A DNA stretch of 51,648 nucleotides. Source: a virus. Lineage: Duplodnaviria; Caudoviricetes. The first letter of the stretch is position 1. Each line of letters starts with the position of its first letter. Positions 1 to 51,648 of the stretch are shown here, piece by piece. The translations under genes and the position numbers were made by a program. Under the pieces are notes generated by a model. It was not told where the DNA came from. It saw only the letters and a list, made by a program, of their open reading frames with translations, and ran no database searches. The stretch spans positions 1 to 51,648 of the IMG/VR virus record IMGVR_UViG_3300030333_007728. One strand, 5' to 3'.

Positions 1-1212
1 TTGTACAGAATAGAGCAGTTAAGACTTACCGACGATACCGCAGCGAGATTAGCAGCCGAGGGAGCAAGATTGGGCAAAGAGGAAAGTGTTTCATTAGCAG
101 CTCAGGGAGCAAGAGCTGCTGCTCAACAATTTGGAGCCAAATCAGCAGCTGGATTTGCTGGCCAAACTGCAACACTAGGTTTTGGTACTATATTAGCAAA
201 CTATAACTCTAGTGCTGCGGAATTGAATAAGCTTCTTGGTGGCAAAAGTGGGGGATTTGGTGTTGATGCATTCTTGAAGAAAGGCGGGCTCGTGGGTTTT
301 GAAGGGATTAATGCACTAAATTTCGAAAGCGCCTTTGGTAATGAGGAGTTTATAAATGCCATGGCTAGGGCATTGGTTAAAACCGGAGGAAGCATAGGGG
401 ACCTTGCAAGAGGTAAAACCATGCCAGACCAGTTCGCTAGAGTGTTAGCTCAAGAGCTGCAGGCAGCAGGGTTAGCAACTGGCGCTACTGAAGGAAGACT
501 TGGGGATCTACTCGACCAAACTCTTTTTAGTAGTGACCCTAACAGTGTAGGAAATAGAGTAAATGCAATAAAGCAATTGCAGGATATGGCAGCTAATGAC
601 GACGCAAACGCTAGAGAGATTATCAAAAACTTAACCGAATCGATTAAGTTTGCTCGTCAAGAAGAGTTCTCAAATAAAGAGATAAAAAATCTACTACAAA
701 AAAGAGATGAAGTAGAGATGGACTTGCGAGAATCCGAGAGGCAAAACAATCTAAATACTTCAGATAACCTTAGAGGTATCCGAAGCTCCGCCGCTAGCTC
801 TATGGTGGAAAGTGGAGCTATTAAGAGTATGGATGATGCCTTTAAGGTGAATGAGAATATATTCACAGAAGCTAAAAAATCTATAACAACTCCATTTGTG
901 GCCGCCATAGATAAACTGAAAGATTCTCCTATAAAAGTAGAGATGGGAGAGCAGGTTGTAAAAGTACAAGGCGGAGAAGAGTTAAGGGATGCAGTTTCTC
1001 AGGCTGCAATGGCTGGGGCTCAAGCATCAGTCAATAAAGCGTTAGGAGAGATGGCTAATGTATTTACAAGCTTTACTAAGATGGTCGATATGGCGAAGGA
1101 AGGCCTTCCTGATAATGTAAGGCAAAAGATAGACACATACCAAGCAGTTGGGTCTAATATCTTAGCTAACCAGAGAGCATTCGAAGAAGCTAAAAAACGA
1201 GGCTTTAAGTAA
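1..1212 (+). CDS. Probable tail tape measure protein, C-terminal part (5' truncated)
   Basis: Open from the window start. Ala/Gly/Gln-rich, predicted alpha-helical, and immediately upstream of beta-rich tail genes, the usual tape-measure position. Confidence 0.6.
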   Translation: MYRIEQLRLTDDTAARLAAEGARLGKEESVSLAAQGARAAAQQFGAKSAAGFAGQTATLGFGTILANYNSSAAELNKLLGGKSGGFGVDAFLKKGGLVGFEGINALNFESAFGNEEFINAMARALVKTGGSIGDLARGKTMPDQFARVLAQELQAAGLATGATEGRLGDLLDQTLFSSDPNSVGNRVNAIKQLQDMAANDDANAREIIKNLTESIKFARQEEFSNKEIKNLLQKRDEVEMDLRESERQNNLNTSDNLRGIRSSAASSMVESGAIKSMDDAFKVNENIFTEAKKSITTPFVAAIDKLKDSPIKVEMGEQVVKVQGGEELRDAVSQAAMAGAQASVNKALGEMANVFTSFTKMVDMAKEGLPDNVRQKIDTYQAVGSNILANQRAFEEAKKRGFK

Positions 1213-1228
1213 TAAAAAAAATTGAATC

Positions 1229-4147
1229 GTGATTAATTTCCAAAACGCAACGTTGCTTTCTTACAGCCACCGAAACAACTTCGGGGGAGGAGAAATCTTT
1301 AGGGTTGGCTCTGTTAAAGAAATATCAGTTAGAGGCTTCATACAAGTCAAAGCTAAAAACGAAGATTTACAAGGCGTCAAAGAGGCTCAGCTAGAAATAC
1401 AAGACTTCATAGATGTAGCTAATGACTGGGAAGATATAACAATTAACGGACACAACTTTGGCAAAGGAAGAGTGACGTCTATAAATTTCGCTAGTAACGC
1501 TAGCACTTTTTTAGATAATATTAGATTTGCAGAGTTTCAAGCTACTATAGAAATCCCAACATCAACGAATGGTGACGCTCTGTATAACTTACGCGGTGAG
1601 ACATACAGAGGCGTGCTTTCTTCAATAGATAGAACTTCAAGTGCGCTCTCTGAGTTTGATGAGAGCTTTGACTTTAATATTGGAGAGGACAATACATATA
1701 GTTATGATCATAGCTTAACTGTAAATTTTATTAGCGGCGTTCAGCCAGAAATGATTGAAAGCGGGGCTAGATATGATTCTAACAAATACTACTTCCTAAA
1801 AAATCTAGAAAGCGATGAAAAGTATTTATTTACTCAAGGGGCTTCCGAGTCTCTTCGGAGGATAGACACATCTGCGAATATAATTACAAGCAATGGAGAA
1901 TTCACTCCCACCGATACTTCAGCAATAGACATTGCGGAGTCAAGCAGGCTAGGGAGTACCGCCTCAAGTTCCAGTTATAGTTCTTCATTCTTGCCTGCAA
2001 ATGCGATTGATTCTAGTAATGATACAGACTTTGTTGCTAAGACGAAAGGGTCTGGAGACGACAACTATCAGTGGTGGGAAATAGACTTGGGCTGTAACGT
2101 TCATGACTTAACCAAGATAGTCATCAGGAATAGAGGTTTTGCGGTAACGATAAACAATGCAAGTGGTTATTCCACTTTAGGTTCGCCTATAACTATGCAG
2201 GTAGACGCTTTATCTGCGGACATATCATCTGGCACTGCTATTTATTTTAGCGGAGGAGGTGTTTTTACTTTGAATAGTAACGCTAGTGCTGGAGCGACCT
2301 CTATTACAGGTAATTTAACAACAGCTAGCGTCGCTAATAATGAAAGCGGTAACACAGTAAGTGACGCAGTTAGGTTAATGCTTAATAACTTCAGAGTCAG
2401 TGTCTTTGAAGAAGGCTACACGAAAAGTCAAAACGTTACAGCTGCTGTTTTGGCTACGTCATACGCTAAATACTTAACTTATAGCAGCGACCACTACGCA
2501 ACTGATAACACTTTCCCAGACCCCACTTTAACAATAAGCTTGCCTGCTGGGGTTTTCGGTAGATATATAAGAGTACAGTGGTTGAGCATGGATAACACTG
2601 GAGGAGGAACAACTAGAACCTCTAACTCTGCTTTGGGTTTTTCAGAATTTCAGTTATATAGCAGTAGGTCTGTAGTTAAAGTATACAACGCTGCAGCTTC
2701 AACTAACGATCCGGTTGCTGCCTCTGTAAAACTCACTAAGGCAGACCCTATAACTCAATCTAAAAAGGCCGCAAGAAGAATTTTTGAAGCTAGACCCGCA
2801 TTAGGATTTATTGATGAAAAGTATTCTGGCTACTATCAAGTCACAGGTAAAAGCTTATTTTCAGAAACATATGATATGTCCAATCATACATGTTCCTTTA
2901 ATAAGAGCTTTACCACAAACAGGGAGACTGGGCAAAACTATTCAGTAACCCATAGTCATAGCTTATCGATTGGGGAAGACGGGATTACGACTATAACAGA
3001 AAATGGAAATGTAAAAGGTAGAACTGTTCCATTTTTCGCATCTGCTAGAACTGCGGCCGAAACAGAAATAGCAAATTCTTTCTCTAGAGTGACTGGGATG
3101 TTTTCTGGTTATTGCGCTGGATATAATAATAACGCGTACTTCTTGCCATATACTAGTGGATTAAATCATGGCCCTTCAGGATTTCATCAAGACATTTTTG
3201 ACAGGCCAACTGACATAACCAGAACATATAATAGCGGAGAGGGCTCAGTCAACTATGCTGTCACTTACTCTAACAACCCGGCTATTACAGGCGATTTCTT
3301 TATAGAGAGAAGCGTAAGCATAACCAAAGAAACGAATAATGATTTTTCAGTTCAAGAAGACGGGACAATAACCTCTTACAAGACTAAGAGAAAAACGCCA
3401 GAAAGCTTAAAGAATTTTTATACAAGCACGACTGCCAGTTCAAGGGAGAGGTGCCAAGCAGAGTTGAATAAATATAAGGTTGGAGGAATTGGGCAAGGCG
3501 TTGGGGACTACGCTGCCGCTAGCGTCTCGACATTAAATCTTGTTTCCAGCAATGTCAATATACAAGCTTATGGGAAAAGCTTAACATACTCAAAAGCTTT
3601 TACAGACAGTAAGGAAATATTAAGTAGTTCTGACCAGACAAGTAGTAATATGACTAGAATGTCTATTTCTTATTCTGACGCTTTGCCTATTTTTGTAAGT
3701 ACTGACTATAACATCCCTAACTTTACTCATGTCGTTAATCAAAAAGGCAACTTTACTTCAATAGGTAGAAGGACTGTATCTTGTAATGGATTCCTTAAAA
3801 GAATTAACAATAAGAACCTAATAGATATATCATACGATGCTACTGGTATTACTTCAGAAGATTTGCCTAATTATGAAGCGAACAACAGTAATAGTCTAAG
3901 CGTGATGATGGCTCTCAAATTCATGAGAGACAAGTGCAAAGAAAAAGCTAGAAGAGTTTGGGTGAACTATGGAATAAATCCAAATGATTTTTCCGAGATA
4001 TACGTTTCGGACGCTAGTTATTCTTTCGACTCAGTAGGTAACATTTCTCTAACTATGTCTTTCGATTACGCCTCTAAAAAGTCGCCGCAAGATCTAGCTT
4101 TCCGAGATGGTGGGCTAATTAATAAAGTTTTAAACGAGCCAAGCTAA
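1229..4147 (+). CDS. Tail/baseplate protein with an inserted F5/8-type C (F-type lectin/discoidin-like) domain
   Basis: 972 aa, Ser/Thr-rich. Motifs ANAIDS...WWEIDLG...IVIRNR...NNFRV...GRYIRVQ...SEFQLY (~1960-2660) are typical of discoidin/fucolectin folds. Follows the tape measure gene. Confidence 0.65.
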   Translation: MINFQNATLLSYSHRNNFGGGEIFRVGSVKEISVRGFIQVKAKNEDLQGVKEAQLEIQDFIDVANDWEDITINGHNFGKGRVTSINFASNASTFLDNIRFAEFQATIEIPTSTNGDALYNLRGETYRGVLSSIDRTSSALSEFDESFDFNIGEDNTYSYDHSLTVNFISGVQPEMIESGARYDSNKYYFLKNLESDEKYLFTQGASESLRRIDTSANIITSNGEFTPTDTSAIDIAESSRLGSTASSSSYSSSFLPANAIDSSNDTDFVAKTKGSGDDNYQWWEIDLGCNVHDLTKIVIRNRGFAVTINNASGYSTLGSPITMQVDALSADISSGTAIYFSGGGVFTLNSNASAGATSITGNLTTASVANNESGNTVSDAVRLMLNNFRVSVFEEGYTKSQNVTAAVLATSYAKYLTYSSDHYATDNTFPDPTLTISLPAGVFGRYIRVQWLSMDNTGGGTTRTSNSALGFSEFQLYSSRSVVKVYNAAASTNDPVAASVKLTKADPITQSKKAARRIFEARPALGFIDEKYSGYYQVTGKSLFSETYDMSNHTCSFNKSFTTNRETGQNYSVTHSHSLSIGEDGITTITENGNVKGRTVPFFASARTAAETEIANSFSRVTGMFSGYCAGYNNNAYFLPYTSGLNHGPSGFHQDIFDRPTDITRTYNSGEGSVNYAVTYSNNPAITGDFFIERSVSITKETNNDFSVQEDGTITSYKTKRKTPESLKNFYTSTTASSRERCQAELNKYKVGGIGQGVGDYAAASVSTLNLVSSNVNIQAYGKSLTYSKAFTDSKEILSSSDQTSSNMTRMSISYSDALPIFVSTDYNIPNFTHVVNQKGNFTSIGRRTVSCNGFLKRINNKNLIDISYDATGITSEDLPNYEANNSNSLSVMMALKFMRDKCKEKARRVWVNYGINPNDFSEIYVSDASYSFDSVGNISLTMSFDYASKKSPQDLAFRDGGLINKVLNEPS

Positions 4148-4148
4148 T

Positions 4149-6047
4149 ATGGATAATCCAGCAACATATGTTTCTTACGGAGATTTTGGTTTTAAAGGCG
4201 AAGGCTTTATAACGCCTTACGTCTCAAGAACTCAAACTCCGATATATTATGGAGTGAGATCTGGTCAAATAACTCAAATAGATTTGAACGGGCAGATTAC
4301 TGGCTCCAATTACGACGCTTTAATATCAGCTCAAACAAAATTGATTAGCGGGTTTTCTAAAGATTTCCAAAGTCTAAGTTTAAGAGATGGCTCTGCGCTG
4401 GTAGAAGGCTTTCCTATATCAAACTGTATAGTCGATAATATTAATTTTTCAGAGGGTCAATACAATCAGTTGCTAGATTATTCTATTACCCTAAGAGCTT
4501 ATGAAGCTAGTTTGTTTTCTGGAGTTTCAAAAGTATTGAGTCCAGTAAATTCGTTTGCCTTCTCAGAGACTAGTGAAGGTCAAAGATCAATAACTCATAC
4601 AATTTCAGCTCAGGGCATAAACACAAACGCAAGCGGAACGATTGAGGGAAATGCGCTAGATAACGCTAAGGATTTCGTTTTATCTTTGACTGGTTGGTCT
4701 AACCAAATAATGCCGGAGATGATCAGGAAGGGGGACTTCACTAAATACACTACAATTAGTCCGAGTCTGAAGAGTCAGTCTGAATCAGTAAATAGAATGA
4801 ATGGAACATTTTCTGTTACTGAGGATTGGGTCTTTGACGAGAATAATTCAGAAGACGCCGCCAGAACCGTAACTGTAGACATTCAGTCGGGCATAAATAC
4901 TGATTTCGTCACCGCAACTGTAAATGTAAACGTACAGGGTGATAAAAGAAAATCCATCACGGAAATAAGAAACAAAGTTCCAAGAAACAATGAGCTCTAT
5001 AAAATAGCAAAAGATAACTTTGAAGTTATGAGAGCTGATGCTTCAAGGCAATTAAACTCTCAGCCCTCATCGGTAAATGTAGATGAAGACGCCGAGTCAA
5101 AGACTATATCAGTTTCAGCAGTATTTTCTGATAACGATATTCACCCTTATGCAGTAATTGGTGCATCAAATGCTCCAGAGGGTCATCCTCATAAGAAGCA
5201 AGACTATGCTTATTTTGACTATTCTGTAGATTTAAACAGAGATGAAATATCTTCTGTCACGCAGGTCTCAATAAACGGAACAATACTTGGAATTGGAGGA
5301 GATCTAAAAAATAGATATGCGGCCGCTAACCAATTTCTTACAGGTTTAAATAAAAATTTGTACGCAACTGGAACTGGATCTAACGCTAACGTTTCTTTCT
5401 TTGGGTTGAGCGGGTTTCTTTACGAAAAAGCTAAAGGAGAATATGACAGCTTTTTTACTTCTTCAGATAACTATGGATTAAATCAGACTTTAAACAGTCT
5501 AACAATTTCTCCTAACGAGTTTAATGGGACAATATCAGTGACTGCGTCATTCGATGATACAGATAAATTCTTAGGAGAGCAGAAGTTATTTGACTCTGCT
5601 TCTTACTCTGTTTCTGTAAAGCCAGCTTTACCTGCGATTTCAGTAAAACCGATAGTAAAAACAAATGAAACTGAGCAGAAGTTCTTTGATTTAGGCTATA
5701 TGAAAAAGTCTCAAGTTGATTTATCTTGCTCATTTCAAGGAAGCAAAAACTCTTTTTTTGGTAAAGAAGATCTTGTGGCGGTAGCGAAGAATGACGCGTA
5801 TAATCTTAGAAGAGCTTTGAAAGAAAAATACGTAGACAATGAAGTTTTAGGTAAGCCAAACAGTGACGCTTCAGATTCGTCAGATTTTGTTAAGGTTGAG
5901 TCTGATAGTTTTGAATACGACCCTAACAACGGAAATGTTTCAATGTCGTCAAGCTATAGCTTCAATAGCCAAAAAAATTATTTCATGAAGAAGCCCAAAA
6001 AACTTGGCCCCAACGAAGACCCTCTAACTAATACTGGACTAGATTAA
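4149..6047 (+). CDS. Tail/baseplate structural protein, probable paralog of 1229..4147
   Basis: 632 aa. Similar beta-strand pattern (IDNINFS / FAFSE...ITHTISAQG / GNVSMSSSYSF versus VTSINFAS / FDFNI...YDHSLTVNF / GNISLTMSFDY). Starts 1 nt after the upstream stop codon. Confidence 0.55.
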   Translation: MDNPATYVSYGDFGFKGEGFITPYVSRTQTPIYYGVRSGQITQIDLNGQITGSNYDALISAQTKLISGFSKDFQSLSLRDGSALVEGFPISNCIVDNINFSEGQYNQLLDYSITLRAYEASLFSGVSKVLSPVNSFAFSETSEGQRSITHTISAQGINTNASGTIEGNALDNAKDFVLSLTGWSNQIMPEMIRKGDFTKYTTISPSLKSQSESVNRMNGTFSVTEDWVFDENNSEDAARTVTVDIQSGINTDFVTATVNVNVQGDKRKSITEIRNKVPRNNELYKIAKDNFEVMRADASRQLNSQPSSVNVDEDAESKTISVSAVFSDNDIHPYAVIGASNAPEGHPHKKQDYAYFDYSVDLNRDEISSVTQVSINGTILGIGGDLKNRYAAANQFLTGLNKNLYATGTGSNANVSFFGLSGFLYEKAKGEYDSFFTSSDNYGLNQTLNSLTISPNEFNGTISVTASFDDTDKFLGEQKLFDSASYSVSVKPALPAISVKPIVKTNETEQKFFDLGYMKKSQVDLSCSFQGSKNSFFGKEDLVAVAKNDAYNLRRALKEKYVDNEVLGKPNSDASDSSDFVKVESDSFEYDPNNGNVSMSSSYSFNSQKNYFMKKPKKLGPNEDPLTNTGLD

Positions 6048-6048
6048 G

Positions 6049-8256
6049 ATGATAATTGATAGGAATTTACTTTCTAAATACTGCAGTGGCACAAGTCTAA
6101 CCACTGGATCTGTGCTTGCTTACTATTCTTTCTCTGAAGTTGTCCCTAATCAAAATCATAAGATATTCAACTCTATCTATACTACTGGAGATAACTTCGC
6201 TTCGGGGCAGGCTTTGAATTTAAGTAAATACGCAGGAGTATCATTAGGACCCAGAAACAACCCTGTTAGTGGCCTTATAGTTGGAGCTGGTAGGAACCTC
6301 ATCACTGGCTCTGGTTATTTTGATGGAACTGATATAATCAAAATTGGAACTGGAGTCGGCGTTGACTCTTGGACCGCTTTTTTTAATTACTCAGGAGAAG
6401 GTCATTCTTTAGGGAAAGAAAAAGTGCTACTTTCTTCATCTGAGACTCCTTTAGGGACTTCTGGATTTTCCCTTGGAATATTTGATAATGGTTATGCTGC
6501 TTTAAAACATTATAACTCTTCAAACAGGAAGTCCGTGCAGCTTGCAAGCAAGTACGGTGGGCAAAATATAATATCATTATCCAGAAACAATGAAACTAAA
6601 ATATCAGTAATTGGACACCATAACACATACGAAGATCAACATACTTACAAATTATTTTCAGACGATCAGTATGTAAAGTCAGATCAGTGGTATATTGGCC
6701 ATCACAATGGAGTAGACAATTATGATAAAGCAGTACTTCATCAAGCTACTGGATTTAAAGGTTACATTGATGATTTTGTTTTATTTAGTGGCGCGTTATC
6801 AAACACGCAAAAAGAAAAGTTCTCTAATTTCTTTTCTCTTAGTAGCTACGAGCCCGCTAGGACTGGTATCATCTCAGGCTTTTACAGCGGGGTGACTGCG
6901 GCAAGCACTGTCCAAGGGGTTATTGGTACAGAATTTAGCGGCTATAGAATGGAAATGGTGCCAACAACTGACAGAGCTGGAAATACTATTGAGGTTTTAA
7001 AGCAAGTAGAAGTTTACAAAAACTTAAGCGGAGATATAGTAAATTACACTACAGGTGAGGTTTTCGTGAGTGTCACAGGGGTAGTATCTGGAGAGCAATT
7101 TAACCATTCGGAAGATCAAAGAAAGAGACAGGGCGTAAATTCAATAGTGTTCGAAAAAGGTAGTGGCATTTCAACGATAGTAGAGTATTATAGTCATAAT
7201 TCTGGGGTTGAGAATGTAAACCTAAACGTCAGACCAATAAATCCTACGTTAAATAGCGGCGCTGGATTTATTGTGGACTCTGATCAGATAGCGGACTCTT
7301 TTAATGTTTATGTGAGTGGTCTGTATAAATCTCCAGACGCTAAAAATATAATTCCAAGTAGCGCTTCTTTTTCTTCTTACACGAATGGAAGCGATGGATT
7401 TCAGACAGGGACATACACGTTCAATAATGTGATGACAGGCCAAAGTTATACTTTTGACCCAGTTGGCCTAAGGATAGCTAGCTACAGAGAAACAGCTCAT
7501 CCTCAGTCTTCAGTTGGAATTGGTCTTAGTGGGTCGGTTCATGGAAGTGACGTCGTAAATCAAACAGATCCAACAACAGTTGTTCCTAAACTTAACAATG
7601 TAATAATATTTCACAAAACACCAACTAGCGCGGCAGATAGATTTACTGATTTTCCTGTTAAATTAACTCCTGTCTATTCTCACGACTATAAAGTTCTGGG
7701 CTCCGGCGAGTTTCATCCAGTTAGCAGCTTTGGAACGGACGCTAATGAATTGGTTGTTGATTACACTGATGGGTCTGAGAACGTTTTATACCATAACTTT
7801 AATCATCATCAAAGTGGCAATAGTACACTTTTTGCCGGATCGGGCTATTTGAATAAAGATCTATATTTGGATGGAGTTAAGCTCTTTTCTGGAAGTGACT
7901 TTGATAAGTTCGATGGCAAACTCAGACTGAAGAAGTCTGTACCTGCGGCTGGTAATAAAAGCTTATTTTTTGTGCCTAGGCCAAATAGCCAATTTACTAT
8001 GGCGTCTGGCTCTCTTAACGCGGGGCTAGTAACAGTAGACACAAGCAAAAAACTTTTAGATGAAATGGTTTGGAGGCAGGGGAGACGAGAGAAGAAAGAA
8101 TTTGATTATGATACTTACTTGCAAGGAGGAAAGTTTGCACCAAATGGGGAAGTTTCCACATTAGCCACAACGGGAGTGTATCATATATTTAGTGGTCAAG
8201 CGGGAACTGGTTTTTTTAATACAAGACTTACGTCAGTACAAGATAATGCAGTATAA
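6049..8256 (+). CDS. Virion protein with an N-terminal LamG/concanavalin-A-like domain
   Basis: LAYYSF...GYFDGTD...WTAFF...WYIG...FKGYIDDFVLFSGALS is the LamG-3 signature. Lies in the tail module. Confidence 0.65.
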   Translation: MIIDRNLLSKYCSGTSLTTGSVLAYYSFSEVVPNQNHKIFNSIYTTGDNFASGQALNLSKYAGVSLGPRNNPVSGLIVGAGRNLITGSGYFDGTDIIKIGTGVGVDSWTAFFNYSGEGHSLGKEKVLLSSSETPLGTSGFSLGIFDNGYAALKHYNSSNRKSVQLASKYGGQNIISLSRNNETKISVIGHHNTYEDQHTYKLFSDDQYVKSDQWYIGHHNGVDNYDKAVLHQATGFKGYIDDFVLFSGALSNTQKEKFSNFFSLSSYEPARTGIISGFYSGVTAASTVQGVIGTEFSGYRMEMVPTTDRAGNTIEVLKQVEVYKNLSGDIVNYTTGEVFVSVTGVVSGEQFNHSEDQRKRQGVNSIVFEKGSGISTIVEYYSHNSGVENVNLNVRPINPTLNSGAGFIVDSDQIADSFNVYVSGLYKSPDAKNIIPSSASFSSYTNGSDGFQTGTYTFNNVMTGQSYTFDPVGLRIASYRETAHPQSSVGIGLSGSVHGSDVVNQTDPTTVVPKLNNVIIFHKTPTSAADRFTDFPVKLTPVYSHDYKVLGSGEFHPVSSFGTDANELVVDYTDGSENVLYHNFNHHQSGNSTLFAGSGYLNKDLYLDGVKLFSGSDFDKFDGKLRLKKSVPAAGNKSLFFVPRPNSQFTMASGSLNAGLVTVDTSKKLLDEMVWRQGRREKKEFDYDTYLQGGKFAPNGEVSTLATTGVYHIFSGQAGTGFFNTRLTSVQDNAV

Positions 8257-10943
8257 TGGCAACCTTTAACAAAATAGAAGAAATACAAGTTGGAGAAAAC
8301 TTCAAAGGTATAATCAATAGCGATAGCGTCGATTATAGTATAATTAGTGCTTCGTATAATCAGTCTTACTCTGAAGGCCCTTCAGATTTGTCTATGACGG
8401 TTATTTCTTCAGACTCTTCCATACAGATGAATGAGTACCTAGGATACTCTGAAGGAGGTTTGGTAAAAAAGGGAGGAAAGCAAGATGCTCCATTTTCTTT
8501 AAAAAATATGGAGACAATCTCCATAAAAAACGGAGAAACCCCTATATTTACTTTTTTTGGTTTTTTATCGTCATATAACGAAAGCATCTCGGCTGGCGAG
8601 CGCACTTACCAATTAGGTTTTTTGGATAGGTCTATTATATTAGACAAGATATTCGTTGGGCTAACCAACAGACATAAAAGAGTAGATAATTTAGTTGGCG
8701 GGGAAGCTGATGTAACATCTTTTTGCGGTAATGACGCTACAATAAAAACTAGAAAGTTAATATTTGGTTCAAAATTTGGAATCGGACCTAAGTTAAATAC
8801 AGCTAGAGTCGGGGCCGTAAGAGGAGAACAGTATTTATCATTTTCTTACATTCCGTACTTTCCTTACTCAAAAAATAACTCAGAGCCGTATGCCGGTGGG
8901 AAAATAATCGTAGGAGATGAACAATTTAGCGAGAACTTCTGCTCTGTTCCTGAGGTTGACTATACTTTTAAAGACTTGGTGGACGGTATGGCCTCAGCAA
9001 ATATAATAGTTACAGGTGACCTAGCTGGATTGATAAGGTCTGACGGAATTAGACGTCAGTATGCAGGGACATTGAGATCCGTACTAAGTAGATGGTGTGC
9101 AGATTACGGTTACTCTTTTGTGTGGGAAGATTCTTCTGGAAAAAAAGACTCTTTAGGAATTAGGGTTTTTGACATGAGGAAAGGCTTAGGGAACATTCGC
9201 GCTAAGAAAGAAAATTTCCTAGCTAAGGGAGTTCAAGATATAGAGTATTCAGAAGATAGAAAGTCTACCGAGTCTATTGGATTGGTTACTAGGTTAGTAA
9301 GGCCGCCTTCATTCACAGAAGGGGACATAAATTTTTCACGTAAAGTAAAATGCAATCCAGTAACTGTGCCGCCTCTTGGGCTTACTTCAGACCCAACAAT
9401 TAGACCTAAGGATAATGATTCTTTTTTGAAAAGTTGCATACTGGCTAAATACAGTAAAGACATTAGAACTTTATATTATATAAACAATGTATCTGAAGTC
9501 GAGGGTCTATTGAAGTGGGAGGCTTTGGGGTTATTTGTAATTAGAACTAACGCTTATTCTTTTGGAAGAGGTAGATACAGTATACTTAGGGCTTATTGGA
9601 TGGAAGACTTTGATGAGATAAATTCGGAGTGGGGAAGCGGAAAGTATGATACTTATTTAGTTTATTATAGTGAAGACATGGAAAATAGGCATATTGAGTG
9701 GGAGAAAGGAATAGCTGATAATTTCATGGGTAAATATTTCGTTTCTAATTCAAACACTTATGTTAATGATACTACTTCGTGCTCTGCGATTTTTGGAAGA
9801 AGAAGTAGACTGGCCGACAGCAATCCAGAGTTTATCGCGTTTCCTGATACGGAGATACCTCAAATACAAAACAATCCTTATGGCAAAATAATAGGAGGTG
9901 CTGTTACTGGTTCAAAATTCAAGAAGATAGTGGAGAGGCAATCTGCGCCTTGGGATGGAACTTTTGCTGCAGATGGAGAGACAGATCTCAAGTCGTTGAC
10001 GCCAAGGTTTATCCCTGTAACGCCAGAGGCATATGACGCTTTAGTAAAAGCAGGGGTCATTGAGGACACTGTAGGCGCTGATTTTGCAATAGGTGGTGCT
10101 AAATTTCAACTTGGATATCTGTTCGTTAGAAAAACTTCAGTATTAATAAATTCCTCTAATAACTACGTAAACTCAAAAGAAATACCAGATGCGGTTTTGA
10201 ATCCGGTGAACGATGATTCTGATACTTCAAAATGTACGCCTCAATGTTCTTTGGATGTCGGCGCGTATGTATGCGGCGAGTCTCCTACGGGATCAGGAAT
10301 GCAGCCCGCGGTAACAACAAATATGTCTTTTGGAATACAGATTACGGCGGGAGGAGTAAATTATGGGACTATAATAGCACCTGTTGGAACAAAGAAAAGT
10401 GTTCTTGGCGGGCTTGGCGCTTTAGACAAAGCGGCTGGGTTTAATAGAATAGAGACTATAAACTATAAAAACTTTTTAGCTCAAAGGCCAATCAAAAGAT
10501 TTAGAGAAAGCGTTTCTAGCAACTTACTGAAGTCAGCTTCAAATAACATAATAGAAGAAGACATGACTTCCTCAGTAGTGTTTACAGCAGACAACACTAA
10601 CAAAACTCTTAACGGAACAACCTACGTAATCAGAGATGGTGTTGCTAGTAATTTGGGCATATTGAATGCTGATGTAGATAGCTCGATAGACAATTATCAC
10701 AATAACGCGCTTTCAACCTTACAACCTTCTGAATTTAACTCTAGCAAGAGCCTCTCAGTAACTGTTCCCGGCTATCTGCTTGAGCCTTACAGTGTAGTAG
10801 ATGGAATATCGTCTTTTAATTTTTCTTTATCTGGCGATGGGTCGAGCACTAAGCTTACTTTTAGGTCCATGCCTCCCAAAAAGCCAGCGAAAGACACTTT
10901 AATAAGGGAAGTCAAAACTATAACAAGACACTATAGAAACTAA
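8256..10943 (+). CDS. Putative baseplate hub / central tail protein
   Basis: 895 aa. The GTLRSVLSRWCADYGYSFVWE motif and the C-terminal FSLSGDGSSTKLTF strand pattern resemble tail hub proteins. TAATG coupling on both sides. Confidence 0.5.
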   Translation: MATFNKIEEIQVGENFKGIINSDSVDYSIISASYNQSYSEGPSDLSMTVISSDSSIQMNEYLGYSEGGLVKKGGKQDAPFSLKNMETISIKNGETPIFTFFGFLSSYNESISAGERTYQLGFLDRSIILDKIFVGLTNRHKRVDNLVGGEADVTSFCGNDATIKTRKLIFGSKFGIGPKLNTARVGAVRGEQYLSFSYIPYFPYSKNNSEPYAGGKIIVGDEQFSENFCSVPEVDYTFKDLVDGMASANIIVTGDLAGLIRSDGIRRQYAGTLRSVLSRWCADYGYSFVWEDSSGKKDSLGIRVFDMRKGLGNIRAKKENFLAKGVQDIEYSEDRKSTESIGLVTRLVRPPSFTEGDINFSRKVKCNPVTVPPLGLTSDPTIRPKDNDSFLKSCILAKYSKDIRTLYYINNVSEVEGLLKWEALGLFVIRTNAYSFGRGRYSILRAYWMEDFDEINSEWGSGKYDTYLVYYSEDMENRHIEWEKGIADNFMGKYFVSNSNTYVNDTTSCSAIFGRRSRLADSNPEFIAFPDTEIPQIQNNPYGKIIGGAVTGSKFKKIVERQSAPWDGTFAADGETDLKSLTPRFIPVTPEAYDALVKAGVIEDTVGADFAIGGAKFQLGYLFVRKTSVLINSSNNYVNSKEIPDAVLNPVNDDSDTSKCTPQCSLDVGAYVCGESPTGSGMQPAVTTNMSFGIQITAGGVNYGTIIAPVGTKKSVLGGLGALDKAAGFNRIETINYKNFLAQRPIKRFRESVSSNLLKSASNNIIEEDMTSSVVFTADNTNKTLNGTTYVIRDGVASNLGILNADVDSSIDNYHNNALSTLQPSEFNSSKSLSVTVPGYLLEPYSVVDGISSFNFSLSGDGSSTKLTFRSMPPKKPAKDTLIREVKTITRHYRN

Positions 10944-12334
10944 TGATAACTTTTAGCGGCAGCGACTACGTTAACTTAAAGAACGAAAAAGCTTTTACTT
11001 TTTCGATGGAGAACACTTCGTTTAGCAATATAACGGGAAGCGGGTGTTTTGGGTTTTCTGGCGCACTTAATAAGAGCTTTAATTTCAAGTTCATTAAGGG
11101 CTCTATAGTAGACGCAGAGAACAATCTGTTTTACAACTACGACAAGGATGAGGCTTTTGATTTTTCGGGGGTAGTAGATAATGCTAGATACGCTTACTAT
11201 ATAGACAGGGAGCTTTATAAAAAGGCGGGCACAAGAAGTAATTATAAAATACAGAATTTTTTCGTAGAGACTACCGGCGTGGACATGACGACAGACTTAA
11301 ATGTTTATGCAAGAGAGCCTAAGAAGATATCAGTGACTTTACCTAATAGAGTTGACTTGAGCGGGGTAGTGACTGGCACGATTTCTAACGCTAGTTCAAC
11401 CTACGCTTTAGATGTATTTACCGGATCGGTAGATAACAGTTCAGAGTTTACATTAAAGTCAATAGAAAAGACTGGGCACTTGACTGTAAACAACTCTATA
11501 AATTTTGTATTGGAAAGTAAAAGCGGCAATTTTGGGGAGACTTACGACTTGGCTCTTCTGTTTAACACTTCTGCTGGAGATTTAAATACGCCTAAGAGGA
11601 CAACTGCGGCGGCGTTAACACCTCTCGATGAAAGTACATTGGATGTGGTTACTGACGTGTTTAAGTCGGGGCAAGACGCTCCTTTATCTTATGATTCAGG
11701 AGTCTTCTTTTTCAACAACATAAAACAAACTTTAACTGGGTCAGGCGTTGCTGGCGACGACTATCATGTCTTTCTAAAATACAAAGATGGATATAGCGGA
11801 TTAACTACGGGATGGGGTGGATCATTCACCATAACTAGTCAAGGCTCGGGATATGGGCCTAATGAATTTGGCTTGAGCAGCTCTGCTGGCCTTGGGGCTA
11901 GCGGCTTTTTGTTGGCAAATCCTACAGGCACGATTACAGGGTCCGTAACTGGTTTGCAAGTTGATTTTACTGGTAGGAATTATAGCGGAGCAGCTAACCC
12001 AACTATAAACGTTTTACCTCTCTTAGGAATAACCGGAAATATTTTGTCGAGTGGCACTGGGTTGGCAGTTACTTTTAATAGAGTAAGTTATACAAAAAAA
12101 TTCTGGAGCGGGTGGCAGTTGGCTACTGGTACTGCTCCTACAGGAACGTTTACAGATATAACCAGCCAAAATCAGTCGTTGACTGCATTGAGCGGCATTC
12201 CTATAAATCAAGATTTCTTTATAAGAGTAAAGTCTAAAAACTATTATGATTCAATGATACAGAGAGCAGATTTAATTGTTAGCGGGGTTAGCAACGGAAA
12301 AGAGTTTATTAGGACACTAACTGGAGTTGCATAA
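10943..12334 (+). CDS. Tail-associated structural protein
   Basis: Gly/Thr/Ser-rich beta protein with an ITSQGSGY-type repeat common in phage baseplate and fibre proteins. Confidence 0.5.
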   Translation: MITFSGSDYVNLKNEKAFTFSMENTSFSNITGSGCFGFSGALNKSFNFKFIKGSIVDAENNLFYNYDKDEAFDFSGVVDNARYAYYIDRELYKKAGTRSNYKIQNFFVETTGVDMTTDLNVYAREPKKISVTLPNRVDLSGVVTGTISNASSTYALDVFTGSVDNSSEFTLKSIEKTGHLTVNNSINFVLESKSGNFGETYDLALLFNTSAGDLNTPKRTTAAALTPLDESTLDVVTDVFKSGQDAPLSYDSGVFFFNNIKQTLTGSGVAGDDYHVFLKYKDGYSGLTTGWGGSFTITSQGSGYGPNEFGLSSSAGLGASGFLLANPTGTITGSVTGLQVDFTGRNYSGAANPTINVLPLLGITGNILSSGTGLAVTFNRVSYTKKFWSGWQLATGTAPTGTFTDITSQNQSLTALSGIPINQDFFIRVKSKNYYDSMIQRADLIVSGVSNGKEFIRTLTGVA

Positions 12335-14004
12335 TGAGTATTCAAAAAACAAATAGCACACCGAATGTATACAAGCTGGAAAAGTTTGTAATTATAGATA
12401 CTAGAGACTCTTTTAATCTAACAAAACTTCACAGAACAAAACCAAACACTCTTATATGCCGGAAAGTTTATACGGCATATGATCGAAACGACCAAAAAAA
12501 TGAATTCATAGATACTGCGACTATTTATGAAGTTGCTGTGCCTTTAAGCGTTTGGCAGGTAGATGCATACACTAGCGCAGAGATTGAAAATGGTAGCAAC
12601 TCTTTAATATGCCCGCCTTACATAGCCTCAAATGCAAATAATTTAAAGCCTGACAAGACTCTTGCGGAGCACTTAGAAGCTAAAGCAGACCAACACGCTT
12701 TAGTGCATAGGGGCTCTATTATATACGCTCAAAAAAGAGATGGTGGTATTGATATTCTTGGCGGTAATCAATCAGGTCAGCCATTAGAGAGATGGATAGA
12801 TACAGTTGTTGATTATGTAGATATAAATGCAGATGGAAGGTCGATGAAAATATCTAGTCAGACCGACAAATCAAACAACATAGATCTAACAGATTCTAAC
12901 ATAGACAATCTATCAAACCTTTACAACGCAAATAGTGAGTCACTCGGAATAATACAAAATGGTCTAGTTAAAGCTTGTATTACAAATGAAGACGCAGGAA
13001 TTGATTATATTACTGAATTAGATCAAGTAGCAAAAGAGTGGCGGCACGCCGTAGGAGAGGGTTCTCCCGCTGATTATACGGCTCCCAAAGACAGCGCTAC
13101 TCAATATGCTTTAATATTCGACCATGACGCCGGAAGCAATGGCCACTATCCAGTGCTTAAATTTCAAGAAGTCACAGGGGGTGGAGGTGGTGGCGTCACT
13201 ACTTTCGCTGCTTTAACGGATACTGACCCACTTACGGACCAAGAGGGCAAATTACTTGAGGTAAATTCGTCAGCAAACAAAATAGTGTACTCAAACCTTA
13301 AAGCGTCTCATATAGATACCACAGATGTAGCTGCAACATCATATTTCCTAACTTCTAGCGGAGCCGCTGGGTCAAGCAATACTCTAGAGCTAAAAACAAT
13401 AAACGAAATATTTGATGACGGTTATGCTTCTGCCGCCGACGATATAGATTTTGGAGAAAATCATTATGTGTTAGTAGTTGATACCGATACTGCAGCTAAT
13501 ACAAAATTTAGAAGAATAAAATACATACATCAATTAGGGGGAGTTTCAATTGATAGTAGCGTGAAACATTCCCTTAATACGGCAGAAGGGGAAGATGGGC
13601 ATAAATCTTCTGTTAAAACTGTTGCGGTTGTTAGCAAAGATGGGTCTGCTGCAAAATATAAAGTTCGGTTTGACGAGATGGGAGACCTAATAAGTGACAC
13701 TTCCGGTGATCAATTAGGAACCGGCAGCAATGTTATTGGTGATTATTATGTAGTAAGAAATGGAACTGACGGATTGCAAGGCGTTAAGCTAGGCGCTGAT
13801 CTTTTTAGCGGGGGAGGAGGAGACGGTTCTGTAAGGTATGTTGATGGGGCAGATAACACCCCCGGAGCTTTACAACTTAAACGAGGGGATACATATGGCG
13901 GAGTAAATTACCTTGCATACGAACCTAAATTGTTTGGTATTTGTAAGGAGAATGGCGACTACGAATATAGATATTTTCTGACGTCGGTACCTGTTACCAC
14001 ATGA
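12334..14004 (+). CDS. Putative tail fibre / virion protein
   Basis: GGGGGVTTFAALTDT...GKLLEVNSSANKIVY motif typical of phage fibre repeats; acidic composition. Confidence 0.5.
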   Translation: MSIQKTNSTPNVYKLEKFVIIDTRDSFNLTKLHRTKPNTLICRKVYTAYDRNDQKNEFIDTATIYEVAVPLSVWQVDAYTSAEIENGSNSLICPPYIASNANNLKPDKTLAEHLEAKADQHALVHRGSIIYAQKRDGGIDILGGNQSGQPLERWIDTVVDYVDINADGRSMKISSQTDKSNNIDLTDSNIDNLSNLYNANSESLGIIQNGLVKACITNEDAGIDYITELDQVAKEWRHAVGEGSPADYTAPKDSATQYALIFDHDAGSNGHYPVLKFQEVTGGGGGGVTTFAALTDTDPLTDQEGKLLEVNSSANKIVYSNLKASHIDTTDVAATSYFLTSSGAAGSSNTLELKTINEIFDDGYASAADDIDFGENHYVLVVDTDTAANTKFRRIKYIHQLGGVSIDSSVKHSLNTAEGEDGHKSSVKTVAVVSKDGSAAKYKVRFDEMGDLISDTSGDQLGTGSNVIGDYYVVRNGTDGLQGVKLGADLFSGGGGDGSVRYVDGADNTPGALQLKRGDTYGGVNYLAYEPKLFGICKENGDYEYRYFLTSVPVTT

Positions 14005-14013
14005 TAACAACCT

Positions 14014-14022
14014 GTGTAATTA
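14014..14022 (+). promoter_or_regulatory. GTGTAA-type putative phage (late) promoter element
   Basis: GTGTAATTA lies 10 nt upstream of the phoH ATG. The same motif precedes several other genes. Confidence 0.55.
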
Positions 14023-14032
14023 AGGATTAAGT

Positions 14033-14797
14033 ATGGCTAGACATAAAGCTTCCTACGATTCGGTTCTAATCGAAGATTTAGACTTCGATGCGAGCGCAAA
14101 AATAGTAACAAAAACAAAAACTCGAAGAAAATTCAAGAGTTTCGACATAAAGCAGCTCAAATGGACTAAAAAACAGCAACAATTAATCGATTTAGCTACA
14201 AATAAAACCTCAAAAATACTTTTTATCAAAGGTCCGGCTGGTAGTTCTAAGACTATTGTTTCTGTTTACTCTGCGTTAAAGATGGTCAATGACTGCAACG
14301 TTAACGATATAGTTTATGTTAGGTCTGCGGTAGAAAGTTCAGACGCTAAAATAGGGCATCTTCCCGGAGATGCTGAGCAAAAGCTGCATTTTTACAATTT
14401 ACCTTTCCATGACAAGCTTTCAGAGCTTTTAGATTCAACAAATATGCAGACTTTACAGAAAAATGACATTATTAGCGCGTATCCTATCAATTTTTGCAGA
14501 GGCATGAGCTGGCAAAACAAGTGCATCATTATGGATGAGGCGCAAAACAGCACATTCAAAGAAATAGTAACGCTCATTACGAGGCTTGGAGAGGGCTGTA
14601 AGTGCTTTATATTAGCTGATCCGGGACAAACTGACCTAACTAATGGTAAAGTGGGAGGATTCGAAAAATTGTATAAATTATTTAATACTGAAGATAGTAT
14701 TATGCAAGGAATTCACTCATTTGAGTTTACAGATAATGACATTAAAAGGTCTGAACTTGTTAAATTCATAGTGAAGAAGTTGAAGACTGTTAAGTAA
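14033..14797 (+). CDS. phoH: PhoH-family ATPase
   Basis: Walker A-like GPAGSSKT, plus VRSAVE, IGHLPG, RGMSW, IMDEAQN, TRLGE, DPGQTD and DIKRS motifs. Confidence 0.93.
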   Translation: MARHKASYDSVLIEDLDFDASAKIVTKTKTRRKFKSFDIKQLKWTKKQQQLIDLATNKTSKILFIKGPAGSSKTIVSVYSALKMVNDCNVNDIVYVRSAVESSDAKIGHLPGDAEQKLHFYNLPFHDKLSELLDSTNMQTLQKNDIISAYPINFCRGMSWQNKCIIMDEAQNSTFKEIVTLITRLGEGCKCFILADPGQTDLTNGKVGGFEKLYKLFNTEDSIMQGIHSFEFTDNDIKRSELVKFIVKKLKTVK

Positions 14798-17559
14798 TGC
14801 CTGACTATAATAATAACAACAGTACAGATGATTTAATTGCACCAGTAAAAAAAGGGTCGCTGGGGGTTACTCCCTCAGCGACTGATACAAGTGAAGGCAC
14901 GTCAACTTGCGGCGAACCAGTCGAAGATGGGCTTTTTACTTATTTCAGAGACAGGCTATTAGATAAGCAAACAGCAACAAGAAACACTGATGAAAGCGTA
15001 GACTACGTCGCACTGAGCTCTGATAATTCAGATCAAAAAGCAAAAACGACAGGGTCCAAAGCTATTTATGTAGAGAGTAATGCTCCTAGGTCAGCGACCC
15101 CAGTAGCTTCTGACGTAAATATGTTGCCTCATCAGACGGTTCCGGCTGAGAATGAAAGCGTTGGTGAGTATTCTTATTTAGAGCCTGCTATAAACTATGA
15201 TGATGAAGGAAATGAAAATTGCTATAGGTCGACAAACATTTTATATAACCAACAACAAGCGCCATTTTTAGATGGAACAGAATTCACCTCTTACACTTCA
15301 AGAAAATTCACAAGAGCCAAAGGGACTTTTGACGCAGAGGTGGAATTTAATTGCAATAGCTATGAGGGCTCTTTTATTGCGGGTAATGAAGTCTTAAGAA
15401 ATGACGGCTTTTGTTTTATAGCTAAAATACAAAATGCAGCAGAGTACGGAACGCTACTTTTAGACTTCGAGCAAAATCATCCTCAGAATAATAGAATAAC
15501 TCCTTACGTACTGAATAACCATATAGATGACCCAGCTAATTTCCTAGGAACGCCAACCAAGCCTCCTCATTATAAAACATTTGCAGCTGTGTCCACAAGT
15601 CAGCTTAATTTTTTTAGAGATCCCTCCTTATTGTCAGTTAGGTCCTTGTACAATAAACAAATGGAATACTATGAGGGAATATCTTCAGAAGATGGCCCTT
15701 TAAATAGTCGATTAAAAAGTTATCCTTACGGGTCTGCTAATATAGATGCTTTAGCTTTAGCTTCTTCAGAAGGCAATAATGCATCTTTATTGCCTTTTAC
15801 AGAGTATTTGTATTCTATGACGAGGCCAAGTGCTTCCCCGTTTTTAAATGTTATACATAATGATTATTCTGAGCCACTAGATGCAGATGGGGAAGATAAT
15901 TTAGGAAATCCTTGGGCAGGGGGATTACGTAATATTGACGAACCTTTTACTGGATCCGTGTCAAAGCACGTCCATACAGCCATATACGCTGACCCTCTAG
16001 TAAGAGAAGTAATAGTAAACTTAGGAATACATAAAGATTTTAATCAGGGTAGCGCGACAGGAGGAAATGTCATTTGGAATAAAGACCCAAGCGGTAATAG
16101 AATAAATACCGCAAATAACGTTCCTACTGTATCTAACATTTTAAGGGTAGATAATTCTTGGCGGCCATATGAAATTATAGTCTATAGGGGCACTTTGAAC
16201 TATGACGCTTCGACAGGCAAGGAAAGCTATGATGATGGCTATCAGGAGTATTTCAGGTTTAGGACTTTTGATAATTATTATAAAAACGGAGTGTTCAATC
16301 CACAAGATGGAGAAGCTAATGGACCTAACTCTGGAGGAGATCATTATTCTCATACTGAAACAAATTCCGATGGCGTCAGCACATTTAAGTATCCAGTTGT
16401 TGGAGTAAATAATGAGAATGGGAAGTTTGTCATAAACTTTTCTGAGAACTTCGCCTCTGAAAATTCAAACGGTAAGTCAGTCTTTGATGAAAAAAACGAG
16501 CTCAAAGTAGCAGTAATACAAGATACTATAAAAACCCAAAAAGAGAAAACTAACTTCTCTAGTGGAATTTTTAACTCTAAAGCAAGTAACTATACTTTTA
16601 AGCCTATACATGAAGACACAATACAGTTATTAAACCTAGACGATACGTTACTTTTTTCTGGCGGCTCTTTTTATGGTGGATCAGCACAGGGTGGTCTTGT
16701 TAACGGCGGCCTATATTTAACAAACCACACCGGCGGACCAAATTACGCTGACCCCAACCCTTGGAATGAGATAATTGTAGACAACTTTGAAGATCGTGCC
16801 TTTGATAATCTTACCTTCAGGAATAATTTATTCGGTGGGAACAATGGCTTTGGGTACACTGAGTTTTTAGACAGGAATAACAATAGATATAGAACTCCAA
16901 CACAATTCGCTGGAAGTATCAGACAAGATATTCCATTATTAAATTCAGAAAATTACCATACAGGAGGTACAGATTGGGGCTCTAATGGAAATTCTGTACT
17001 GCCAACCCACCCGATACATAGGCCTAACTTTGGGCAATTTAATTTTGCAAATGATACTGTTTTTGAAGACCCTTGGGCTTTAGCTGGGTTTATAAATGTT
17101 TTTAGAGAAGTTTCTTGGTTTGGTAGGGATTTGCTTAGGACTGAATCGTCAGCAGATTTTGACGCATACATAAACAGCAATTATGGTACTTTCTCAAAAA
17201 CATACTCCGTAAGAGAAGGAACAAGTGTGGCAAATCAAAGTTTTAAGATGCCACAGCCTTGGAAGATGAAAGTCAGTTTGATTCAAGCTGAAAATATAAC
17301 AGGTATAGAGCATGATACTAGCAGATGCCAAAGCAACAGGGCTATTTTTCAAGCTAATGGTGGGGCTACTCAATTAGATAGTGTTGAAAAATATATTTGC
17401 GGACAATGCCAACAAAATGACGGAGCCGCAGTTCCAGATACAGCCTATCAAAATGGCAAAAATCACGAAAAAGTTACTGAAGGTTATCCAGAAACAGATA
17501 AACTGAAAGATCATAGATCTTACCAAAGAGTACATGACGGAGGAAATTTAAGTGCCTAA
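14797..17559 (+). CDS. Large hypothetical protein (Asn/Gly/Asp-rich, probably virion-associated)
   Basis: 920-aa ORF, TAATG-coupled to phoH. No recognised motif apart from CGQC near the C-terminus. Confidence 0.5.
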   Translation: MPDYNNNNSTDDLIAPVKKGSLGVTPSATDTSEGTSTCGEPVEDGLFTYFRDRLLDKQTATRNTDESVDYVALSSDNSDQKAKTTGSKAIYVESNAPRSATPVASDVNMLPHQTVPAENESVGEYSYLEPAINYDDEGNENCYRSTNILYNQQQAPFLDGTEFTSYTSRKFTRAKGTFDAEVEFNCNSYEGSFIAGNEVLRNDGFCFIAKIQNAAEYGTLLLDFEQNHPQNNRITPYVLNNHIDDPANFLGTPTKPPHYKTFAAVSTSQLNFFRDPSLLSVRSLYNKQMEYYEGISSEDGPLNSRLKSYPYGSANIDALALASSEGNNASLLPFTEYLYSMTRPSASPFLNVIHNDYSEPLDADGEDNLGNPWAGGLRNIDEPFTGSVSKHVHTAIYADPLVREVIVNLGIHKDFNQGSATGGNVIWNKDPSGNRINTANNVPTVSNILRVDNSWRPYEIIVYRGTLNYDASTGKESYDDGYQEYFRFRTFDNYYKNGVFNPQDGEANGPNSGGDHYSHTETNSDGVSTFKYPVVGVNNENGKFVINFSENFASENSNGKSVFDEKNELKVAVIQDTIKTQKEKTNFSSGIFNSKASNYTFKPIHEDTIQLLNLDDTLLFSGGSFYGGSAQGGLVNGGLYLTNHTGGPNYADPNPWNEIIVDNFEDRAFDNLTFRNNLFGGNNGFGYTEFLDRNNNRYRTPTQFAGSIRQDIPLLNSENYHTGGTDWGSNGNSVLPTHPIHRPNFGQFNFANDTVFEDPWALAGFINVFREVSWFGRDLLRTESSADFDAYINSNYGTFSKTYSVREGTSVANQSFKMPQPWKMKVSLIQAENITGIEHDTSRCQSNRAIFQANGGATQLDSVEKYICGQCQQNDGAAVPDTAYQNGKNHEKVTEGYPETDKLKDHRSYQRVHDGGNLSA

Positions 17560-19207
17560 AGATACTTTTAAGACAACCTACGAAGCGACAAAAGATTCTT
17601 CAGTAGCAGGCGTAGATGTAGCAGGATTCTTTTCTACTTGCGACTATTGCCAGCCTTGCCAAGACTCAGAAGGCAAAATGGTAGGTACTGGACAAGACGA
17701 GGCTAATGTATTTATAAATGGAGAAACAGAAATTAGGTTTTTCCCACACATAAACGACAAGAAAGACACTAACATTTTATCGCCGACTTTTCGTCAAATA
17801 ATAAGAAGGCCTACGGAATTTATAAACTCAGACGGCACGACTTCTCCTGTCGTAACTAGGGATAATGACGGTAACATTAATAATACTTTCTCAAGTCCAA
17901 CATGGGAAGATGGTGGTGGATTTTACTATAAAAGAAGAACAGGATATTTTAGGATAGGGCATCATAACCCAGAACATGCGAACGGAAAGCAGAAAATATG
18001 CAATTATCTAATGGAAGTGGATTGGACCGCTTCTTTGGACAATCAAATACTTAATTGGTTCAAGGGAGGGCCAGACAGAATGGCTTTTTTGGTTTTATCT
18101 AGACACACAGACAGACAAGCTAATTATACAAAAAATTTCCCCGCGGAAACTATAAACCCAGATGGGACGATTTCTAATGTACAACAATACTTTCATTTTT
18201 TGAGTCACTCAGGGTCTGTTGGCGGGTCTGGATTAACTGGCGCTGGAATAAGCGACACAAGTCATAGTGGTAAATTTTACTTTTACGCTAAGCCTTTTGA
18301 TGTGTTTTGGATTGAGTTTTATGAATATGCTAAAAGGGGATTAAATTCTGGAACGACAAGAGACACTAGGGAAAAACAACAGAAAAACGCTGATGGGACA
18401 ATAAACTCATGTCAAAGAGTCGAGTACGCTTCAGACCCAGTAGACTTAAGTACAAATACAGTTAATCACCCAAATCCCGCAAAGTCGTCAGGCAACGGGT
18501 TTGGTCCCGGAGATAGTACTCCTGTAGTGAATTTCTCTTATGAAGGGTTAGACTCTGATAAATTTTATGTTTTTTCCAAAGGCAGTACGCAAGCTAGAAT
18601 AGTAAAAAGACTTGGTGACAATCCCTTGAGTGAATTGAGGGCTATGGGTACTAAAGCAAGATTCAACAGAAGATCTTTCCAAGATGGAGACATAGAAGAC
18701 TTTGAAAATAGTTCGTTAAAGTTTAATAGATTTCCCCAAAACAATGACGGAACAGACTCTTTTCTTAAAAGATATGACATGCCTCCGACGCTAGGCCATT
18801 ATTCTTTTTATGACCTTAATTTAGGGCTAGCCGACCCATTAAATCACGATTGGGTACAAGGCAATTATTTAGACCCTGACTTAACTAACAGGGACAACCA
18901 TAATAACGTCAAAGTAAAAATAAAAAGACATTTAGCTGTCCATCCTTCTTTTGTTGTTTTAGATGGTTATGACGTAGGTGACAAAAACCTAGCGTTTGCG
19001 CCGTATATGGAGACTTCTAGTATTTTAGGTTATGTAGATTCTGTTGAAGACTTAAAAACTAACAGTAAGGTTGGGGGCAAAAGCAGTCCGTATGGGCCTA
19101 ATTCCCCAAGGACGAAAGGTAGATTTGACAAAAAATTTGTTAACATACCTGACATTTTTCCTGTCCCCGGATTTAGGTTTGAAGAACCTCACGAATTAGA
19201 GAATTAA
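17552..19207 (+). CDS. Hypothetical protein (probably virion-associated)
   Basis: 551-aa ORF with a GTG start overlapping the upstream stop. N-terminal CDYCQPC motif. Confidence 0.5.
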   Translation: MPKDTFKTTYEATKDSSVAGVDVAGFFSTCDYCQPCQDSEGKMVGTGQDEANVFINGETEIRFFPHINDKKDTNILSPTFRQIIRRPTEFINSDGTTSPVVTRDNDGNINNTFSSPTWEDGGGFYYKRRTGYFRIGHHNPEHANGKQKICNYLMEVDWTASLDNQILNWFKGGPDRMAFLVLSRHTDRQANYTKNFPAETINPDGTISNVQQYFHFLSHSGSVGGSGLTGAGISDTSHSGKFYFYAKPFDVFWIEFYEYAKRGLNSGTTRDTREKQQKNADGTINSCQRVEYASDPVDLSTNTVNHPNPAKSSGNGFGPGDSTPVVNFSYEGLDSDKFYVFSKGSTQARIVKRLGDNPLSELRAMGTKARFNRRSFQDGDIEDFENSSLKFNRFPQNNDGTDSFLKRYDMPPTLGHYSFYDLNLGLADPLNHDWVQGNYLDPDLTNRDNHNNVKVKIKRHLAVHPSFVVLDGYDVGDKNLAFAPYMETSSILGYVDSVEDLKTNSKVGGKSSPYGPNSPRTKGRFDKKFVNIPDIFPVPGFRFEEPHELEN

Positions 19208-19431
19208 TAAGGCCAAAGAACAACACAAGTTCTATGATCGTTTTCTTCTAAGTCTATGTCGTCTTCATAGATTTGGATAGGTTCAGTAATAGAACACTCT
19301 AACTCAACGCCAACATCCTCAACCATATTGTACTTATGAGAAGCTTGATACCCATCATCCCTATAAGCCATTATGACTTCAGACTTGCCGTTCTCGTTCT
19401 CTAGCAGTGAGATAAGCTCCTCCACGTTCAT
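19204..19431 (-). CDS. Small acidic hypothetical phage protein
   Basis: 75 aa beginning MNVEELISLLE, an N-terminus common in small phage proteins. Preceded by an ATGTAAATA motif variant at 19442-19450. Confidence 0.6.
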   Translation of the reverse strand: MNVEELISLLENENGKSEVIMAYRDDGYQASHKYNMVEDVGVELECSITEPIQIYEDDIDLEENDHRTCVVLWPY

Positions 19432-19454
19432 AGCTCAGATATATTTACATACAC

Positions 19455-19483
19455 AAAAAAAGCCCCAGTAAGAAACTGGGGCT
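19455..19483 (-). terminator. Rho-independent terminator
   Basis: 9-bp stem AGCCCCAGT/ACTGGGGCT with a 5-nt loop, followed by a T-run on the minus strand, 20 nt after the stop codon of 19504..20019. Confidence 0.85.
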
Positions 19484-19503
19484 AAAAGATATATGACTTT
19501 TAG

Positions 19504-20019
19504 TTATTCTCCGGGCTTGTTGCCGTCAATAACTTTGTCACGCTTGTTAGCGAATTCTTTTCTAATCTCAGCAATACGCTTCTTAACTTCATCACGATGC
19601 TTCTTCGTTAGCTCATGCATTTCTTTATGAGCTTCTTTCATTTTATCGCGTAAAGCGGCGCGCTCTTCATCTGTGGCGTCTTTGAATTTAGATTTATCAA
19701 AGTTGCCTTTCATTTTCTTAGCGGCCTCAGAGAAGTCTTTTCTTAGTTGCTTTATCTTGTCGTCATTACGGACTAATTTACCGAAAGCTCTTCCTTTTTC
19801 GCGAATTTTATGTCCTTCTTTTTTAGCGTCGCCTCTGCGTTTTTTACGCTTATCAAAAGCTGCTTTAAGCCGCTCTTTAATTTTATCCCGATCAATTTTT
19901 TTCTCAGGACGAGGCTTGTCGGGCTTCTCTTTGTCTTTTTTTGGTTTAGCCTCTGTGGTTGTTAACGCTGATGCAATAATAGCTACCAGCCCGTACTTAA
20001 TAATGTTTTTATAAAACAT
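19504..20019 (-). CDS. Secreted/periplasmic Lys/Arg/Glu-rich helical protein
   Basis: Start re-called at ATG 20019 because the ORF-track extension runs through a terminator. Signal peptide MFYKNIIKYGLVAIIASALTTTEA is followed by a highly charged helical body. Confidence 0.7.
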   Translation of the reverse strand: MFYKNIIKYGLVAIIASALTTTEAKPKKDKEKPDKPRPEKKIDRDKIKERLKAAFDKRKKRRGDAKKEGHKIREKGRAFGKLVRNDDKIKQLRKDFSEAAKKMKGNFDKSKFKDATDEERAALRDKMKEAHKEMHELTKKHRDEVKKRIAEIRKEFANKRDKVIDGNKPGE

Positions 20020-20024
20020 AGTAG

Positions 20025-20033
20025 TATTTACAC
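20025..20033 (-). promoter_or_regulatory. GTGTAAATA putative phage promoter element
   Basis: GTGTAAATA lies 5 nt upstream of ATG 20019 and directly downstream of the nrdB terminator. Confidence 0.6.
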
Positions 20034-20048
20034 TGCAGGAAGCGTGCC

Positions 20049-20079
20049 AAAAAAGAAACCCCCCAAAAAGGGGGGTTTC
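20049..20079 (-). terminator. Rho-independent terminator of the nrdA-nrdB unit
   Basis: 10-bp stem GAAACCCCCC/GGGGGGTTTC with a 5-nt loop and a T6 tail on the minus strand. Confidence 0.9.
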
Positions 20080-20141
20080 CGTCACTTGTCTACTAACTAT
20101 GCTCGCACTTGGGGGATTATTACCCAACTAACTGGGAAATA

Positions 20142-20219
20142 TTACCAAAACCATACAGTATAATCTTCTCCTTCGAAATCTTCCGGCAATATGTCGTAGT
20201 TTTTTCTTTTAGAAGTCAT
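20142..20219 (-). CDS. Candidate 25-aa small protein MTSKRKNYDILPEDFEGEDYTVWFW
   Basis: Hand-translated. Its ATG overlaps the last codons of nrdB and it ends upstream of the terminator. Below the ORF-track length cutoff. Confidence 0.35.
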   Translation of the reverse strand: MTSKRKNYDILPEDFEGEDYTVWFW

Positions 20220-21222
20220 CTTCTAGTGATCCTGCTTGTTGATATTCTCTGACTCGTCTTTCGAAGAAGTTGCCCATTGCTTGGACGTCGACGACTTCTC
20301 CGAGCCATGGAAAGGGGTTTTTGTCTGATCCGAATCTATATTCGAGTCCAATTCCTTCAAGTCTCCGATTACCAATATACTCCATATAGTCAACAAACAT
20401 ATCAGCATTAAGACCAAGTATACCTCGGGGCAACACGTCTCTCGCATAAGCTATCTCCAATTCTACTGCTTTCTGTATGTGTTCTGTTATCTCTTGTTGG
20501 AAGGTTTTAGTCCAAATCTTTGGATTTTGTTCTATAATTTGATTGATTGCATAAGTTCCAAATTGAATGTGAGAACTTTCATCACGCAAAGTATATTTGA
20601 TCTGGTCTGCAATACCTTGCATTTTGTTTTGGCGGCCAAGAGCTAGAAGCATTGCAAAGCCGCTAAAGAAGAATATTCCTTCACAAACAATCCAATAACT
20701 AATGAAGTTTCTTAAAATCTCCTTTTTGCCTTCTTGTGTGTGGGGATTGAAATCGCTTCTGCTAATGTCTGTAGTGATTTCCATTAAGAAATCATCTTTA
20801 GCCTTTATAGAGGGGATGTTTATATAAGCCTGAAATACTTCATCTATCTTGAGATCCAAAGAATCACAAACGTAAACAACAGTAAGATTATGTAAACTCT
20901 CCTCAAACGCTTGTCGTAGAATGTACTGGCGACACTCAGCATCAGTAATGAACCTAAAACCACTGAGTAGTAGATTATTACCAACAAGAGATTCGCTGCC
21001 AGCAAAGAACCCCAAAGAACGTTTGACCAATAATTTTTCATCATCTGTTATCTCTCCATTTTTCCACTGCTTAATATCTTCCGCCATTGATATTTCAGTT
21101 GGCATCCAATTATTAGCGCAACCTTTCAAGAACAAGTCCCAAGCGGTCTTGTGCTTGTGTGGCAGGATGCAATTAACACCTGCTATGTCTTTACCTAAAA
21201 TTTGACCTGTTTTAGAGCTCAT
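20209..21222 (-). CDS. nrdB: Ribonucleotide reductase small subunit, class Ic (Mn/Fe) signature
   Basis: FFAGSESLVGNN, QAFEESLHNLTV, EGIFFFSGF, RDESSH and NFFERRVREYQ. The first ligand is Glu77 and the radical-Tyr position is Val115. Confidence 0.95.
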   Translation of the reverse strand: MSSKTGQILGKDIAGVNCILPHKHKTAWDLFLKGCANNWMPTEISMAEDIKQWKNGEITDDEKLLVKRSLGFFAGSESLVGNNLLLSGFRFITDAECRQYILRQAFEESLHNLTVVYVCDSLDLKIDEVFQAYINIPSIKAKDDFLMEITTDISRSDFNPHTQEGKKEILRNFISYWIVCEGIFFFSGFAMLLALGRQNKMQGIADQIKYTLRDESSHIQFGTYAINQIIEQNPKIWTKTFQQEITEHIQKAVELEIAYARDVLPRGILGLNADMFVDYMEYIGNRRLEGIGLEYRFGSDKNPFPWLGEVVDVQAMGNFFERRVREYQQAGSLEDDF

Positions 21223-21237
21223 ATCTATATAATATCT

Positions 21238-21246
21238 ATATTACAC
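21238..21246 (-). promoter_or_regulatory. GTGTAA-type putative phage promoter element upstream of nrdB
   Basis: GTGTAATAT lies in the 27-nt nrdA-nrdB gap, 15 nt upstream of the ATG. Confidence 0.5.
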
Positions 21247-21249
21247 TAA

Positions 21250-23658
21250 TTACTGGCAAGCCTCGCAAGCCTCTGGATTAGCGATAGAGCAAGCTATCTG
21301 TTCTTCTTCTGTGTACTCCTTTTTAGTTGATTTTTCAACTTTGGAAGCACCCCGATTTCTTAGGTAGTAGGTAGTTTTTAAACCAGCCTCCCAAGCAGCC
21401 ATATAAATATCATTTAAGTATTTAAGGCTTGTCTCTTTATTATATAGGTTGAAGGATATACCTTGGTCTATCCATTTTTGGCGGGCAGCGTTACACTGTA
21501 TCAATTTAAACATATCACGATCAAAAGCCGTTTTATACTTTTCTTGAAGGTGTTTTGGTATATCAAGTAGTGAAACGTCACCATCTGCTTCCTTAACTGC
21601 TTCTGCGAAGTCGGCATTCCATATGCCTTCTTTCTTCATGTCGTTAACGAATTGTTCATTAACTACATAGAAGTTTCCGCTTTTGCACTCATAGACGAAC
21701 AAGACCGAGAAGTTCGGTTCGATGCTCTGCTCCACACCGTTGATATAGCCAATAGTGGCAGTAGGAGCAATTGCCATAGTGTTACTATTTCGCATTCCAT
21801 ATTTTGTAATGTGTTCCCTGAGGCTTTCCCAGTTGATATTTGTGCTAACCAACGTTGGTTTTTTAACGCCGCGGCCGCTCATTAGCGTGTTGTAGGTATC
21901 TATTGGTAAAATATTCTTTTCCCATAGTGAGCCAGAATACGTTTTATAAGAGCCTCTTTCTTTTGCTAATTCACTCGAAGCAAAAATAGCGTTATAAGAA
22001 AAGAACTCTGTTAGATCACTAATAAAGTCTACAGCTTCATCTGAATCATATTGTATATCCAAGATTTGGAGAACATCGTGAGTAGCCATCATTCCCAGCC
22101 CAATTGGGCGATGTTTCATGTTGGCATTTTCAGCTTCTTTAGTGGGGTAAAAGTTTAAGTCAATTACGTTATCTAAAAGTCTGATTGCTGTTTTGATCGT
22201 TGAAGCTAGGAGATCCTTATTTAAAGCGCCATCGATAAGATGGTTCTTTAAGTTGACACTTCCCAAATTACATACAGCGGTTTCTCCTACCTCTACCTTT
22301 TCTCCATCTTTATATTTTGAAGGCTTAGTATGTAAAAGGATTTCAGTGCAAAGGTTACTTGAGTGAACTGTTCCTTGATGCTGGTTACTGTATCTAATGT
22401 TAGAGGGGTCTTTGAAGGTTATCCAAGGATGAGATGTCTCGAACAAAACCTTTAACATTTTCTTCCAAAGATCTTTAGCTTTTACTTTGCGGAAGTTCTT
22501 AAGTTCCCTTGCTTCAGCCTTTTCGACCATTTGTTCGTAGACCTTGACGAAACGGTCACCAAAAGTTTCATGCAAATCTTGTGAATCTGATGGGCAAAAC
22601 ATATACCAATCAGCGTCTTCCTGCACTTTCTTCATAAAAAGGTCAGGTACCCATGAAGCAGTATTCATGTCATGGCAACGAAGCCTTTCGTCGCCGGTGT
22701 TTCTTCGAAGGTTTAAGAAGTCTTCAAAATCTAAATGCCAAGGTTCTAGATAGGCGCATCCTGCTCCGGGGCGTTTGCCTCCTTGGTTTACCGCGACGAG
22801 TGTATCGTTGAGGATTTTGAGCCATGGCACAAGACCTCCAGAAATCCCGTTTGTGCCTTTGATAAAAGCGCCAGAAGCACGAAAATTAGTAACGTCGAAG
22901 CCAAGACCTCCAGCGTACTTACTTTTTCTGGCCTCTTGCCAGACTCCTTCGAAGATTCCGTCGATGCTGTCATCAAATGTGTTTAGGTAGCATGAGCTTA
23001 GTTGAGAGTGAGTAGTTCCACTATTAAATAATGTAGGAGTGGAAGGTGTGTAAAGAAAATTGCTAAAAAGGTTATAGAATTCAACTGCTCGCTCTTCTTT
23101 GTTTTCTTCATTTAAAGCTAATCCCATCGCCACTCGCATCCAAAAAGCTTGAGGCGACTCCATTATTTTACCGTTAGATCTAATAAAATATCTATCAATT
23201 AGTATCTGAATTCCAAGATATTTGAACTTAGAGTCTCTTTCGATGTCTAATCTCTTGGCTATCTCATTTAAGTCATAATCCAATAACCTCTCTGACAAAA
23301 TGTCCTCTTTGCAGAGTTTTTTAATGTTTTGGATAAAAGTCTTCTGATATTGAAGCTTAAAAGTGTCGGAATCAACGCTTTCCCTAAAAACCTCTTTATA
23401 AAGTGCGTTAACTGCCAATGCCGCGGCTACTTTACTGTAATTTGGTTCTTTTTCGATCTTTGCCCTAGCGGATAAAATTAAAGCGTCGTCAATCTCCTTG
23501 GTGGTTATTTTATCATATACCTGAAGCTGAGCATCTAGCAAAATCTCGCTAGCAGATACTGATTCTGTGCCATTGCAGGCCCTCTGAACGCATTTATTTA
23601 TCTTCTCCGCGTCGAATTTTTCGAGACGGCCGTTCCGTTTTTTAACTCTGATTTCCAT
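21250..23658 (-). CDS. nrdA: Ribonucleotide reductase large subunit with N-terminal ATP cone
   Basis: ATP cone VKKRNG..E.FD..KI, plus PSTPTLFNSG, QLSSCY, SSNLCTEI, VCNLGS, AIAPTATI and GLKTTYYLR, and C-terminal CEAC. No intein. Confidence 0.97.
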   Translation of the reverse strand: MEIRVKKRNGRLEKFDAEKINKCVQRACNGTESVSASEILLDAQLQVYDKITTKEIDDALILSARAKIEKEPNYSKVAAALAVNALYKEVFRESVDSDTFKLQYQKTFIQNIKKLCKEDILSERLLDYDLNEIAKRLDIERDSKFKYLGIQILIDRYFIRSNGKIMESPQAFWMRVAMGLALNEENKEERAVEFYNLFSNFLYTPSTPTLFNSGTTHSQLSSCYLNTFDDSIDGIFEGVWQEARKSKYAGGLGFDVTNFRASGAFIKGTNGISGGLVPWLKILNDTLVAVNQGGKRPGAGCAYLEPWHLDFEDFLNLRRNTGDERLRCHDMNTASWVPDLFMKKVQEDADWYMFCPSDSQDLHETFGDRFVKVYEQMVEKAEARELKNFRKVKAKDLWKKMLKVLFETSHPWITFKDPSNIRYSNQHQGTVHSSNLCTEILLHTKPSKYKDGEKVEVGETAVCNLGSVNLKNHLIDGALNKDLLASTIKTAIRLLDNVIDLNFYPTKEAENANMKHRPIGLGMMATHDVLQILDIQYDSDEAVDFISDLTEFFSYNAIFASSELAKERGSYKTYSGSLWEKNILPIDTYNTLMSGRGVKKPTLVSTNINWESLREHITKYGMRNSNTMAIAPTATIGYINGVEQSIEPNFSVLFVYECKSGNFYVVNEQFVNDMKKEGIWNADFAEAVKEADGDVSLLDIPKHLQEKYKTAFDRDMFKLIQCNAARQKWIDQGISFNLYNKETSLKYLNDIYMAAWEAGLKTTYYLRNRGASKVEKSTKKEYTEEEQIACSIANPEACEACQ

Positions 23659-23701
23659 TTAGTGACAAGTGTTCTTACACCCCAAATGTAAGAGAAGCTC
23701 T

Positions 23702-23730
23702 AACCTACAAGCTACTTTTTAGGATGTAAA
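23702..23730 (-). promoter_or_regulatory. Sigma70-like promoter with AAAAG spacer element (nrdA)
   Basis: TTTACA-tcctaAAAAGtagcttg-TAGGTT. A second element, GTGTAAGAA, sits at 23672-23680. Confidence 0.55.
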
Positions 23731-23738
23731 GAGAAAAG

Positions 23739-24017
23739 TTATTTTGAGGTCTTATTTTGCGAGGAATTATGAAACTTGTCCAGTTTCATTTCAAGTTTAT
23801 CGAACCTATCGTGAATAATATCGATTGCATGGGTTAAATCGTTCTTGGTTACGTAATTAGAGGGGAGTTCAATTGCCATTTCGGTTAATCTTTTATTGAC
23901 TTCGTCATGTTTCTTCCAAAGCTCGTCAATGCTCTGATACGCTCTTTTAACAATAAGTCCAACTAAAAACCCGCCAATAGCTAATATAGCCTCTATTATG
24001 TAATGAATATTTTCCAT
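23739..24017 (-). CDS. Holin-like single-TM coiled-coil membrane protein
   Basis: Start re-called at ATG 24017. One hydrophobic helix (IIEAILAIGGFLVGLIV) followed by a coiled coil with YVTKNDL...RFDKLEMKLD, a pattern common in phage membrane proteins. Confidence 0.5.
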   Translation of the reverse strand: MENIHYIIEAILAIGGFLVGLIVKRAYQSIDELWKKHDEVNKRLTEMAIELPSNYVTKNDLTHAIDIIHDRFDKLEMKLDKFHNSSQNKTSK

Positions 24018-24021
24018 GCTT

Positions 24022-24204
24022 TTATGTGTATTCGACAGCCCTGACTTTATATTTTGAGACAGGGGCAGATAGTATCCCCTCCTCAAACAGATACTTGATT
24101 ATATTTACACAGATCAAGCGTGGGTCGTCTTCTTTTTCGCAAGAAATTGATATAATATGGTCTTTTATGCTGACTTCCCTCCCTAAGATACTAAAAGCTT
24201 CCAT
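24022..24204 (-). CDS. Hypothetical protein
   Basis: 60 aa; tiles the minus-strand operon with TAATG coupling. Confidence 0.55.
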   Translation of the reverse strand: MEAFSILGREVSIKDHIISISCEKEDDPRLICVNIIKYLFEEGILSAPVSKYKVRAVEYT

Positions 24205-24389
24205 TATACTGATCTAATGTCAAAAATATCAACGCTTTTGTTTTCGCCTTTAATATCAGTGACTTTGAACGTTTTTTCGTCCAAAACATCACTAACTACT
24301 CCCGTCCAGTTGTTTCCTTCCGAAACTACTAAGACAGTTTTCCCGACCATTTTTTTATTGATATCTACTTTACTGTTGTCCGGTGTCAT
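24204..24389 (-). CDS. Small hypothetical protein, possible SH3-like beta-barrel
   Basis: 61 aa with a MVGKTVLV...WTGVV...FKV strand pattern. Confidence 0.55.
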   Translation of the reverse strand: MTPDNSKVDINKKMVGKTVLVVSEGNNWTGVVSDVLDEKTFKVTDIKGENKSVDIFDIRSV

Positions 24390-24684
24390 TTTTCAAGTAA
24401 TTAATATAACTGTTTGAGTTTTCAATCATTTCTTTGTTGAAAATTATTGAAGCTACTAGCTTTTCTATCTCTTCTTCTTTGGTTTCAGTTTTCAAGGCAT
24501 TTTCTGCCCAAGATATACTCTTTTCGAAGGCTTCTATCTGAGTCTCTTGGTCTTTTACGACCTCTTCGGCAGTCATTCCTTCAGGCATATTTGCTAACTT
24601 TGATACATCCACGAAGTTAGTTTGCCCTACCCTTTCTTTAATTTGATCTACTATCGTCAAGTTTTTTAGTTTAGGAGCACTCAT
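24370..24684 (-). CDS. Hypothetical acidic coiled-coil protein
   Basis: 104 aa; ATGA overlap with the upstream gene. Confidence 0.6.
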   Translation of the reverse strand: MSAPKLKNLTIVDQIKERVGQTNFVDVSKLANMPEGMTAEEVVKDQETQIEAFEKSISWAENALKTETKEEEIEKLVASIIFNKEMIENSNSYINYLKNDTGQQ

Positions 24685-26030
24685 AGTTTATCTTTCTGGT
24701 GAGCTTTTGTAATTGTTAGATTTTCTTTTAGTCTTACTGTAGTTTCTTCGTCTAAAGCTTGAGTTAGGGCTGCAGAACCAAGTAAATACTCTAAATCTTT
24801 TACAGATTCTGAGTAATAATAACTTTTCATATGTTCGTCTTTAGTCTCTCTAGCAATCCAGTAGGCGGCTAGAGCCCTGTTATCAAGTATAGTTGGGCTA
24901 GTGTCATGATAGCATCTAGAGTTTACGAATAATCCGCATTCGGGGAAAGGGTTTTTTATGCCTTTCATTTTAGAAGTTACACTAAATAAAGAGTACCAAT
25001 CTTCTTCATCGAAGAATACTTCTCTGCAGATATCCAAGCCCTCAGCTCTCCAAGGGTTTAAGGCTTCAGCTAAGTGGAGATATTTAGAGGCCGTATTGAA
25101 ATCTTCCCCCAAGGATCTTTTGGTAGAGTAGATATTTAAGTAAGCTAAATAGCCGTAATCAAGCCAAGTTTTATCTATGTTTATATACTCTTTTTTTGCT
25201 TTTAGTATCCCCTTGCCCCACATTCCGTTGTTTTTAAGCCAAGTCTTGAAAAAGAATATAGCCCTCTCCATGCAGTTAGTTCGGTGACTTTCAGAAAACC
25301 AAAATTTTCTGTAGACTTCGCCGCTTATGTCAAAATAGCTTTTAGCTAAGTACCATAGATGATAATCGTCAAATTTATCTTCTCGGTCAACGAATACTTG
25401 TTTTTCTAAACCTAATGCTTCTCTATAGTATTTCTTAAATATGTCTTTATCGTCATGCAAGTCCGTCATTTTATTTATGGAGTGGACTTGGATGCCTTCA
25501 AGATTTCCGAATCTCGCCTCCTCCTCCATCAAATAGTCTTCGTGGGCGGCTTGCCCAGATGGCCAATGAAGCTTCGTTCCTTTTTTAAAAAACGCGACTC
25601 TTACGAACATTATAGAGTTTATAATGTTTCTTGGGCTTAGTATATTGTGTGATTCGTGCTTTGATAGGTCTATGCCTTCGTCAGTGAAGGAGCACCATTC
25701 GTCACAGTCCATTCTAAACAGCCAATCAAACTTAGAAACTTCGTTTGCTTTTTTGTAAACGTCATTTCTATGTAAAGCAGGGTCCCATGTCCCTTCGTTT
25801 ATCATATCGTATAGATATAAAGAAATTTCGTTTTCCTTGCACCAATTTTCAACTATAGAGCATGTAGAGTCTGGATTAGGAGAGTTGTTTTGGAAGACTA
25901 TCATTCCTGCTATTGGCTTTAAGGAGTCTAGGCATTTTTTTATAACTGCCTGCTCGTTTGCCGCCATCATAAAAACGCAAACTTTATTTTTTGAGTCTCC
26001 CCGTATTGGATAGTCTAATTTAGTTCGCAT
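24681..26030 (-). CDS. GT2-family glycosyltransferase with C-terminal TPR-like helices
   Basis: MMAANEQAVIKKCLDSL, WLFRMDCDEW (DxD) and HE motifs, followed by WYLAKSY / LAEALNPWRAE helical repeats. Confidence 0.75.
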   Translation of the reverse strand: MRTKLDYPIRGDSKNKVCVFMMAANEQAVIKKCLDSLKPIAGMIVFQNNSPNPDSTCSIVENWCKENEISLYLYDMINEGTWDPALHRNDVYKKANEVSKFDWLFRMDCDEWCSFTDEGIDLSKHESHNILSPRNIINSIMFVRVAFFKKGTKLHWPSGQAAHEDYLMEEEARFGNLEGIQVHSINKMTDLHDDKDIFKKYYREALGLEKQVFVDREDKFDDYHLWYLAKSYFDISGEVYRKFWFSESHRTNCMERAIFFFKTWLKNNGMWGKGILKAKKEYINIDKTWLDYGYLAYLNIYSTKRSLGEDFNTASKYLHLAEALNPWRAEGLDICREVFFDEEDWYSLFSVTSKMKGIKNPFPECGLFVNSRCYHDTSPTILDNRALAAYWIARETKDEHMKSYYYSESVKDLEYLLGSAALTQALDEETTVRLKENLTITKAHQKDKL

Positions 26031-26349
26031 TTGATACTTCCAGAAGAATATTTGAAGACGATTTACTCTTAAAGACGATTCTGTCTTTTTTAACTATAGG
26101 CATAATATTTTCAACTATGCTTTCTTTAGTTTTTTCTGGAGTGTCTGGCATTGAGTTTTCGTACATGTCCTCCAAGAGCTCCAGTCTTTTGCCTTTTTGG
26201 CTGCCGCAGCCTCCGCAAGACTTTTGAGCAGAATTCCAGACTTTAATGAAAATTTGCCATTCTGGAAAGTGCTTAAATAAACCCTCTTGTTCAGCCAAGA
26301 ACCCGACAAGCTCTTCAGCGCTATTAAAAATATATTCAGTTTGTTCCAT
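26020..26349 (-). CDS. Hypothetical protein with a CGGC motif
   Basis: 109 aa containing KSCGGCGS; overlaps both neighbours. Confidence 0.6.
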   Translation of the reverse strand: MEQTEYIFNSAEELVGFLAEQEGLFKHFPEWQIFIKVWNSAQKSCGGCGSQKGKRLELLEDMYENSMPDTPEKTKESIVENIMPIVKKDRIVFKSKSSSNILLEVSNAN

Positions 26350-26713
26350 GTTTTTGTAGTATGCAATAAAGGCTGTAAATCATAACAGAAGATATAACAC
26401 ACATTGGGAAGTACTTTATATCAAGCAATATTATTGGAGACTGAATCCAAAAAGACAAGCAGAGCGGGCATGAGACGAATCTTCCAAAAAAATTGTCATT
26501 TATAACTTGAGTATATTCAGCGTATGATATGTTAGATTTAAACCTCTTAAGAAAATATTCGTATTCACTTAACCCGAAAGCTTCATCTAGGAATTTTACT
26601 TTGTCGAATCTAAATACTTTTAGGTATTCGTATACAGCGTTGCTTTTAAACCATAAAGCTAGAAATAGAACATTGCAAGATACAAAAACAAATACGAGGT
26701 CAAACTCATTCAT
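26336..26713 (-). CDS. Membrane protein with CPLCLSFW motif (DUF1360-like)
   Basis: Hydrophobic N- and C-terminal helices; SCPLCLSFW matches the CxxCxsxW pattern of DUF1360-like proteins. Confidence 0.55.
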   Translation of the reverse strand: MNEFDLVFVFVSCNVLFLALWFKSNAVYEYLKVFRFDKVKFLDEAFGLSEYEYFLKRFKSNISYAEYTQVINDNFFGRFVSCPLCLSFWIQSPIILLDIKYFPMCVISSVMIYSLYCILQKHGTN

Positions 26714-28091
26714 TTTGACAATTACAAAAAGATACTATTACGTATCGAGTTCCTTTTGTTGTTGGCCTAGCTCCGTGCTTATGCGTAATGTTTCCGGGAT
26801 GTAAGGTTACGTCTCCTAAATCACCTTTAAACAAAAGTTTTTGCCTAGCGAAATATGTCCCTCCTCCTTCGTAGTCTTTACCGTGTTGAGTTAGGTTGGT
26901 TAGGAAGGTGACTCTAGAATAATCGTGATGAAGGGACAGGTGTGGTTGACCGTCTGACTTGTATTTTATGATAAAGTTTTCTCCCTTTAAGGATTCCCAG
27001 TTCTTTCCTTCCAGTCCGTATAAATACGTTGCTGCTGGGTAACAGTGCTTTTGTAAAACTTTTTCATATACAGAATTAAGCCCGATAGTGTCCAAGAGCA
27101 TATCTGTAGTTGGATAAAACTCATGTCTCTTTTGAGTCCATGTGCCTTCAGTCTCTGAGACGTCAATAATTTCTTTACAAAAAGCCTCACTAAACAGACT
27201 CCATTTAAATACGCTAGTATGACCTTGATGCCCTAGCTCGTCTACGATCAAATCCCATTCATGCGAAATCGCTGAAGGTGTCAAATACTTCTTCTCCCAA
27301 GCTTCCTCATTATTATCGTAGTCAAAAATAGAAATATCGTCATTTTCTGGTTCGGTTTCCGATTTGTTTTCCGCTTTGTTTTCCGCTGCACTGAATCTAG
27401 AAGTAATGCTTTCAGGCACTTCTTCTATTCTAGTTACTTTATTTTCCGGCAGATCCTCGAACCCTAATTCTGATATATCTATAGGCCTACTAATTGGCTG
27501 AGAAAAGTTCTTCACCGCTCCTTCTTCTCTTAAGAAAAAAACTAAAGTTAGCCTGCCATCGTATATATCACTTCCAAAGTATGTATCTGATTTGTGCCAA
27601 GACTTTGGATCGTACATGATGCACTTATTGTATTCGTTTGTGATTATTGAGTTTACATTGAAGTTTTTGGGGTCGCCTTCATTAGTTATAAAATCCTGAC
27701 TATCGGTGTCTACATTTTCTTTAAGATCGTAAATTATAGTGCCCGAGTTTGGTTTCGGGTTTGGAGTTAGATAGACCATCCCTACGTGGGTGAAGCGCTG
27801 GGTCATCTTATCGTTATGTATCCAGCTATTCCCATCTGAAGCAGTGCATAGTTGGAACATGGCCTCAAAATAAGTATCCTTGTTATTATCCCATCCCATT
27901 AACTCGTAGAGCCTGCTGGTAAATTGATAATACATATCTTCGTTTAGAAGATGGTAGTATTCGGTTCTTATTCCGGGCCAGTTGCCTTCAGTTGGATGGT
28001 CTTTGCAGTTGTAAAACTTTTGAGAAAGCGCGAACTTTCTTACTTCGTCTGGATTACTGAAAAAATTCTCGAATTCCAAAAAAGATCTCAT
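26706..28091 (-). CDS. Tandem 2OG-Fe(II) oxygenase: DUF6445-like N-domain plus procollagen lysyl-hydroxylase (PLOD)-like C-domain
   Basis: N-domain: ENFFSNPDEVR, WPGIRT, WIHND, YLTP, WHKS, GRLTLVFF. C-domain: YPTTD, NFIIKY...QPHLSLHHD, DYEGGG, HPGNITHKHG, GTRYVIVSF. Confidence 0.8.
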   Translation of the reverse strand: MRSFLEFENFFSNPDEVRKFALSQKFYNCKDHPTEGNWPGIRTEYYHLLNEDMYYQFTSRLYELMGWDNNKDTYFEAMFQLCTASDGNSWIHNDKMTQRFTHVGMVYLTPNPKPNSGTIIYDLKENVDTDSQDFITNEGDPKNFNVNSIITNEYNKCIMYDPKSWHKSDTYFGSDIYDGRLTLVFFLREEGAVKNFSQPISRPIDISELGFEDLPENKVTRIEEVPESITSRFSAAENKAENKSETEPENDDISIFDYDNNEEAWEKKYLTPSAISHEWDLIVDELGHQGHTSVFKWSLFSEAFCKEIIDVSETEGTWTQKRHEFYPTTDMLLDTIGLNSVYEKVLQKHCYPAATYLYGLEGKNWESLKGENFIIKYKSDGQPHLSLHHDYSRVTFLTNLTQHGKDYEGGGTYFARQKLLFKGDLGDVTLHPGNITHKHGARPTTKGTRYVIVSFCNCQNE

Positions 28092-28118
28092 TTCTTATTC
28101 TTACTGCAAAGATAAAGG

Positions 28119-28310
28119 TTAATCTAGTTTTTCGTCCATGTATTTAACTACTTGTTTAGCCAAATACCCCTTTTCTTTTTCGTCCCCTTTGTCAACTAAA
28201 GATCTTCTCCATTCAGGAAGGTTTTTGTAATGAGCCCAGTAAATTGCTTCTATTTTCTCGGATTCTTTTAGCTTTATTAAGCGTTTTTTAGGTTTTTCTG
28301 TTTCCGTCAC
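28119..28310 (-). CDS. Small basic hypothetical protein
   Basis: 63 aa; GTG start 8 nt downstream of the -10 box of the leftward promoter. Confidence 0.6.
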   Translation of the reverse strand: MTETEKPKKRLIKLKESEKIEAIYWAHYKNLPEWRRSLVDKGDEKEKGYLAKQVVKYMDEKLD

Positions 28311-28318
28311 TGCAAAAA

Positions 28319-28347
28319 AACATATCTAACGCTTTTTAATCAGTCAA
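28319..28347 (-). promoter_or_regulatory. Leftward sigma70-like promoter with AAAAG spacer element
   Basis: TTGACT-gattaAAAAGcgttaga-TATGTT with a 17-nt spacer. Confidence 0.7.
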
Positions 28348-28361
28348 CGATTTTAAAGTTG

Positions 28362-28390
28362 TTGACACGCCAAAAAGTACTTGCTAAAAG
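28362..28390 (+). promoter_or_regulatory. Rightward sigma70-like promoter with AAAAG spacer element
   Basis: TTGACA-cgccaAAAAGtacttgc-TAAAAG, back-to-back with the leftward promoter. Predicted start ~28396-28397. Confidence 0.65.
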
Positions 28391-28391
28391 C

Positions 28392-28706
28392 GTTCTTGCT
28401 TTTCGCGGTGAAATAGCCTAGCGGGGATAGCCCGCTTAAACACGTTAGAGACAACAGGCCCGTAAAAAGACACCAATCAAGAAGACTAATAATCTTCACG
28501 TTATTTCGGGAAAAGGCGGCGTTTGAGATTGGAAAAGCTAAAAACTTAAGGCGACCCCTCTGGGGGAAGGAAGAAGTTAAAAGTCAAAAAAGAAGTCACA
28601 CCGCTTGGGAAAGCAAAAACATAGCTGAGATTGGTTGCGAGCTAGGCTGACACATGGCCAATGCGATGACTGAAGCAGGTAATTTCAGGGTATTTTATAG
28701 CGCATT
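28392..28706 (+). ncRNA. Candidate large structured non-coding RNA or structured leader (unassigned family)
   Basis: No ORF; starts right at a predicted TSS. Long-range helices 28396-28410/28599-28616 and 28415-28422/28641-28648 cross each other. Also 28660-28665/28701-28706 and several local hairpins. Confidence 0.55.
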
Positions 28707-28782
28707 CTTTTAATAATATTGACTGGCGTTAAGTTGACTGCTATTACTTAGGCTCCTCCTCGGAGGAAGGAAGAAGTTAAAA
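28544..28782 (+). repeat. Two copies of a ~37-39-nt hairpin plus GGAAGGAAGAAGTTAAAA element
   Basis: Identical 18-mer at 28565-28582 and 28765-28782, exactly 200 bp apart. Each is preceded by ACTTA(A)GGC and a hairpin (CCCCTCTGGGGG versus CCTCCTCGGAGG). Confidence 0.85.
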
Positions 28783-28833
28783 CTTCTTCATATACGCTCT
28801 TCGAGCGTTAACCTTAATAGAATATAGTCTAAA

Positions 28834-29451
28834 ATGCTAGAAGTTGATAATAAACTAGTTGAAAAAGTAAAGTTTAATAGATGTTCAGACTCTACTTTGA
28901 AATTAGCCCAAAGACATGTTGGTATATTTAATAAAGTCTATAAAAAGTATTTTAAGGCCTTAAATGAGGTTGGATACGCATATAAAAACTTTCAAGACGA
29001 TGTAAACTTAATAGTTTTTAAGGCTTGTATATCCTTCAAGGAAAACGGAGGTTCTAAGTTCTCTACATGGTTATGTAATCACACTAGATACCATTGCCTT
29101 AACGAGATAAACAGCAAAAACAAGAAGAATAAAATCAAATTAGATTTATCCAATAATTTTGAAGAAAATCAAGAGTCCGGCTTGAAGGAGCTTGATGCAT
29201 ACTGTCAAGAGAAGAGGATTAAGGACGATGCTGAATACATAATGAATATACTTTCCGGAATGAAGGATAAAAGAATATCTAAGATATTTGATATGAGATA
29301 TTTTTCAGAAACGAATAAAAACAAACTAGCTTGGTCAAGTATAGCTAGGGAGTTAGGAATAAGCACCCAAACAGCTATAAATCTTCATGAAAAAGGAGCT
29401 ACGATGGTAAGAAATAAAATAGAATGTAGCTCTAATTCTGATACAATATAA
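28834..29451 (+). CDS. Phage-encoded sigma-70-family RNA polymerase sigma factor
   Basis: Region 2-like FKACISF...GSKFSTWLCNHTRYHCLN and region 4 HTH IFDMRYF...WSSIARELGISTQTAINLHEKG; 205 aa. Confidence 0.8.
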   Translation: MLEVDNKLVEKVKFNRCSDSTLKLAQRHVGIFNKVYKKYFKALNEVGYAYKNFQDDVNLIVFKACISFKENGGSKFSTWLCNHTRYHCLNEINSKNKKNKIKLDLSNNFEENQESGLKELDAYCQEKRIKDDAEYIMNILSGMKDKRISKIFDMRYFSETNKNKLAWSSIARELGISTQTAINLHEKGATMVRNKIECSSNSDTI

Positions 29452-29452
29452 C

Positions 29453-29481
29453 TTGACAGTACAAAAAGTACAAAGTAACTT
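29453..29481 (+). promoter_or_regulatory. Sigma70-like promoter with AAAAG spacer element
   Basis: TTGACA-gtacaAAAAGtacaaag-TAACTT, 10 nt upstream of ATG 29492. Confidence 0.7.
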
Positions 29482-29491
29482 AAAATTTCTT

Positions 29492-29773
29492 ATGGCTGAA
29501 AATAAGTCAAATAGCACAGAAGTAGGGGCGCTCTGGAAAAGAGTAGCCAAAAACACAGGTAAGACTTATCTTGCAGGGCACATCACTACCGAAGATCTTG
29601 GAGCTTCAGCTTTGGATCAGAAGGTAAAGATTGTTGTTTTCTCAAACAATAAAGAAGGTCAATCTGAAAACGCACCAGATTTCAGAATGTACCTTTCTAA
29701 GGTTGGGGATCAAAACAAGAAGCCGGAAACTCAAGCTGCAGCTTCCGATACTTCGGATGGAGATCTCATTTAA
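29492..29773 (+). CDS. DUF736-like small protein
   Basis: Start re-called at ATG 29492 because the track's TTG is the -35 box. VGALWKR...GKTYLAG...N..APDFR motif and an acidic tail. Confidence 0.65.
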   Translation: MAENKSNSTEVGALWKRVAKNTGKTYLAGHITTEDLGASALDQKVKIVVFSNNKEGQSENAPDFRMYLSKVGDQNKKPETQAAASDTSDGDLI

Positions 29774-30836
29774 CTTACCTATAAACGGGGTATCTTTTGG
29801 GCAGGTTTCCATTGGCTTGCTTAGAGAATCCTTCAAAAGAGGAGAGTCACCTTCCCTATTTCCTATAGGGGAGGTTGACTACTCTTCTCAGTCTAACATT
29901 TCTAAGGAATTTGAGGACTGGATTAAAGCCTGTATTGATAAAGGCAAAAAAAACCATAGCAGAGACATTCCGTGCCTTAAACTTTGGCATTTAAATGGAG
30001 GAATTGAATCCGTAAGTAATAGACACAACTTACTTACTTTTTACGAACTAGATTCTCCTACTGAAGCTGAACTTAATGTCGCTAGAAATTCTAACTTAAT
30101 AGTTACTTCGTCATACACTAGAGATGTATTTACTAAGGCTGGGGTTGATTGTGAATTTGCGCCATTAGGTTTTGATGAATATAACTTTCGCAAGACCGAA
30201 CCTAAAACATTCGATCAAGAAAGAATAACCTTCAATGTAGTTGGCAAATTTGAGAAAAGGAAAAAGCACGAAAGCATAATTACTTCTTGGCTTAAAAAGT
30301 TTGGCAACAACAAAAAGTATTTTTTGCAGTGCGCAATAAACAACCCTTTCTTTTCAGATTCAGATAATGAAAAAATATGGAATTCACTGGGTAGAAAATC
30401 AGGGTTCTTTAATATAAGCTATCTAGGCAGTATGCCTAAAAACGAAACCTACAACCAGTTTCTAAATTCTGGAGATGTCGTAATTGGGATGTCTGGCGCA
30501 GAAGGATGGGGCTTACCAGAGTTTCAATCTGTTTGCATGGGTAAGCATTCAGTTATTTTGAATGCGACTTCGTATAAAGATTGGGCTAACGAGTCTAATA
30601 GCGTCTTAGTCGAACCTAGCGGAAAAGTCGACGCCTACGATGAAATATTTTTCAAAAAAGGCTCAGACTACAATCAAGGTCAGGTATATGACTTCAATGA
30701 AGATGAGTTTATATCTGCTTGCGAAGATGTTATTAAGAGGGTAGAGAAAAACAGACTCAACGTAGAGGGCGAAAAACTAAAAGATACTTTCAGTATAAGC
30801 AATTCTTACGATTCAATATTAAACTCAATAAAATAG
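29757..30836 (+). CDS. GT4-family (GT-B) glycosyltransferase
   Basis: Start re-called at ATG 29757. VGKFEKRK and SGAEGWGLPEFQS (E-G-x-G-L-P motif). Confidence 0.8.
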   Translation: MEISFNLPINGVSFGQVSIGLLRESFKRGESPSLFPIGEVDYSSQSNISKEFEDWIKACIDKGKKNHSRDIPCLKLWHLNGGIESVSNRHNLLTFYELDSPTEAELNVARNSNLIVTSSYTRDVFTKAGVDCEFAPLGFDEYNFRKTEPKTFDQERITFNVVGKFEKRKKHESIITSWLKKFGNNKKYFLQCAINNPFFSDSDNEKIWNSLGRKSGFFNISYLGSMPKNETYNQFLNSGDVVIGMSGAEGWGLPEFQSVCMGKHSVILNATSYKDWANESNSVLVEPSGKVDAYDEIFFKKGSDYNQGQVYDFNEDEFISACEDVIKRVEKNRLNVEGEKLKDTFSISNSYDSILNSIK

Positions 30837-30837
30837 T

Positions 30838-31182
30838 ATGCCAGAGTATTTATATGAAAATCCAGACACTGGAGAGGTGGTGTCTGTAATTCAAGGTATA
30901 AATGAAGAGCATTCGTACAGTAAAGACGGGTTGGAATATCAGAGGGTTTTCACAAATCCTAATATGGCTGTAGATTCCGACTATTCTTCTCTTAGCGAAG
31001 AGCAATTTGTAAATTCCACAAGAAATAAAAAAGGTACCTTGGGCGACCTTTTCGACGCGTCAAAAGAAGCCTCTGAAAAAAGAGAAAAGCTTCATGGTAA
31101 AGACCCAGTGAAAGATAAATACTTTAAAGACTATAGTTCCAGAAGAAAAGGAACTAAGCATAAAGATGACCCGTCCAAGTGA
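30838..31182 (+). CDS. FmdB-like small protein lacking the zinc-ribbon cysteines
   Basis: N-terminus MPEYLYENPDTGEVVSVIQ follows the FmdB MPxYxY pattern. Confidence 0.5.
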   Translation: MPEYLYENPDTGEVVSVIQGINEEHSYSKDGLEYQRVFTNPNMAVDSDYSSLSEEQFVNSTRNKKGTLGDLFDASKEASEKREKLHGKDPVKDKYFKDYSSRRKGTKHKDDPSK

Positions 31183-32185
31183 AATATCTTTCGTAGTAAT
31201 TACGAATGGGTCAAATCCCAGTAAGCTTACGTCGTTAGTATGGAGTATAGTATATAACGGGAGAAACCACTTAAAAGATTATGAGATATTAATTTGTGGA
31301 GATTTAGCGGAATCAGACCATGCTGATTTCGACAGAAACCTTATGTTCGGCGACTGGGAGGATAAGATTAATTTAATCCCATTAAAAGACGCCGCAGACA
31401 ATGCTAGGCTTGGCGAGATGAGAAACGCTGGATGCCAAGAAGCGAAGTTTGATACTATTTGTATTCTTGATGATGATTTTGTATTAACAAAAGACTGGGC
31501 TAAAAACATTCCCTCTAATGACTTTGACATTATGACCACTCAAGTCAGAGTTCCGGATGGAGGAAGATTTTGGGATCATGCTTGCTACGGAAGCAGAACT
31601 AGGGGTCATATAATATTGATGCCCGAAGAGACTGACGACAAGCTGTATATGTCAGGAGGAACAGCTTGGATGCTTAAGAAAAAAGTCTTTGATAAGATTA
31701 AATGGGGACAAACCGGAATTTATGAGGGAATGCGCTCTTTAAAAGAATATAGAGAGGGTAACCATAATGAAGATACTTTTTTTTCTAAATCATGTAGAGA
31801 AAATGGATTTTCCATAACTCATAATCATAAATCGGTTTCTTTCCATGACGATGATACTTATACGGCAGTTGGTAGATTTTGCAACAGGAGAAGAGGCGCT
31901 AAAAATCAATCTTGGGTAAAATCAATTCCTAAAGAATTTTCCGGCCCTGTTTTTGCAGACTTTTCGAAAGTATTATTCAGCAACGGCTATATAGCTGAAG
32001 CTAATGATATAATAAGATATGGGTTAATGCTTTTTCCTAATAATTATGATTTGACAAAAAAAGAGAAAGAGATGGTTGACTACGCTGGCTTTTTACCTGA
32101 TAATAGATTTACGACAGAAATCGACCCATTACTAAAGGAGACTCAGGACTTTTATAGTAAGGAGTTTGCTAATTTGCAATGGTAA
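31166..32185 (+). CDS. GT2-like (GT-A) glycosyltransferase
   Basis: ISFVVIT, MRNAGCQEAKFDTICILDDDF and NEDTFFS motifs. Confidence 0.75.
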   Translation: MTRPSEISFVVITNGSNPSKLTSLVWSIVYNGRNHLKDYEILICGDLAESDHADFDRNLMFGDWEDKINLIPLKDAADNARLGEMRNAGCQEAKFDTICILDDDFVLTKDWAKNIPSNDFDIMTTQVRVPDGGRFWDHACYGSRTRGHIILMPEETDDKLYMSGGTAWMLKKKVFDKIKWGQTGIYEGMRSLKEYREGNHNEDTFFSKSCRENGFSITHNHKSVSFHDDDTYTAVGRFCNRRRGAKNQSWVKSIPKEFSGPVFADFSKVLFSNGYIAEANDIIRYGLMLFPNNYDLTKKEKEMVDYAGFLPDNRFTTEIDPLLKETQDFYSKEFANLQW

Positions 32186-32943
32186 CACCGCCAGTACAGA
32201 CGCTTTGGGTAGGAGACTCTCTCTCTGAGCTAGAAAATTTATGCATAACCTCATACATAAAACAAGGCTATGATTTTCATTTGTATGCTTACGGGGATAT
32301 AAAGAACGTACCCGAAGATTGTATCATCCTTGACGCCAACTCAATTTTAGATGAGTCTGAGATTTTCTGCTACAACTCCGGAGCAGGGAAAGGCAGTGTC
32401 TCTGCATTTTCTAATCTATTTAGGTATAAACTTTTATATGACGAGGGTGGCATTTGGACTGATACTGATGTGATTTGTTTAAATCGCTTCCCGGATGAAG
32501 ATGAGTATATTTTTGCTTCTGAAAAAGACAGCAGTGTAGATGGCGAAAACATAATATGCTCATCAAACTTTATAAAAGCCCCTAAAGGTTCAAATTTTGC
32601 TAAGTATTGTTACGATAAAGCCGCATCAGTAGACAGGGAGACTTTACAGTGGGGAACTATTGGGCCAAGATTAGTAGGTGAGTCTGTAGCTCATCATGGT
32701 TTAAGTGACTTTGTTCTTAGTTTTAAGAAATTCAACCATGTGCCTTGGTACAATGCTGAGGTATTTTTTATTGATGAGCCAAGTGATGTTGGTCAACTAA
32801 TTTATGATAGCGTCATAGGCGACGCTTACTGTATACATTTATGGAATGAGGTCTGGAGAAGAAATGGCATAGATAAAAACTCCAAGTTCCCTAAAAGCTG
32901 TTTTTTCGAAGTTTTGAAATCTAATATAAAATCAATAGAATGA
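32179..32943 (+). CDS. GT32-like DXD glycosyltransferase (alpha-1,4-glycosyltransferase type)
   Basis: FSNLFRYKLLYDEGGIWTDTDV, WGTIGP and IHLWNE motifs. Confidence 0.85.
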   Translation: MVTPPVQTLWVGDSLSELENLCITSYIKQGYDFHLYAYGDIKNVPEDCIILDANSILDESEIFCYNSGAGKGSVSAFSNLFRYKLLYDEGGIWTDTDVICLNRFPDEDEYIFASEKDSSVDGENIICSSNFIKAPKGSNFAKYCYDKAASVDRETLQWGTIGPRLVGESVAHHGLSDFVLSFKKFNHVPWYNAEVFFIDEPSDVGQLIYDSVIGDAYCIHLWNEVWRRNGIDKNSKFPKSCFFEVLKSNIKSIE

Positions 32944-33725
32944 AGCAAGTACCATTAAAAGAATTTTTCCAGCAAGTTAATTACGACTGGGAGAAAGATA
33001 TAGACTTCTTTAAGGACGTCTGCTCGCTTAGTAAAACCAGAGCTAGACCAGTATCTATAAAAGACGCTTTTGAAGATTCTCCTCAAGAATTTGAATTCAC
33101 TTGGGGGATGGAGCAGCCTTTTATAATGAAGGCATTCATAGAGAGTCTCGAAGGTAAAATAAATTATTTTGAGATCGGAACAGGTAGAGGTACTTCCTCT
33201 ATGGCGGCGGCTGGCAGCAAGAATATAAACAAGATTGATAGTTTTGATATTCTAGAGCCAAAACACAAACGGAAAAACGTCGTAAACTTCAAAGAAGTGC
33301 AAGCCTCAAATGTAGACATACTAAAAGAATTTGAGTCTAAATATTCTGACAAAATTAAATCAAACGGTAGAGAAGGCACTACTATGGGAATAAAACTTCA
33401 CCACGTGTCAGAATACGCTTCTTTTATAAATGACGACAATAACAGAGACTATGACGTTTGCTTTATAGATGGCGAGCATGAAAATCCAGAAATAATCCTA
33501 AAAGACTATCTTATTTGCAATAAGGTTATGGAGAAATCTAATCATGCTTACATTATTTGGGATGACTATTATCCAGATAAGATGAACGTGAAGCACGTTG
33601 TTGAAAGAGTAGTTGAAGTCGACAAGAGAGAATCTTATTTAGTTCCCTTTAGAGGCCATTTATTTGGTAGCAAAAACAGGCCTATCGAAAAAGACGCTGG
33701 GGTAGTCATAATGAAGCTGAAATGA
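32940..33725 (+). CDS. Class I SAM-dependent methyltransferase (Methyltransf_24-like)
   Basis: FEIGTGRGTSS, DVCFIDGEH and IIWDDY motifs. Confidence 0.8.
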   Translation: MKQVPLKEFFQQVNYDWEKDIDFFKDVCSLSKTRARPVSIKDAFEDSPQEFEFTWGMEQPFIMKAFIESLEGKINYFEIGTGRGTSSMAAAGSKNINKIDSFDILEPKHKRKNVVNFKEVQASNVDILKEFESKYSDKIKSNGREGTTMGIKLHHVSEYASFINDDNNRDYDVCFIDGEHENPEIILKDYLICNKVMEKSNHAYIIWDDYYPDKMNVKHVVERVVEVDKRESYLVPFRGHLFGSKNRPIEKDAGVVIMKLK

Positions 33726-34684
33726 AAATAGCCTACATATGCGACAGGAATACATTCCTGCATAAAATGTCTAGGGTTAGGTTTCATTCAATTGAAGCTA
33801 TATCAAAGATACATCAAGTTGAGTGGTTTGGTAAATTTTGGGATGGTTGGTCTCACAATCTTTCTGTAGACGAAAATTTTGATAGAATAGGATATGAGCC
33901 AGATTTAATTATCGGCTATAAGCCTTTAGAGATAAATGGATTTGCAGATTCTAAGTTTAAGAAGTGCATCAGATATAATGAGATGTACAACAAAGAGTGG
34001 ACTATAAGAGAGATAACTGAAAGTAAGTCTGATATAGTTATATGTCATCATCATAACGACTATATTGAATACACAACAGACCCACAATTGACACGCAGAC
34101 TCAATGGAGTTGAATTCGTGAATATCCCTCATTGTGCAGAATCTACAGTATTTAAAGATTATGGTTTTCGTAAGGATGTAGACATTTTACTTGGAGGCGC
34201 TATTTTCGCCTCGTCTACATTAGGACAGCATTATCCTTTAAGAGATAGATTAGCTTCGCATATCCTACCTAAAATGTCTAAGAAGTATGCGTGTAGTCTT
34301 TATGAACATCCGGGATATGACTTAGGTGAAGCTCATACAAACAGGTATGCAATAGATTTTGCTAAAGCTATAAATAGATCTAGAATATGTGTGACTTGCT
34401 CTGGCTTGCCTAGAAGCAGATTTGGCAAGTATGTAGAAATACCGATGTGCAACACTGCCATAGCCGCAGATATGCCCGATGAAATGCAAGATTTCTTTTC
34501 TGAGTTTTTGATAGAATTAAGCATGGATGACAGTGATTCCGATATAATATCAAAGCTTGAATATTACTTAGATAACGACGATAAGCTTCAAGAAAAGACT
34601 TGGATTGGGTACGATAAGTCATCTAGATTTGATCAAGATTACTATGCTGAACTTTTCACGGAAAAAATAGAGCCTTTAATTTGA
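33722..34684 (+). CDS. Glycosyltransferase, CgeB/Glyco_trans_1_2-like
   Basis: IPHCA, YPLRDRL and INRSRICVT...KYVEIPMC motifs. Confidence 0.7.
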   Translation: MKIAYICDRNTFLHKMSRVRFHSIEAISKIHQVEWFGKFWDGWSHNLSVDENFDRIGYEPDLIIGYKPLEINGFADSKFKKCIRYNEMYNKEWTIREITESKSDIVICHHHNDYIEYTTDPQLTRRLNGVEFVNIPHCAESTVFKDYGFRKDVDILLGGAIFASSTLGQHYPLRDRLASHILPKMSKKYACSLYEHPGYDLGEAHTNRYAIDFAKAINRSRICVTCSGLPRSRFGKYVEIPMCNTAIAADMPDEMQDFFSEFLIELSMDDSDSDIISKLEYYLDNDDKLQEKTWIGYDKSSRFDQDYYAELFTEKIEPLI

Positions 34685-35622
34685 AAGTAATACCAATACA
34701 TGGCCATGAGAATTGGCTCTGCGATAGATACGCTAGCGAGTGGATGGAGTCTAATATCTCTCATGCTCCAGACTCCTATAATGTAAATCACGCTGATGCT
34801 TTATGGCTGCTTGCTCCTTGGGAATGGAGAAATGTACCAGAAGACTACTTAAACAAGAAAAAAATAATCTGCACCATCCATCATATAGTTCCAGACAAGA
34901 TGAGCGATGAGGCTTGGAATGAATTTAAAGAGCGAGATAAATACGTTGATGCCTATCATACGCCATGCCTTAAGTCTTGGGATCAGTTTTCGAAGTATAC
35001 CAATAATAAACCTCACTTAATACAGCCTTTTTGGTCTAACGGTTCTATATTTTACCCCTACAAGAAAGAAGTAAAGCCAGAGCTTAGGTTTAAATACGGC
35101 TTAGGAATAGACTCTTTTGTTGTTGGTTCTTTTCAGAGGGACACAGAAGGACGCGATCTCAAAAGCCCCAAGCTTGAAAAAGGGCCAGATATACTTTGCG
35201 ACATATTAGAAAAGGTTAACGAGAAGAAGCCAAATCTAGAGGTTTTGTTATCTGGTTGGAGAAGGCAGTATGTTATTGGCAGGTTAGAAAACGCAGGAAT
35301 AAAGTACAAGTATATAGAGCTTCCATCTATAGATGTTATTAATGAGCTTTATAATTGCTTGGATCAATACATTGTTGCAGCAAGGCACGAAGGCGGGCCT
35401 CAGTCAGTCTCTGAATGCATAATGACTAAAACGCCAATAGTTTCGACTAGAGTCGGCTTGGCTGAAAAATTTCTCCATCCTAACAGCTTGTTCGCTGATC
35501 AAGAGACCTTCTTCGAAGCCACTTCGGACGAAGAGTCTTTGCATTATTCCTCAAAGATACTAGAGCCATATCTGATGCCTCAAGGGTTTGATAATTTTAA
35601 CTCCTTTTTTGAGTCTATATGA
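34681..35622 (+). CDS. GT4-family glycosyltransferase
   Basis: GSFQRD, KLEKGPD and LYNCLDQYIVAARHEGGPQSVSE...PIVSTRVG motifs. Confidence 0.8.
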   Translation: MKVIPIHGHENWLCDRYASEWMESNISHAPDSYNVNHADALWLLAPWEWRNVPEDYLNKKKIICTIHHIVPDKMSDEAWNEFKERDKYVDAYHTPCLKSWDQFSKYTNNKPHLIQPFWSNGSIFYPYKKEVKPELRFKYGLGIDSFVVGSFQRDTEGRDLKSPKLEKGPDILCDILEKVNEKKPNLEVLLSGWRRQYVIGRLENAGIKYKYIELPSIDVINELYNCLDQYIVAARHEGGPQSVSECIMTKTPIVSTRVGLAEKFLHPNSLFADQETFFEATSDEESLHYSSKILEPYLMPQGFDNFNSFFESI

Positions 35623-36557
35623 AAGAATTAGATAAAGAAGCTTTAATATCTTGGATTAAAACGATAGAGCGCGAGGGGTACCCTTGGACTCTACAAAAAA
35701 ATCCTAAAGGGGTAGACAAATGCCTATTGTCTTCAGCTTCATTATTTTGTAAGTTAGCTCGAATATACTCTAATTACTTTACGGCAAACAAAGACGCTTT
35801 AAGAGATGTAATACTTTCTTTTTCTCGTCCCGATGGCATGCTTGAGGATATAGAAGGAGATAAAAATGTAATTTCGGAGACTAGGCAGTCTTTTTCAGGG
35901 TTGATAAATATAGGTTATGACGTTCCCGATTTTGACTGTAGTTCCTTTTTTCAAGAGCCTCTTTATTTTATGAGGGACTCAGAGTGGAATAACCCTTGGG
36001 GGGCTGGCGCTCATTTATCTCATTATATGTTTTTCATGCACCATTCAGGTAGGCGTGATAAGATAGATTCAGTTTTGCAGGATTTAAAGAAGTTTGAGAA
36101 GCCGGAAGGATGGTATTACAAGCACCCGCCAGACGCACACACTTTAGTTAACGGCATAATGAAAGTGATGACAGCTTTTGACGCTGTCGGTATTGAAATC
36201 CCGCAAGATAATATGAGAGGGATACTTGAATTAGTCTTTTCTTATAATTCTGCTTATGGAGGTTGCGGCATATATGATTTAGTTTACGTTTTAGATAAAT
36301 GTATAGAACATGAAGTTAGAGTAGAAGAATGTAAAGCGGCTATGGAGAATTGCTATAATTCTATAGTCTCCCATCAACAAAACGATGGTGGATTTTCTTA
36401 TAGTTTAAATTGCTGTCAAACAGGATTTTACGGTAAGTCGATAGCTGAACCATATCCCTGCGGAGATGTACACGGGACAACTTTATTCAGCATGGCTTTA
36501 GTTAGGATTGATAATAGATTAGAGTTAGGGCTAAACCTTTGCCCAGCGGTAACATGA
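35619..36557 (+). CDS. Putative alpha/alpha-toroid protein (prenyltransferase/squalene-cyclase repeat-like)
   Basis: QW-like motifs LSFSRPDGML, KFEKPEGWY and SHQQNDGGFSY, plus GDVHGT. Confidence 0.5.
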   Translation: MKELDKEALISWIKTIEREGYPWTLQKNPKGVDKCLLSSASLFCKLARIYSNYFTANKDALRDVILSFSRPDGMLEDIEGDKNVISETRQSFSGLINIGYDVPDFDCSSFFQEPLYFMRDSEWNNPWGAGAHLSHYMFFMHHSGRRDKIDSVLQDLKKFEKPEGWYYKHPPDAHTLVNGIMKVMTAFDAVGIEIPQDNMRGILELVFSYNSAYGGCGIYDLVYVLDKCIEHEVRVEECKAAMENCYNSIVSHQQNDGGFSYSLNCCQTGFYGKSIAEPYPCGDVHGTTLFSMALVRIDNRLELGLNLCPAVT

Positions 36558-37342
36558 ATACTATTGTAGGAATTTGCTTGTTTAAAAATGAAGATATATA
36601 CTGCGAAAGAGTAGTCAGTAATATATTGGATTTTTGCGATAAGATTTTAATCATCGATAACGAGTCGACAGATAAGACTTTAGATATAGTTTCGTATAAG
36701 TTTGCAAGAAACCCAAAGGTTACTATAATTAAATGCTCAGATCATACTCTTACTGGTAGGTATACTTATGAGTATTTTAAGACTAAGACTTTTTTGTTTG
36801 CTGTTGATGGAGACGAAATATACGACCCAGTTGGCCTTAGTAAAATAAGAGAGAAAATAAAAAACGGAGATTATGATAGTTGTTGGAAAATATCTGGAAG
36901 TTCTTTTCACGTTGAAGAGTGGAATGATGATGATGATACACCGAACTTAAGTGGGTTTACTTGCCCGCCAAATAAGCATGTAGTCAAACTTTACAATTTC
37001 AATGTAATAGAAAGCTGGACGCAAGGAGAGAGGCTCCATGGTGCTGGTCCATCGCCATATCCCAATTACATAGAAGAGAATATAAAAGTAAAATTCGCCA
37101 ATGAAAGCGCGCAGTCAGAAAGCCAAATAATTCCTTGGGGCTTTTCTAATCTTAGGTGCTTACATATGTGTTTTGTTCCAAGATCAAGTAAGGATCTAGA
37201 TATAAGGGAAGCTTCCACTTCTAAGAATCTTAAATATAGACCAGCACCAGAAGGTCATGATTTAGACTACAAACCTAAAAAATACGGATCAGGAAATACT
37301 CATAAATTACCTTTAACCTCATTAAAAAACTTTTTAGCATGA
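36554..37342 (+). CDS. GT2-family glycosyltransferase
   Basis: Start re-called at ATG 36554 (ATGA overlap). KNEDIY, IIDNESTDKT and AVDGDEIY motifs. Confidence 0.8.
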   Translation: MNTIVGICLFKNEDIYCERVVSNILDFCDKILIIDNESTDKTLDIVSYKFARNPKVTIIKCSDHTLTGRYTYEYFKTKTFLFAVDGDEIYDPVGLSKIREKIKNGDYDSCWKISGSSFHVEEWNDDDDTPNLSGFTCPPNKHVVKLYNFNVIESWTQGERLHGAGPSPYPNYIEENIKVKFANESAQSESQIIPWGFSNLRCLHMCFVPRSSKDLDIREASTSKNLKYRPAPEGHDLDYKPKKYGSGNTHKLPLTSLKNFLA

Positions 37343-38268
37343 ACAGCTCCTTTGTTTTCGGGATGTGTCCTAATCGCCATTCAGCAGGTGGCGGCGGCAC
37401 AAAATTCGTTAACTACTTCTCAGAGAAGTTAGTTGGAAGAAGTTCTTTTCAGTTTTCTTTCAAGAACCCTCCAGATTATGTGTTAATGTTTGACCCTAGA
37501 CACTTAGACTTCTCGGGTAATTGGTTAAGTGTTGAGGTTCTAAAAGAGCTTAAATCTAGGAGTTTTGATTGCAAGTATATTCACCGTATCAATGATATTG
37601 GTTACCCCAAAAATAGGCCTCAAGAGTATGTGGACGGGGTTATTGAAATGGGAAACTTAGCAGACAAAGTAGTATATGTATCTCAATTCGTAAAGGAATA
37701 TTATGAAGATAATATATCTACAGAAAGCGCTGTGATTCCTAATGGTGTTGATGAGAGAATCTTTACAAAGAGAGATTATTCTTTTGATAAGATTAAATTA
37801 GTAACTCACCATTGGTCTTCTGACCCAATGAAAGGCAAGGCTTTATACGACTATATAGACTCCAAGATACCAGCTTGGGGTAATGTAGAATTTACATATA
37901 TTGGCAATCCACCAAAAGGTTCAGATTTCAAAAACACTAATGTAATTGAGGCTTTAAATTCTGATGATTTAGCCGCCGAGCTTAGGAAGCATACTATTTA
38001 TGTGTCAGGCTCGGAGCATGAGCCTTGCGGTATGCATAAATTAGAAGGAGTTTCTAGTGGGCTACCGATTATATATAATGAAAATAGTGGAGACTCTTAT
38101 TTAACCGCAGATTACGGGATAGGCTATCTTGATGCGGAAAGAGATTTTGAAGTATGCTTAAAACAAATGGAACAAAAACACCATTTTTTCTATAATAAGA
38201 TAGTAGACGAGTTTGATCTTTATCTGGACGTTCAAACAGACAAGTATTTAGATTTTATTTTGAAATGA
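37339..38268 (+). CDS. GT4-like glycosyltransferase
   Basis: GGGTKF, ADKVVYVSQF, IPNGVD and EPCGMHKLEGVSSGLP motifs. Confidence 0.8.
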   Translation: MNSSFVFGMCPNRHSAGGGGTKFVNYFSEKLVGRSSFQFSFKNPPDYVLMFDPRHLDFSGNWLSVEVLKELKSRSFDCKYIHRINDIGYPKNRPQEYVDGVIEMGNLADKVVYVSQFVKEYYEDNISTESAVIPNGVDERIFTKRDYSFDKIKLVTHHWSSDPMKGKALYDYIDSKIPAWGNVEFTYIGNPPKGSDFKNTNVIEALNSDDLAAELRKHTIYVSGSEHEPCGMHKLEGVSSGLPIIYNENSGDSYLTADYGIGYLDAERDFEVCLKQMEQKHHFFYNKIVDEFDLYLDVQTDKYLDFILK

Positions 38269-39170
38269 AGTATTTAGTAACAGGCGGTTTCGGTTTTATA
38301 GGTACAAATTTGGTAGTAGAGCTACTGAATCAAGGCCATCATGTAGTTGTTATAGATGATTGTTCTTCGGATAGCGTATCTTCTCCTCAGTGGTCTGATA
38401 AATGTGATTTTATTCAGTGCGACATAGCCAAGCCTAACTTTTATCATAAATTTTTAGATGGGGTAGATACTTGCTTTCATCTTGCTGCAAAAGCTAGAGT
38501 CCAACCATCTATTGAAGATCCAGCTCGTTTCGATTTCACTAACGTCCATGGTACAGTACAGCTTTTTAAGGCTTGCGTAGATGCTGGAGTCAAAAAAATA
38601 GTCTTCAGCTCATCTTCTTCTGTTTATGGAGACGCAGAAATGCCTACAGCAGAAACTCATTCTTTTGCGCCAAAGAGCCCGTATGGATTACAAAAAAAGA
38701 TAGGAGAGGATTACTTAAAACTTTTTACTGAGATTTATAATATAAAAGGCGTCGCTTTAAGGTATTTTAATGTTTATGGAGAGGGCATGCCTCTAGGTGG
38801 AGCTTATGCTACCGCAATTGGCATTTTCTTTAATCAAGTTAGGAATGGCGAGAAAATCACTATATTTGGCGACGGAGAGCAGACTAGAGATTTTACTTAT
38901 GTTAAAGATGTTGTTAAGGCTAATATTTTATCGGCAACGACTGAAGGCCTCGATGATTATGAAGTATTCAACGTAGGAAATGGAGACAACGCTAGCGTAA
39001 ATCATGTTGCAGATTTGATTGGGGGAGAAAGGCAATACTTGCCACCTAAATTAGAGCCCAAGGCTACTTTAGCAGACAATTCCAAAATAAAAGATAAGTT
39101 AGGTTGGAAGCCAACTGGAGATTTAGATAATTGGGTTAAAGAATACAAGAAAATTATAAACTTAACTTAA
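38265..39170 (+). CDS. NAD-dependent nucleotide-sugar epimerase/dehydratase
   Basis: VTGGFGFIG, HLAA, SSSSVYG, YGLQK, LRYFNVYG and GDGEQTRDFTYV motifs. Confidence 0.92.
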   Translation: MKYLVTGGFGFIGTNLVVELLNQGHHVVVIDDCSSDSVSSPQWSDKCDFIQCDIAKPNFYHKFLDGVDTCFHLAAKARVQPSIEDPARFDFTNVHGTVQLFKACVDAGVKKIVFSSSSSVYGDAEMPTAETHSFAPKSPYGLQKKIGEDYLKLFTEIYNIKGVALRYFNVYGEGMPLGGAYATAIGIFFNQVRNGEKITIFGDGEQTRDFTYVKDVVKANILSATTEGLDDYEVFNVGNGDNASVNHVADLIGGERQYLPPKLEPKATLADNSKIKDKLGWKPTGDLDNWVKEYKKIINLT

Positions 39171-39171
39171 G

Positions 39172-40263
39172 ATGCAGATAACTAACATAAAATCAGCTAT
39201 AGAAAGCAGAGAGGAAATGAGTAATAAAAAGGTAGTTGTCATCACTGGCGTAACAGGTCAGGACGGCAGCAATATGGTTGATTTTCTATTGAGCAACCAC
39301 AAGGATGGAGATATACATATTTTTGGAGGGGCCAGAAGACTAAGTATATCTAATCATGATAATATCAAGCATTTAGAAGGCAACCCAAATTTTACCTTAA
39401 TAAACCTTGATGTTACTGATGCAACTTGCATTACAAGAGTAGTTAAAGATCTAAGTCCTGACTATTTTATTAATTTTGCTGCTCAAAGCTTTGTTGGTAG
39501 TAGTTGGGATTTTCCAGTGCAAACTTGGGATACTAACGCTACAGCAGTTTTGCATATGCTTGAGGCTATTAGACTCTATAATCCAGATTGTCGTTTTTAT
39601 CAAGCGGGTTCCAGCGAAGAGTATGGCGACGTTATGTATTCTCCGCAAGACGAGAACCATCCCCCTCGGCCAGTAAGTCCCTATGGAGCAACTAAAGTTG
39701 CAGCTAGACAATTAGTAAAGGTTTACAGAGATTCTTATGGTTTATATGCGTGTTGCGGATTGCTATTTAACCATGAAGGGGTAAGGAGAGGTGAAGAGTT
39801 CGTGACTAGAAAGATAACGAAAGGGGTTGCGAAAATCAAGAAAAGCATGGAGCTCGGAATCAAATTTGAGCCTTTGCAGTTGGGAAATATCAATTCCAAG
39901 CGTGATTGGTCTGACTCCGAAGATTTTATTAGAGGAGTTTGGCTCATGTTAAATAGAGAAAAACCTGAAGATTTTGTTTTATCTAGTAACGAAACTCATG
40001 AAATCTCTAAATTTGTATCTTTGGCTTTTGAGGCGGCTGGAATTACTGGGAGATGGGAAGGAGAAGGGCTTGAGGCCAAGTTTGTTAACTATCAAAATGT
40101 TGTTTTAGTTGAAGTTAATGAAGAGTTTTATCGACCAGCGGAAGTCGATTTACTTTATGGAGACTCCACTAAAGCTAGAGAAGAGATGGGATGGAACCCA
40201 AGAACTTCATTCCCAGAGCTAGTTAAAAAAATGGTTCTGCACGATCTTTCTGAAATGCCTTGA
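39172..40263 (+). CDS. gmd: GDP-mannose 4,6-dehydratase
   Basis: ITGVTGQDGS, AAQSFV, YQAGSSE, SPYGATK, LFNHEG.RRGEEFVTRKIT, LGN...KRDW and YRPAEVDLLYGD motifs. Confidence 0.93.
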   Translation: MQITNIKSAIESREEMSNKKVVVITGVTGQDGSNMVDFLLSNHKDGDIHIFGGARRLSISNHDNIKHLEGNPNFTLINLDVTDATCITRVVKDLSPDYFINFAAQSFVGSSWDFPVQTWDTNATAVLHMLEAIRLYNPDCRFYQAGSSEEYGDVMYSPQDENHPPRPVSPYGATKVAARQLVKVYRDSYGLYACCGLLFNHEGVRRGEEFVTRKITKGVAKIKKSMELGIKFEPLQLGNINSKRDWSDSEDFIRGVWLMLNREKPEDFVLSSNETHEISKFVSLAFEAAGITGRWEGEGLEAKFVNYQNVVLVEVNEEFYRPAEVDLLYGDSTKAREEMGWNPRTSFPELVKKMVLHDLSEMP

Positions 40264-40288
40264 CTTTTTCAAAAGCGGCCTTTAAATT
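40260..40288 (+). promoter_or_regulatory. Sigma70-like promoter with AAAAG spacer element
   Basis: TTGACT-ttttcAAAAGcggcctt-TAAATT, 7 nt upstream of GTG 40296. Confidence 0.7.
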
Positions 40289-40295
40289 ATTGGCT

Positions 40296-40661
40296 GTGAA
40301 CGAGAAGGAAAAGCGTAAGTACCTTATGGATAACTTTCTAGTTGATCCTGCTGGTACTAATTTCTTTCATCAAAACAAGCAAGCTCAAAAGCTTTTAGCC
40401 TTTTTCCCTGATATAGATTTTTGGAAATGGCTTAACGCCAACTATGAAGACTTGAAGGTTTACACTCTAGTAAATCTGCTAAAACCTAAAGTTATGGCAA
40501 AGCTCAGGGCGCGTAAAAAGATAAAAGCATTCAGTTTCAAAGACAAGCCTTGCATTAATATTTCTGAAGAAAAATTCGGAGAAGATGTTGAGGTAACCCC
40601 AACCAAACCAAAAACAGTTCTAGATTTTTTAAGAGATGGCAGCAAAGAGGAAAAAAAGTAG
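40296..40661 (+). CDS. Hypothetical protein
   Basis: Start re-called at GTG 40296 (probably leaderless). Basic protein directly upstream of the recombinase. Confidence 0.6.
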   Translation: MNEKEKRKYLMDNFLVDPAGTNFFHQNKQAQKLLAFFPDIDFWKWLNANYEDLKVYTLVNLLKPKVMAKLRARKKIKAFSFKDKPCINISEEKFGEDVEVTPTKPKTVLDFLRDGSKEEKK

Positions 40662-41733
40662 CGCGGAGGGCAAAAGCCCAGTAGAGCAGATAAAACAATA
40701 TTTATCTGATAATAAAGAGTATCACAATGACTTCGCTGAAGAAGTAGATTACGTTGTATCTAGCGGTAGCTTACTACTGGATATGGAAATGTCTGGAGGT
40801 GTTCGGCCTTCGGTAATCAGAGCTTCGGGAGTATCAGAAGGAGGTAAAACGTCTTGCGCTTTATCTTTCGCTAGAAACTTCCAAAAAATGGATAACAGTA
40901 TGGTTGTTTATGTAAAAGCAGAAGGGAGACTCAGCAAGGACATGATAGAAAGGTCTGGAGTTGATACTTCAGATGATAAATGGTGCGTTAGGAAAACTAA
41001 TATTTATGAACACGTATTAAATTTCATAAGGCATTTAGTACAAGACAATCCAACTAACTGTAAGTATATGTTCATAATTGACTCAATGGATGCTTTAGTA
41101 CGCCATTCGGACTTAGATCGTCCTTTTGAAGACGCTAACAAGGTTGCTGGCGGCTCTACTTTGAGTTCTGATTTTTTGAGGAAGATAGCTTTGAACCTTA
41201 GCGTTGGTGGGCACATTTTATTCTTAATAAGTCAAGTAAGAAGTAAAGTGTCTATCAATCCATATGAAAAAGGCGACCCAAGACTTACTAATGCTTCTGG
41301 AGGGAATGCTTTATTACATTACAGTGATTGGATTCTGGAATTTCAACCTAGGCATAAAGCTGATTTCATAATTGAGAAAGACGAGCGTGGTAAAGAAGGG
41401 ATAGTTGGTCATTTCTGCAAAATTATTCTAAGGAAAACTCCAAACGAAAAAACTGGAGCGCCAGTGAGATATCCAATTAAGTATTTTAGGAAGAATGGCG
41501 AAAGCGTTTGGACAGAACAGGAGATTATAGACGTAATGACGGCTTTTCATTGTATAACTCAGAAAGGAGCTTGGATAAACTTTTCTGATGAAATGTGCGA
41601 GGAATTTGACAAGAAAAACTTAGAATATGAAAAGCAGCATCAAGGCATAGAGAGCTTTAGAAACTATCTAACTAAAAACACTGAATTAACAAAATTTCTG
41701 TATGATTATATTCTTACGGCTTTTCAAAAATAA
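40636..41733 (+). CDS. recA: RecA/UvsX-like recombinase
   Basis: SSGSLLLD..MSGG, Walker A GVSEGGKTS, IIDSMDAL, ISQVR, SGGNALLHYS and QKGAW motifs. Confidence 0.85.
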   Translation: MAAKRKKSSAEGKSPVEQIKQYLSDNKEYHNDFAEEVDYVVSSGSLLLDMEMSGGVRPSVIRASGVSEGGKTSCALSFARNFQKMDNSMVVYVKAEGRLSKDMIERSGVDTSDDKWCVRKTNIYEHVLNFIRHLVQDNPTNCKYMFIIDSMDALVRHSDLDRPFEDANKVAGGSTLSSDFLRKIALNLSVGGHILFLISQVRSKVSINPYEKGDPRLTNASGGNALLHYSDWILEFQPRHKADFIIEKDERGKEGIVGHFCKIILRKTPNEKTGAPVRYPIKYFRKNGESVWTEQEIIDVMTAFHCITQKGAWINFSDEMCEEFDKKNLEYEKQHQGIESFRNYLTKNTELTKFLYDYILTAFQK

Positions 41734-41735
41734 CC

Positions 41736-42110
41736 ATGGATAAATTAAACGAGCTTTTCCAAATGCAGGATTCTCTAAATAAGAGAATCGGGGTTGACTC
41801 TAGCAAAATTACAAATGAAGAAGATAGGACTAAATGGACCTTGAACTATTGCAGAGCAATGACTCAGGAGCTTGCAGAGCTTACTGATAGCGTTCCATGG
41901 AAGTGGTGGGCTAAATACCAAGAGTTTGACCTGCAAAACGCAAGGGTTGAAGTTGTAGACTTATTCCATTTTTTAATCAGTTTAGCTCAAGTGTTAGGAA
42001 TGGATGCTGATGAGGTTTACAAGATTTACCTCAAAAAGAACGAGGTCAACCTACAGAGGCAAGATTCCGGTTATACAGAAAAAGACGAAAGCGACACTCG
42101 TCATATATGA
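41736..42110 (+). CDS. Dimeric (all-alpha) dUTPase-like NTP pyrophosphohydrolase
   Basis: ELAEL...PWKWW, EVVDLFHF and YLKKNEVN..RQ..GY motifs. Confidence 0.85.
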   Translation: MDKLNELFQMQDSLNKRIGVDSSKITNEEDRTKWTLNYCRAMTQELAELTDSVPWKWWAKYQEFDLQNARVEVVDLFHFLISLAQVLGMDADEVYKIYLKKNEVNLQRQDSGYTEKDESDTRHI

Positions 42111-42523
42111 AGCTGTTTAACGTCAATGGCAAATTAGTAGGGAAAGATGTCGTAAAGTACAGAATAAACTGGAATAAAAAGTGTAGGTCTAAAATCCAGT
42201 TTAAGGTCAAACAGTTTTTACTGCCATACTGGAGAAATCATATTTGTTTTGAAGAGTTCCCTGTTTATGGGACTAGGCTAAAAGTAGATATCATAAACTT
42301 CACCAGAAAGATAGCTATTGAAGTCCAAGGTAATCAACACTACTCTTTCAATAAGTTTTTCCACTCCAACTCCAGAATGAAGTACCTAGACTCAATTAGA
42401 AGGGATAATCAAAAAATTGAGTGGTTAGAGTTAAATAACATAAAACTAGTAGAGATATTAGAAAACGAGGTCGAAGATTTGTCTAAAAAGTTTTTTTATG
42501 ATAAGTTCGAAATAGACCTATGA
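42107..42523 (+). CDS. PD-(D/E)XK endonuclease (Vsr/DUF559-like)
   Basis: EEFPV...LKVD...IAIEVQGNQH...RRDNQK..W motif. Confidence 0.75.
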   Translation: MKLFNVNGKLVGKDVVKYRINWNKKCRSKIQFKVKQFLLPYWRNHICFEEFPVYGTRLKVDIINFTRKIAIEVQGNQHYSFNKFFHSNSRMKYLDSIRRDNQKIEWLELNNIKLVEILENEVEDLSKKFFYDKFEIDL

Positions 42524-42525
42524 TA

Positions 42526-42534
42526 GTGTAAATA
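42526..42534 (+). promoter_or_regulatory. GTGTAAATA putative phage promoter element
   Basis: Lies in a 16-nt intergenic gap, 5 nt upstream of ATG 42540. Confidence 0.6.
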
Positions 42535-42539
42535 TATTT

Positions 42540-42842
42540 ATGTCAGCATTTAAGTTTCCAACATCTTTACTGACTCAGATTGATGAATGCTCCGATGGAG
42601 GGTTCATTCTCTTCACCATAAACTCAGAAGGCGAGCCAGAGGTTAGAAGTAGGTTTGACGACCCAATTAAAGCTCTAGCTTTGCAGTATTACGCCAAAAA
42701 CTGGACTGATGTAATCGATGAACTCAATAATAAAGCCACTTTCTCCAATATCGCCAGTATGTGCAGCGATGAAATAGACGGTATAGATGAGGAAGGTTTT
42801 GAGGATATTGAAGAGGACGACTCCGGAGAAGACTTTGTTTAG
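42540..42842 (+). CDS. Hypothetical protein with an acidic C-terminal tail
   Basis: 100 aa with an Asp/Glu-rich tail and its own GTGTAAATA element. Confidence 0.65.
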   Translation: MSAFKFPTSLLTQIDECSDGGFILFTINSEGEPEVRSRFDDPIKALALQYYAKNWTDVIDELNNKATFSNIASMCSDEIDGIDEEGFEDIEEDDSGEDFV

Positions 42843-42843
42843 T

Positions 42844-42872
42844 TTGACATTTGTAAAAGCGTAGGGTAAAGT
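42844..42872 (+). promoter_or_regulatory. Sigma70-like promoter with AAAAG spacer element (helicase operon)
   Basis: TTGACA-tttgtAAAAGcgtaggg-TAAAGT, 10 nt upstream of ATG 42883. Confidence 0.75.
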
Positions 42873-42882
42873 TGAAAGTTCA

Positions 42883-44364
42883 ATGGAGCTTTACTCTCTT
42901 CAAATAGAGAGGCACGTACTAGGTGGCCTTCTTAAAAACCCTAAATATCTTTACGAAATAGATAGGTTTATCAACGAAAGTGACTTTTACCAGCCAACTC
43001 ATGGCACTATTTTTTCAGTAACTAAGAACATTATCCTTTCTGGAGGTAATGTTGATAAAGTCGTTATTTCAGAGAAGATAAAAAACTTAGGTATTTCTTT
43101 CAAGGACGATATCAATATCTATGATTATATCGAAAACCTTTTTTTCACTCAGATATCGGCAAAAGGCTTAGTAGATTCTTCTAAAGAGCTCTTAAAGCTT
43201 AGGATTAGAAGAGACTTAGTCGAAAACTCTGATAAAATAAAAGATTTCGTAAAAGCTTCAGGCGGAGATTCTATTGAAGAAATTATTAGTAATGTAGATA
43301 AGATACATTCTGAAAAGATAGACAGTTATTCTTTTTCTGATGAGCCTATAAATTTATTTGATGGCGTCGAATCGTTAATCGAGGAGACAGGCAATAACCC
43401 TCAAGAAGAGACAGGTTTTAAAACGCCTTACCCTGAGTTCAACCGTTTATTCGGAGGGCTTAAGCCAGCAAACATTTACGCCATAGTTTCTAGACCAGCG
43501 CAAGGAAAGACAACGTGGATCAATGACGTAGCTTTCAAAACTTCAGTCATTAACAATTGCAAGGTTTTAGTCTTAGACACAGAAATGAGCACAAAGGAAA
43601 TGCAATTTAGAATGGCCGCTTCCATGTCTGGCGTTCCAATGTGGTACCTTGAAACGGGTAAGTGGCGAAACGACCAAAGTATGGTTGATAAAGTCAGGGC
43701 CTCGTTCAAGAAGATCAAAGACTATAACTATTTTCACTATCATGTTGGCAACAAGACTATTGATGAGATTTGTTCGATGATAAGGAGATGGTACTACTCT
43801 CAAGTAGGCAGGGGAGAGAAGTGTTTAGTCGCTTACGATTACGTTAAGTTAACTGGAGAGAAAGTTGGTTACAACTGGGCCGAGCATCAAGCCATAGGCG
43901 ACAAAATAGACAAGCTTAAAAAAATATCAGAAGAAATAAACTGTCCCATAGTTACTGCTATGCAAATGAATAGAGCTGGTGAAACTTTTAATAGAAAGGG
44001 CTCAGACTTAGTCGATGATGCTTCAGCTATATCTCTTTCCGATAGGCTTCAGTGGTTTGCTAGTTTTGTTGCGATATTTAGGAGAAAGACCGTGGATGAA
44101 ATAGCATTAGACGGAGAGCAGTTTGGCACGCATAAACTAATACCATTAAAAACTCGTTTTCAAGGTAAGGATGCGGCCGGTCATCATGATTTAATAAAAA
44201 GGACTTTAGAGGACGGCACAGAGAAGTACGTAAATAACTATTTAAACTTCGAAGTAGAAAACTTCAACATAAAAGAGCAGGGCTCTTTACAGAGAGTCGT
44301 TGAAGCGGCTAGAGAAAATCATATTTTAGATGATGTAAGTGATTCAGATGGAGAATTGCTATGA
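42883..44364 (+). CDS. dnaB: Replicative DNA helicase (DnaB family)
   Basis: N-domain IERHVLGGLL...DFY...H..IF; Walker A SRPAQGKT; DTEM, AYDYVKL and AMQMNR motifs. Confidence 0.92.
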   Translation: MELYSLQIERHVLGGLLKNPKYLYEIDRFINESDFYQPTHGTIFSVTKNIILSGGNVDKVVISEKIKNLGISFKDDINIYDYIENLFFTQISAKGLVDSSKELLKLRIRRDLVENSDKIKDFVKASGGDSIEEIISNVDKIHSEKIDSYSFSDEPINLFDGVESLIEETGNNPQEETGFKTPYPEFNRLFGGLKPANIYAIVSRPAQGKTTWINDVAFKTSVINNCKVLVLDTEMSTKEMQFRMAASMSGVPMWYLETGKWRNDQSMVDKVRASFKKIKDYNYFHYHVGNKTIDEICSMIRRWYYSQVGRGEKCLVAYDYVKLTGEKVGYNWAEHQAIGDKIDKLKKISEEINCPIVTAMQMNRAGETFNRKGSDLVDDASAISLSDRLQWFASFVAIFRRKTVDEIALDGEQFGTHKLIPLKTRFQGKDAAGHHDLIKRTLEDGTEKYVNNYLNFEVENFNIKEQGSLQRVVEAARENHILDDVSDSDGELL

Positions 44365-45287
44365 GTAAAGATATAAGATCTATTTTAGAAGATATTGGAT
44401 ACACCAATATAAAAGATTTAGGTAAGGAGTATCGAATGAGCGCTATCTATAGAGATGGCGATAACGAAACTGCTTTGAGGGTAAAAAAAGATACCGGATA
44501 TTTTACGGATTTCAAAGAATCCATATCAGGCCCGATAGAAGATTTAGTTAAGATAACTCTAAAGCTAAAAGATGTCAGCGAAGCTAAAAGTTGGCTTAGC
44601 GGCAAGATAGACCTAACTAAAACTAGCTCTGCACCTAAAAGTAAAATCAAAGAGCAGAGAATATTTCCAGAAGGGCATTTAGACACTTTAGTAAAAGACC
44701 ATTCCTACTGGATCGGTAGAGGTGTTTCTGAGAGTACCATAAAATCTTTTAACGGAGGGGTAGTCCTTTCTGGTAAAATGAAGGACAGATACGTCTTCCC
44801 CATAAAGAACTACAAAAAACAGATTGTTGGTTTCTCTGGTAGAGACATACTCCCAACCAAACAGAATAGCTCTAGACCTAAGTGGAAGCACTTAGGGGAT
44901 AAATCTAGTTGGAGATTTCCGTTCGAATTCAACTATAATATAATACAAGAAAAGAAGTCTGTCATAGTAATTGAGAGTATCGGAGATATGCTTTCGCTTT
45001 GGGACGCTGGGATTAAGAATACTTTAGTTTCGTTTGGCTTAGATTTAAGTGTTCCATGCATCAACACTCTCTTGAGGGTAGACCCAAACAAAATACATAT
45101 CTGCTTAAATAATGACTCTGAGTCCTCTGGAGCAGGAAATGTGGCCGCTAAGAAGCTTAAAGCTAAACTACTAAAATATTTCGACCCTCATCAAGTAAAA
45201 ATCAATGAGCTTACTGAGTATAATGATTTCGGGGAGATGCCAACAAACAAAGTGAAAGAGTTTTTCCATGAACTTAAATCAGTCTGA
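44361..45287 (+). CDS. DNA primase, DnaG-like TOPRIM (atypical motifs)
   Basis: RYVFPI...IVGFSGR...PKWKH, VIESIGD, CLNND and NDFGEM motifs; directly downstream of the helicase. Confidence 0.8.
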   Translation: MSKDIRSILEDIGYTNIKDLGKEYRMSAIYRDGDNETALRVKKDTGYFTDFKESISGPIEDLVKITLKLKDVSEAKSWLSGKIDLTKTSSAPKSKIKEQRIFPEGHLDTLVKDHSYWIGRGVSESTIKSFNGGVVLSGKMKDRYVFPIKNYKKQIVGFSGRDILPTKQNSSRPKWKHLGDKSSWRFPFEFNYNIIQEKKSVIVIESIGDMLSLWDAGIKNTLVSFGLDLSVPCINTLLRVDPNKIHICLNNDSESSGAGNVAAKKLKAKLLKYFDPHQVKINELTEYNDFGEMPTNKVKEFFHELKSV

Positions 45288-45918
45288 CCTAAATAAGAAA
45301 GTAGAAGAATTTAAAGAGAAACGGAACACTGCGGTCAATCGTAAAGGCTACAGTTCTTTTGGCATTAATAATGAAGTAAATCTTACTAATTACTATTGGT
45401 TTAAGAATAGACTTTCAAAGGATGAGTGCCAGAAGGCTATAGACCTAGGACTCTCTAAAAATCCTGAGTCGGCCGACACTTTTTCTGGAAATGCTTCTAC
45501 TGTTAGGAAAAGCAATGTATCTTGGTTGCCGATACGTCCGGATATCACTTGGTTGCTGGACCATCTGAAAGAATGCGTGCTTGAAGCTAATGAAACATGG
45601 GGTATAGAGTACTGTGGGTTTTGGGAGAGTATTCAGTTTACTCATTATAACGAGGTAGGCTCTCATTACGATTTTCATTTAGACATTGGCCCCGGACATG
45701 GTTTCAGAAAGATAAGTATTGTAGTTCAGCTTTCTGATCCAGCCACTTACGAGGGGGGAGACCTTATAATTGACACTGGGAGCAATACAACAACTTGCCC
45801 TAGAGGACTTGGTAATGTTATACTATTCCCCTCAATTTTAATACATAAAGTTACTCCAGTTACTAAAGGAGAAAGGTTCTCTTTAGTTTCTTGGGTTTCT
45901 GGCCCTAACTGGAAATGA
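45268..45918 (+). CDS. 2OG-Fe(II) oxygenase (prolyl-hydroxylase/PKHD-like)
   Basis: QFTHY...YDFHLD...RKISIVVQL...YEGGDL...FPS..IHKVTPVTKGERFSLVSW motif. Confidence 0.88.
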   Translation: MNLNQSDLNKKVEEFKEKRNTAVNRKGYSSFGINNEVNLTNYYWFKNRLSKDECQKAIDLGLSKNPESADTFSGNASTVRKSNVSWLPIRPDITWLLDHLKECVLEANETWGIEYCGFWESIQFTHYNEVGSHYDFHLDIGPGHGFRKISIVVQLSDPATYEGGDLIIDTGSNTTTCPRGLGNVILFPSILIHKVTPVTKGERFSLVSWVSGPNWK

Positions 45919-46940
45919 GCGAAAAAAGAGAAAGAATACTCTCGGCTTCAAGGATAAAAACCCTTGAAACTTGCACTTGGTCTTACTGGTGCAATTACCA
46001 CCTTAAAGTCCCTCAAAGGCAAAACGAAGGAGCTTTACGTGGTACTATAGCCCATTTAATATTTGAGCTACTCTTAGACCCTAGGCATAGAAAGCATTAC
46101 GATGACATAGTTATGGGAGGCAGCATAGAGTGTTCTCCCGCTGTTGCTAGACTTGTTCTAAAAAAACTAAAGTACGACAGAATAAAACATGATTTACCTA
46201 TGGACAGTCATGCTAATTATTCCTTAATGGACAAGATGATTGTCCTTGGACTGTCTCATGATTATTTTTGTAAAGGTGGTCGAATTGACAAGCCTGAATA
46301 TGAGTTTCTTATAGATAATGAATCTCCCAAATATAAGATAAGAGGATTCATTGATAAACCTGCTGTCTATGACAAAGAGAAGGTCGTAAAAATCATAGAC
46401 TATAAAAGTAGTAAGAATAAGTTTTCCAAAAAAGAGCTTTCATCTAGCGTTCAAGGGATGGCTTATTCTTTAGCGGCTAGAAGAGAGTGGCCTGAATATA
46501 AGCCTATAGTTGAGTTCCTCTTTCTCCGTCACCCAAGGACTCCAACTCAAAATGTAGAGTTCTCGGATGAAGACCTTGAAGGTTTTGAATACTACTTGGA
46601 GCATTGTTATTCTATAATTAACAATTATACTGAAGAGACAGCAGTGTCTAGGTTTGCGGCTGATTACGATGAAGATAAATGGATGTGTAAGATAGGTTCT
46701 TGGAAGTGTCCCTTCTTAGAACCTTATTACTACTACTGTTTGGTGGACGAAAATGGCGAGGTGATATCCAAGAGCTTTAAAGAAGATTTTGATGTTAAAG
46801 AGGGCCAGAAAGTGACAAAAGAAAAATACAATGGATGCCCTAGGCACTTCGTTGCTAGAGCGGATAGAAACAATGACTTCGATGGCATCTCTGAACCTCC
46901 CCAACAAAAAGCCAAAGCCTCAGATCCGTTTGACTTTTAA
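45915..46940 (+). CDS. PD-(D/E)XK RecB/Cas4-like exonuclease
   Basis: LSASRIKTLETC...GTIAH...RGFIDK...IIDYKSSK...Q..AY motif, with C-terminal cysteines. Confidence 0.82.
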   Translation: MSEKRERILSASRIKTLETCTWSYWCNYHLKVPQRQNEGALRGTIAHLIFELLLDPRHRKHYDDIVMGGSIECSPAVARLVLKKLKYDRIKHDLPMDSHANYSLMDKMIVLGLSHDYFCKGGRIDKPEYEFLIDNESPKYKIRGFIDKPAVYDKEKVVKIIDYKSSKNKFSKKELSSSVQGMAYSLAARREWPEYKPIVEFLFLRHPRTPTQNVEFSDEDLEGFEYYLEHCYSIINNYTEETAVSRFAADYDEDKWMCKIGSWKCPFLEPYYYYCLVDENGEVISKSFKEDFDVKEGQKVTKEKYNGCPRHFVARADRNNDFDGISEPPQQKAKASDPFDF

Positions 46941-46941
46941 G

Positions 46942-46970
46942 TTGACTAAGTAAAAAGTCTTAGTTAAATT
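46942..46970 (+). promoter_or_regulatory. Sigma70-like promoter with AAAAG spacer element (polymerase operon)
   Basis: TTGACT-aagtaAAAAGtcttagt-TAAATT, 13 nt upstream of ATG 46984. Confidence 0.75.
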
Positions 46971-46983
46971 AGACGTGTCGTAA

Positions 46984-47736
46984 ATGATACCTCTTTTCAA
47001 GAGCCATTATTCTATTGGCAGAAGCATATTGAATCTTTCTTCAAACGAAGAATCTTCAGGCGCAGAAAACTCAATACCTCTGCTTTGTAAAAAGTCGGGA
47101 CTCAAGGACGTTTTTCTAGTAGATGATTCCATGAGCGGTTTTTTGCAAGCCTACTTAAACTGCCAAGAACTTAAGCTTAACCTGATATTTGGACTTAGGA
47201 TTACCTTATGTAGCGACATTACCAAAAAGAATGAAGAGTCTAGGTCTTCTAATAGCAAGATAGTAATCTTTTGTAAAACTAGCGAAGGCTACAGGAAGCT
47301 TGTCAAAATTTTTGGAGAGGGAGCTAAGGATGGCTTTTATTACGAGCCTAGATTAGACTTAAAGGTTCTAAAAAGACATTGGGACGATGAGCATTTAATG
47401 ATGTGCATCCCATTCTACGATTCTTTTTTGTTTAGTAATTTCTTGAATGGTGGCAATTTCGTGCCTGACTTTAGCTTCTGCCAAACTAAATTTTTTATTG
47501 AAGATAATGATTTACCGTTCGATGAGATACTTAGAGATAAAGTTGACTCATACTGCGGAAAAAGCCACAAAACAGAGTTGGTAAAAAGTATTTTTTACCC
47601 TAAAAGAGAAGATTTTATTAGTTACTTAACCTTTAAATGCATAAACAAGCGAACTACTTTAAATAAGCCTAACCTAGATCATATGTGTTCTGAAGAGTTT
47701 TGCCTTGAAAGCTGGGAGGAAGCCACAAATGGATGA
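46984..47736 (+). CDS. Stand-alone PHP domain of DNA polymerase III alpha
   Basis: PLFKSHYSIGRSIL, LVDDSMSGF, LIFGLRI, IFCK..EGYRKLVKI and DGFYYEPRLD match the DnaE N-terminal PHP domain. Most metal-binding His residues are absent. Confidence 0.8.
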   Translation: MIPLFKSHYSIGRSILNLSSNEESSGAENSIPLLCKKSGLKDVFLVDDSMSGFLQAYLNCQELKLNLIFGLRITLCSDITKKNEESRSSNSKIVIFCKTSEGYRKLVKIFGEGAKDGFYYEPRLDLKVLKRHWDDEHLMMCIPFYDSFLFSNFLNGGNFVPDFSFCQTKFFIEDNDLPFDEILRDKVDSYCGKSHKTELVKSIFYPKREDFISYLTFKCINKRTTLNKPNLDHMCSEEFCLESWEEATNG

Positions 47737-48373
47737 CCATCTTTTAAGGTACGATAAAGAAAAAGAGCTAGTTTTCATAGATTGTGAAACTATGAATCTA
47801 TGCTTAAATAGATGCAATAACTTACCATGGCAAATAGCTATGTTGAAAGTTAAAGGCGACAAAATTATTGACAGTAGAGATTTGTATATTAAATGGGATA
47901 CTGATTTAAAGATATCTAAAGAAGCGGCTGAGATAACTAGGTTTGATCCCTCTAAATTAGACAAGCTTGGTATAGAGCCTAAACAAGCTTTTGATGAAGT
48001 AAGTAATTGGCTTTCTAGCGCGGATCATGTCGTAGGACACAATCTTTTGGGATTTGACATTTATATTTTACGTATTTTGTACAAAGAGTTTGCGGGCTCT
48101 AATCTGTTGAAGCAGATCCCGAGGAAGATCATAGACACTCTTTCGATAGCTAAGGGTATCAAGTTAGGCTTACAATACAATAGAGATGATGACTTTTTAG
48201 CTTATCAATATAAAATGTACCATATCATTAAGAAGGGCCTCAAATGTAATTTAAAAGCCCTTGGCAATGAACATAAGATAGAACACGATTATGATAGATT
48301 ACATGATGCTTTAGTCGACCTAGAGCTGAACTTAAAAGTTTGGAATGTGTTTAAATGGCAAATAGACATATGA
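47729..48373 (+). CDS. DEDDh 3'-5' exonuclease (DnaQ/epsilon-like)
   Basis: Start re-called at ATG 47729. FIDCET, GHNLLGFDI, IIDTL and LHDALVDL motifs. Confidence 0.88.
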   Translation: MDDHLLRYDKEKELVFIDCETMNLCLNRCNNLPWQIAMLKVKGDKIIDSRDLYIKWDTDLKISKEAAEITRFDPSKLDKLGIEPKQAFDEVSNWLSSADHVVGHNLLGFDIYILRILYKEFAGSNLLKQIPRKIIDTLSIAKGIKLGLQYNRDDDFLAYQYKMYHIIKKGLKCNLKALGNEHKIEHDYDRLHDALVDLELNLKVWNVFKWQIDI

Positions 48374-49056
48374 ATCAAGTAATTACTTCATTTAATCAGA
48401 TAGATTATACCTTCCTAAAAGACTTTAGTAAGATTATAGTTTCTGGCCCCCAGAGATCTGGTACTAATTTAGTCTCTCAGCATATTTTCGAACAGTTTTT
48501 TGATTTTGCTGGCTGGCAGTTCGTTGATGAGCTTGAGTTTGATTTTTTCATTGAGTCTAACTTCGCTGATAAAGTCAAAGATCCTATGAAAATGGTGATA
48601 CAAGCCCCAACAATGTCTCACCTTCTACATACTTTAGATAGGCCTGATATTTTTGTGTTTTTTTGCGTTAGGCCAATAAAAGATATCCTCAGGTCAGAGG
48701 AGAAAGCGAGATGGGATGGCCAAAAATTTGAGAGGGCTAATTACAGAAGAGAAGACTTCGACTTAATGCCAATCGCTCAAGCTAAATATCACTATTGGTT
48801 TTTCGAGCAGAGGCTTAAAATGCAATGTAGCTTTGCTGAAGCTCATTTTTCGGCTTTTAGATCTAGTCAGGTCTGGTCAGATAAGGAAAAAACTGGTTTT
48901 CAGCCAGATACGAGCTGGAAGCCGGACTCAGCTAGAGATGACGGAGATAGGTGGGCCTATGTTCATGGCCCAAATGGGCCAGAGTCTATGAGGGTTGCTA
49001 AGTATTGGTTTGAAACGGAAGAGGAGATAGAGAAGTGGCGAATACAAAAGAAGTAA
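48370..49056 (+). CDS. Sulfotransferase-like P-loop protein
   Basis: IIVSGPQRSGTNL (5'-PSB-like loop) and CVRPIKDILRS (3'-PB-like R...S). Confidence 0.55.
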   Translation: MNQVITSFNQIDYTFLKDFSKIIVSGPQRSGTNLVSQHIFEQFFDFAGWQFVDELEFDFFIESNFADKVKDPMKMVIQAPTMSHLLHTLDRPDIFVFFCVRPIKDILRSEEKARWDGQKFERANYRREDFDLMPIAQAKYHYWFFEQRLKMQCSFAEAHFSAFRSSQVWSDKEKTGFQPDTSWKPDSARDDGDRWAYVHGPNGPESMRVAKYWFETEEEIEKWRIQKK

Positions 49057-51648
49057 AGAGATTTAAAAGCAATTTTAAGAAGCTAGATTTAGACATGCAT
49101 GGAGTCAGACTTCCTGACTTCGTGATTGAAGATAAATACCGTAAAGAACTCAAGGTAGGAAAAGACAAGGATAACTACTTTTTCCTGAGATGCCTCTCAT
49201 ACGCCGGATACGAGCAGAAAATAAAAGAGGGTAGGATAGACCCCAAAGACGCAGAGAAATACATTGAGAGGGCAAAATACGAGCTAGAAACGCTGTTAGA
49301 TTTAGGTTTTGTAGACTACATCCTACTTTGCTGGGACGTAATCAATTATTGTAAAGAAAATGATATACCAACAGGCTTAGGAAGAGGTTCTGCGGCTGGT
49401 AGTTTGATACTTTACTTAATCGGAGTTACGGGGATTGACCCAATAAAATACGAGCTGTTTTTCGAGAGGTTTATTTCTAAGATTCGAGCAAAGAAACAGG
49501 TCGTCGATGGGATTACGTACCTTGACGGCTCCTTGATGTGTGATATTGATTTAGATATATGCTACTATAAACGACCTCAAGTATTACAGTTTTTAGAAGA
49601 TAAGTTTAAAGGCAGAACAGCAAAAATACTTACTCTAAATACTCTTAGCGGCAAACTCTTAATGAAGGAGTGCGGTAAGGTAATTTACGATAAAAATGAG
49701 ACCGAAATGAACATGGTAAGCGGCTTGATACCTAAAGTGTTCGGAAAGGTCAGTGATATTGAAGATGCCTATGAAGAGGTGCCTGAGTTCAAAGAGTGGT
49801 GTGACGATAACCCTAAAGCTTATAAGATAGCTAAAACGCTCAGGGACTTAGTTAAAAACAAAGGAGTGCATGCGTCAGGAGTTCTATTATCATACGGCGC
49901 TTTAGAAGACTCTTGCCCTACAGAACTTTCTTCTGACAAGAATCCTGTTTCTTCTTTTGATATGGACTACGCGTCCTTGTCTAATGTAAAGCTTGATATT
50001 CTTGGGTTAAGAAGCACATCTGTTGTCGATGAGGCATGCAAGCTAGTTGGAATAAAAGTTACTGATATCGACGTTGAGAGTCCCGATATATACAGGAACC
50101 TACAAGACCTCAAATCGCCTCATGGGCTATTCCAAATTGAAGCCGATACTAACTTCAAGGTTTGCCAAAAAGTAAAGCCAAAGAATTTACAAGAGTTGAG
50201 CGCTGTTTTGGCCCTAGCTCGTCCGGGAGCATTAGCTTATGTAGATCAGTACGCTAGTTACACTAACACTGGAACTACAGATGTTATACACCAGTTCTTT
50301 GATGATATACTTTCAACTACTGGCGGCGTTTGTTTGTATCAAGAGCAGATGATGAAGATGGCTCATAAAGTTGGTTTTACGCTTGATGAAGCTGAGATAT
50401 TAAGAAGAATTGTAGGTAAGAAAAAAGTCAAAGAGGTCAAAGAATGGAAGAAGAAAATCGGTCAAAAAATTAAAGACAATAATTTAGATCCCGAGATAGG
50501 CAAAGTCCTCTGGAGCGTCTTAGAGGATTCAGCTAACTATTCTTTCAATAAATCTCATTCAATAGCTTATGCTGCTCTGTCTGCTGCCACGATCTATCTA
50601 AAGTTTAATCACCCCAAAGAATTCTTTTTGGCGTTATTGAAAATGACTCGATTTGAGCCAGACCCTATTAGCGAAATATCAAAGATTGAGAAAGAACTAA
50701 TAGATTTCAATATAAAACTCCTTCCCCCTCATATAACTAAATCAGAAATGGATTTTAGCATTGAGGGTGATGACATTAGGTTTGGCTTACTTTCTATAAA
50801 GGGGATATCAGATAAGTCAATAGAGAAGCTTTCTAACTTCAAAAGTAACTACTCTAATAAGTTCGAGATTTTCCAAGGAGCTAAAGAGTCCGGCTTGGGT
50901 ATAGGCATCTTATGCGCCTTGATTCAAGCAGGAGCTTTAGAGGGTTTTAAAGCCTCTAGAAGTAAAATCGTTTATGAAGCGCAGCTTTGGAACTTACTGA
51001 AGGATAGAGAAAAAATTTATTGTATGAAACTAGGAGAAAGCCTTGACTACGACTTGGTGGACACGGTTGTCAAGCTTTCTACTTTTCAGGACGAGAAGGG
51101 TAAGCCTGTGGTAAAAGAATCTAGAATGAAAACAATAAAAAAACATTCTGAGCCATATAAAGCTATTTACCAACAAAACAAAAAATCTGAGAGCTTTGCG
51201 AACTGGTGGTATGAGAAAAGTCTTTTAGGATATACTCACAATAGATCACTAATCGACATCTTTTCAGAAAAGCGCGCTAACCTTAGATCAATTAGACAAC
51301 TTTCCGAACTACCAGAAAGAACCAATGTAGTATTTGTTTGTTATGTAAATGATAAACCATACAAAGGCAAATCAAGAAAAGGCTCTGAATACCTTAGATT
51401 AGAAGTGGGCGATGAGACAGGTATTACAAGGGTAATGATATTCAATGACAAAATGCATCAATGCAAAGAACAAAATGATGGTTTCCCCCAAAAGGATAAT
51501 ATCATAGTTGTTAAAGGTACTACTGCCGATGATGTTGTTTTTGCCGATATGATTGCCGTTCAAAGCAATAAAATATTCACAAAATTGTCTGACCTCAAGG
51601 ATGGAGCTACGCCAGAAATAAAACCTGACAAAGAACCAATCAAGAAAG
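49035..51648 (+). CDS. dnaE: DNA polymerase III alpha catalytic subunit lacking the PHP domain (3' truncated)
   Basis: Not in the ORF track; hand-translated from GTG 49035. Motifs GFVDYIL, GRGSAAGSL..YLIGVT.IDP, LFFERF, CDIDLD, GVHASG, KLDILGL, YQEQ, YSFNKSHSIAY and IRFGL..IKGI, then an OB fold. Appears open to the window end. Confidence 0.93.
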   Translation, partial: MANTKEVKRFKSNFKKLDLDMHGVRLPDFVIEDKYRKELKVGKDKDNYFFLRCLSYAGYEQKIKEGRIDPKDAEKYIERAKYELETLLDLGFVDYILLCWDVINYCKENDIPTGLGRGSAAGSLILYLIGVTGIDPIKYELFFERFISKIRAKKQVVDGITYLDGSLMCDIDLDICYYKRPQVLQFLEDKFKGRTAKILTLNTLSGKLLMKECGKVIYDKNETEMNMVSGLIPKVFGKVSDIEDAYEEVPEFKEWCDDNPKAYKIAKTLRDLVKNKGVHASGVLLSYGALEDSCPTELSSDKNPVSSFDMDYASLSNVKLDILGLRSTSVVDEACKLVGIKVTDIDVESPDIYRNLQDLKSPHGLFQIEADTNFKVCQKVKPKNLQELSAVLALARPGALAYVDQYASYTNTGTTDVIHQFFDDILSTTGGVCLYQEQMMKMAHKVGFTLDEAEILRRIVGKKKVKEVKEWKKKIGQKIKDNNLDPEIGKVLWSVLEDSANYSFNKSHSIAYAALSAATIYLKFNHPKEFFLALLKMTRFEPDPISEISKIEKELIDFNIKLLPPHITKSEMDFSIEGDDIRFGLLSIKGISDKSIEKLSNFKSNYSNKFEIFQGAKESGLGIGILCALIQAGALEGFKASRSKIVYEAQLWNLLKDREKIYCMKLGESLDYDLVDTVVKLSTFQDEKGKPVVKESRMKTIKKHSEPYKAIYQQNKKSESFANWWYEKSLLGYTHNRSLIDIFSEKRANLRSIRQLSELPERTNVVFVCYVNDKPYKGKSRKGSEYLRLEVGDETGITRVMIFNDKMHQCKEQNDGFPQKDNIIVVKGTTADDVVFADMIAVQSNKIFTKLSDLKDGATPEIKPDKEPIKK

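Follow-up and report, generated by a model that had tools for sequence, protein, structure and literature searches.

The window, that is, the whole 51,648-nucleotide stretch of viral DNA analyzed here, is part of a large tailed-phage genome. Its genes include those for ribonucleotide reductase, RecA, DnaB, primase, polymerase III-type pieces, and PhoH, as well as a glycosyltransferase cluster. The genes diverge at a 523-nt gap (28311–28833), which is the largest between open reading frames (ORFs; the next is 81 nt) and, as a first-pass annotation of the sequence had pointed out, the sole long non-coding stretch. The ORF that follows it on the plus strand (28834–29451, 205 amino acids) has no Pfam match itself. 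Many of its 396 relatives carry sigma-70 region 2, its profile matches solved SigA, RpoD, and ECF chains, and Atlas agrees. On these grounds, the earlier identification of the gene as a phage sigma factor was confirmed; the product is a compact protein of the sigma-70 family. It is described here as the neighbor of the RNA gene located in the gap, and no partnership between the two is claimed. An imperfect inverted repeat (28274–28339, 27-nt arms, 74%) is found just 5′ of the RNA promoter and overlaps the start of ORF 28119–28310. Elsewhere in the window, the minus strand encodes a 207-amino acid Lys/Arg-rich protein (19504–20127) that has a hydrophobic stretch resembling a signal sequence and matches nothing in Pfam or PHROG. 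In the region 46984–51648, a PHP domain (46984–47736), an exonuclease (47705–48373), and a stop-free frame of 878 codons that runs from about 49.0 kb to the window end are separate ORFs; this arrangement suggests that a polymerase III alpha-like set has been split.

A locus search from the single sigma protein gave nothing, and relatives emerged via alignment. The 160 loci collected around sigma homologs came half from viral sequences (best 80 of 251 matches) and half from metagenomes (best 80 of 503). The RNA gene, hereafter class A, was present in 66 of these loci, near-copies of this phage included, always on the sigma strand and about 125, 725, 1100, or 2250 nt upstream of sigma. Three motif scans of viral contigs added loci found independently of sigma, with one false match among 45 viral pattern matches (L187). 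After removal of 7 truncated rows and clustering at 97%, 58 non-redundant class A sequences were obtained, with a mean identity of 60%, a minimum of 45%, and about 28 effective sequences. When bacterial and archaeal genomes were scanned with a loose pattern (20 of 64 parts), none of 120 loci matched the profile (best E 0.002), and GenBank phages gave no match to the sigma-locus protein or to the RNA.

The class A RNA gene of this phage extends over about 395 nt on the plus strand (28396–28790), with predicted ends; the family has a median length of 405 nt (range 364–429). A size of about 310 nt had been proposed originally, but covariation joins 28452–28455 to 28733–28736, and the RNA is about 400 nt long instead. 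A sigma-70-type promoter, TTGACA-17-TAAAAG, is predicted immediately upstream on the same strand (28362–28390). It is present as first described, and conservation among the homologs begins just after it. A strict promoter scanner omitted it because the −10 element lacks its last T. A looser TTG..TA pattern was found within 75 nt 5′ of helix P1b in 42 of the 58 homologs, mostly 16–23 nt from that helix, versus 50 of 217 control windows. In this phage and its closest relatives, two plus-strand hairpins (28770–28789 and 28794–28808) are a possible 3′ end. No reading frame is common to the 58 homologs, whose longest stop-free run has a median of 56 codons, and the small ORFs within the RNA differ between lineages. 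A marine metatranscriptome yielded a single contig (28737–28887, 151 nt, depth 3), for which DNA is not excluded as a source. The contigs of six metatranscriptome runs, five of which gave nothing, included none over the RNA body, a result that neither supports nor opposes expression.

The single-sequence fold was no better than that of shuffled sequences (z −1.08 for 28392–28833 and −0.73 for 28396–28790); the case for structure therefore rests on the homologs. Helices were identified from mutual information and RNAalifold and counted on an alignment of the 58 homologs (alignment A3). The 49 pairs in 11 helices were paired in 93.5% of cells, versus 78.3% in shuffled and at most 41% in slid alignments, and compensatory changes were observed in 40 of the 49. 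Since the helices were derived from the same alignment, a tree-based null that keeps the number of changes per column was also run. In 40 simulations, 6 of 57,970 column pairs exceeded every simulated value. They were 28499:28521, 28485:28494, 28483:28496, 28418:28515, 28454:28734, and the non-canonical 28457:28512. Three further canonical column pairs had E values below 1 under this null.

All the helices of the predicted fold lie on the plus strand. P1 (28396–28616) comprises P1b (28405–28410/28599–28604) and an extension, P1a (28396–28402/28610–28616). P1b is the GCGGTG/CACCGC helix already proposed, with 94% of cells paired and compensatory changes in 6 of 6 pairs, while P1a is more variable (31–49 of 49–54 paired per pair). 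P2 (28421–28435) is a variable hairpin missing from some homologs. P4 (28473–28477/28528–28532, 84% paired) encloses the hairpin P5 (28481–28497) and P6 (28498–28502/28518–28522, 97% paired), and three pairs in P5 and P6 are above all null values. The P5 hairpin had been drawn correctly (99% paired). Two partners had been considered for CCAATC, the 5′ strand of P4, of which 28527–28532 was retained (84% paired) and 28629–28634 is not kept. The loop of P6 forms two pseudoknots, with 28416–28419 and with 28459–28462. The first of these, PK1 (28416–28419/28514–28517), is 98% paired with compensatory changes in 4 of 4 pairs, crosses P4, P6, and PK2, and includes the pair 28418:28515, which is above all null values. 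The second, PK3 (28459–28462/28507–28510), is 100% paired, with 2 of 4 pairs compensatory, and is flanked by the covarying non-canonical pair 28457:28512, which is G·A in some homologs and A·G in others. A long-range pseudoknot, PK2 (28452–28455/28733–28736), crosses P1; it is 98% paired and its pair 28454:28734 is above all null values. P7 (28594–28598/28667–28671) is 94% paired with 4 of 5 pairs compensatory and crosses P1b and P8. The 3′ domain (28627–28686) contains P9 (28627–28631/28683–28686, 82% paired), P8 (28635–28638/28675–28678, 92%), and a hairpin at 28645–28659 (89%). At least four helices cross in this predicted fold.

All the complementary pairs listed in the first-pass annotation exist in the sequence where they had been placed. 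Pseudoknots had been foreseen as well and are present, although the crossing helices differ from those drawn at that time. The pairing AGCCTAGC/GCTAGGCT was found in 63.8% of cells versus 61.7% in shuffled alignments, with 2 of 8 pairs compensatory and 449 of 500 shuffles as high; AGCCT pairs with 28514–28517 instead of 28641–28648. Neither the AATGCG/CGCATT helix nor the hairpin at 28670–28688, as drawn, found support in the homolog alignment. Taken together, we consider it very probable that the structured RNA is real.

The class A RNA includes two modules on the plus strand. Module M1 (28533–28586) consists of a 5′ strand, X1, a small hairpin, and the repeat copy Y1 (28562–28582). Module M2 (28738–28786) has the same composition, with a 5′ strand, X2, a small hairpin, and the copy Y2 (28762–28782), 200 nt after Y1. 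This 21-nt direct repeat had been overlooked previously. Comparison of Y1 with the downstream region identified a longest common stretch of at least 10 nt in 53 of the 58 homologs (median 15). A match of the same length was found in only 11 of 2726 pairs across lineages and in none of 289 control windows. The repeated strand, of 13–18 nt, is therefore identical within a phage and different between lineages. There are about 20 different repeat words among the 58 homologs, single changes are present in both copies (e.g., L084 and L120), and the spacing between Y1 and Y2 has a median of 200 nt (range 180–243, n = 53). Exactly two exact copies of the word were found in the window and in each of five partial class A records searched; one record had an extra match with one mismatch, as did the control. 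Three divergent class A loci (L214, L235, and L239) have lost the twin repeat or retain it in degraded form, with a longest match of 6 nt, and these could serve as natural controls for the role of the modules.

The two 5′ strands also resemble each other, sharing a 3-mer in 19 of 27 representatives versus 6.9 expected. X strands paired with Y strands somewhat better than with permuted partners in a test that ignores relatedness, with p values of 0.0015 for X1Y1, 0.0065 for X1Y2, and 0.013 for X2Y1; the value for X2Y2 was not significant (0.059). Duplex energies showed no advantage of own- over cross-lineage X:Y pairs (−6.2 vs. −6.5 and −7.7 vs. −7.6). The module stems are short (3–6 bp) and their registers shift. 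While the identity of the repeats within a phage is firm, the module stems are modestly supported and an exchange of partners is what the sequences would permit. The identity of the repeats could stem from copying at the DNA level instead of RNA function. Two other explanations of the repeat were discarded. The halves of the RNA are not duplicates as wholes, there being no profile match or homology outside the modules, and with two exact copies only, the repeat is not a genome-wide promoter or operator.

The gene located 3′ of the class A RNA is not constant. It is a dNMP-kinase-like gene, F2, in 36 of the 58 homologs, sigma in 15, and another gene in 7. In the colinear phage family, the order is an unknown gene (F0), a slot, F2, sigma, DUF736, and glycosyltransferase. 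Many of the 93 loci without a class A RNA have F0 abutting F2, that is, sigma is kept and the slot is empty. Other loci without class A hold one of two other conserved elements of 300–400 nt, class B (20 loci, 16 non-redundant) or class C (24 loci, 12 non-redundant). Both classes have a promoter of the TTGAC type and show compensatory changes in their helices, neither has an Rfam match, and profile comparison detected no homology of A to B or C. Among 36 records, all of them fragments, class A was found in 4, B in 6, C in 3, two classes in none, and none of the three in 23; two records that are 87% complete (G031 and G034) have sigma and a tmRNA and lack A, B, and C. In a quick tree of the sigma proteins, class A occurs in several deep clades, while loci with B and loci with C are interspersed in a single clade (support 100%), where near-identical sigma proteins adjoin different RNAs, B or C. 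Class B occupies a second slot between dUTPase and F9 and is also found within a leftward operon. The functional coupling to sigma suggested originally is thus unsupported: the next gene varies, sigma is found without the RNA, and near-identical sigma proteins lie beside B or C. The link to sigma is probably incidental, and RNAs A, B, and C behave as exchangeable genes that are not part of sigma. The RNA is likely to stand alone, because related phages move it, lack it, or have another large RNA in its place.

Additional features of these loci were noted. Class B RNAs, of about 390 nt and with their own promoter, were found in the same slot in L044, L057, L066, L093, L096, L107, L116, L121, L134, L036, and L136, and between dUTPase and F9 in L390, L391, L392, and L395; by eye, they have an AGUCC-type strand beside a GCGG helix, as does class A. 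Class C RNAs (L011, L022, L033, L122, L153, and L373–L385) are about 300 nt long, with crossing helices and an AT-rich tail. All three classes have two copies of a pyrimidine-ARRG-AAAA(G)-type motif, one internal and one 3′-terminal. A looser pyrimidine-ARRG-AAAA-type pattern was about as common in reversed sequence, with no clear genome-wide enrichment, and co-variation of the twin motifs was weak (own vs. cross means of 8.3 vs. 6.7 nt in class B and 9.3 vs. 8.2 in class C). F0 (L137:976–1416) encodes a protein of about 145 amino acids directly upstream of the slot in most relatives, this phage's clade excepted; it has no Pfam match and a weak winged-helix lead (score 0.86). Phage tmRNAs were identified at L233:598–1014, L414:8732–9158, L403:14725–15112, and L407:9269–9656. 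That of L233 lies just upstream of a class A RNA, and a tRNA-Gly (L020:1444–1519) lies just downstream of another. ARAGORN also identified tRNA-Ser genes with the unusual anticodon ACT (L404:11378–11465 and L407:8171–8260), and a 33-nt unit is repeated three times in tandem in record G031 (L411:12791–12857).

We tentatively propose, with rather less than even confidence, that the class A RNA is a stand-alone, trans-acting scaffold of about 400 nt, similar in kind to GOLLD and ROOL, with twin modules that exchange pairing partners. Transcription would start at the host-type promoter (28362–28390), and an RNA made from such a promoter would appear early in infection. The RNA would then fold into a compact core in which the loop of P6 takes part in both PK1 and PK3, while the 3′ end is drawn to the 5′ domain by PK2. 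Since the two repeats are identical within a phage and X1 resembles X2, either X strand could pair with either repeat. The modules might therefore toggle between local stems (X1:Y1 and X2:Y2) and swapped stems (X2:Y1 and X1:Y2). Alternatively, neighboring molecules may trade strands and oligomerize. A broader version, which we regard as unlikely, is that the exchangeable slot is filled by any one of three unrelated large RNAs doing the same job, the class A strands being either successive ribozyme substrates, with a 200-nt piece excised or circularized, or the swap arms of a strand-swapping assembly.

Other explanations were weighed against the stand-alone scaffold. The RNA could act in cis as the leader of a long operon, either as an attenuator or as a processive antiterminator; switching of Y1 between X1 and X2 would then decide termination at the 3′ module. 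It is always upstream of, and in line with, a gene, and more than 22 kb of plus-strand genes follow it in the window. In several lineages Y2 is followed by U-rich tracts, the metatranscriptome contig bridges M2 and the start of sigma (if it does not derive from DNA), and where the scores of Y1 and Y2 differ, Y1 is the better partner of both X strands in 5 of 7 rows. However, the downstream gene varies, no terminator was called at the 3′ end of the RNA, a separate promoter-like site is visible by eye before the next gene in L091, L095, L148, L222, and L238, and relatives run the same operon without the RNA. We consider the leader unlikely, though it deserves to be kept in mind.

Self-processing is a doubtful alternative. 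In such a ribozyme, X1 would be an internal guide docking first Y1 and then Y2, and the 200-nt piece between them would be cut out or circularized with a seamless junction. This would explain the letter-for-letter match of the repeats at near-constant spacing, and the dense knotted core of the RNA does have invariant unpaired bases. The AGUC/GACU pseudoknot, in addition, resembles P7 of group I introns. The group I core, located inside a gene, has a P7 with a bulged A that forms the G-site and a strand order of R before S. In class A, the 5 bp of P7 are uninterrupted and no A is bulged out, the strand order is reversed, and the RNA is intergenic, so a group I intron core was rejected. No Rfam ribozyme matched either, and the segment separating Y1 from Y2 pairs with the 5′ domain through P1b and PK2. 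The metatranscriptome contigs, none of which spans the RNA body, contained no joint of the kind expected from excision.

It is improbable that the element functions as DNA, either as a replication origin with a primer RNA or as a promoter/stem-loop unit like the PeSL cassettes, with repeats kept alike by recombination. Its position at the divergence point of transcription in the window and the exchange of slot content between close relatives would fit, and PeSL cassettes are reported to shuffle modules in T4-type phages (PMC2839356). Nonetheless, the crossing helices and many G–U pairs point to RNA, and GC skew follows the gene strand, turning positive again to the left of 18 kb. The element is present once per record instead of being dispersed, near-complete relatives lack it, and class B is also found inside a leftward operon.

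About as improbable is a coupling to sigma, as put forward in the first-pass annotation; the RNA could be a decoy, timer, or guide for the sigma–RNA polymerase complex. All 66 loci retrieved via sigma (among the best 80 of 251 and best 80 of 503 matches) have sigma no more than 2.3 kb 3′ of the RNA, and sigma is in the short flank of 11 of 19 loci found via the RNA alone. An RNA-guided sigma factor also has a reported precedent (PMC12259090). The synteny, however, is that of a colinear phage family, in which sigma is adjacent to the RNA in 15 of 58 cases, and B and C interleave within one tight sigma clade. None of five class A records (32–64% complete) has Cas12f/TnpB, a reverse transcriptase (retron/DRT), or an IS110 DEDD recombinase, and none of these was found among the 47 ORFs of the window. 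There is no third exact match to the repeat in the window or the five partial records, and the fold is not a 6S-like rod.

Least probable of all, the modules would be a pair of sites bound by a dimeric protein of phage or host, or by a small RNA, the whole being a sponge or scaffold that co-evolves with its partner; the two pyrimidine-ARRG-AAAA-type motifs of all three classes, not clearly enriched genome-wide, are in its favor, but about 20 repeat words among 58 homologs would need a fast co-evolving partner, and in the clade of this phage the conserved gene F0 does not adjoin the RNA. A CsrA sponge and a hairpin ribozyme were also discarded, as neither GGA nor the AGAA/NGUC loop is conserved.

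To our knowledge, large RNAs of bacteria or phages with intricate folds belong to few recognized classes, several of which are ribozymes or assemble from RNA alone. Class A adds a family that has 58 non-redundant members and whose secondary structure can be tested, and classes B and C are two more candidate RNA families from the same phages. With its length of 400 nt, the RNA is amenable to in vitro synthesis for probing and cryo-EM without phage culture. If A, B, and C do replace one another functionally, they would exemplify the replacement of one large RNA by another that is not homologous to it.

The annotation had called the element a novel large pseudoknotted non-coding phage RNA with its own promoter. 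This description is supported by the lack of an Rfam match, the covariation among homologs, and the promoter pattern, with transcription itself predicted from the sequence. A search of Rfam 15, whose families include GOLLD, ROOL, OLE, raiA, 6S, RNase P, group I and II introns, and ribozymes, gave no match in the window at the gathering score, only two chance matches in 28200–28900 (E 4.4 and 5.3) when the cutoff was relaxed to E 10, and none on the RNA in 12 homolog loci. As anticipated, hallmarks of tRNA and tmRNA are absent (ARAGORN found none in the window), and a class A record (G008) carries a separate canonical tmRNA. 6S RNA is a long rod of about 180–200 nt with a central bubble, and the exclusion of this class holds, as class A is branched, knotted, and about 400 nt long. 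RNase P RNA has a P4 with a bulged U and the conserved regions I–V in order. An AAAGUCC-like word is present in class A, but its U pairs with an A in 50 of 58 homologs (columns 273:439) and Rfam gave no match, so RNase P RNA was correctly set aside as well.

Comparison with described systems places class A, on the basis of alignment, as an uncatalogued family of large and, as predicted, knotted phage RNAs. No description of the family was found in the literature searched, which covered few subscription papers, and within that same literature none was found of twin strands identical within a genome and changing between lineages. Fragments of it may be among the candidates of Fremin et al. (PMC10690425); four motifs and two sample ids had 0 matches in supplementary files 3, 5, and 6 of that paper. 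The raiA-motif RNA (RF03072) is likewise a compact knotted orphan RNA, and by eye the two have in common a short GCGG...AAGUCC motif. Class A is about twice as long and phage-borne, and no homology was detected: model R1 and the full-length profile scored nothing on three raiA loci, and RF03072 did not match L081.

The dCas12f–sigmaE system (PMC12259090) resembles this locus in having a non-coding RNA near an alternative sigma factor. It differs in that class A comes without a Cas12f-like gene in the five partial records, has a variable strand for which no target was found, and shows no fixed association with sigma. The PeSL cassettes described in T4-type phages (PMC2839356) are intergenic, equipped with a strong sigma-70-like promoter, and exchanged between related phages, as class A is. 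However, they are small multi-copy promoter/terminator units, while class A is a single-copy knotted RNA of 400 nt, with one match per record and a repeat present only twice; a PeSL cassette was therefore rejected.

The closest likeness is to GOLLD and ROOL, phage RNAs of unknown function that form RNA-only multimers and are often near tRNA islands, according to 10.1101/2024.12.08.627333 (PMC12286853). Class A differs in its size (about 400 nt, with many GOLLD RNAs above 800 nt), in being rarely beside tRNA genes (of 53 class A loci scanned, one has a tRNA and another a tmRNA), and in its twin co-evolving modules and lack of an Rfam match. Multimers of class A are a prediction. Like GOLLD and ROOL, class A is a large, multiply pseudoknotted, non-coding RNA of phages or prophages with no known protein partner, and it shows several features of a large ornate phage RNA, being long, conserved, phage-encoded, non-coding, and predicted to contain multiple pseudoknots.
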